A DNA stretch of 63,396 bases, the filler included, from Lenisia limosa (Eukaryota > Protista > Breviatea), in assembly GCA_001655205.1 (NCBI GenBank). It is 12 parts of 12 records of this genome, joined end to end, with 100 filler letters (N's around TTAATTAATTAA, not from the genome) between each part and the next. Parts side by side here need not be neighbours in the genome. Positions count along the whole stretch, not along the records: positions 40,714 to 50,888 come from LPNZ01003004.1; 11 more parts are not named here. One strand, written 5' to 3'. Below, piece by piece: positions 1-63,396 of the stretch. The translations under genes and the position numbers were made by a program. Each line of letters begins with the position of its first letter. Within the stretch, counting starts at the first letter, position 1. The notes below the pieces were generated by a model, which did no database searches, was not told where the DNA came from, and worked only from the letters and a program-made list of their open reading frames with translations.

Positions 1-1907
1 GGTCCGGACGCGGCCAAGGCCACTGCCGCTCTCATCCGTCTATTTGACCCGCTGGTCATCGAGAAGTGGTTTAACGCCAGGCCCAATAAGGCTCTATGGG
101 AGTTTTCGAGCGCTGGTGGGAGGGGGGTTTGGTTTGTAGTACTCTTAAATATAATATTTAGAAATGCAAATCTTTATATGACCAGCCTTTGATGTCTGCA
201 ATTCTAACTCTCTGGCACCTCCTGAATCTGTGACAGAAGACGGATTTAGGAGGGCCTACCTGGGTTATTATGCAGGGGCTATTGTCCTTATTCATGNNNN
301 NNNNNNNNNNNNNNNNNNNNNNNNNNNNNNNNNNNNNNNNNNNNNNNNNNNNNNNNNNNNNNNNNNNNNNNNNNNNNNNNNNNNNNNNNNNNNNNNNNNN
401 NNNNNNNNNNNNNNNNNNNNNNNNNNNNNNNNNNNNNNNNNNNNNNNNNNNNNNNNNNNNNNNNNNNNNNNNNNNNNNNNNNNNNNNNNNNNNNNNNNTT
501 CATGGGCTTTTTTGTTTCATAAATTGTTCAATTTTATTGGAGTGATGGGATGTGGTGCTGCAGAAGCGACTTGCCTGGGCTTTGTTTGTTTTATTGTTCT
601 CAACCCTCCTGTGTTGCCAGCCAACAGAGTTGAATTTGGGCTTTTTTTGTTTCATAAATTTTACAATTTTACCCACCCACCCCAGTTCTCTTCGACTTGG
701 GAACGATGTTAGTAGATAGTGATCCCAAGAACCCCGCAGCAAACATAGCCACTTTGGCCCTTCTCAATACCCTCTTGAGGAACAGGTGCAAAGTATGTTG
801 GGGATGCTCATGGAGATTGAAGCAGTTTTAAATGCAGTACTGTGTTAAACAACTATTTTGTTTCAATTAGAGATTAACAATATTGGTTTTATACACAATA
901 ATACAATATTTAATTGAATGTCACTACTTTTTCGGTTTTTATTTTGAGCCTCATTTTGAGGGATGCTCATTGAGAAAAAAAAAAAGAGAAAAGAAAACCA
1001 AAAACACCGAATTAACTCATCACCACCTTTTAGTACTATAGTATATTCCGCATTTATCAACTTATATCCTTATCCTTTTCAGTAAATCACCTTACATGAT
1101 GTGATAGTTTTTTGCCGTATTTATCAACTTACATATAGCCTTTTGCCTTTTAGGACATCACCATGTTATTGTACTATATGATATAGTATATTATCTATTT
1201 CATGCATATATCCTTATCTTTTAGTACATCACGGACAAAATGGCTGAGGATGTTTCGTGGGACCCCCAACCCGACAAGTTCCCGGCCCGGCTCACGGCCC
1301 ACAACATCATTGAAATCGGCCTTCTCGTCTCTTTGTCGCACCCCGATACGCATGTCATTCTTGGGGTAAGCAAATGGCTTTCTTTGGTCTCGAAAAAGAC
1401 TGAATTTCTCGAGAACTCCATATCAATATGTTACCTATCATACCTTATTAACGTGTGCACAGAGTTGTAAGGCAAATGATTGGGTGAAATATTATTATAC
1501 TATAATCCCATATCTTTCATAAGCGTTATGGTGTGGATGGCTTCGACCAGACATAACCTTGTGTTTTATTTCTCATTGCTATATATAGCTATATATATTA
1601 ACGGCGCTGTAGGCAGCGGAGTGTTTCGATGCACTTTGTCAGGAAGTATTCCTCCTCGATCTCGAAGAAGACAACTACGTGCCTAAGGTGGGGGTGGTTG
1701 AATGACATTTTTTGGCCTGGGATGATAATTCGTACATATACAGTAAGCACACTCACGGGATAAAAGCACCAACACGCAAGAGAATAAGGAAGAAAATACA
1801 CGAAACAAAGGGAAGACCAAAACGATTTTGACCTCTCAGAGCGATCTTAGAGGAGTCTCTCCGTTCACAATGCACTACAAACTGTATACCTCTCTCTCGT
1901 CATCAGG
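1..1907 (+). CDS. Partial multi-exon gene, unknown product
   Basis: GT-AG bounded open exons at about 1-115, 186-263, 686-785, 1225-1365 and 1820-1907 (GPDAAKATAALIRLFDPLVIEKWFNARPNK.., YITDKMAEDVSWDPQPDKFPARLTAHNIIEIG..). The first three join in phase. The 785/1225 junction does not, so an exon may be missing. No family recognised. Confidence 0.55.
499..685 (+). repeat. Intronic repeat family B (~135-190 bp), often ending at a splice-site C/G run
   Basis: Core GGGATGTGGTGCTGCAGAAGCGACT.GCCTGGGC..GCCAACAGAGTTGA.TTTGGGCTTTTTTGTTTCATAAATTT.CAATTTTACC. Copies in either orientation at about 2320-2450, 5265-5311, 10005-10076, 12850-12950, 13430-13550, 17073-17215, 36780-36845, 54620-54712 and 60730-60897. 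Confidence 0.85.
1469..1600 (+). repeat. Intronic repeat family C (~130-170 bp)
   Basis: AAGGCAAATGATTGGG..TATAATCC..GTGTGGA.GGCTTCG.CCAGA..AACC.T.TTTTATTTCTCATTGCTATAT. Copies at about 15116-15241, 15410-15505, 17845-17920 (minus), 55195-55262, 60200-60250, 60428-60480 and 61640-61707. Confidence 0.8.
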
Positions 1908-2053
1908 TGGGGGGGTGTTTTGGTGGTTGTGGTAAACGGGCTTTTGTTTCATAAAATGTTCCATTTTGGAAGATATCATACAGTATGTACATATTTTTTT
2001 TATATGATATACATGCATGCATGGACATAATGTATGTACGTACTATATATATA

Positions 2054-2153
2054 NNNNNNNNNNNNNNNNNNNNNNNNNNNNNNNNNNNNNNNNNNNNTTA
2101 ATTAATTAANNNNNNNNNNNNNNNNNNNNNNNNNNNNNNNNNNNNNNNNNNNN
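2054..2153. other. Artificial scaffold spacer 1 (44N-TTAATTAATTAA-44N)
   Basis: Exactly 100 bp; the core gives stops in all six frames; the same structure occurs 11 times. Confidence 0.97.
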
Positions 2154-4034
2154 CGCCATATCAAAACACCATGACCCAACCTTTAGTTCGGGCCACTTTA
2201 TCACGGTACAGTGCGGCAGCGGCAACCGGATCGTCAACTAGGAGGAAGAAGTCGTCACGCTGCATTGCCGTTACCGCTATGCCTGGCATCATGCTCACCC
2301 TTCGTCCGGCCTGGGGGAGGGGGGGGGGAGGTAAAATTGGAAAAACTTTGAAACCAAAAAGCCCAAAATCAACTCTGTTGGCTGACAACACACGAGGGTT
2401 GAGAACAACAAAAAGCCCAGGCCAGTCGCTTCTGTAGTGCCGCATCCAAGAAGGAGGGGTATGAAGATGGTACTCCAAAAACAGAGAATCATTGAATATA
2501 AACAAAAGCATGAACACTAGAGCATTGTCTCATCTTCTCCCCTCGTACTGACGGGTGGCATTTGACCTGTCTACATACGTATTCTGACCACTCCGCAACC
2601 TCCGAAGCCGTGAGATCTTGGAATTCTTGTCGGTGAGAAGTGATAAATGAGAAATCAAATCACTTTTTGGTTCATTTCCACACATGTGGTGACCTATCAT
2701 TGTCCACGCAGTGGTATACTCGTATGATTGACTTTTGATCGACAAGTCCCAACAATACTCTGATACACTCGGGATGAACCCTCGTGTTATCTTCGTTCAT
2801 AATTTCGACTTGAAAGTCGGTCATATGATCACATCACTAGTGGGTATGGGTTAACACACGCCTGATGGATACTGTATCCCGCCTCTTGGTTGTATCATCC
2901 ACTCACACTCCATGGTTTACGACTCAGTACTCTTTGCGCTCCCCCCCCCCCCCCCNNNNNNNNNNNNNNNNNNNNNNNNNNNNNNNNNNNNNNNNNNNNN
3001 NNNNNNNNNNNNNNNNNNNNNNNNNNNNNNNNNNNNNNNNNNNNNNNNNNNNNNNNNNNNNNNNNNNNNNNNNNNNCTCCACACCCTCCTTTTTCTCCGG
3101 CTCAGACAATCGGTGTTCATCTACGTGTTCATTCCCTTTCACACCCACTTTTCAGCACAAAGGAGCTCATCCCGAAGTAGGAAACAAAACGGTTGTTTCA
3201 GGTGGTTCTGAAGAGGGGGAGGGGGGGTAAGCGAAGAAAATTTCAATGATGAATATGTTATAATCGAAAAAATAAGCCAAATTGCCAAAGGACAGCAACT
3301 CTCGTTATGCTGAACCTTGAAGACATTGAGGTTTTGGAGTACAAATATTGCCAAGTTTACACCACATGGGAGGGCTAGCTTGAAATAATCCTAAAAGAAG
3401 ATGTATTACTGTATTACCCTTCACAGATCGATATCAACCTGGAGGTAGTATATATATTCTGTACCAAATATAATCCGAGAATATGCCTCCTGGTATCAAC
3501 AGTAGAGACACAACGCTAGCGTGAACCCCCACCCCCTTGAATTATTATTCCCCTCTATCCCTATTACGTTCCATTGTGGCGTTACCCTTTCACCACATCG
3601 ACCTTGGTAAACTTGATAGACCCTCATTCCCCCTCCCTCACTGTCCCTCGGTTCTTGATTAAATTGTTGTGTACTGTTGGTCCTCAAGCAAATACTGAAA
3701 TGATAGGCTGTTATAGGGTCCGGTGTCCACAAAAACGCAATTTTCAAATTTCCAGATTTCTAACTAAAAAAATGAAACAAAATTAAAAAATTAAAAACCA
3801 GACCCGGAACGCAAACTCCTCTATTTCATTTTTTTATTGCTTTCTTTTCAATTTATCCCTCTTATGTTTCTTCTGGATTGCCGGACTGATTGAACCACAA
3901 GGTTCAGACAAGTCCTTATTTGTAGTGTTTGTTGAGAACGGGGCAGCTTTTCCCGATTCCGGCACTAGAGAAAGGAGAGAACATTGAGCATCGTCAATGG
4001 CAACAGTGAAAACAGGTAACGAAAGAATCGCCAT
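2154..4034 (-). CDS. One or two unassigned multi-exon genes
   Basis: Exon-like open segments: MAILSLPVFTVAIDDAQ.. from ATG 4034, MTDFQVEIMNEDNTRVHPECIRVLLG.. (about 2720-2830) and AGRRVSMMPGIAVTAMQRDDFFLLVDDP.. (about 2180-2310, after a CCCCCAG acceptor). Exon chain not resolved. Confidence 0.4.
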
Positions 4035-4103
4035 TCCTCAAAACTTGATAATCATCTCATAAGAACAGGAACAGGGAGAAATACATTTACCATTACAACC
4101 ACT

Positions 4104-7100
4104 CTACTCTTCCACCTTGACCTTAGCCACAGCCACAATAGGCAACACCTGAATGGTCAGAAATATCGATATCTTCAAACACACTGAACCTGTTTCTTTC
4201 TTTGTTTCTCTTAAGAAAATATACGAAATAAAATCCCCACAACATCACCAATTGCCTTGACCCTCCCCCCCCACACACACACATGATATATGATATCCCC
4301 TATTCTTGACCCCCCACCTTAAACTCTCCCTTGTCGGTTTTGATGATGATTTCCTCGCCGTCAAGTCCGACCACATTACCTCGGGTGCCGACTTCGGTTT
4401 CCTCACACTGGGGGGGGGGGGGNNNNNNNNNNNNNNNNNNNNNNNNNNNNNNNNNNNNNNNNNNNNNNNNNNNNNNNNNNNNNNNNNNNNNNATCACGAT
4501 CAATCAAGACCCATGAAACAGAACCGAATAGGGGTGGTCTGAAAAAGGCCCATTATTTTTGGGTCTCAAGGTCCTTTGAGTTGTTGGTAGGGCTTCCCTA
4601 CGGTCCGAAATAGACCGTCAAAATTTATCGAGGATTTGTCGGGAGATTCGGTTTTTTTGGGACCGTAGGGAAGCCCTAGTTATTGCAGCGTACAAAGTGA
4701 AGCACTGGTTTATCCCCCCATACCTGTGCAATAACACAAACAGCGTCCTTCTTCTCAGGTACTGCCAAAGTAACGTGCTGAATGGTCAGGGGGGGGGGGG
4801 GGTTAAAAAAATGAAANNNNNNNNNNNNNNNNNNNNNNNNNNNNNNNNNNNNNNNNNNNNNNNNNNNNNNNNNNNNNNNNNNNNNNNNNNNNNNNNNNNN
4901 NNNNNNNNNNNNNNNNNNNNNNNNNNNNNNNNNNNNNNNNNNNNGAAAACGGAAGAAGAAAATGGAAGAAAACGGAAGAAAAAGCCCTGCCGACATTGCT
5001 TCTGAGAGCATGCTCTTGCCCGTTGTTGTCCATAACAGTGACACTGGTTCCGGAAACTTCCGTGATAACACCTAAAGAGACATTAAGAATCATTAAGAGA
5101 CATCAAGAACTCTGACACCATCATCAAATATCCTGTCAGATCAGACCATATACCCCACGCGCGCGCGCTTTGTTTGCTTTGATGTTTTCAAACCGTATGT
5201 ATTTCCCAAATGCTAGACAACAGATACATTTCCCAAATGCTAGATACACAGATGATTCTGGGGTTTTTTTGTTTCATGAATGTTCCATTTTACCCTCCCC
5301 CTCCCCCCCACCTTGAACCATATTGGCGGCCAGGTCGAGATTGACGATGATGCCCGGGACGAGGACGCGGCGACTGGAGGCCTCGCTCGCGGTCGGCTCG
5401 ATCATGGCCATGCCAGGCGTCATTCCAGGGGTCATTCCAGGGGTCATGCCTGATAGGTTATTATTACGCGTATTTGGTGGATCAAAGATCAACGGTTCAT
5501 GAGTTCAACGCAGAACGCAAGTGAGATATCTGAACATTTTCAGGACCTAATTACCCTCGATACCTGGTGTGAGGCCTGCGCCCGGAGTCATTGTGCCTGG
5601 ATCGGTCAGTTAGCGACAAAAAGTGTCCAAATTTACCAGGAACTCAGAAATAGAGACGAAAAAAACTTGGATATGATATTAACAAGCACTTGTGCTTCTA
5701 TACCTCCCATTATCGCATTAACATGCATATTTAGCCCCCCACTTGGAGTAGTAGGGTCTGTCATGCCAGGGGTCATGGCTCCTGGCGTCATTGTGGGCGT
5801 CATGCCTGAGCAAATAAGAGAATGTTTGACGATCAATAAAACAAAACTAAAATTGTATATGATAAGATAGTAATCAAGAAAAAGAGCCGTATCACAAGTC
5901 GATTCCTTCTCACCTGGTGTCATACCCATGCCCGGGGTCAGACCTGAAGAGTCAGAAATGCGAAACACGAAATGGTTGTTTCAAGCTGAAGCCGTACAAA
6001 CGTGATAGTAAAGGGATGCGAAATTGCATCATATTAAAGTATTACTATGATGGAAGAGAACAAAAAGAGTTCTTCCAGATTGCATAAAAAGCAGTGGGGG
6101 GAAATCAACCTCTTTGTCAGAAAAGGCTGTTGATTACATAACTACTACAGCATCCCTATCGGTATTTTTGGGAGACCCTTCATACCAGGGGTCAGTCCAG
6201 GGGTCATGCTTGAGATACCTGAAGGGGTCAAATATGTTGTCAAGACAACAAAGAGATGAGAAGGGAAGAAGGAAAAACAAGAGAAGAAGGAATAAGTACA
6301 AGCAAAGCCCACTTGGCGATGCGGAGTAGTCGGAGCCGTCGATGGTTGAGTACATTGGGGAGTTCTAAAGGGTTAACAACGGAAAGCCTCGTGTGGTGTT
6401 CTGAACATATATAATATGACATAATAAATGCATGTACTGTTCATGACCCATAAATACTCAGAAAGCGACGCAAACGTGCATCAAAGCTCTGAAGCCTTTG
6501 CGAACCTGGGATGCGGGGGACATGGAGAGGGCTGAGCCGGGAGACATGGGGGACATTGCGGGAGACTCGCCACCGGACGAGGAGAAGGGGGAGGCGCTGT
6601 AATATTAAATCCATGTCCATCCATCTTATTATACCGATACTATACCCTCCCAGCATTAGTAACTTTAGTAACACCTTACCTATAATCGGATGCAGAGTAG
6701 TCTGGAGTGCCTGTGGTATAGTCCAAAGGCATGTCCACTGGGGGGGGGGGGGNNNNNNNNNNNNNNNNNNNNNNNNNNNNNNNNNNNNNNNNNNNNNNNN
6801 NNNNNNNNNNNNNNNNNNNNNNNNNNNNNNNNNNNNNNNNNNNNNNNNNNNNNNNNNNNNNNNNNNNNNNNNNNNNNNNNNNNNNNNNNNNNNNNNNNNN
6901 NNNNNNNNNNNNNNNNNNNNNNNNNNNNNNNNNNNNNNNNNNNNNNNNNNNNNNNNNNNNNNNNNNNNNNNNNNNGGCGTCTGGAGGTTGTGAATTGGCA
7001 AATTGGGGGAGTAAAAATGGAAGTTAATACGAAACAAAAAAAGCCACAATAAATTAGCGGGGTGTGAGTTGACAAATTAGGGGAAAGAGGTTTCATTGTG

Positions 7101-8410
7101 TGTGTGTCCTATTCAGTAATCTTCAGATATGTAACTCACCTCCGGAGCTCTTGGCGTCATGGGGTTGTGCATGGGGGTCATGCCGACAGGGTGGCTCTGT
7201 GCAGCGCGGTACGGGGTCATTCCAGGTTGCAGGCGGTCTGGTGGTCATTAGTACCCTCACATATGATATAGATATAAGAGAAAAGAGGATTCTGGTCAAG
7301 GTTCAGGAGTATTGATCAATTAAATGTCTGAATTCCAAAGCTGACCAGAGGCACTGACGAATCGATCTCTGATCGTGTCACAAACGCTCTCGCGAGGAAC
7401 AATAATTTTCTACAGGGTTAGAAGGAGGTGATACCACCAACAAGCCAGAATAACTAGACCTCCAACAAGCAGAATAACTAATCCCTTCCCCACCTTTCTA
7501 TTTGATTCAAGCTGGATTTTGTAGTTGCTGTCCATAACTTGCTGCAGTTGTGAGACGAGGGTAACAGGATGGTTGAGTAAAGTTCAAACAGCGGAGTGTG
7601 AATGAGAGGGACTTCTTACACCCCATACACACACAATCCCATCAGCACTCCCTCCCCCTTACCAAAATTCTCCCTCTCCCTTACCAAAATTCTGCCGACG
7701 TAAGACTTCCACACTCCGCGAACAACAGTAACATTCTGACCGACTTTCGAGTCTTCCTGGTTCTGACGCTGACGTACTGCACTTGGTAAGACAAGTGATA
7801 AGACAAGTGATAAGACCTAATCACGATCCTGGGAAAATATCGGCATTTATGTAAGTTTATCGAGTCATTCTTTTTTGGGACCTTAAGGAGGCCCTAGTGA
7901 TAAGACAAGATAGTAGAATGGCGGAATAGACTACGAAACCCAAGGAGCAAAATAAAAGACAACAAGTGATAAACAAGATAGCAGCTCATATCTGATGAGT
8001 GTGGAGGAGAAGACGAGGGGTATAGTTGCCACACCACATATCACTCAACTTACCGATTTTAGGTTGTTGGCTGGCGTCGTCGGCATATTGGCTGGGGGAC
8101 ATCGGGACAAAACCACCAGCTGTGCGATGAGTGACAGGCCATGAGAATGTAATGAAGATGGACGTAAGATAAAGCAATGGAATGTAATGAAGATGTACGC
8201 CATACTCCCAAACACTCATGATACAACAGCATTAAAAAAAATTTTGAGAACCCCATCATGGCCTCCTGATGACACTCACCACCATCATAGCCAGGCCCAC
8301 CAAGTCCGTAGTTCAACTTCTGCTCGGAGGCCTGTTTCTTCCTGAGGGTGCCCAGAAGCCGGCATTTGGTGGATGACACATGGAAGATGCCGCCATTACG
8401 GTGGACTTCT
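4104..8410 (-). CDS. SPT5: Transcription elongation factor Spt5, 3' part (KOW5, CTR repeats, terminal KOW domains); 5' end cut by spacer
   Basis: Exons 8280-8410, 8054-8119, 7685-7776, 7494-7541, 7346-7409, 7140-7237, 6680-6737, 6506-6596, 6313-6364, 6186-6218, 5914-5943, 5743-5805, 5564-5596, 5312-5449, ~4995-5071, 4724-4777, 4318-4407, 4104-4148 (TAG). They give RNGGIFHV, GGFVPMSP, KVGQNVTVVRGVWKSYVGRIL (KOW5), MTPG repeats and GTRGNVVGLDGEEIIIK, matching the Spt5 motif order. Confidence 0.95.
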
Positions 8411-8429
8411 CTGGGGAAGGGGGGGGGGG

Positions 8430-8529
8430 NNNNNNNNNNNNNNNNNNNNNNNNNNNNNNNNNNNNNNNNNNNNTTAATTAATTAANNNNNNNNNNNNNNN
8501 NNNNNNNNNNNNNNNNNNNNNNNNNNNNN
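8430..8529. other. Artificial scaffold spacer 2
   Basis: 44N-TTAATTAATTAA-44N. Confidence 0.97.
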
Positions 8530-11500
8530 AATGACATCGTCACACTATGGGGCCATGAATGTAGCCGCGTTTTTAAGGGTGGGCGAAGGGTGCTTTATTC
8601 AGTTGTGTAGTTTTTGGTAATTGACATATTTGAAATGTGATTTTATGAGATTTTTTTTCAGATAATAACAATGGTGCTTCCAAGGTTATGAAGTGGGTGT
8701 TTTGAGTGTTTTTAAGGGGGGAGAGGGGGCTAATTGTCTGCTCACCCTTACCCATTACTCCTATTACCCGCCCCCTTCCCTCACACCCTCATCAAGACCG
8801 CTTGGTTGATGACGTCGATCGTTCTGTCGCCGTCTCTACCATCCGCAAGGCCGCTGAAAACGTGGGGGAGGAGGGGGGTTGTTGTTATGTCATTTTTCAA
8901 TATATATAACATATCATATATTTTTNNNNNNNNNNNNNNNNNNNNNNNNNNNNNNNNNNNNNNNNNNNNNNNNNNNNNNNNNNNNNNNNNNNNNNNNNNN
9001 NNNNNNNNNNNNNNNNNNNNNNNNNNNNNNNNNNNNNNNNNNNNNNNNNNTGACGCTGATATTGCCTGCCCCTGGGACGAGGACAAGGGTAGGCTGGGTT
9101 CGCGGTATCACTGTTTGGTGCCAGAAAATGACTGAATGTTCCGATAAATCATTGAGATATTTCGATTTTTACCGTCTTTTTCGACCAGAATGAAGCCCTG
9201 AGTATACCAGAAGAATAAGTGCAGACTACGTAATTGAATATCAGAGACACCCATCTTCTTAATCATTTCGTTTATACAAGATAATCTATGATGCATATTC
9301 CTTCATATTTTTTATATATCCGTTTCTGCGAAATCGTCCTGAATCCCATTCGAGGCATAACCTTCCTTGTTATTTCCCATCACCCTCTTCAGCCGTTCTC
9401 TTCGGTCGTGTCAGATACGAGCAAATAGAAGACTTCCCCAAGCTTTGCTCTGAACTGGACGAAATGCAGATGGAACTCGCAGTTTCTGACCCAACTCTTC
9501 GTAAGCTTATTGGGGATTGTTTTAAGACTGATATTTTTTTAAAAAAAAAGATATCTTTCGTTTATTTGAGCTTGATGCAGATAATTTTGCAAAATAATTC
9601 TGATTTCCTTTCATCCAGTAGGTGAAAATGAGGCTTCCATAATACTCACATTTCCCCCTTATTAGGCTGGGACAAATTGGTTTGGTTCCCTTCGGCTGTG
9701 CAGCACCTCCTCAGAATCAGCAGAATTCTCGGCCAACGCCAGGGTGGGTGGGTCATAATTCAGATTTCCCTACTGTCCGAAGACCGTGCATATATAGATA
9801 TTTATCATAGTATTTATCGAGAAATTCAGTCTTTTTTAGTCCGTAGGGAATCCCTAGTTATTTTGTTCTTTTTAGAAGGGGGAGAAGTATAATTATTTTG
9901 AGGTGGTATATCCTCTGGAGCATGTATGATGTAATATGTTTCCTTGAATATGATATAAGCATTCATGTCACACACATACACAATCTTCTCCATTCCCCAT
10001 CACTCTGAATCTCGTGTGTTGTCAGCCAACTGAGTTTTTTTGTATTTTTTGTTCCATAAATTTTCCAATTTTACCCNNNNNNNNNNNNNNNNNNNNNNNN
10101 NNNNNNNNNNNNNNNNNNNNNNNNNNNNNNNNNNNNNNNNNNNNNNNNNNCACATTATATTAACCCCACACACACATAAACACTCACACACACACACACA
10201 CACACACACACAGGCCACTATACTTACGTATTGATAATTACATATCCCCCCCTCCCAGGCCATGCTGTCCTCATTGGAGTTGTCGGTAGCGGAAGGAGAG
10301 CTCTCACCCGACTTGCCTGCTTCATGGCTAATGCGCAGCATATCACTGTGAGAGATATTATTGGGTTATGGTAAATACGAGGTACTTTGTGCGGGTTATT
10401 ATTTTTACTGTGGGCCTTGAAGAGTTTGAGATTTAACGTCAGCAAAATCTCAAGAGTTTGAGATTTAACGTCAGCATCAAGAGTTTGAGATTTAATGTAA
10501 TCATCAATTCCTTGTTACACGCCTAGACTGCTAACAACGGTTGTGGCCAAATGGAGTGGCAGAACGAGCTCAGAAGAACCCTCAAGGCTGGTAAGATTGG
10601 GGCTTTTTATTATTATTTCTGTTTTTGATAAACATAATTTTTATTGTTTGTTCGCTCTTTTGTTCACTCCTTGCACCAAACAAATTCCCCCCCATTTCAG
10701 CGTTTTACCCACATTAATGCAGTACCTCCAGGCTGTCTTTACTTATCTCTACCTAGCCGGACTTGGAGAAAAGCCTGTAGTCTTTGAAGTTGCTGACAGC
10801 TCCCTCCCCCACGAGGAGGCATTTGACGACATCAACGCTCTTTTGAATACTGCCTCCGTGCCAGGACTTTTTGTGGTTGGGGGGGGGGGCTGTCTCTCTT
10901 GTCGTATTGGGAGTGATGGTGGTTAATACTACATAAGTTAATGATTTCAGGCAAGAGTTTACCTTTTTAATGAACAAGAAAAAGAATGACATGATTTGAA
11001 TATACAAGAAATGCACTAAATTTAAGGAAAGAAATAAAAATGACAATTGTTTGAATACACATGAAATAAAATGACATGATTAAATATGCAAGAGAGCAAA
11101 TGTAGATTTAATTCCTTTTAGGGCGAGGACCTTCAAGACATTATGGAAGGCACCATTGCCATAACCGGCATGCCGGCGTCCTCTCCAAAGAGAGAACTTT
11201 ATCAGGCTTTTGTTGCAAGGTGGGGGGTATGCTTTTGAATATATAGTGGGAGGCGAGTCAGCAAAATGTACAATTTTTCTTCATTGAATAGTACCTTTAT
11301 GCCAAAATTCTTTATCGAAATTTCCTTCGTTTAACCCCACCCCCCCTCCAAACCGTAATCGTTCCTAGAGTTGATTTCGGGCTTTTTTTGTTACATACAG
11401 TTTTTCCTTTTCACCCCCCATCGACCATTAATCTGAATATTTCTCTCACTCGTTTCCTCACTCCCCCAACCCAAATTCCTCTGACCTCCGCAGATGCCGC

Positions 11501-14400
11501 CGTAACCTTCATGTCGTCGTCTGCCTGTCCCCCCTTCATCCCAGGTGGACTGGTGTATTGAGATGATGATCATGGCTTCAGCCATAATCTATAATCTGAT
11601 AATCCCATATAAACGTGATAGCAGGCTCCGGTTATAATCTAATAATGCAACAATACCCCATATACACGTGATGTTGTGGACGGCTTCAGCATGTGTACTT
11701 TTCTCATTTCAAGGGGCGTCACTGTGGGTTCCAAAAAATGTATAATATCGATATTTATCGAGGATTTATCGAAAAACTAAGGGGTTTTGGAAACTATAAT
11801 GAAGCTAACGTTACAACCTAATCGATTTAGATTCCACCTCCGCCTTCGGCTTTTCCCCGCAATCACGAGTTGCTCCTACATTGACTGGGTCGACGAGTGG
11901 AGTCCCCAAGCACTCAAGGTCTGTCGTATACCATATTGGGAAGTGATACTACTTGCCATATTAGGAAGTTACAGTGTTTATCATACATACTAGGAAGGTA
12001 TAACAATAAATAAGGTAATATCAAGTCTCACTCCTTCCCATATTTTCCAACACATTAGGTTGTCTCTCTATTAGGTAATTACAATAACAACACATACCAT
12101 ATGAGGCACTTCCGTCACTTAAAATATCATGAATCTCCTGTACTACTATAAAAGGAAGTTCCACTACTTACCATATAAGGACGTCGCCCTCCGTCGCCTC
12201 AGTTCTCTGGAGATATCGGTCGAACAAACCGAGGCCCTTGCCGCCTTCGCGGTGGAGCTGCATAATGTACGTGGGGTTCCATTTGTACATGCAATGGAGT
12301 AGATTCTGGGTAATTTTTTCATGAATCATAGTTTATATTTAGAGGGTGCTTTAATGTGTTAAGAAGGCAATTCACTGGACAAACTTGGACACAAAAAAAT
12401 GAAGAAGAAAAAAAAAAAGCATTATAGAGAATTGGGATACTAAAAATAAATAATGTTGGTTTTTTTGACATCAAAAAATACATTGGAATAACGTATTCTG
12501 CCCATGATGAAGGTATCAGCCGCCCTTCCACCCCTAGGAAAGTAATACTCCCCCTACCCCCATCAGCCGCCAACAGAGTTAACTTTGGGCNNNNNNNNNN
12601 NNNNNNNNNNNNNNNNNNNNNNNNNNNNNNNNNNNNNNNNNNNNNNNNNNNNNNNNNNNNNNNNNNNNNNNNNNNNNNNNNNNNNNNNNNNNNNNNNNNN
12701 NNNNNNNNNNNNNNNNNNNNNNNNNNNNNNNNNNNNNNNNNNNNNNNNNNNNNNNNNNNNNNNNNNNNNNNNNNNNNNNNNNNNNNNCACTCTACATTCC
12801 CCCTGCAACTTATATGGCGTTCTTGGACACCTTGAGAGGTGGGGGGACCGCGATGTTGTTGTTTTATTGTTTTGTTTCTTTGTTTTGTTTTTTGCTAACA
12901 GAGTTGATTTTCGGCTCTTTTTTATGTTTTTTTCAATTTAACTCCCGTAACCCCCCTCCTGCAGCTCTCCACGACCACAAGCACACTGAGTTGAACGAGA
13001 AGAAGGACCGCTACTTTGGTGGTCTGAATAAAATGGAACTGTCTGCCTCGCTCATATCCGAGATGAAGGTGGGAGGGGGCTTTTTTTTTGGACAAGAGAT
13101 ATGATAAACATATTATACACGTAGAAATCTAGGGAAACAGATTACTACATAGGGTTACCATGTGAAGATTGGAGGTATAAGGAGGGAAGAGGAATGATCG
13201 CACAGAGTTTACATTTCGGCATACTGATCTCTGATTCTTTTCAAATTGGTAAATAATTCATCGGCAATCTTGTCACTCTTTGGGATCATAATAAATGAGC
13301 GGGGTGCTGGGATCGTATAGAGAACAAGAACTAGAGGACCCTACCTAAACCGACAATAGATTTCTGGGCTTTTTGTTTCTTAAATCTACTCCTCCCCACT
13401 CCCATGATATTTTTGAAAAGCATTTTACCGCCACGCTGGAGTGATAGGATATGGTGCTACAGAAGCCACTGGCCTGGGCTTTGTTCGTTTTTGTTTTTTT
13501 GTCAACTCGCGTGTTTTTGCTAGCCAACAAGGTTGAATTTTTTTTTTTTTTTTTNNNNNNNNNNNNNNNNNNNNNNNNNNNNNNNNNNNNNNNNNNNNNN
13601 NNNNNNNNNNNNNNNNNNNNNNNNNNNNNNNNNNNNNNNNNNNNNNNNNNNNNNNNNNNNNNNNGAAAGAAACTGAGGAAATTATGACCAGGTATGAGAG
13701 GATGGATAAATTAGGATTAAATGGGCTGGAGAGGAAGGCTGAATTTGAATTAAATGGGCTGGAGAGGAAGGCTGGATTAGGATTAAATGGGCTGGAGAGG
13801 AAGGCTTAATTTGAATTAAATGGGCTGGAGAGGATGGGAAGTTCTTCGGTCCTGCATACCTCCTGTTCCTTTGTTACTCATTCACCGACTGGCCTGGGCT
13901 TTGGGTGTTTGTCAGTTAAACATGTGTTTCCTGTAGACAGACTTGATTTTCGACATTTTTTACTCAAAAATACATTGAACTTCTCTCCCAAGTCAATAAT
14001 ACACCTCTCCCCAGGATCTCAAGTGAGCGTGAGGCTGCAGCGCAACGACGCGAAGTAGTGGCGGAGGAGGAAGCGGTCGCGGAGAGCAGAGCACAGGAGG
14101 CTCGGAGCATCCAGGTGGGTCCTAGTTAGGACTTCACTTCGGTTTGAAAAAGTCCAGCAAAATATCGACGATTTATCGAGGATTTATCGAGAAATTCCGT
14201 CTTTTTTTGATCCGAAGTTAAGCCCTAGTGCTATAATACTGTTATATGGGTTATGTAATGATTATCCTACCTAATCCCCTCTTACAATATTCCAGGACGA
14301 GTGCGAGGCAGCCCTCCAGAATGTTATGCCGGAGCTGCACAAGGCCCAGAAAGACCTTGAAACCCTCAATAAGAACGACATCTACGAGATCAAATCCATG
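8530..14400 (+). CDS. Axonemal dynein heavy chain, internal fragment (end of AAA3, AAA4, start of stalk); probably inner-arm type
   Basis: Exons translate to LWGHECSRVFKDRL, LVWFPSAVQHLLRISRIL, GHAVLIGVVGSGRRALTRLA (AAA4 P-loop, about 10257-10349), FDDINALLNTASVPGLF, LRLFPAITSCSYIDWVDEWSPQAL and DECEAALQNVMPELHKAQKDLETLNKNDIYEIKSM. All are characteristic dynein heavy-chain motifs in the right order. Subfamily is inferred. Confidence 0.95.
13712..13833. repeat. Intronic minisatellite, ~33-bp unit x4
   Basis: Repeated ATTAAATGGGCTGGAGAGGAAGGCT with short variable linkers. Confidence 0.85.
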
Positions 14401-14404
14401 GTGT

Positions 14405-14504
14405 NNNNNNNNNNNNNNNNNNNNNNNNNNNNNNNNNNNNNNNNNNNNTTAATTAATTAANNNNNNNNNNNNNNNNNNNNNNNNNNNNNNNNNNNNNNNN
14501 NNNN
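14405..14504. other. Artificial scaffold spacer 3
   Basis: 44N-TTAATTAATTAA-44N. Confidence 0.97.
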
Positions 14505-15010
14505 AGGATGTGTTTGGTTGAATGGGGGGGGGGGCATTCCAGCTCTAGAGGGCCCGGTGTGCTTGTGCTAAAATTTGTGAGAAAATTCCATTCCCAAAAT
14601 TCCAGAAGAATTCCTGAAGTAACACACATAAGTACATAAGTTGTGCACACATCACACTGCAAGCACTGCAGTGGTAGAGAGCAACTCGCATCTACTTTGT
14701 AAATAGTGGCGGNNNNNNNNNNNNNNNNNNNNNNNNNNNNNNNNNNNNNNNNNNNNNNNNNNNNNNNNNNNNNNNNNNNNNNNNNNNNNNNNNNNNNNNN
14801 NNNNNNNNNNNNNNNNNNNNNNNNNNNNNNNNNNNNNNNNNNNNNNNNNNNNNNNNNNNNNNNNNNNNNNNNNNNNNNNNNNNNNNNNNNNNNNNNNNNN
14901 NNNNNNNNNNNNNNNNNNNNNNNNNNNNNNNNNNNNNNNNNNNNNNNNNNNNNNNNNNTGTGCGGGATGTATTATCCGCTTCTGTGCTTGGGCAAGGAGG
15001 AATATATATA

Positions 15011-15088
15011 CAGTGACCAGGATAAATCTTAACCGATTTGCTATGTGATTTCCCAAGGAAAATCGGTCAAGACTTATCTCGGTCACTG
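15011..15088. mobile_element. 78-bp Tc1/mariner-type MITE (family D)
   Basis: TA-CAGTGACC..GATAA.TCTT..CCGATTT / AAATCGGTCAAGACTTATCTCGGTCACTG-TA: long imperfect TIRs with TA flanks. Partial copies at about 20949-21017, 57577-57642 and 62563-62580. Confidence 0.8.
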
Positions 15089-15489
15089 TATATTTAGCAA
15101 TATTTCTTAGAAACGTGATGTGGACGGCTTCGGCCAGATTCAACCGTATTTTTTTATTTCTCATTGCTATATACTNNNNNNNNNNATGTGGACGGCTTCG
15201 GCCAGATTCAACCGTATTTTTTTATTTCTCATTGCTATATACTCCTCCTAGGCTTGGGCGTTGGTCGCCGATTAGTCGGGTCTGAATCGAGCTGTTACAC
15301 TTGAAGGAATAATATATATTCGCTAGAATTAGGACGTTTTTGTTACATAATTTGTTTCATAAAATTTCCATTTGTGAGTGGTGTGGCCGTTAGGTCTAGG
15401 CGGCTTATTTGCAAATGATTGGGCGAAACTATAATCCATTATATCATATAAGCATGATGGTGTGGACGGTTTCGGCCAGATACAAACTT

Positions 15490-16444
15490 TTTATATTTTT
15501 CACTCTTCAATAATGTCGAGTTCAGGTAATTAATATTCATCTTTGAATCATCTTTCACTAATCTGCAAGTAGACAATGAAGGCCCCTTCACCGTCATTTG
15601 GACTACCCATACGCCTTGTGTTGGTGCTGGCGCTATGTACATGCCTCTCGTTTAGTATCATGTGAGGGGGGCTTCCCTTCAGTTCGAAAAATGACTGAAT
15701 TTCTCGATAGTTTCTCGAAAACTATCGATATTGTATCGGTTTTTTTCGAACCAAAGTGAAACCCTATGAGGGAGGTTTAGATATTGAATGAAGATATTAC
15801 GAGGGGGCTGATAGGTTGCGAGGGTGGAAAGAGGGTTTTGGGATTTAACTGCGTTTTGCTTTTTTTGTGATGTAGTTGGGGATGATTCAGATACAATTGT
15901 TTTTTTACAATAAAGCATGGCAACTTCATACTTGTAGAGCATTATATCGCTATTAGCAGGTACTTTAGAACTGGCTAACAAAGTGTCATGTTCAAGATNN
16001 NNNNNNNNTCCTTCAGTTCGAAAAATGACTGAATTTCTCGATAGTTTCTCGAAAACTATCGATATTATATCGGTTTTTTTCGAACCAAAGTGAAACCCTA
16101 TGAGGGAGGTTTAGATATTGAATGAAGATATTACGAGGGGGCTGATAGGTTGCGAGGGTGGAAAGAGGGTTTTGGGATTTAACTGCGTTTTGCTTTTTTT
16201 GTGATGTAGTTGGGGATGATTCAGATACAATTGTTTTTTTACAATAAAGCATGGCAACTTCATACTTGTAGCGCATTATATCGCTATTAGCAGGTACTTT
16301 AGAACTGGCTAACAAAGTGTCATGTTCAAGATAATCCTTGTCGTTGCCACACTCCTCATTTATCAGACAATCCCATAATGGCACTGTTGATATGGATGTT
16401 ACGGCCCCCATTCGCCTATCTTCTCCTGCTACTAAAGCGTACAC
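15490..16444 (-). CDS. Unassigned gene fragment (one exon duplicated across a small gap)
   Basis: Open exons ..WDCLINEECGNDKDYLEHDTLLASSKVPANSDIMRYKYEVAMLYCKK.. and GMYIAPAPTQGVWVVQMTVKGPSLSTCRL..; the intron between them carries a family-A MITE. Confidence 0.45.
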
Positions 16445-16666
16445 TGACGGTGAGCTTATTTTTTAAGGAACAAGGGGATCACTTTGTTAATTAAGAACAA
16501 AACCAAATACAGAAGAAAAGAAGCTGGTACAACTGTCAGAATGTATTGTGGATTCCCTCAAACATAGAATTGAATATTTTGATTCTTATCTTCTCTGTTT
16601 ACAGATGTGTGCATGGGGTTGGAAGGCAAATGATTGTTCCTTTTCATCAATATCACTTTAACTCTG

Positions 16667-16766
16667 NNNNNNNNNNNNNNNNNNNNNNNNNNNNNNNNNN
16701 NNNNNNNNNNTTAATTAATTAANNNNNNNNNNNNNNNNNNNNNNNNNNNNNNNNNNNNNNNNNNNN
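16667..16766. other. Artificial scaffold spacer 4
   Basis: 44N-TTAATTAATTAA-44N. Confidence 0.97.
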
Positions 16767-16783
16767 GAAAAGAAAGAGAGAGG

Positions 16784-16814
<31 letters not shown>

Positions 16815-16949
16815 ACAAAAACAAAGAAAATACAAAGAAAACAACAAAAATCAAATAAAAAAAAGATAGATAACAAAACAAAGAATACTAATAAAGAAAA
16901 CAAAGATATCGAGCAAAAAAGAAAACAAAGGAAGAAAGCCTTCAAACTT

Positions 16950-17060
16950 GAGGTGGAGAGACCGCATAGTGACAGAGGGGTTGTCTTCTTCGTCCGAATC
17001 TGACCCGACAACTGTTGATGGTCTTGTGACCGGAGTTGTCACCCCGGAGCGAAGATTCTG
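16950..17060 (-). CDS. Isolated exon of an unassigned gene
   Basis: After a CCAG acceptor: NLRSGVTTPVTRPSTVVGSDSDEEDNPSVTMRSLHLK; flanked by intronic repeat families. Confidence 0.4.
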
Positions 17061-17456
17061 GAGCGGGTCAAAATGGACAATTTGGGAGGCAAAAAAAGCC
17101 TAAAATCAACTCTGTTGGCTGAAAACACAAGCCCGGGCCAGTCGCTTCTGCAGCACCGCATCCCACCACTCCAGTAAAAATGGACAATTTATGAAACAAA
17201 CAAACAAAAAGCCTGAGTGTGTTGTCTCGCTTTTCAATTAATTCCTATCCCCCTCTTCAAAAGCTGGCATGGGCTTTGTTTTGTGTGTATTTCATTTGGT
17301 TTGTGTCTAGCTTTAACATTTGTTGCTCGTGTTTGTTGTTCCTTGTTTGTTTTTGCTTTTTGTTTGAAGTTTCGGATTATTTCGTTTGTGATTTTACTTT
17401 TACACCAATATTCTTCAAGACATTTCCTTCGTTTTGCTAAAACTGATATGGCATAA

Positions 17457-17560
17457 CTAGGGCTTCCCTCCGGTCCCAAAAAAAAAGACTGAATTTTTCG
17501 ATAATTCCTCGATAAATATCAATTTTTCATCGTCTGTTTCAGACCGTAGGGAAGCCCTAG
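17457..17560. mobile_element. ~100-bp MITE family A (reference copy)
   Basis: CTAGGGCTTCCCT.CGGTC..GACCGTAGGGAAGCCCTAG termini. Copy 4588-4678 has perfect 19-bp TIRs. Other copies at about 7820-7898, 9125-9203, 9765-9858, 11715-11790, 14127-14228, 15680-15770, 33735-33843, 37250-37310, 55749-55844, 56571-56668, 58495-58550, 62165-62228 and 62457-62510. Confidence 0.88.
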
Positions 17561-17985
17561 ATATAATCCCTACTTCCCCCCCCCCCCACAGATTGGGACA
17601 TGNNNNNNNNNNNNNNNNNNNNNNNNNNNNNNNNNNNNNNNNNNNNNNNNNNNNNNNNNNNNNNNNNNNNNNNNNNNNNNNNNNNNNNNNNNNNNNNNNN
17701 NNATAATAAGTGATAAAAGTGGAATTTTTATGAATACAATTCAAAAATAAAAGGTTAATTTGGACGTTTTGTTTAAGAGCCATCCTATTTTTTTAGACAA
17801 AAATAATATCTAGCGGGGAGGAAAGGGATGTCTCTATTTGTTTAATGGAAATAGCATTGAGAAAAATAAGGTGGTATCTGGCCGAAGCCATCCACATGAT
17901 CACGCTTATAAGAGATATTTGTTTAATGGAAATTATGTCCTTCCAACTTCTGAGGTGGTGTCACAGTGATCGGGAAGTGGCAGGA

Positions 17986-18085
17986 NNNNNNNNNNNNNNN
18001 NNNNNNNNNNNNNNNNNNNNNNNNNNNNNTTAATTAATTAANNNNNNNNNNNNNNNNNNNNNNNNNNNNNNNNNNNNNNNNNNNN
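17986..18085. other. Artificial scaffold spacer 5
   Basis: 44N-TTAATTAATTAA-44N. Confidence 0.97.
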
Positions 18086-21000
18086 AAATAGAAAAGCACT
18101 ATTTAGAACAAGATATTTGAAATCGATCAGTCCAGCATACCACAAGACGCGCGAGAGAGGAGAGCGCTCCAGTTGAATGGGGCGACATACGACAAAAGAA
18201 GTCAGTCACCACAAAAGGTTCAAGAACACCAGATGACGGGAAGATCACAGCAGTCGAGTCCAACAATTCTGGTTCAGCTTCGGTTTCAGGCTCAGAGGAC
18301 GAGCGTGACACTGTACTGAGAGATCTTTCAAGTGTTTCTTTTACAACTTGCATTGGACCTGGGGGGCCGAGTTTATCGTCAAGATGATGGATTGTTTCCA
18401 AGAGGGAATCGTAAGTTCGTGTTGCGGTTGAGAAGCCTTCCAGTAGAGCAGCATCAATGGGATCAATGGTCCAGTGGAAGGGTAAGGCAACATCAGTTCG
18501 GTTGACAATTTGTACTGCACAAGTCAGACTAAATAGCCCCCCCCCCCAGGTGGCTGCCAAAAACACGTTTTCCAAGTTGTTTCATAGAAAAACGGAAATA
18601 TCTTATTGCTGTAAAAAGTAGTTCTGTAGTATATTCACTTGGACATCATTCTCCACAAACCTCGTTTGTAAACTGACGCTGTGACCGGAACCTCAGAGAA
18701 GTCCATAAGAAGTGTCTCGGATCGGGAGCTCGTCTCGGGCGGACCTAGAAATTCAGAGAAATAATAATTTGTTTCGGCCTATCTTGATTTTCGAGAACGT
18801 GAAAATTGATTAAACCGATATGTTAAAGGAAATAATTCTGTTATTCATAACATATTGTAGCCAGACATGGTGAACAAATAACAAAAAGCAGTATGCCAAC
18901 CAAAGTCTTGGGCATTTCCAGAGAACGACTTTTCAGGGCTCATGTGTACAATTTCCACAGTAGTTCTTACGCCACGTCCGCGCAAAATAAGAGGCTAAAA
19001 TGTCAAGAAGTAGAAGAGAGAGTCAAACAGCTCACAAACATTCGTTCAAATACAAATGCAAAAAAGCGAATACAGCAAACCTTCACAGTCATTGTGTCAG
19101 TCAAAAATACAAGCTTCTGTTCAAAGGGTCCCTCCTGTTTCGGAGCAAAAACAACACCAACTGAAATTCCTAGATAGTGTTACAAACAACTGCCCAAGGG
19201 GTGGAAAAGCCAAATGTTTAATTATTTGTAAAAATTATAGACGTATTCCCAAGACCAGAGCACCCATGCTTCAACCACCTTACCTTCATGGGAAATGGCC
19301 AAAAGGGAAGATGAGAGCGTGAAAGCCCCGACAGTTAGCTGGTCATTGGAACTGGTAGACGGACGGTCACAATGGCCTTCGTTTGAAAGGCTCTCACCTT
19401 CTCGTATCGCAGACTTTGATGAAGGCATGTTGAAATTGATTTCCTACAATGTCACATCTATGTTGAACAAACATTATCAAGGGGTCCGAAGAGGTCAAAG
19501 GGAACTTGGGACTTGTCGGGGGGCCAGTAGCATTCGGGGACAAGGGATGCAGAGAACGGAACCGTTTTGTTATCGAAATGAATAACTGAACAGCTTGTTC
19601 CTGACACCAGGCACGATCTGAAATGATGAAAACTACTCAGATTGTATCACTGTAATACTACCCGTTTCTGAAACTTTGTTTTGATGGATTGAAGTAACTT
19701 ACCATGTTAAAAGTAAAAAAAAGACAAATATTTATTATAACTTCAACAAAAGGCAATTACAATTTACTTTTCTTGTAGTAATATTTACCGTACAGCATTA
19801 AAACCTCCCAGGAACTCACCCGATATCGAAAACTTCAGGGAAGTCAACAGTTCTAGGGGGGTGTTTCGCCAGAAGAGGGATAGACGCGACCGTTCCATTG
19901 ATACCTAGGATAAGACGTAAGCATGTCTGATTCAAACAAAATAGATGAAAAAGTAACATACGTGAGACATGTATTTAGGTAAGCTTATTTTGTGGGAGAA
20001 GAAATCCAAATAATCATAGCTCAAACTTCCTGATCTTACCTTCGAGAATCAAAGTATCTTCCTCAGGCTGAAAGGTTTTCGGTTTGAAGAAGACCCTAAT
20101 TTTCATTGACAACCCAGGAGCAAGCCCTGACTTTGACATTTGTTCAGTTGATTTGGAGTCAACAGCAAATACAGAGTTACTAGGAGGGAGAATCCTAAAA
20201 CGCTGGCATAAATTAGAGCCATTGGTAACAGTAACCAGTTTGTCATAAACTTGTCCAGGCTAGACGATTAGTGAAATTCTAGTTACTCGATAACACACCA
20301 TAAAATAGTCATAAAATTTGACAGAGCTTGGTGAAACAGAAAACACAGGGCCTGAAGAAGCTGAAGGAGTTAATGAAATGCTGAACAGAGCAGTGGCATA
20401 CCTTTACGGGTCGTAAATTTATCCGACTGTCCGGCATTCTTCTCAATCATCTTTTTTAAAGTCTTCCTCTCATCAGCTCGTTGTTGGGGGTTCATACTCT
20501 GGGCCCAGACTTTGGCTGCAACATCCACACTGTCAGCCTTGCTTGTTTCAATGTCGTCAGTGGCAACATGCTTTTGAGGCACAGTTACAGCAGTTTTCTT
20601 CTCGTTTGCGAGTCCGATCTTCAAGAGCATTGAAACGCCCGAATCAAAAGCTGGACGGTGAGGGTCAAAATGAAAAAAGTTTTGAAAAGACATAGCTTAA
20701 CTTGACCACATCACTAATTTAACTACATATTTTGACAAATTGATAGTCCGCTAATATTTTTTTATTGTAACATATCGATATTTATCGATGAATTACCGAG
20801 AAAATCAGTCTTACAATGTTGACTAACCTTGATCGGATTGAAGGTATCGTTGCAACTTTGCCTTTTCAATAGCCTGTTCAAGAATTGGCTGAAACAATAA
20901 AGAAACCCAAGACACTCCCATTATGTCTGCAGTTATAAGTTGTATATACAGTGACCGGGATAAGTCTTGACCTATTTTCCTTGGAAAATCACATTGAAAA

Positions 21001-21892
21001 TCGTCAAGACTTACCCCATTTACCGCATTTACCCCCCCCCTCCGCATTTGAGTTAGGGGTAAAATTTGGTTAAAAAATAGAGTGGCTGATTTCCCTCCAA
21101 AAGAATTAACTGTTACATGTGTTGTTTCAAAGACAGAAAATCCTTGATTTTATTAGACTTCCAGCATACAGTAAGGGAAATCAGCCCAGGGTTGGGGCTA
21201 TCCTTGGATTCAAGGCCAATTAAAGCAGATTCAACCGTCGCAAGTTCTTCCTCACGTGTGGTAATAATCTGAAGATGAGACTAACTGAGATGCCTCACTA
21301 CCCACCTTTGCCTTCTCCGCAATAATTGATTGCTTCACTTCAGCTTCTGGTTCCTCCAGATTGTCTGATTTAGGCGGGCTTTCGGGTGCCATCTTGAGAA
21401 GGTGAAATGGGAATACATAAATAGTAAAACAAAATATAAGCTCTAGTGTCAATATCTTATTTACCAACAACACATCCTACGCATAAGAGAGTAGCTCAAA
21501 CAAAAAAAAGCACATTTTGTGGAAATACATCAAATGCATACCTTTGGAGACACTTCAACATTAGGGATGGTAGCACTTGTCTTGACATCTTCCTTACTTT
21601 TCTTTCCCTTTTGCTTTTGCTTCTTTCTTTTCTTCTTAGATTCATCTGTTTCTACTACCACACTGCCGGCCTCTTCCTCAACAGTCTCTTCAAGAACAAC
21701 GGACTGCTCAACCTTTGCGGCTTCAATCTGCACCGCTTGGGCTGTAAGCTGGTCGATCTCTTTAGCAGCTTCTTCAGGGAACACTGATAAAAATGCAGAG
21801 GTAAACAGAAAGGCAGAGGGGGACAGAACCGCAGGAGGAACGTCCGTCGGCGACGAAGGGCGTTCGGCAGTCATGATCGAGGCAGGGCCCAA
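18086..21892 (-). CDS. DLEC1: DLEC1/FAP81-like ciliary central-apparatus protein (ASH-type Ig domains), N-terminal part
   Basis: Exon ~20040-20260 reads PGQVYDKLVTVTNGSNLCQRFRILPPSNSVFAV..GLAPGLSMKIRVFFKP; ~19820-19915 reads IPLLAKHPPRTVDFPEVFDIG; ~18100-18520 reads IVNRTDVALPFHW..IFPSSGVLEPFVVTDFFCRMSP. These match remembered DLEC1 motif order. Exons above 20700 are assigned by position only and may belong to another gene. Confidence 0.72.
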
Positions 21893-22718
21893 GCGTACGC
21901 GGCTCTTTCCAAGCTCTGGGGCTCTATCTCATATGAATAAAGAAATACAGGATGGGGAGGGTCACAAGGAATAACAGGAAGCGCCAAGAGCCGAAATCTC
22001 ATGAAAGACTTCTCCGGTCGCGCTGGTCGCGCCAGAATTATCGATTTTGTTTGTTTCCAGTGTTCAAGCGCGAGGCCCAGATAACGAAGCAACAATTACA
22101 CGCCGTAACATAGAATATAGAACATATTTGGGAACTTGCTAGAACGTATTCTGTCCGCGATGTCCCCATCTGATCAGCCGTAATCGACCTTCTTTCCTCC
22201 CAACTCCACTCTACGTGGATATAAATGAATCCAAACGAGCTTATCAAGGAGATATTGTGATATTTACATCTTGAAGAGATGGTAGCAATGCCTGAAAATG
22301 TTAGTGATGTGTCAGCCTTTTCTCTCTGTGTCTATTCTATTTTGCTTCTGAACATAAAAAACTTTATATTTTACTAACATCATCCAAAGTTATTAATTTT
22401 TAAAATGTTTTTTTTTTTGAGGCTGATGATTCTATTATCTCGTGTCTTTTGTTTGTTTTATTTTTATTAAATAGCTTCATGAAAGTTTTAAGTTTCAGCT
22501 CGTCACTTGCAAGACTGCTGTTAAATTGAGATTCGAGACTGAATAACATATCAGAGGGAACAGCTCAACTAAAATTTCATTATGTTTAACTTTTTATCCT
22601 TAAACATACTATTTTCATAAATCAGATGTTTTAAGTGAGTACTTTTTTGCATATTTTGTTATTATTATTATTTTCATTTTATGTTAGACCACCAACAAGA
22701 GGCGATTGTTCTTGGAAG

Positions 22719-36450: not shown

Positions 36451-36953
36451 CTTGTATTTTCTTGTTCTAAAAATAGTGTATTAAATGAAACAACTCTCGC
36501 CACTTATCCTCAGACACACTAGTGATCTTGAGCCACTTATAATTGCGTTATCCCTGGGCATTATAGTTTTTTCAACAATATTTCAATACAGCATTTGTTT
36601 TACCTCTCTGCTTCTTCAGGGATTCACGCTTTTAGGGCTTCATCTCTCTGTTGAAGGACAGAGTGCTCTCGTAACAAAGTTGGAACAAAGTAGGGACGGG
36701 GTGTATTTGAAGGACAGTCATGTTTTTGTGGGTTGCTCACATTCCTTTTTTTTAGCCATTGTATTGAATGAGTGATGCTACTTGCCTTGGCTTTGTTTTG
36801 TATAGCCAGCAGAGTTGATTCTGGGTTTTTTTTTTTTCATACAANNNNNNNNNNNNNNNNNNNNNNNNNNNNNNNNNNNNNNNNNNNNNNNNNNNNNNNN
36901 NNNNNNNNNNNNNNNNNNNNNNNNNNNNNNNNNNNNNNNNNNNNNNNNNNNNN

Positions 36954-39900
36954 GGATGATTACGTAAATAACACGAATATCAAACAGGTATGAATATTTG
37001 TATCCGTTGGTGTACATGATCTATGATATCATATTTAAGCAATGAGAAATGAAAAAAAAAGGTTGTATCGTTTAGAGGCTCAGAAAGTCCCCCCCCCCTC
37101 AAGAACTAAAAAGCTTCGTTGGATATATATTACATGTGTGTATATNNNNNNNNNNNNNNNNNNNNNNNNNNNNNNNNNNNNNNNNNNNNNNNNNNNNNNN
37201 NNNNNNNNNNNNNNNNNNNNNNNNNNNNNNNAAAAAGACTTGTAAATATCAATATTCATTGAGGGTAGATGGAGAAAGTCTATCATTTTTGGGACCTTAA
37301 TGAAGCTCTAACGTCAATTATCACATTAACTTCACTTTAATTGCCGCATTAACTTTAATTGCCGCATTTCACACTGCAGTATTCTGAGGCGGCACTGCCG
37401 ACAGTCAGTGGCAACATGGTCATCAAAGGCCCGCTGTTCCTCCAGGTCGCAAAGCAGATCATTGACATCTCCACGCCGTCAGGCCGACAGAGGGAGGTAA
37501 GATGTCAATTATATTTCATCTGATAATATCAAATATCATATAATATTGGGTGAGGTATGATTTCAATTGTTTCATGGGCAATTGTATGAATCAGCTTTTG
37601 TATTGGTGGAAATTTAAACTTGATGAACCTTTTTTTTTCTTTGACACTCCAGGGAGCATGTAGGCTCCTGCAGCTCTCTCTTTCCGACGGCCACTTGCGG
37701 TACAAAGCCATTGAGTTCGCAGCCTGCCCCCAGTTGAAGTTGGAGGGATCTCGTGTGTCCTCTACTCTCATTTGCGTTGCGAATATTTTGCGCAAAATTC
37801 GTTCACATCGCAGGCTCCAGCACCCCCCTGGCACTAAGATCGTCTTAACCGGCTCAATTAGAGTCCGTGCCGGCATAATCCTGCTTTCTAAGGTGGGAGA
37901 GTGCTTTCGAAGGTGTGTGTTGTGTGTGTGTGTGTGTGGGGTGGGCTGGATAGTTGGGGTAAAGTTTTGACACAAATGCAGTTATTAACATTTGTAGGAG
38001 CAAATGACGATTCGCCTCGGAGTAGTTGACATGAAGGAGGCGGACCACTTCAATATGCTGAAGGTCTGGGCTAACACATGTTAGTGTCATGTTTTTGGTC
38101 TTCTTCTGCTTTCAAAACGCATAAATTTCTTGCGCTTATTTTGACACCGCTATTGCGTACATCTGGACCCTTGAAAATCAATAATTGTCAATAACCTCAA
38201 GAAATGGCAGTTTAAAAGTTGTAAGTGATTAATAGTATCACAGAAATGTTGGTTTTTCTTCCAGAATACTGCAGTATATTATAACATGCTACTCTCTATT
38301 TAACGCCTTTCAGAAGTCGAATGCTATCCAGAAAAGCCTGGGGAGGTCAGGAGGCTCCAATGCGCCGAAGTTCACCCCAATGCCTGCTGTGGGGGGGGGG
38401 GGGTTAANNNNNNNNNNNNNNNNNNNNNNNNNNNNNNNNNNNNNNNNNNNNNNNNNNNNNNNNNNNNNNNNNNNNNNNNGGTGCAAGGAATCACTCCACT
38501 CCAATCCAGCAAATTGGAGTGATGGGGGGATTCCGGCTTGCTTTATATGCTATACTATCAACTATTCGGCATATCTACTTGCTCACTCGTCAGAAAACTG
38601 AGAGGACGTACGTTCAGTATCGCAAGGACATTACCGCTAAAATGTCGACCTTTAAGCCCCATAAGCCAACCCCCTTGCCGAATTCCGTGGAGACTGAAAC
38701 TGCCCATGCGGTGAGGCAGTTGATTCTGGGTTTTTAGTCCATAGATTTCTCCATTTATAACGTCCCCACCCCCCTTCCTTAACATTGGCAGCCGCGAGAG
38801 CGGATCAAACTGAGTTCCTTCCCACAGGACCAGCAGGGTAGGCCCGGCGCTTGAAAGATATTGATATTAGCTTGAATTTACTTTAGCACCATTCTTGGAA
38901 CTGAAGTTAAGCTATCATTGTCATCAATACATAAGATATGATTATATATGATCAAGATTTGGTCTGGCCTTCTTTCATTGTATTACCATCTCTTCTCTAG
39001 CTGCTCTCNNNNNNNNNNNNNNNNNNNNNNNNNNNNNNNNNNNNNNNNNNNNNNNNNNNNNNNNNNNNNNNNNNNNNNNNNNNNNNNNNNNNNNNNNNTG
39101 GGGATGTCAAGCAAAATGGGTATGACTACATCCTATCCTCTTCTGACACAGCAGGAAAGGAGCAGTTCGTCACAGCTTCAGGCCCTACACGGACTCTAGA
39201 TGAGTATCTCAATGAAGCGGTTTGCGAGGAATGCTGGACATCATATTATATGATATGTTACAAATATATTTAATGATATCATCTTTCTTTGACTGACATT
39301 TCCATTATGAGAACTCTTGTGATCACTTAGCACCCAGGCGATGCGTTACAAGAACAAGAGGATCGAGGTGGGTCAACTTTTGCTTTTTTTTTTTTTTTTG
39401 TTTGTTTTCACAAGAGNNNNNNNNNNNNNNNNNNNNNNNNNNNNNNNNNNNNNNNNNNNNNNNNNNNNNNNNNNNCTACAGACCTGGCTATTGCTTTGGC
39501 CGCCTCAATGGAATCCTTGTCAATCTCGGTTGGTTATGCATGTGGAAAGTGGCCGTTTTGGAACATTTTACTCGCTGTTGCGGGTTTATAATGAAAGTCG
39601 TAGTTTATCGCCTCCTTTTTTAAAATGTTCTTTTTTTTTAACTTCTTTGGTACGTTTTTTTGAATATTGTCCTTTCTTGAGAATACTGCAACAGTTCAAC
39701 ACCACACACACAAAAGGCATATAGATCAGAGAAGAAAATTGAATACTCTGAAGTGAGAGTGCTAAGGATAGTTATTCTGTGTTGGGAGTGCTGAATAGTT
39801 ATTCTGTGTTGAGAGTGCTGAGAATAGTTATTCTGTGTTGAGAGTGCTGAGAATAGGTCACTGTCACGGGTAACCTTACCATGTCGCTTTGGGTTCGACG

Positions 39901-40613
39901 CCAAAACATGCAGACTGTAATGATATCAAAATTGGATGGACCCAAAAGGTAAGACAGGAATTAACAGATACACAACATATCAGGGACAGGAAAACAGAAA
40001 CGTTAAGAAAGACACGTCATAATGAGTGTATGCTGTAATTCCTTCTGCGTTGAAAGCGTATCTGTGAGATTCCAAAACAAACAATATGTGCGTCATGAAC
40101 TGTCGCCTTGGAAAGTGTTTTTGTTATTGACCTTCTGTTACCTACATTTCCATTCAATTCCTTTTCCTTTGGTTTTTTTTTTCAGTTTCTAAGTATTTAA
40201 TACTTGGCTTGAACGAGAGAATGCAAACCCATTCTGTGGAAATTTTAAAGCATACTTTTTTTTTTTACTTTTTTTGTCGCTTTCATCCATCGTTTCCACA
40301 GCTATTAAAGATGTTTAGGGTCGGGGTACCCCTTCACATGGGACTAGTTCGCCTTTTGGGCCTTCAGGGCGCAACCGTGGAGGAAAGGTATGCATTTTGG
40401 CTTCTTAGAGGGAAGTACTTTCTCGCAATATCTCTTTTAAATTGCTAAATATTTCTTTTAAAGCCTGTGACATATCATATGCACATAATACTTGTTGCAA
40501 CATAATTTTCACTCTGGTCATATCTTTTCCCCTCTTCCTAAAACCTCCGTAGAACGTAGGCCTTCGAGACTCACGGCCCATTGAAACCTCCTATTTTGAT
40601 CACTCCCAAGAAA
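36954..40613 (+). CDS. RMI1/TDRD3-type N-terminal OB-fold protein
   Basis: KGPLFLQVAKQIIDISTP (37380-37497), RLLQLSLSDGHLRYKAIEF and PPGTKIVLTGSIRVRAGIILLSK, then APKFTPM, fit the RMI1_N/TDRD3 OB-fold pattern. Later exons include DLAIALAASMESL. Exons after about 39530 are assigned by position. Confidence 0.8.
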
Positions 40614-40713
40614 NNNNNNNNNNNNNNNNNNNNNNNNNNNNNNNNNNNNNNNNNNNNTTAATTAATTAANNNNNNNNNNNNNNNNNNNNNNNNNNNNNNN
40701 NNNNNNNNNNNNN
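40614..40713. other. Artificial scaffold spacer 8
   Basis: 44N-TTAATTAATTAA-44N. Confidence 0.97.
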
Positions 40714-41239
40714 GGAACCCGGAACCAAATACTCCGAGGGGTGCAAATTTTTGTTTCTTAACACTTAAAGAGGTGAAAAGGCAAAAGGGGGACCCCCGGG
40801 AGACCAAATTCACGGATTTTTGACGTTTGCTCAAAATTGAAAAAAAAAAGTTAGGGAACATTAGGAGGACCATTTCTCTTTGTATCTGTCGAAACAGATT
40901 TTCAAAAAACACTAGCAATGGCCTATACAAGGCATTAACTTCAAGCTGTCCGGGAGTTTTGATGTGTCCGGGAATTTTGAATGATGTCCGGAGCTTTGAG
41001 GACCCACATTTTTGATATATTGAAGAAATAGAAGTTAACAGTGCCAAGGTCAAGTATTAAAAAGAAAAACCCGAGTTTTGTTTTTGGGAATGGTTTTCTG
41101 CTGTTTTTACTAGGAGATTTCTGGCTGGAAAACACAAGTTTACGAAGCTAACGAGTGTTTTCCTCACAGAAAACTCCGAGTAGCAAACGGAAGACAACCA
41201 CGAAGGGGGAAAACAAGGAGGAATTCGAATGGAAAAAAA

Positions 41240-41640
41240 CTACTTCCAGAATAGACAATTTATCCAAAAAAAAAAACATACAATCTTTACTTCAACAACT
41301 CTTCGTAGCACTTCAGCTCTATTTTTTATTTGCTCAATACTGGAATCGTCAAGAGTCTTTTTCTTTTCGGGGTTCGTCAAAAGTCAACAGATAGTTGCTG
41401 TACAACAACGTAATGATGTCTAATACTGCTGATTCGTCGCAGATAAATCTGAAAAAGTATTTTTATTTCGATTGGCTGTAAATCGGTATAAACTTTCAAC
41501 GAAACAGACTCATCTGAACCTTCTACATCCAGAAACTCCAGTGATCTGGGGTTCGAACTAAATACAAAGGTTTTCTTCGAGGTGTCATCAAGAGTTTCAA
41601 ACCTACCAAAAAATATTGTTCCGCTCAAAACAGTATCTGG
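41240..41640 (-). CDS. Unassigned two-exon segment
   Basis: DTVLSGTIFFGRFETLDDTSKKTFVFSSNPRSLEFL.. and FICDESAVLDIITLLYSNYLLTFDEPRKEK..EVLRRVVEVKI, separated by a short intron. Confidence 0.4.
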
Positions 41641-44600
41641 TTTTAAGAAACCTCTCTTGACAATTACCTTTCCAGTATTATAAAAACTATTTCAAATTAT
41701 CTTGACATCGCCTTTATGAATTACAAAACAAAAGAGAACCGAGTTTTGTTGAATCAGGGATTGAAGGGAAACATAGGCGTAAACCACTCCAAAAGTTAAT
41801 ATTTTCGAAAAAGAAATCTAGATCGAGTCTATAAATGGAATACGTTCAGTTCAGTTCAGTGATTTTTTTTTTTTTGAGTTTTTTATCCTCAGAAATGATC
41901 TTCTCTTTTTTTACAGCCATTTTTAAATAAAAATAGACAATTTTTGGGATTTATATCGCAATTATGATGAAATAAACGAGAGAAAAAAAGGTCCGATGTT
42001 TACGGCCAGGTTATGTTCACGGTCAGGTTAGTGTTCACGGTACCTTATATATTTTATACATGTATAAATTTAGTATATCATATATATATTCATAGTACTC
42101 TATGAAAATGAGCACCGCTAGTCTCTTCAGTAGGTATAGTACACATGGGGGTTATGTGGAAAGTAAACGTGTTTTCTTTACAAGTGATCACCTATTTGTA
42201 TTTGCTTTTCTTCTCACTTTCCACTGCTCACTGATTTACAGACTTTTGCCTTTTGCCTTTCAAGGAGCTCAAATAGAGGAGGTTTGGATAATGTTACGAG
42301 CATGATCATAAGGGTTGGAGTAATGTTGTAAGATATGCTACCTTTTTCTTCAAGATAATGATAATTGTTATCAATTAGTGTTCTCTGAGGAAAAAACTAA
42401 ATTCGCTGGAAAACTACTGGAAAAACTCACTGTCGGGAAAAGTAACATATTTGGAAAACTCACTGGTGATGTCATGACACAATTCGAACAGTAATATTCA
42501 AATATTCAATAATACACAATGAAAGAACAGAAACAAATAACACAAAACATCTGCACAACATCACCCAGGAATTAGACAACAAGGGGGATTGAAGGCCATT
42601 GGTAGGCAGCAGGAGCAGGAGCTAAATGTACATGAATATGGATTTGGTGCCGCTCCCCGCTCCCGCTCCTCTTCCTGTCGCTGCTCCTGTTGTCCCTTCA
42701 GCTCCTCCTGTTGCAACTACAGCTAACGGCCAAGCAGATTACTCATTTCCTTGTTCTCTGAGTCATCAAGTGAGTCGTAGGTCGTGAGGCTTCTCTTATT
42801 CTGATGACCAGTGCATATGTAACTAATGTATAAGACTATATCATATACAATTTTTTATTTTTCACTCCTTTATTCAAATCTCAACACTTGTTAAGTGATT
42901 CAAGGATGCTTAAATGCTATTTAGTAGAAAATCCTTGTTCAAGGAGTTTTGAAAGAGTGATCACTCTGAAGGCGAAAGTTGTTTTGCTGCTGACCTTCTA
43001 GTTGACTTTATTAGGTTCTTGTATTGATAAAATGAAGAATTGGCAAGCTAACCTACTGAAAGTTGTGTTGCCAACCCCCTCTAAAGGGCCTCTTTGTCGA
43101 TTTAATGAGAGAAGAACATGTTACAACACAACTTAAGAAGATCAGTTTTCGAAGTAAACTGCTTGAGGTTGGTTAACTAGTGTCATCGACAAAAGATGAC
43201 TCAAAGCGTCAGATTTCAAGAACTTTTTGTGATCCTTGGCTACGCTCTCTAAAGTTACAGGTTGTTTTTTGCTATCATTTGGCTCAATTGAGCTATAAAG
43301 TGTACAAATAAATCAGATTTGATGAGGAAATTAACCTTTTCAGGATCTTCCCGTAAGAGCTCTCTCAATGGCTGAACGATCTCTTTAGACCGGTCTGCTT
43401 TCTGCCTTAAGGTTATTGGTAAATGTGTCTATAATGATTAATTTTGGATTTGCTGTGTGTCTACCAAATCCATTTCTGAACTCAAATTATTACGTATTTC
43501 CAATTATTGGTTATACATACATATTCTTACCCGTATGATTAAAACTGTCATATTTGGGAGAAAAGGCAAGGGAAACGCTTATTTAGAGAAAAAATTGAAA
43601 AAGCGATTTTNNNNNNNNNNNNNNNNNNNNNNNNNNNNNNNNNNNNNNNNNNNNNNNNNNNNNNNNNNNNNNNNNNNNNNNNNNNNNNNNNNNNNNNNNN
43701 NNNNNNNNNNNNNNNNNNNNNNNNNNNNNNNNNNNNNNNNNNNNNNNNNNNNNNNNNNNNNNNNNNNNNNNNNNNNNNNNNNNNNNNNNNNNNNNNNNNN
43801 NNNAAATCCCGAATGCCATTTCTCCGAGGTTCTGCGTCGAGGGGATATGAGCTACCATATACCCGATGACATATGAGAAATGTCATATTTTGAGTGATCT
43901 CAAGAAAAAAGGTCGAAATTCGTCAAATAAAAAACATTTCTTACAACAAAATTCAGTGAAGCAGAGCCAAGAAGATGATATTTCAGTTTCGTTCCGCTAA
44001 ACTCGTGGCCTCCACTTAGGAAAGGTCTCGTTAGCTCAGCGAACGGACTTCGTCCTCGTGTTTTTCTTTTAGTTGGCCTGGTACCAACTTTAATGCTCTC
44101 TAAACAATATGAGATTTTCCTTTTAAAACTTTGTCTTTGGTAGTCGCTGTTGCGTAATTCCTCAATAAGCCTTTGTTCGACCATTAAATCGAGATTGGAA
44201 TGGTAAATTATGACGTGTCACAGTTCCTGCTCTGACCACAGCAGTTAGAATAAATGTTTAGGGGAGCTGAACTAGAGAGAGCCCTCAAAAGGCTTTTTCT
44301 CCCCCGCAAAACACTTCTAGTTTAGCTTTTAGAGATAAAAATAGAGATTAGCTGCCTCTCTGCGTTTGCGTATAAAATACGAAGTTCAAAGTGAGTTCAC
44401 AGCTTTGAGACGCCAGGAACTTGCCAAGAACAGAGCAGCAGATCTTGCTTTGAATAAATGTTGAGTTTGGATTCTAGAGGATTTAGTTCTCTTTTAATGC
44501 GATGTCTCTTAAGTTTAACCCAATTTACTTAACAAACCTTCTTTTAAAACAAGATCTTGCTCCAAAAAACGCAAGTTCTTCAATTCAAGGCAGTAAGAGG

Positions 44601-44811
44601 ACCCAATGAGGAAAACCATCTCAACTTTTGAAAGCAGAAAAAGGAAGAAAAAAAACAACTTTTAATACAGTATCACCTTAAATTAGTTACATGTAGAATC
44701 CTAAGTAGGAACAAAACCTGACTTCACCTTTTAGAAAGAACAGAAAAGAAACACTATAACATAATTACGCATTAATTGAACAAAATGCTTCACTTTTTTA
44801 AGGTCGCCTAC

Positions 44812-45651
44812 TATAGAAAGAACTTCGGAGAGTCAAAGCCATTCTTCTTGGCGTGGGCGGAGATGTAGTTCATGTGAGGAACGCGCTTGATGTACTGTAA
44901 GTACCAACGAACGAAGCAACGGTCAGAATTGGAAGCAGTAAGGGCGGTGATGACGACGGCAGCTCGAGGCTTCTTGACGACAGTCTTCCTGCCGCTGCTG
45001 GTAGTTGTCACAGTCAAACCTGAAGACAATTAAAAAAACAAAGAAACAAATTTTACATAGCATTCTTGTGGTTCTTGTGGATATTGTATTGCTTTACCTT
45101 TCGGGGAAGAATTGGCAGCTTCGACCATTTGAGAATTGTTTGATTGTTTTCGTCAGATGACAGACCATCGCGAGCATTTGAGTCAGCCTTCGCTCCCCAA
45201 AAGTTTTTTGAGTTCTTCAGTGCCTCATTAAAAGAGCGTTGAAAGAGGCAGTTAGCTAAAGGGTTGAAGACAAGCTTCGCACAGGGGGTATCGTAATCAG
45301 AGGGAGTGGCAAACACATACTGAACTGCCTCAACAACCTGAAAAAGTTGAAGGAAAAGTTTCACAAAATTAAATGCACTTGCCAAGTTTGCCAACCTTAG
45401 TTAGAGAATCGGGACGGTAATGGTTAGTACCATTCTGTTGGCGAATATTGAGCACAAAGAGAGAGAGGTTCTCAATTACAGTATCAGAGGATGGATGAAA
45501 AAAGTTGACCTTAGATCCACAGTACTCGATGAAACGGTGAAAGAACCAAACGTGTGAACGCTTGGTTGAGAGTTGGAATAGAGTCAGAGAAAGACATTGT
45601 TGAGAAGTAGCTTACCACCAGAGAAAGCTTGGCGTCTTGAAGGGAGTACAT
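44812..45651 (-). mobile_element. Crypton-type (DUF3504-like) tyrosine recombinase, N-terminal and middle exons
   Basis: ATG 45651; exons 45616-45651, 45396-45560, ~45057-45337 and 44812-~45000 read ..NLSLFVLNIRQQNGTNHYRPDSLTK (cf. L..F...RK.DG..Y.P.SL), ..DGLSSDENNQTILKW, YNIHKNHKN and NSDRCFVRWYLQYIKRVP..SPKFFL (cf. RCPV..Y...P..FYL). The segment holding the first catalytic Arg appears deleted. Confidence 0.68.
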
Positions 45652-45888
45652 TGTTATATAGCTTGTAAGTACCAATTGAATGCTTATAAAATACGATAAA
45701 AAGGTTTAAAAACAGCACTATATTTGACAGATCTGACAGAGATTTTGATCTCAAAATGTTCTCCATCCAATCCAGTCAGTTCCAGAGATCAACAGATCTT
45801 CTTTTGTTTGAGAAAAAACAAGATCATCCCCAAAAACTTATGAGACTGAATACGCTTCAATATTGAATAGATAAATACAGCAACGTAG

Positions 45889-46200
45889 TTTTCCTGGCGA
45901 ATTCAGTTATTTCCAAGCGAATTCCCACTTGGACTTGCCCGATTGGTCTTCTTCTGCTTCGCTAACTGGACCTTTCCGTTGCTACGGCCACAAGTTTGCT
46001 CAAGCCGATGCCTCAATGGCCAATTCGCACCGCGATTTACCCCAACATGTCGGCCAGAATTACTTAAACACTTTTCTCGGTGGCAGCAACAACGTTCTCG
46101 TTACTACCGGCTCCAAAAAGAAGCTTGGCACACATAGTGTCAGGAAGACGTCAACATCCGCACTTCTGTCAAGAAAGAATCCTACCAAAACTATGAAGCT
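45889..46200 (+). mobile_element. Crypton-type tyrosine recombinase, C-terminal catalytic exon
   Basis: ..QHVGQNYLNTFL..KKLGTHSVRKTSTSALL.. contains the P/HxGxNxL and HSxRxT (catalytic H-x-x-R) motifs. Bounded by CGTAG| and |GTAGGC. A candidate Tyr-nucleophile exon (AAGGLCSLDSLTFGAYER) starts at 46655, beyond a gap. Confidence 0.72.
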
Positions 46201-47579
46201 GTAGGCGCCCTTTTAAAGATCTTTAAATAATGCGTCAAAATCTCTCTAGAATATAAAGATGCTTGTTTGGTAAATAACACTAAATTTACGGTAAATGGTT
46301 GCTCTTTGCAGATCAGTTTAGTTGGTGAAACCTTAACACCATAGAACATCTTCTTGGCNNNNNNNNNNNNNNNNNNNNNNNNNNNNNNNNNNNNNNNNNN
46401 NNNNNNNNNNNNNNNNNNNNNNNNNNNNNNNNNNNNNNNNNNNNNNNNNNNNNNNNNNNNNNNNNNNNNNNNNNNNNNNNNNNNNNNNNNNNNNNNNNNN
46501 NNNNNNNNNNNNNNNNNNNNNNNNNNNNNNNNNNNNNNGAGATGAAGAAACAGTCCTCAAAAAAGATTTAACTGTTTTCCTTGACACCATTGCTCAAAAT
46601 ACATACTATAATATGCCCTAGTATGTGAGTGTGTTTTATTTCTAAATAAACTAGGCGGCAGGGGGATTGTGTTCACTGGACTCACTGACCTTCGGGGCTT
46701 ATGAGAGAATGATTAACCGCCGTCATATTGGGCAACGTCAGAGCACCTTACAAGAGGAGTGCTGTTTTTGGAAATATGATATTTTTTTGTGATTTGTACC
46801 CCAACTCTACTTATCTGATGGGGGGGGGGGAAAAGAGGTTTTTAGATCCCATACAACCAAATTCTCGAATTTTTCATATTTGGTAATGTCAGTCAAAATA
46901 GGCTTTATCTCCAGCCTATCATTTTGAAATTCGATTCGACCATTTTAAGGGATCTGGGAGTCGGGCTTTCAGTATTTGACGTCATTATAAGTTGTAAATG
47001 GCTCTAAGATAACAAAAAGTTAGACTTTCAAAAACCTCTTTTTCCGTGTATGAGAGTATCATTGCGACTTTTCGGTCAATTGTCATCCGAGTGGATTGGA
47101 GGTATCACATCTTTTGAAAATGATGGTTATTCGTGTGCTATCAAAAAGCAGTACTTCATATAAAATTACCCAAAATATCTCCTTATTCCATCTTTTTATA
47201 ATGTGATATTTTGTTTTGTTTCGCGCATCCAATACATTAGTTTTGTTTTCTGCAATGGGCTTATTTAGTTTAGGCTATGTGGCAGGAGGATTTGTCACGG
47301 AAAGAAATTTATGAATCCATTACAGAATTCTCAAGCTTACTTGTTAGATTTTATTCATAGATATTCATTTGTGATTGACTAACTTTTTGACTCATATTGG
47401 ATTTCACATGACCTTCTATTTGAAATATGATATCGTATAGGTGGGGGTGGAAAACCGCGACAGTAAAAATTTACTCTAGCGAAATACACATATCTATGAT
47501 CTAAAGCTACTACTTGATAAATAAAAGACCAGGAAAAACAATTTAAGATAGTATCTGGTAATAACTCGAGTGTGTAACT

Positions 47580-47907
47580 AACCCTAAGAGCGCTGGGCAA
47601 CAGCGTTGACAACCGCCTTATCAAAGCTTCTTGACCCATTCGGTTCCCCTTCGGGAACGAAGGCTGGCAGCTCCCCAAAAAGGCATCTTATTAGCGATGG
47701 CCTTATAGACGCTGGAGTCTTGGTCGTGGATCTAATGGTTTAATGAGATCATTCATATTATATCATACAATTCGCTTGACAAGGTGTCTGTAAAGCCTTT
47801 TGAAAAAACTTGACGCAGTCGTTTTTTCAAGTTTACAATCCAAGATATACCAGAAATTTGATGCGTAATTATCGGTGCTTGAATTATTCCACTTCAAGTA
47901 TCTGGAA
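47580..47907 (-). pseudogene. DDE transposase remnant, Mutator-like/Kolobok-like (tentative)
   Basis: Exons 47769-47907 and from 47731 join in phase 0: ..LDCKLEKTTASSFFKRLYRHLVKRI|IHDQDSSVYKAI, resembling the E..F.R....D(G)DSS..K motif. A stop or frameshift follows. Confidence 0.45.
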
Positions 47908-48490
47908 CTGTAAAACAGGCTTGTACTTGAAACAAAAAATATGTGAATTATTATTACAACAGCGGTAGAATTGCGGTAGAAAACTAAAAACCATAGTTGG
48001 ATCGAAAGAGATAAGTCGACTAGCCAAATTTTAAAAAATTAAAAATTTTAGATATTTAACTTTTTAAATAATCAGACTAAAAAACAACATAATAATGGCG
48101 ATAGAAACAAGATAAGTGAAAAGTTCTGACTCCGCGAGTGACAACCAAAAACAACTCATTCTCCCCCAGGACCTCCTCTATCCCCCTGAGCGCTCCGGGA
48201 ATAACATTCGAATCCTATGTCCCAATGATTCTACTATGGCGTTTTTTTTCTAAAATTTTGAATTGTTCTAGGTTAGTGTATTTCTAGTTTAGTGTGTTTT
48301 TTTTTTTAACTTCCTAGTTTTTAGTGTATTTTTTCTCGGTACGCCACCTCGCGCAAACTCCACGCCACTTTTTCGGTCACGGTCGAATCTTAGTTCTGAT
48401 TTGTGGAGAACTTGGATTATAGCATTTCTGGAGAATACCCCTACCTAATTAGCATTCTAGAATGTGGGTTAGCAACCGCCCCGTCCTTCC

Positions 48491-48547
48491 TGGTGTCATC
48501 AATCGCTTAACACTGATTAAAACAGTGTTAAGCGATTGATGACACCA
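48491..48547. repeat. Perfect hairpin: 25-bp arms, 7-nt loop
   Basis: TGGTGTCATCAATCGCTTAACACTG-ATTAAAA-CAGTGTTAAGCGATTGATGACACCA. Confidence 0.95.
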
Positions 48548-48996
48548 ATTAGCAAAGAATATTTTGAATGCTGGGTTTTGTTTACTAGGGTGTTGTTATA
48601 AAGTTATAAATGCTTGACATCTCAAGTTCTCAAGTTGGGTTAAGCCCCTTGGAAGTGGTGATAAACGTGTTTTACAAGTGTGATAGTGTTATAGATGATG
48701 AATGTGATGAATAATATTTTGTGCCTAAACAAATTACAGTCGCATATTTCGAGTACAGACGACAATCCATAAAACAACGACAATAACATAACAATAATGT
48801 GAAGAAAGAAAGAGACAGTGAGCGAGAGAACCGAATTTAACATAAAAAGCTCTTCAGTGGCGTCAAACTGCCGTAAGCCTTGTGGCATGCTCCCAAACAC
48901 TAAAGGGGAATAATTAGATGATGACAAAAACACCCTTGTGAACCACAATTATAAAGATATTTATAAGGTTTATCTGAATGAGGTAACTCAAGGTGG

Positions 48997-49177
48997 AAAT
49001 GGGGCAAACAGCAGCGCGCCGATTTTGAAATTAATCCCGTATTTTCAGTTCAAATCAGGTTCAAATTGAACAATTGTCTTTCATACTTGTACACCGCAAA
49101 ATTTAAGATGAAAACCATGAAATATCTTTCATGGTTTTCACCTTAAATTTTGCGGCGCGCTGCTGTTTGACCCATTT
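48997..49177. mobile_element. 181-bp foldback/MITE-like element with a nested hairpin
   Basis: Outer 25-bp IR AAATGGGGCAAACAGCAGCGCGCCG / CGGCGCGCTGCTGTTTGACCCATTT (1 mismatch). Inner 29-bp arms at 49094-49155 (1 mismatch, loop TATC). Confidence 0.8.
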
Positions 49178-49289
49178 AGAAGGAAATGAGGTAGTTGACA
49201 CAGAAACGTAGCCAAGCGGGGTGATATTATATTATGTAATAAAAGAATGTATGATTAGCTAAACTCCAAGAGCAGACAAGAACTCCATT

Positions 49290-49432
49290 CAGCAAAACAC
49301 AAGGAAACATCCAGGGAATTCAGAAAACACAGAAACATCCGGGGATTTCGGCAAAACACAAGGAAGCATCCAGGGAATTCAGCAAACACAAGGAAACATC
49401 CAGGGATTTTGGCAAAACACAAGGAAACATCG
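49290..49432. repeat. Minisatellite, ~32-bp unit x4-5
   Basis: Repeated CAAAACACAAGGAAACATCCAGGGAATTC(A/G)G variants. Confidence 0.85.
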
Positions 49433-50888
49433 AGGCTCAGATCGATGATATACTATCATATATCATATCCCCGTCCACAAAAACCGGTGNNNNNNNNNNN
49501 NNNNNNNNNNNNNNNNNNNNNNNNNNNNNNNNNNNNNNNNNNNNNNNNNNNNNNNNNNNNNNNNNNNNNNNNNNNNNNNNNNNNNNNNNNNNNNNNNNNN
49601 NNNNNNNNNNNNNNNNNNNNNNNNNNNNNNNNNNNNTAACATTCAGAAGAAAAATTCTTCACAATTTATGGCATTAATACATAACAGAGTTTTTGTATCA
49701 GTGATAAGCGGTTTTTAATATGTCACCGGTGCTTTTCCTACCAAAAGGAGACACAAAAAACAAGGGGAAGGGGGGGACTCACACCACATACCTGACGTCC
49801 TTAAGGTAGTCTGTCCCCTCTATCTCGTTGACAAAACAGGGTGCAGTGAGCTTGTCTTCTTTGCCACTTAAAAGCCGCTACCTCTCGTTCTGAATTTGTA
49901 CGAGAACAACAAAGCATCCAGATGATCTTCAAAGAAAGCAGTACTGAACATCTCCCGCTCCACCCCCAATTAATATGGGATCGACAAGTTTCTCATTGAT
50001 CGAATTCTAAAAGAGCTGAGAGTGAGAAAGGAAGACCAGCTAACCATAACCATGACAGTACTGATCTTCAAAGGGGAAACCTCAAATGCGGTAAATACCA
50101 CGGTCATCATTACAATTAGCCTCTAACCTGTTACAAAGGCCATCTGCAGCCCATCAGAGCTGCTTGAAATGGCAGGCCAGGCAGAAATGATCCATGACAG
50201 AATAATTCTGTCTAATTTTCGCTTTAATGCCAATACTTTCACTAAGGATCTTCATACCACCCTGTCCAACGATCTGCAACCTTGATTTTCCTTAACCGAA
50301 CAACGACTCAAATTGACTGAGACCCATCGTTACGACAGAACGAATTACTGCGTCATTCCACGGTATGCACTTGATAGTCTTTGAATATTTGACTTTATTT
50401 CTTTGTTTAGGCCAACAGCCCTTAAAAATGCCTTGGGCCACCGCCAGGTAGATCTAGAGGGGGATAAGTTTTTTTTACAAATTGAGATGCAACATTGAAA
50501 AGTGTTATATTCTTGATCAAAACATTAGTTTTGATGATTTTATATTAATTTTATCGGAAACAGAAGAAAGAAAAGTGGAATGGCCTCCAAAATAGCGACC
50601 AGAATATTTGAGGGGGTGATTATCGATCACTGAACCAAAAAAAAAATTCAAAAAAGTGTTCTTTACACTCTAGTTTATTCCTAAATCATAGCTACTTGAA
50701 ATATTACAGTGAAGTAGCAAGATAGAAGCCCTTTAAAAGAAGTCACGTTTTTTCTTCCCCCACTTCCATCCTCTAATTCCTGTTTAAGTGTTCCCCACTC
50801 CCCTTCTTAGGGCATTTCAAAGAGTAGTCTTTGTGAAGAAGTCTAAATGCCCCGAACCAAGGCCAAAGACTTTTTCCCTGTGGAAAAG

Positions 50889-50988
50889 NNNNNNNNNNNN
50901 NNNNNNNNNNNNNNNNNNNNNNNNNNNNNNNNTTAATTAATTAANNNNNNNNNNNNNNNNNNNNNNNNNNNNNNNNNNNNNNNNNNNN
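50889..50988. other. Artificial scaffold spacer 9
   Basis: 44N-TTAATTAATTAA-44N. Confidence 0.97.
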
Positions 50989-51080
50989 CACCCCCCCCCC
51001 ATCGAAATTTCCTTCGTTTTACGATCCTTTCTCAATAGTCTTTATCTAAATTTCCTTTTTTAACCTCCATCATTCATTAC

Positions 51081-54000
51081 CTTCCAGAACATCATTAAAG
51101 CCTGCTATCAACACGGCATCATCTTCAATATCTTCAGCCGTGCGGATCATCAGACTTTCTGGGAGGGGGGGGGGTAAAATTGGACAATTTATGAATATTT
51201 ACTATTGAACAAATATATATCTAGTTAGTACCCCGGTCTGAATGCGATCAGGATTAGTGTTTTTTCATTATAAAATCCCTTAAATCCCAAAAACACAAGT
51301 ATTTTTGACATAATATGTAGCGTTTAAATCCTGAGTATTTTAAATCAGATTAGAAAATAATGTTTAAGAGACTAATTTTGAACCGAACTTTGGTCATCCA
51401 ATTCCTTTATCAGCTTTATTAGACCTCTCTTTACTAAGATACATTTTAAATTTATACTATTTTTTTTCAAGAGAACATTAGAACGGACCTTCAAGGAGTG
51501 AGCTACAAAGCAAAAGTAGGTTATTCCGTAACATAAGGCCTTATATTAACTCCCTTTAGCGTCAATAACAACAGCAACATGGCCAGCAACAGCGTCAAGT
51601 CTGTATGGGCTATTTTTTTCTTTTTTCTTTCTTATTTTTCTTTTTATTAAATACCTACTGATAAACATTGATACCGGAATCAACAGCTACATCCAACCAC
51701 TTTAGCTGTAGCTTTCACCACTTTCTACCCTGAGTGTATTTCTCTCCCTGCACGCAGAGCCATTGATGCAATGACTGTAGCTTCTGAGTCAACTGCAGTT
51801 CCCTTCAGATCCGCCCTTCCTGTTGAACAGTATGTATCTGTCTAGATTATGATCTCACTATTCAATCTGTCTATTCCAAAACCCTGTTAAACCTGATTAT
51901 TATTTACTATGAAGGTCAAAGCCCTCAAGAGAGTGAATTTTGATGATGTTTCAATTGGAAAAAGAGTCACCATGACCAACCGGTACATTTCAACTTCTAC
52001 TGTCTCCAAATATATCAATGCTAAAGGAAGTGAGTCTATTAAGACGCGAGGAGGTCAAAAAGTCATTTCTGAAGGCACTGAAGATTTACTTTTGATTGAG
52101 TGTTACATCAAAATCATCGACAATCAACACATCACAAAGAATGACGTTATTGAAATTGTAGGCGTGATTTATTATTCTGTGTCTATACGCTTGACTGACA
52201 TACTATAGGCAAAAAGACTTGCTTATATGCTTGAAAGCAAGGTTATCTCCCCTGGTCCTGACTTTGTTGATGGATCCATTAACCGTCACCCTTCTCTCAA
52301 GTGCGTTGTATGTTGGGTTCTTTTATTCACCTTTATAAAAGAATGCAATTAATATAATTAATTCCAGTGGCCTCGTCGTGTTATTAAGGCACATGTCGAC
52401 TCATTTAATGTCAACAAAATACAAACCTATATTGGAAATCTTACCAAGGTACTTGAGAAATTCAAGGTTTGTTCATTTTCTTTTATTTATGTATCATCGA
52501 TTCACCCAAGGCTCATTTTTAATATGGATGAGACAACGCTTGACATCATTGAAAGGAAGACCAAGGTCATCACTCTGAAGCAAGCGAGAGGCTGTCAAGA
52601 CAAAAGGCGATTCAGTCAAGCATATGACTCTTGTCACAACCATCGGGTTCGTATTAACTATTTTTTTTATTGAAAATAATATTTTCTAGAACCAACCTGC
52701 AACAAGTCAAGAACCTTGTTCTTCTTTCCCAGAAGACTATCACCGAAGAGAAACTGAGGCTTACAAAGCTGAAGCAGTGTATTCGCCAAAAGGATGGATG
52801 GTATGATGAAGTCACTGTATTTTGAGAAATTGTTAATAATTATTTCAGAATTCCGACTTTCCTCCACTATGTTCGCAGCGTCATTGTCCCCCACGTCAGA
52901 AGTTCTCGCCAAAATGGTTCTCTTCCTGATGCTCCTGCTCTTCTGCTCACCAACGGCCACACCTCTCGGCTCACCCCTACTGCTCTCGATATCTTGGCTG
53001 AGGAGAACATAATCCTCTTCCTTCTCCCTTTCCACACTTCTCACGGCACCCAACCACTCGATCTAGTCACCTTCGGGGCGTTCAAGTCAAAATTGTCTTC
53101 AATTCTTGATCGCATCTCAAAGCCCATTGAAACAAGCAACAAGTCCCTTGGCCTTCGAGTGTTTACTTCTTGCTGCCGGACTCTTGGCACTTTCCCAAGC
53201 CCTTGATCCTCTTTCCGTTCAAAGCGCTTTTGAACGTGCTGGTATCTTTGGGAATGCACTCACTTCAGACGAACCTAAGATTGAGATCCGTCCTTCTGTC
53301 CTACTCCGTCGCTGTCCTGGTGTCTTTGGAAAGCACGGTCCTCAATGACTCTCCCACTCGCAATGTTGTCCCAGAACGACGTGACCAAATCTGCTGTTCT
53401 TATAGAACATGCGAAGAACTTATCAGATGCTGAAATGTCGGATCATCTTCTCCGTAAGCCACATNNNNNNNNNNNNNNNNNNNNNNNNNNNNNNNNNNNN
53501 NNNNNNNNNNNNNNNNNNNNNNNNNNNNNNNNNNNNNNNNNNNNNNNNNNNNNNNNNNNNNNNNNNNNNNNNNNNNNNNNNNNNNNNNNNNNNNNNNNNN
53601 NNNNNNNNNNNNNNNNNNNNNNNNNNNNNNNNNNNNNNNNNNNNNNNNNNNNNNNNNNNNNNNNNNNNNNNNNNNNCTGGTAGAGAGAGAAGCCAACCAT
53701 CCTGTTGGAAGAGGACGTGGGCGTGGACGCGGACGTGGACGTGGCCGTCGTGTTACTGTATAACTGTTTCTATTGTATTTTGGTATTTCTAAGTTTAAAT
53801 ATACTAAGTTGTTTTGAACTTTTTGGTGTTTAAAGCGAAGATATAGGAAAAATAAGGTAACTTCCTGATCGCATTCAGACCGGTGATCGCATTCAGACCG
53901 GTGTACTTATATATATAAGTACCCCGGTGAGGGATAATNNNNNNNNNNNNNNNNNNNNNNNNNNNNNNNNNNNNNNNNNNNNNNNNNNNNNNNNNNNNNN

Positions 54001-54400
54001 NNNNNNNNNNNNNNNNNNNNNNNNNNNNNNNNNNNNNNNNNNNNNNNNNNNNNNNNNNNNNNNNNNNNNNNNNNNNNNNNNNAATTTTTCAGTTTTAATT
54101 TCCACCCCCCACCTCCCGGCGCTGTGGAAGACGACATCATTGTCCAGGCCATTGCTATGACGGTCAGAGTGAGGGGGGAGGGGGAGGTAAAATAGGAAAA
54201 ATTATGGAACAAAAGTGCCCAAAAATTGGAAAATTATGAAACAAAAAAAATCGCAAATCATCACTGTTGGCTGAATACACAGGACGTAAAACCCTTCCCA
54301 TACGCGGAGGGTTCAGTTCCCTTTTGTTCCGGACGGAGAAATGCGCAAAGTCAGATGACTGTAGTCTTTCAGGGATGGTCGTTGTGTCGCCTGAGAGATC
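51081..54400 (-). CDS. Unassigned host gene whose intron contains the pogo element
   Basis: Exons 54113-54154 and 51081-51158 join in phase 1 (AMAWTMMSSSTAPG-ESLMIRTAEDIEDDAVLIAGFNDVLE) across intron 51159-54112. A further exon lies at about 54280-54400. Confidence 0.5.
51231..53903 (+). mobile_element. pogo/Fot1-like DNA transposon, full length, TA target duplication
   Basis: Left end TA|CCCCGGTCTGAATGCGATCAGGA; right end TCCTGATCGCATTCAGACCGGTG(ATCGCATTCAGACCGGTG)|TA, an inverted repeat with the right copy partly duplicated. It encloses a DDE_1 transposase. Confidence 0.9.
51909..53345 (+). pseudogene. DDE_1 (pogo/Fot1, DD35D) transposase, intron-containing and inactivated
   Basis: HTH-like N-terminus (..FVDGSINRHPSL), IFNMDET (D at 52527), SPKGWM, LLLTNGHTSR (second Asp replaced by Asn, AAC at 52952) and QPLD (GAT at 53060, 35 residues later). 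About five 40-60-bp introns and several frameshifts. Confidence 0.9.
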
Positions 54401-55031
54401 CTGGGGGGGGGGGGGNNNNNNNNNNNNNNNNNNNNNNNNNNNNNNNNNNNNNNNNNNNNNNNNNNNNNNNNNNNNNNNNNNNNNNNNNNNNNNNNNNNNN
54501 NNNNNNNNNNNNNNNNNNNNNNNNNNNNNNNNNNNNNNNNNNNNNNNNNNNNNNNNNNNNNNNNNNNNNNNNNNNNNNNNNNNNNNNNNNNNNNNNNNNN
54601 NNNNNNNNNNNNNNNNNNNGGAAAATTTAAAACAAAAAAATGATCACAATCAACAACTCTTTTGGCTGACAACACACGAGGGTTGAGAACAACAAAACAT
54701 ACCAGGCCCAATACTCAATAAACTATATGTGTTCGAATACCCCCAAAAAAATTTAACAACATCCCCATACAATCGCATGCCAGGTATCGAAAGCAGCAGG
54801 CGTAAACGTGCCTCTCTCCAAAGTAGTAGCCAAGGACAGCCTGTTATACATCCTATATCAAGTTAAAGGAAGAAAGCCTGTTATACCTCATATATTACTA
54901 GGTCAGAGAGAGAAAGCCTGTTACATATCCTATTTTGAGTTAGCGAGAGAGCCCCCTACAACCGCCGGATCTTATGATCCTAGTTTCAATAGAAAATTTA
55001 TTCTTTATGATCCTAGTTTCAATAGAAAATT

Positions 55032-55131
55032 NNNNNNNNNNNNNNNNNNNNNNNNNNNNNNNNNNNNNNNNNNNNTTAATTAATTAANNNNNNNNNNNNN
55101 NNNNNNNNNNNNNNNNNNNNNNNNNNNNNNN
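55032..55131. other. Artificial scaffold spacer 10
   Basis: 44N-TTAATTAATTAA-44N. Confidence 0.97.
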
Positions 55132-57481
<2,350 letters not shown>

Positions 57482-57827
57482 ACTAGGTATATTGACACGT
57501 GGATGTCTCTTTGTTGATGCATCCTTGGATCTGATATTTAACAACTGGTTGCTTGTTTCACACTTTTGCTTTGACAGTAAGTCTTGACCGATTTTACTTC
57601 GGAAATCATGAGCAAATCTGTCAAGACTTACCCCGGTCACTGTACGTTGGAAGGTAGATATTTATTTACGAGGCCACTAGCAAACCAGCAAAAAGGAGAG
57701 CAACGTCGTATAAAATCTTCAAATTAGGACAATAATATGATCGTAGCGATCTTCTAACTTTAAACTCAAAATGGTTTGAGTTTTTGGCCTTTTTTTCTAC
57801 ATCAACACTCATCCCCCATTTTTTTTA

Positions 57828-59161
57828 GACTCAGAAGGCACAGCAAAACGACGTTTAGACATAAACAGTAAGTGGAAAGCAGCCGTTCTCCCCACATAAG
57901 CGTGCTCATCCCCTTAGGCGGTACACAACGTCACAATGAGTGTTGAGCTCAAACGCGCGGCCTCCGAGTAAGCCTCCCCTGCAACATGCACTGATTATAT
58001 GCAACGAAACATCATAAAACAGATTGCTTAGTCCCCATTTTACATCCCATGCATATTACGCTTTCTTTTCACATTGTACAATATTTTAAATTTCCATTAA
58101 AAATACGGATTTTTTGTTTTCAAGAATGCACGAATTACATACCACCTTGGTCTTATCAACCACAATCATTACATAGAAGTCTTATCACCACCACCATAAC
58201 ATGATAGAGGTTTTATCACCACCACAATCATGATATAGAGGGCTTTTCATCCACCACAATCATGATATAGAGGGCTTATCACCACCACCATCTTATCACC
58301 ATCACCACCACCATTATGATCATCATCTCCACTACCACCACCATCCCCTTAATCTCAGTAACTCCCCTAACTATTAAGGGAGCCTATTGTCGAGGGCAAG
58401 AAGACGAAAACAGGGATCCTCCATGAAATCTACCCGGACTGTCTCAAGCTCAGGGAAGCTCAGGTGATTAGACTGGTTATCATTACGATTCTCTATAGTA
58501 CTAAAAAGACCGGTAAAATATTGGTATTTATCGAGGATATCGAGAAATGATTTATTAACCATTCCTTCCCCGGCAGCTGACATGGTTATTGACAATTTTA
58601 CTCCCATTACCCCCCAATGACCCGATTAGGATGCTGATGTCGGAGTGTTGGAGTATTTCTCGGAAGTTGAGGGTTTCAATGCGATTTTCAAACACATGTG
58701 AGCGGGGGAGAGAGGGGGTTTCAATTAATTACCACACTTTTATACTATTTTCCAAAATATAAAAAAGGACTGAACCACATTAAGCGGGAAAGAGGGGGGT
58801 AGTGTTTGAGCGGCTAATTTGATTCATAAGCCCTAGGGACAGGAACCGTCATGGGAAAATCTAACGTCAACACCGCTCGATTTTAACTCCTTGATTCTAA
58901 GTACTCGATTTTAAGTCCTCGTCTGACCCTCCAGATACGAGGACTTTGGAGTGAGCGAAGTGTCCGTCGATGGTGACGTGGCAGTCATCACGTCTGCTAA
59001 CTTGCCCCAAGAGGATTGCGCTGAAGTGGGAGTTGGGATGAGCGATTGTTTTATTCATATTCTGGGATAATGGTTTTCATTCACCTCCGCCCAGGAAAGA
59101 CCACTTGCTGAGCGCTTGTCGGATTTGGCTGCGGTTGTTGGAGACGAGCTTGCACAAAAGG
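57828..59161 (+). CDS. Unassigned multi-exon gene
   Basis: Exons AVHNVTMSVELKRAASE, EPIVEGKKTKTGILHEIYPDCLKLREAQ|DADVGVLEYFSEVE, YEDFGVSEVSVDGDVAVITSANLPQEDCAE and ERPLAERLSDLAAVVGDELAQK, with GT-AG ends. Confidence 0.5.
58170..58350. repeat. CAC/CAT-rich degenerate tandem repeat in an intron
   Basis: Repeated TTATCACCACCAC..ATCATGATATAGAGGGC units. Confidence 0.7.
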
Positions 59162-59848
59162 TTTGGAATCTGCGTGCCGGATGTATTAGTCTAGCTAGAT
59201 GAAATATTTGTATTTAAGTTCACTGATTAGTAATGTAAAACTGTGGCATGACATTTAAATGATGAGAATAACCAATAAATAAGGTAACAACCTATTCTAG
59301 AGAGATAAGAAATAAAGCATGGTTATTTGATCCGTGTTTTGGAACCGAAAGTGAAGCCGACATACGGGTATATAATACTGTAATATCATATCACATGTAT
59401 TATATGATATACTTTTATCAAGCACCAAATGAAATCAATATTTCCTATTATCTTTTTTGTTTTTAAACCACCTTTGTGCCCCTTGAATCAGCTATGAGTT
59501 CAATTTGTTGATTAGTGTTGTTTGCCCCTGTATTACTGGCTGTTATGTGCTTTCTTTCTTTCCCCGTTCCTTAACTTCATAGTATATTTGATGAAGTATT
59601 TGTATTTTATTGTTTTTTGGTGGTGTACGGGAGCTGATGGGGCCAAGCCAACAAAGTCGATTNNNNNNNNNNNNNNNNNNNNNNNNNNNNNNNNNNNNNN
59701 NNNNNNNNNNNNNNNNNNNNNNNNNNNNNNNNNNNNNNNNNNNNNNNNNNNNNNNNNNNNNNNNNNNNNNNNNNNNNNNNNNNNNNNNNNNNNNNNNNNN
59801 NNNNNNNNNNNNNNNNNNNNNNNNNNNNNNNNNNNNNNNNNNNNNNNN

Positions 59849-60375
59849 AGGTTCTTAAGTTTGCTGAGGAATCCGAAGCTTCAGCCACACGTAGAGCAGA
59901 GGCCAAAGCAGCCGGCAATAAGCCCGCGCCAGAAGACGTTTTCCATAAGTGGAACAACTGCAAGCCCGAGGAGTTCAAGGGGAAAATCCTGATCTTGAGT
60001 GTGAGCACGGAATGCCTGTTTTTTCTTGGTGCTTATCTTCTTGTTAATCTTCCTCGTTTCTGTGAAGTTATCGGGGCTTGCAGCAGATAAGAGCCGAATA
60101 AACATTCCGTGGGGCCTTAACAAACCGGCTCTTCTTATTCGTATTGCCCTTTCCCCCTTCTGCATAGTTTTGAATTCTGTTGGAAAATAATTTCTCTTAT
60201 AGATGATGTGGACAGCTTCAGCCTGATACTACTTTTTATTTTCCATTTCAACAGAGTATTATTGATTTTCCCTTCGCCACCCATTTTCCTCTGTACATAC
60301 CCTATCTGCCTTATTTTCTAGCTGGCCAAAGATAAGGACCAAAGAAGAGCGCAACATCAAACTGTCAAAGTTGGG
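59849..60375 (+). CDS. Unassigned exons
   Basis: EVLKFAEESEASATRRAEAKAAGNKPAPEDVFHKWNNCKPEEFKGKILILS and WPKIRTKEERNIKLSK, with host-like codon usage. Confidence 0.4.
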
Positions 60376-60583
60376 GGAGGGTCAGCTTTTCTTTTTTGTG
60401 TGTTTATTTTCTTTCATACTATTCCTACCGGTGTGGACGGCTTCAGCTGATACAGCCTTCTTTTATTTCTCTTCTCTATAGGATATCATATATTCAGGTA
60501 TTGTCACCAAAGTCGTAAGATGTCGATTTTTTAAGAATAAAATTTCGGTTCTGGAGGGTATACGCATATATCATATAGGTGAC

Positions 60584-60683
60584 NNNNNNNNNNNNNNNNN
60601 NNNNNNNNNNNNNNNNNNNNNNNNNNNTTAATTAATTAANNNNNNNNNNNNNNNNNNNNNNNNNNNNNNNNNNNNNNNNNNNN
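60584..60683. other. Artificial scaffold spacer 11
   Basis: 44N-TTAATTAATTAA-44N. Confidence 0.97.
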
Positions 60684-61797
60684 ACTCAGATCACACGATA
60701 CGGTCACACTAGCGGCAAAATTGAACATACGCAACAAAAAAAAGGCTTGAAATCAACTCTGGTGGCTAGCAGAACAAAACAAAATACCAGACCAGTAGCT
60801 TCTACAGCACCGCATCCCATCAATCCAGCGTAAAACGAAGGAAATTTCAATGAAGAATGGTATGTAGAAGTGAAAAATATGAAACAAAAAAGCCCGANNN
60901 NNNNNNNNNNNNNNNNNNNNNNNNNNNNNNNNNNNNNNNNNNNNNNNNNNNNNNNNNNNNNNNNNNNNNNNNNNNNNNNNNNNNNNNNNNNNNNNNNNNN
61001 NNNNNNNNNNNNNNNNNNNNNNNNNNNNNNNNNNNNNNNNNNNNNNNNNNNNNNNNNNNNNNNNNNNNNNNGCCTTTGTTCTTCGGACACTGCGCTCTAA
61101 TGGAGTATTCAGGATTATAGATATAAACAAGTTATTTGACCATAAAGGAGGGACTCTAAGGAGGAGGGAAGTGGGAGAAGAGGAGGGTTGGGGGAGGGGG
61201 AGAGCAGGGGAGAGGGTGAAGAAGGGTGAATGGGAATGGTAAGAGGCGTGAGCGAGGAATAAAAAAGCAAATAAGAGATGTGAGTATTGTGCCCAGAATA
61301 AATATGATATTTACTGATTGTGGTTGGCTGTTCGTTTTTTTCCCTCTTTCATGTAGGAAGTGGTGTAGGAAGAAAGGAAGGGAAGTTTGTGGGGAAGAAG
61401 CTTGGCAAGAGAAGAAATTGGAGACGAAGGAAGGCAAGAGCTTGTCATACCGTATTGGTCTTCTGATCAGCGGTTGATTCTGAAGGAGGTCTGGGGTGAA
61501 CTTTAGATAAAGGAGGATTAATAGAAGTATAATGCTGTTGCCATCCATAATCTTATTTATAATAGATAATGATAAATAATACATATTGCATTGTTGATTG
61601 TTTTTATTTATTTATCATCATAGAAAGCTGTTTGCACGAAAGGCAAATGATTGGGTGAATTAATATTATACTATAATCCAATATCAATATCTCTTATAAG
61701 CGTGATGNNNNNNNNNNNNNNNNNNNNNNNNNNNNNNNNNNNNNNNNNNNNNNNNNNNNNNNNNNNNNNNNNNNNNNNNNNNNNNNNNNNNNNNNNN

Positions 61798-63396
61798 CAG
61801 AAAAGCAAAATGTCGAGAAATGTGACTAATGTGACTACTCTCATGCGTGCCCAGCGAACAAAAGGTTGGACAGGGTGAAATAGGGCGTATTGAGCCCAAA
61901 TAAGGGGAAATAGGGAATATTTTGCTACTATATTCCCCCAAAACAATGGGAAATAGTGTGTATTACACTGCTTGAAAACCTTAGTTCTTCGCCGATTTTT
62001 CAATACCTCATAAAACTACGCTGTCAACTTGCGAGTGGACTTGCTTATTTTAGTGGGATCCCTGGCGATCCTTAAATCTCAGTAAAAAAAAATAGTTATT
62101 GAACTCCTTGTAATCCAAAATAATCACATGGAGCAGTACTGTATTTTTTTATATATATACTGAGATCGCTTTACTTTCGGTTCCACGGGCGTTGAGGATT
62201 TATCGAGATTCAGTTTTTTGGAACCGATTGTGATTTCTACGTTTTCTATTCCACAATGTCCTCTAGCTTCCCAAGAATTTCCTAACTTTTTTTTTGAACA
62301 AGAGAAATAACATTAGAAATCGAAACAAATAACTTCCTAGGACGACCAGACACGTTCATCCAAAAAGTCGGAGTCAATTCCGTGGATTATGATGCTATGA
62401 TGGCGGCGGTGGAACAGGTTGAGTCAAGCAATCGCTCCGTCTTGAAAAAAGTGGGATTAGGGCTTCATTCGGCTTCGGAAAATTACTGAATTTCTCGATG
62501 AATCATTATATGTTTTGATGGTTTACCAATTTTTTATGTTACTGGGAGCAGCTGTATGTATACAGTGACCGGGATTCTTACACGTCCTGCACAGATTTCC
62601 TATCGAAGATCCTGCTCTTTTCACCCCCCCTCCCTCTCCCCCTCAGGCAGGAACTTTGAAAAAGAAGGCTGTATCTTCGCGAAACCGAGCCAAAAATGAG
62701 GAACTGTGCAGGAAGTGGATTGCTGAAATGGAAGCCATGACCAACAAACGGNNNNNNNNNNNNNNNNNNNNNNNNNNNNNNNNNNNNNNNNNNNNNNNNN
62801 NNNNNNNNNNNNNNNNNNNNNNNNNNNNNNNNNNNNNNNNNNNNNNNNNNNNNNNNNNNNCACGAACCGAATAATATGAAACTCCAAACAAACAAAAAAA
62901 GCAATAACCAACACGAACAACCAACGCTAGAACTAGGTGTGTGTGTGTGGTTGGTGCCCTCTTTCTTTGGCACAGATATCTGTTTCCGAGGTGGGGGGAT
63001 CTTCATATCAGTCTACATTATGGCTTCATTTATTTGTTTGTTTCATCAATATTCATTTGTTATGTACCTTTACTCTTCATTGAAATTTCCTTCGTTTTAC
63101 TCCATACCCGGTATCGCTCTCTATTTATTTGACAATCTGAAATGTTTATAGAAATCTACTGTTCATTACATCGTGTCCCTGATTTAGTGGAAATATAATA
63201 CATCCAGCTCTGTGATTTGTAGGGCTCCGTGCAATTAATTTTTGGAAGAAATTAATTGACAAAGTTTGAAATTAAAATGTCTGAAATGGGGTTCCCATGT
63301 CAAAATCTAATTTATTCCAGGCTGAGAGTGGAGGCTCAAATAGACGCTTTAGAAGACCTGCCGACTGACGCTCTCATGACCGATGTTCCCGAAATA
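61798..63396 (+). CDS. Unassigned multi-exon gene, possibly with a PH-like helix
   Basis: Exons GRPDTFIQKVGVNSVDYDAMMAAVEQ.., AGTLKKKAVSSRNRAKNEELCRKWIAEMEAM (resembles a PH C-terminal A..EE...WI helix) and LRVEAQIDALEDLPTDALMTDVPEI. Confidence 0.4.

What the first reader, a model, noticed from the sequence alone, without database searches (positions are those of the whole stretch)
44812..46790. Crypton-type tyrosine recombinase split into head-to-head halves that would splice in frame
Seen: the minus strand 45651->44812 encodes the N-terminal and middle YR motifs, ending ..SPKFFL TA|GTAGGC. The plus strand 45889->46200 encodes the next YR block (HVGQNYL, HSVRKT). Joining that phase-2 donor to the CGTAG|T acceptor at 45889 gives ..FFLYFPGEF.. 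in frame, like the Crypton FYLxP motif. The halves diverge from a ~240-bp spacer with no N gap between them. Established: Cryptons are eukaryotic DNA transposons with intron-containing YR genes, and YRs catalyse inversions. Inference, four options: (a) a dead Crypton scrambled by an inversion (supported by the apparently deleted first-Arg segment); (b) an invertible on/off switch inside the recombinase gene; (c) a split gene joined by trans-splicing from a bidirectional promoter; (d) misassembly.
Basis: partly seen in the sequence, partly recalled or inferred. Interest (0 to 1): 0.8.

Follow-up and report, generated by a model that had tools for sequence, protein, structure and literature searches.

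The report
Decayed Crypton-like recombinase transposon remnant
The two head-to-head coding blocks are the ends of one small, silent, broken remnant of a tyrosine-recombinase (Crypton-like) transposon lying among other repeats inside a long intron, and nothing indicates a working invertible or trans-spliced gene.

Summary
Only exon 2 of the minus-strand block has tool support as recombinase-like. It gives a sub-threshold Pfam QRICH1-domain hit, and its protein-language neighbours are integrase N-terminal SAM-like domains. Exon 4 and the plus-strand block match nothing in any search. The gene is broken: the best exon 3/exon 4 splice pair is out of frame, the first-Arg segment is missing, and no catalytic Tyr region exists nearby or in the now-readable gap. 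A gapless ENA contig reproduces the arrangement and bridges the N gap with 189 nt of non-coding sequence. There are no inverted repeats at the proposed breakpoints, no opposite-orientation DNA joints there, no RNA on the minus half and no chimeric RNA.

New here: both blocks end at matching 10-bp inverted arms (44802-44811 and 46201-46210), each flanked by a TTTTAA direct repeat. This delimits a 1,409-bp unit with recombinase-type ends. The unit is nested in other repeats inside a ~5-kb intron of an expressed gene.

Verdict: a dead, internally rearranged Crypton-like remnant, of low interest.

The parts
44796..44801 (.). Left copy of the 6-bp direct repeat TTTTAA. It is the target or core sequence and lies in the last bases of repeat family M.
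44802..44811 (.). Left terminal arm GGTCGCCTAC. It is the inverted partner (9/10, or 11/12 as AAGGTCGCCTAC) of 46201-46210.
   Evidence: Similarity to other copies of family M ends at 44802 (joint).
44814..45020 (-). Exon 4 block (GLTVTTTSSGRK..RCFVRWYLQYIKRVP..SPKFFL). By eye it resembles the Lys-hairpin to 'FYL' part of DUF3504/CryptonA proteins. No profile hit supports this.
   Evidence: GC is 0.52 with a sharp edge at about 44815.
45021..45097 (-). Interval between exons 3 and 4 (GTAAAG..TCTTCAG). This best donor/acceptor pair is out of frame (GTT TGA). The segment that should carry the first catalytic Arg is missing here.
45098..45337 (-). Exon 3 block (VVEAVQYVF..NFWGAKADSNARDGLSSDENNQTILKWSKLPILPRK). 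No homologue was found.
45396..45560 (-). Exon 2 block (RSHVWFFHRFIEYC..NIRQQNGTNHYRPDSLTK). It is the N-terminal SAM-like / QRICH1-type domain of a tyrosine recombinase and the only part with tool support.
45616..45651 (-). Putative exon 1 (MYSLQDAKLSLV) with a GTAAGC donor. It is weak; a frameshift instead of an intron is equally possible.
45652..45889 (.). AT-rich spacer (GC 0.32) between the two divergent blocks. Its right part, from about 45760, belongs to a dispersed repeat.
45790..46002 (.). Repeat Ra. Summed word depth over 45758-46119 is 119-229, against about 40 for unique sequence. Other copies join positions 45985-46000 to sequence like 43988 onward.
45890..46201 (+). Block D (FPGEF..PDW..HVGQNYL..THSVRKT..TMKL, then TAG). 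It is a GC-rich island that matches the ORF exactly. It is a candidate box II (H-x-x-R) remnant by motif only, with no Tyr region after it.
46201..46210 (.). Right terminal arm GTAGGCGCCC. It holds the stop codon of block D.
46211..46216 (.). Right copy of the direct repeat TTTTAA.
43988..44802 (.). Repeat family M. Summed word depth is 300-800 and it has no long ORF. It abuts the unit on the left.
43841..43977 (.). 137-nt repeat A. Its inverted partner starts at 46347 and runs into the gap (L001 5455-5584). Identity is 72% overall and the inner 23 nt are perfect. The pair encloses the whole 2.37-kb block.
46359..46538 (.). Assembly gap. Contig L001 5467-5655 bridges it with 189 nt of non-coding sequence. 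Most of the inverted copy of repeat A lies in it.
42282..47273 (+). Intron of about 5 kb (GT..AG) in an expressed plus-strand host gene. It contains the whole finding.
   Evidence: RNA record 13 and its loose end; exact match of the loose end at 42250-42279.

Best explanation
The locus holds one decayed, non-autonomous remnant of a Crypton-type (DUF3504/QRICH1-like) tyrosine-recombinase transposon, about 1.4 kb long (44802-46210).

Shown:
- The unit is delimited by 10-bp inverted arms and a 6-bp direct repeat (TTTTAA). This is the end structure expected after site-specific integration of a circle carrying a 10-6-10 site.
- It lies beside and within other dispersed repeats, inside a ~5-kb intron of an expressed host gene.
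- The N-terminal SAM-like domain survives on the minus strand.
- The first-Arg segment is missing and the frame is broken between exons 3 and 4.
- No Tyr region exists.
- The locus is silent in the one RNA run and has one fixed orientation in the DNA data.

Inferred:
- A block that may be the H-x-x-R region lies on the opposite strand.
- The head-to-head layout is an old internal DNA rearrangement (inversion or template switch), not a regulated switch or a trans-spliced gene.
For: - Exon 2 looks recombinase-like: Pfam QRICH1 domain, and Atlas neighbours dominated by integrase SAM-like domains and QRICH1.
- Exon-like GC islands have sharp edges at 44815 and at 45900-46200.
- The best exon 3/exon 4 splice pair is out of frame.
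- The structure 'TTTTAA + 10-bp arm ... arm + TTTTAA' occurs once in the contig and in 7 of 300 composition-preserving shuffles.
- That structure sits exactly at the ends of both coding blocks. Its left end coincides with the point where similarity to other M copies stops (joint at 44802).
- Cryptons are described as flanked by 4-6-bp direct repeats. Recombinase sites are described as inverted arms around a 6-8-bp spacer (PMC3212892; PMC13465315).
- 44750-45789 is one error-free contig at unique depth (~40). RNA depth is zero on 44853-45757. No opposite-strand or chimeric joints occur at 44812 or 45889.
- A second, gapless assembly is identical and colinear.
- The gap holds no exon.
- The composite motif G-x-N-x-[LIVM], 15-30 residues, H-[ST]-x-R-x-[TS] occurs once in the real piece and in 0 of 400 shuffles. 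The motif was defined post hoc.
Against: - No part reaches a curated family threshold.
- Exon 3, exon 4 and block D match nothing.
- Control ORFs give chance Pfam hits at similar E-values.
- The unit is single-copy apart from 45790-46002, so mobility is inferred from its ends only.
- Animal Cryptons are reported to have no terminal repeats, and Cryptons in general no TIRs.
- The termini abut truncated coding sequence, which a simple transposon model does not predict.
- No arm-like site marks the internal breakpoint.
- The first third of D lies in a repeat whose other copies continue differently.
Confidence: 0.6

Rival explanations
1. Only the minus-strand block derives from a recombinase. The plus-strand block D is an unrelated ORF, either a piece of the dispersed repeat Ra/K or a chance open frame. 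On this reading there is no split gene, only a 3'-truncated Crypton fragment next to other transposon debris.
For: - D has no hit in 1.84 billion representative proteins, Pfam, PHROGs, NCBIfam or PDB. Its Atlas recognition is 1000 and its AlphaFold pLDDT is 48.
- Its first ~37 codons lie in a multi-copy repeat whose other copies run on into M-like sequence.
- Stop-free stretches of about 100 codons occur elsewhere in the piece.
From memory the family has about 20.
Against: - D is a sharply bounded GC-rich island with the composition of exons 3 and 4, not of the host exons.
- The composite box-II-like motif is absent from 400 shuffles.
- D ends at the same terminal arm as exon 4.
Confidence: 0.22
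2. The head-to-head adjacency is an assembly artefact. The path from the unique contig 44750-45789 through the ~210-nt repeat to 46003-46358 joins two different loci.
For: - Logan contigs of the holder run break at 45789 and 46003.
- The stretch between has several variant copies.
- The scaffold is a short-read draft with gaps at repeats.
Against: - An independently built gapless contig (ENA ERZ3820729 NODE_1550, 10,761 nt) has the same order at 100% identity.
- 97-99% of sampled 31-mers are present in the holder run.
- Depth is even, at 30-55, over the unique parts.
- The matching arm + TTTTAA ends on both sides argue for one physical unit.
Confidence: 0.07
3. The arrangement is functional. 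It is either a DNA switch that flips part of the recombinase gene on and off, or two divergent transcripts from a bidirectional promoter that are trans-spliced into one recombinase mRNA.
For: - The proposed junction is in frame.
- The blocks diverge from a 238-bp AT-rich spacer.
- Opposite-strand trans-splicing is known in Drosophila mod(mdg4) (from my own knowledge).
Against: - No inverted sites flank either half.
- There is no second orientation and no chimeric joint in DNA or RNA contigs, and no RNA at all on the minus half.
- The frame is broken between exons 3 and 4 and the first Arg is missing.
- No Tyr region lies in the unit, in the gap or in the 0.7 kb translated downstream of block D.
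- The acceptor is poor and lies in a dispersed repeat.
Confidence: 0.02

Closest known systems
Crypton DNA transposons, CryptonA / DUF3504-encoding lineage (Kojima & Jurka 2011, PMC3212892; Glomhopper, PMC13465315)
   Same: - An N-terminal SAM-like/QRICH1-type domain (weak hit).
- An intron-containing recombinase gene.
- Short 6-bp terminal direct repeats, as in fungal and oomycete Cryptons.
- Truncated, 'intronized' copies in repeat-rich regions are reported as the common state.
   Different: - No profile-level match to the catalytic domain, and the R-H-R-Y tetrad is not present.
- Only 1.4 kb long and single-copy.
- 10-bp inverted arms at the ends, whereas Cryptons are described as lacking TIRs.
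- The coding sequence lies in two opposed blocks that abut the termini.
Domesticated DUF3504 genes (KIAA1958, ZMYM2-4, QRICH1, WOC)
   Same: The Pfam hit is to the QRICH1 domain. These genes also lack the catalytic tetrad.
   Different: Those genes are conserved, expressed and intact. This locus is silent, frame-broken, lies inside another gene's intron and has transposon-like ends.
Prophage-type attL/attR architecture of tyrosine-recombinase integration (core overlap as a direct repeat, core-type arms as inverted repeats)
   Same: The ends read TTTTAA + GGTCGCCTAC ... GTAGGCGCCC + TTTTAA. Joined in a circle they would give a 10-6-10 site.
   Different: No active recombinase, no empty site and no circular form was observed. 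The similarity is structural only.
Invertible DNA switches driven by site-specific recombinases (fimS/FimB-FimE, Hin/Gin)
   Same: A recombinase-related gene lies next to short inverted repeats.
   Different: The inverted arms flank the whole unit, not one half, so a flip would not make the halves colinear. Only one orientation is seen and the recombinase is dead.

Membership tests
Crypton (tyrosine-recombinase DNA transposon) | Encodes a tyrosine recombinase with the R-H-R-Y catalytic tetrad | tested here: not met
   - The first-Arg segment is absent between exons 3 and 4.
- H-x-x-R is present only as an unverified HSVR on the other strand.
- No Tyr block was found in the unit, in the filled gap or in the flanks that were translated (42280-43610 and 46539-47300).
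Crypton (tyrosine-recombinase DNA transposon) | Profile-level similarity of the protein to YR/DUF3504 families | tested here: not met
   There is no PF00589 or PF12012 hit for any piece. The only hit is PF25561 (QRICH1 domain) at 13.8 bits against a cutoff of 30.8. Pieces had to be searched apart, which lowers power.
Crypton (tyrosine-recombinase DNA transposon) | N-terminal SAM-like (core-binding) domain of a recombinase | tested here: inconclusive
   Pfam QRICH1 domain at E 0.064. Atlas named neighbours are 38 Phage_int_SAM_1, 23 'putative integrase' and 14 QRICH1 out of 100, with scores of 0.87-0.88. Two methods agree, but both are below their confidence lines.
Crypton (tyrosine-recombinase DNA transposon) | Short (4-6 bp) direct repeats at both termini | tested here: met
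   TTTTAA at 44796-44801 and 46211-46216, next to the 10-bp arms. The combined structure occurs in 7 of 300 shuffles. The definition comes from PMC3212892 and PMC13465315.
Crypton (tyrosine-recombinase DNA transposon) | Repeated in the genome (mobile family) | tested here: not met
   44853-45757 has flat unique depth (~40) from a single contig. Only 45790-46002 is multi-copy. No protein relatives were found.
Invertible recombinase switch | Inverted recombination sites flanking the segment whose flip restores the gene, and both orientations present in reads | tested here: not met
   No inverted repeats lie at 44812 versus 45652-45889. There is no third arm copy. No opposite-strand joint occurs at those places.
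Trans-spliced divergent gene (mod(mdg4)-type) | Transcripts from both strands and chimeric mRNA joining them | tested here: not met
   RNA depth is 0 on 44853-45757. No joint links 44812 and 45889 in the polyA RNA run. Only one small RNA run was available.
Domesticated DUF3504 gene | Intact, expressed, conserved open reading frame | tested here: not met
   The frame is broken, there is no RNA and no homologues were found.

The most novel reading that the evidence does not exclude
The 1.4-kb unit is not debris but the native form of an undescribed compact recombinase element. Two outward-facing coding blocks each end, in the same codon phase, at a terminal arm whose GT could act as a splice donor. 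On this reading, expression or assembly of the recombinase would depend on the state of the 10-6-10 site (integrated, circular or flipped).
Probability: 0.03. Interest if true: 0.75.

Novelty: new member of a known kind. Interest (0 to 1): 0.22.

Why it matters
As read by the first stage, a recombinase gene switched by its own inversion or assembled by trans-splicing would be remarkable, but the evidence does not support that reading. What remains is a very divergent, dead Crypton-like fragment. Its only notable feature is a clean pair of recombinase-type ends: 10-bp inverted arms plus a 6-bp direct repeat. Crypton boundaries are notoriously hard to define. If more copies exist in this unidentified organism, those ends could help to define the boundaries and target site of a new Crypton lineage.

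Tried and rejected
- **Homologue searches.** Block D, the exon 3 ORF and exon 2 gave nothing in the word-index search. Block D gave nothing in the exhaustive search of 1.84 billion representatives.
- **Family and structure libraries.** PDB, PHROGs and NCBIfam gave no recombinase hits.
- **Protein Atlas.** Results for D and exon 4 were at chance level.
- **Structure prediction.** AlphaFold on D alone gave pLDDT 48, so no fold search was run.
- **Exact-sequence look-ups.** Look-ups of window ORFs mostly failed. The host-exon ORF succeeded and brought in contig L001.
- **Metagenome scan.** A JGI metagenome DNA scan for an exon 2 string found nothing.
- **Rfam.** No matches.
- **Rejected: D is an inverted duplicate of exon 4.** BLASTP E-value is 21, and the terminal similarity does not extend beyond about 12-16 nt.
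- **Rejected: a 3' continuation of the gene.** None lies left of repeat M, in either readable gap, or downstream of D.
- **Rejected: twin-priming retrocopy.** It would give the same head-to-head order, but there is no polyA tail and intron-like intervals are retained.
- **Not attempted: one spliced protein across the breaks.** The tools take pieces only, and long sequences may not be typed.
- **Not identified: the organism.** Its ORFs are ENA-only singletons.
Full report

- On the minus strand there are four open blocks: 45651-45616, 45560-45396, 45337-45098 and 45020-44814. They are separated by short GT..AG intervals of 55, 58 and 78 nt. The last block ends ..SPKFFL followed by TAG TAG.
- On the plus strand a 104-codon open block (45890-46201, here called D) reads FPGEF..HVGQNYL..THSVRKT..TMKL and then stops.
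- The proposed join (CTA TA + T TTT CCT) is arithmetically in frame. That is a one-in-three event, and the acceptor CGTAG| has no pyrimidine tract.
- The exons and D are GC-rich islands (0.42-0.52) with sharp edges against AT-rich introns and flanks (0.27-0.37). This argues that D is a real former exon and not a random ORF.

**The gap.** The N run at 46359-46538 lies downstream of every coding block.

- An exact look-up of a neighbouring ORF returned a gapless 10,761-nt ENA metagenome contig (ERZ3820729 NODE_1550, locus L001). It is 100% identical and colinear with three of the piece's four non-N stretches and 99.7% with the fourth (49637-50888), and it fills all three gaps.
- The flagged gap is 189 nt of sequence with stops in all three plus-strand frames, so it hides no recombinase exon.
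- L001 is also a second assembly that reproduces the head-to-head order, although probably from the same reads.

**Is it a tyrosine recombinase?** Only exon 2 has tool support.

- Exon 2 gives a sub-threshold Pfam hit to the QRICH1 domain, the N-terminal domain that accompanies DUF3504: E 0.064, 13.8 bits, cutoff 30.8.
- Of its 100 nearest named Atlas clusters, 38 carry Phage_int_SAM_1, 23 are 'putative integrase' and 14 carry QRICH1.
- Control ORFs from the same piece give unrelated Pfam hits at E 0.05-0.08. The E-value alone means little.
- Exon 3, exon 4 and D gave no recombinase hit in Pfam, PHROGs, NCBIfam or PDB, and the homologue searches run on D, on the exon 3 ORF and on exon 2 found nothing. 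A single-sequence AlphaFold model of D was useless (pLDDT 48).
- From my own memory of KIAA1958-like/DUF3504 proteins (a lead, not a test), three spacings fit well: exon 2 (TK..W..F..EYC .. R..nG..Y.PdSL), exon 4 (VV, ten residues, RC.VR.Y..Y...P .. FFL) and D (VG.N.L .. THS.R.T...L).
- A composite motif for the D part occurs once in the real piece and in none of 400 dinucleotide shuffles. The motif was defined after seeing the sequence.
- I put about two chances in three on D being a box II remnant of the same family.

**The gene is dead.**

- The strongest donor/acceptor pair between exons 3 and 4 (AAG|GTAAAG .. TCTTCAG|GTT) is out of frame and runs into TGA. In-frame alternatives need weak acceptors inside exon 4.
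- The roughly 60 residues that should carry the first catalytic Arg are absent between exons 3 and 4.
- D stops 19 residues after HSVR.
- No Tyr-bearing block exists in the unit, in the filled gaps or in the translated flanks.

**Reads.** One DNA-type run (X1, Logan contigs, probably the source sample) and one polyA RNA run (X2) were available.

- 44750-45789 is a single error-free contig at unique depth (~40). The minus half is therefore single-copy.
- 45790-46002 has summed depth of 119-229 over its bins, with several variant copies. No listed contig bridges it.
- In other copies, positions 45985-46000 run on into sequence like 43988 onward. One such copy lies in a 1,423-nt RNA contig.
- No opposite-strand joint occurs at 44812 or 45889.
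- RNA depth is zero on 44853-45757, and no chimeric RNA contig exists.
- The RNA run shows that the whole region lies in a ~5-kb GT..AG intron (42282-47273) of an expressed plus-strand gene.

**New structure.** Both coding blocks end at the same short sequence.

- The arm GGTCGCCTAC (44802-44811) and the arm GTAGGCGCCC (46201-46210) are inverted repeats (9/10, or 11/12 if extended). Each is flanked on the outside by TTTTAA (44796-44801 and 46211-46216).
- This '6-bp direct repeat + 10-bp inverted arm' structure occurs once in the 2.55-kb contig and in 7 of 300 composition-preserving shuffles.
- It sits at the exact ends of both GC islands.
- Its left end coincides with the point (44802) where similarity to other copies of the flanking repeat M stops.
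- The arm has no third copy.
- Joined in a circle, the ends would read 10-6-10, the classical layout of a tyrosine-recombinase site. Fungal and oomycete Cryptons are described as flanked by 4-6-bp direct repeats that reflect site-specific integration (PMC3212892, PMC13465315).
- I therefore read 44802-46210 as one discrete 1,409-bp unit. It is nested in a larger repeat bounded by 137-nt inverted repeats at 43841-43977 and from 46347 into the gap.

**What this does to the four options.**

- (a) A dead, rearranged Crypton is the best fit. A simple one-step inversion is not demonstrated. No arm-like or inverted sequence marks the internal breakpoint. A flip of the whole unit between its arms, or its circularisation, would not make the blocks colinear.
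- (b) A switch and (c) trans-splicing have no support and several counts against them.
- (d) Misassembly is reduced by the second assembly and by the matched ends, but it is not excluded.

A further rival is that D is unrelated to the recombinase.

**Novelty and interest.** This is a divergent, single-copy, dead member of a known kind of element. The clean recombinase-type ends are a modest point of interest. The unusual reading, in which outward-facing exons abut arms that start with GT in the same phase as part of a working design, cannot be excluded, but I give it about 3%.

Noticed in passing
window 42102-42281 and 47274-47357 (+): A polyA RNA contig of 1,497 nt joins ..FAFQGAQIEE (donor at 42281|GT) to AMWQEDLSRKEIYESITEFSSLLVRFYS* (acceptor AG|47274). 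This is an expressed host gene with a ~5-kb intron full of repeats. Neither exon has a Pfam match.
   Followed up: partly
window 43841-43977 and 46347 into the gap (L001 2949-3085 and 5455-5584): A pair of 137-nt inverted repeats encloses 2.37 kb. Identity is 72% overall, the inner 23 nt are perfect and the outer 26 nt match 24/26. The repeat is multi-copy (summed depth of about 580), probably a MITE-like family. All three scaffold gaps fall in similar 'ATATGGCATTTC'-type repeats.
   Followed up: partly
window 43988-44802: Repeat family M is 815 bp, has summed depth of 300-800 and no long ORF. It is found next to different neighbours in other loci (Ra-like sequence on its left, inverted A on its right) and is present in polyA RNA contigs.
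   Followed up: partly
window 46198-46355: A 158-nt RNA contig matches exactly. It starts 3 nt before the right arm of the unit and ends in the inverted A repeat. It may be intronic RNA of the host gene.
   Followed up: no
window 48491-48547, 49094-49155 and 48997-49177: There are two near-perfect palindromes of 57 and 62 nt. The second is nested inside a further 25-nt inverted repeat pair, giving a ~180-nt foldback structure.
   Followed up: no
window 49265-49435: A tandem array of units of about 30 nt (AACACAAGGAAACATCCAGGGA-like), next to the third scaffold gap.
   Followed up: no
L001 10082-10675 (window from about 50844 on): A 197-aa ORF (MPRTKAKDFFPVEKEF..) looks like real coding sequence. 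It has no Pfam match. One ≥90%-identical relative lies on another contig of the same ENA assembly (P0002).
   Followed up: partly
window 45885-45914 versus 42389-42417: A 30-nt inverted match (87%, E 5e-4) links the start of block D to sequence just inside the host intron's 5' end. It is unexplained.
   Followed up: no
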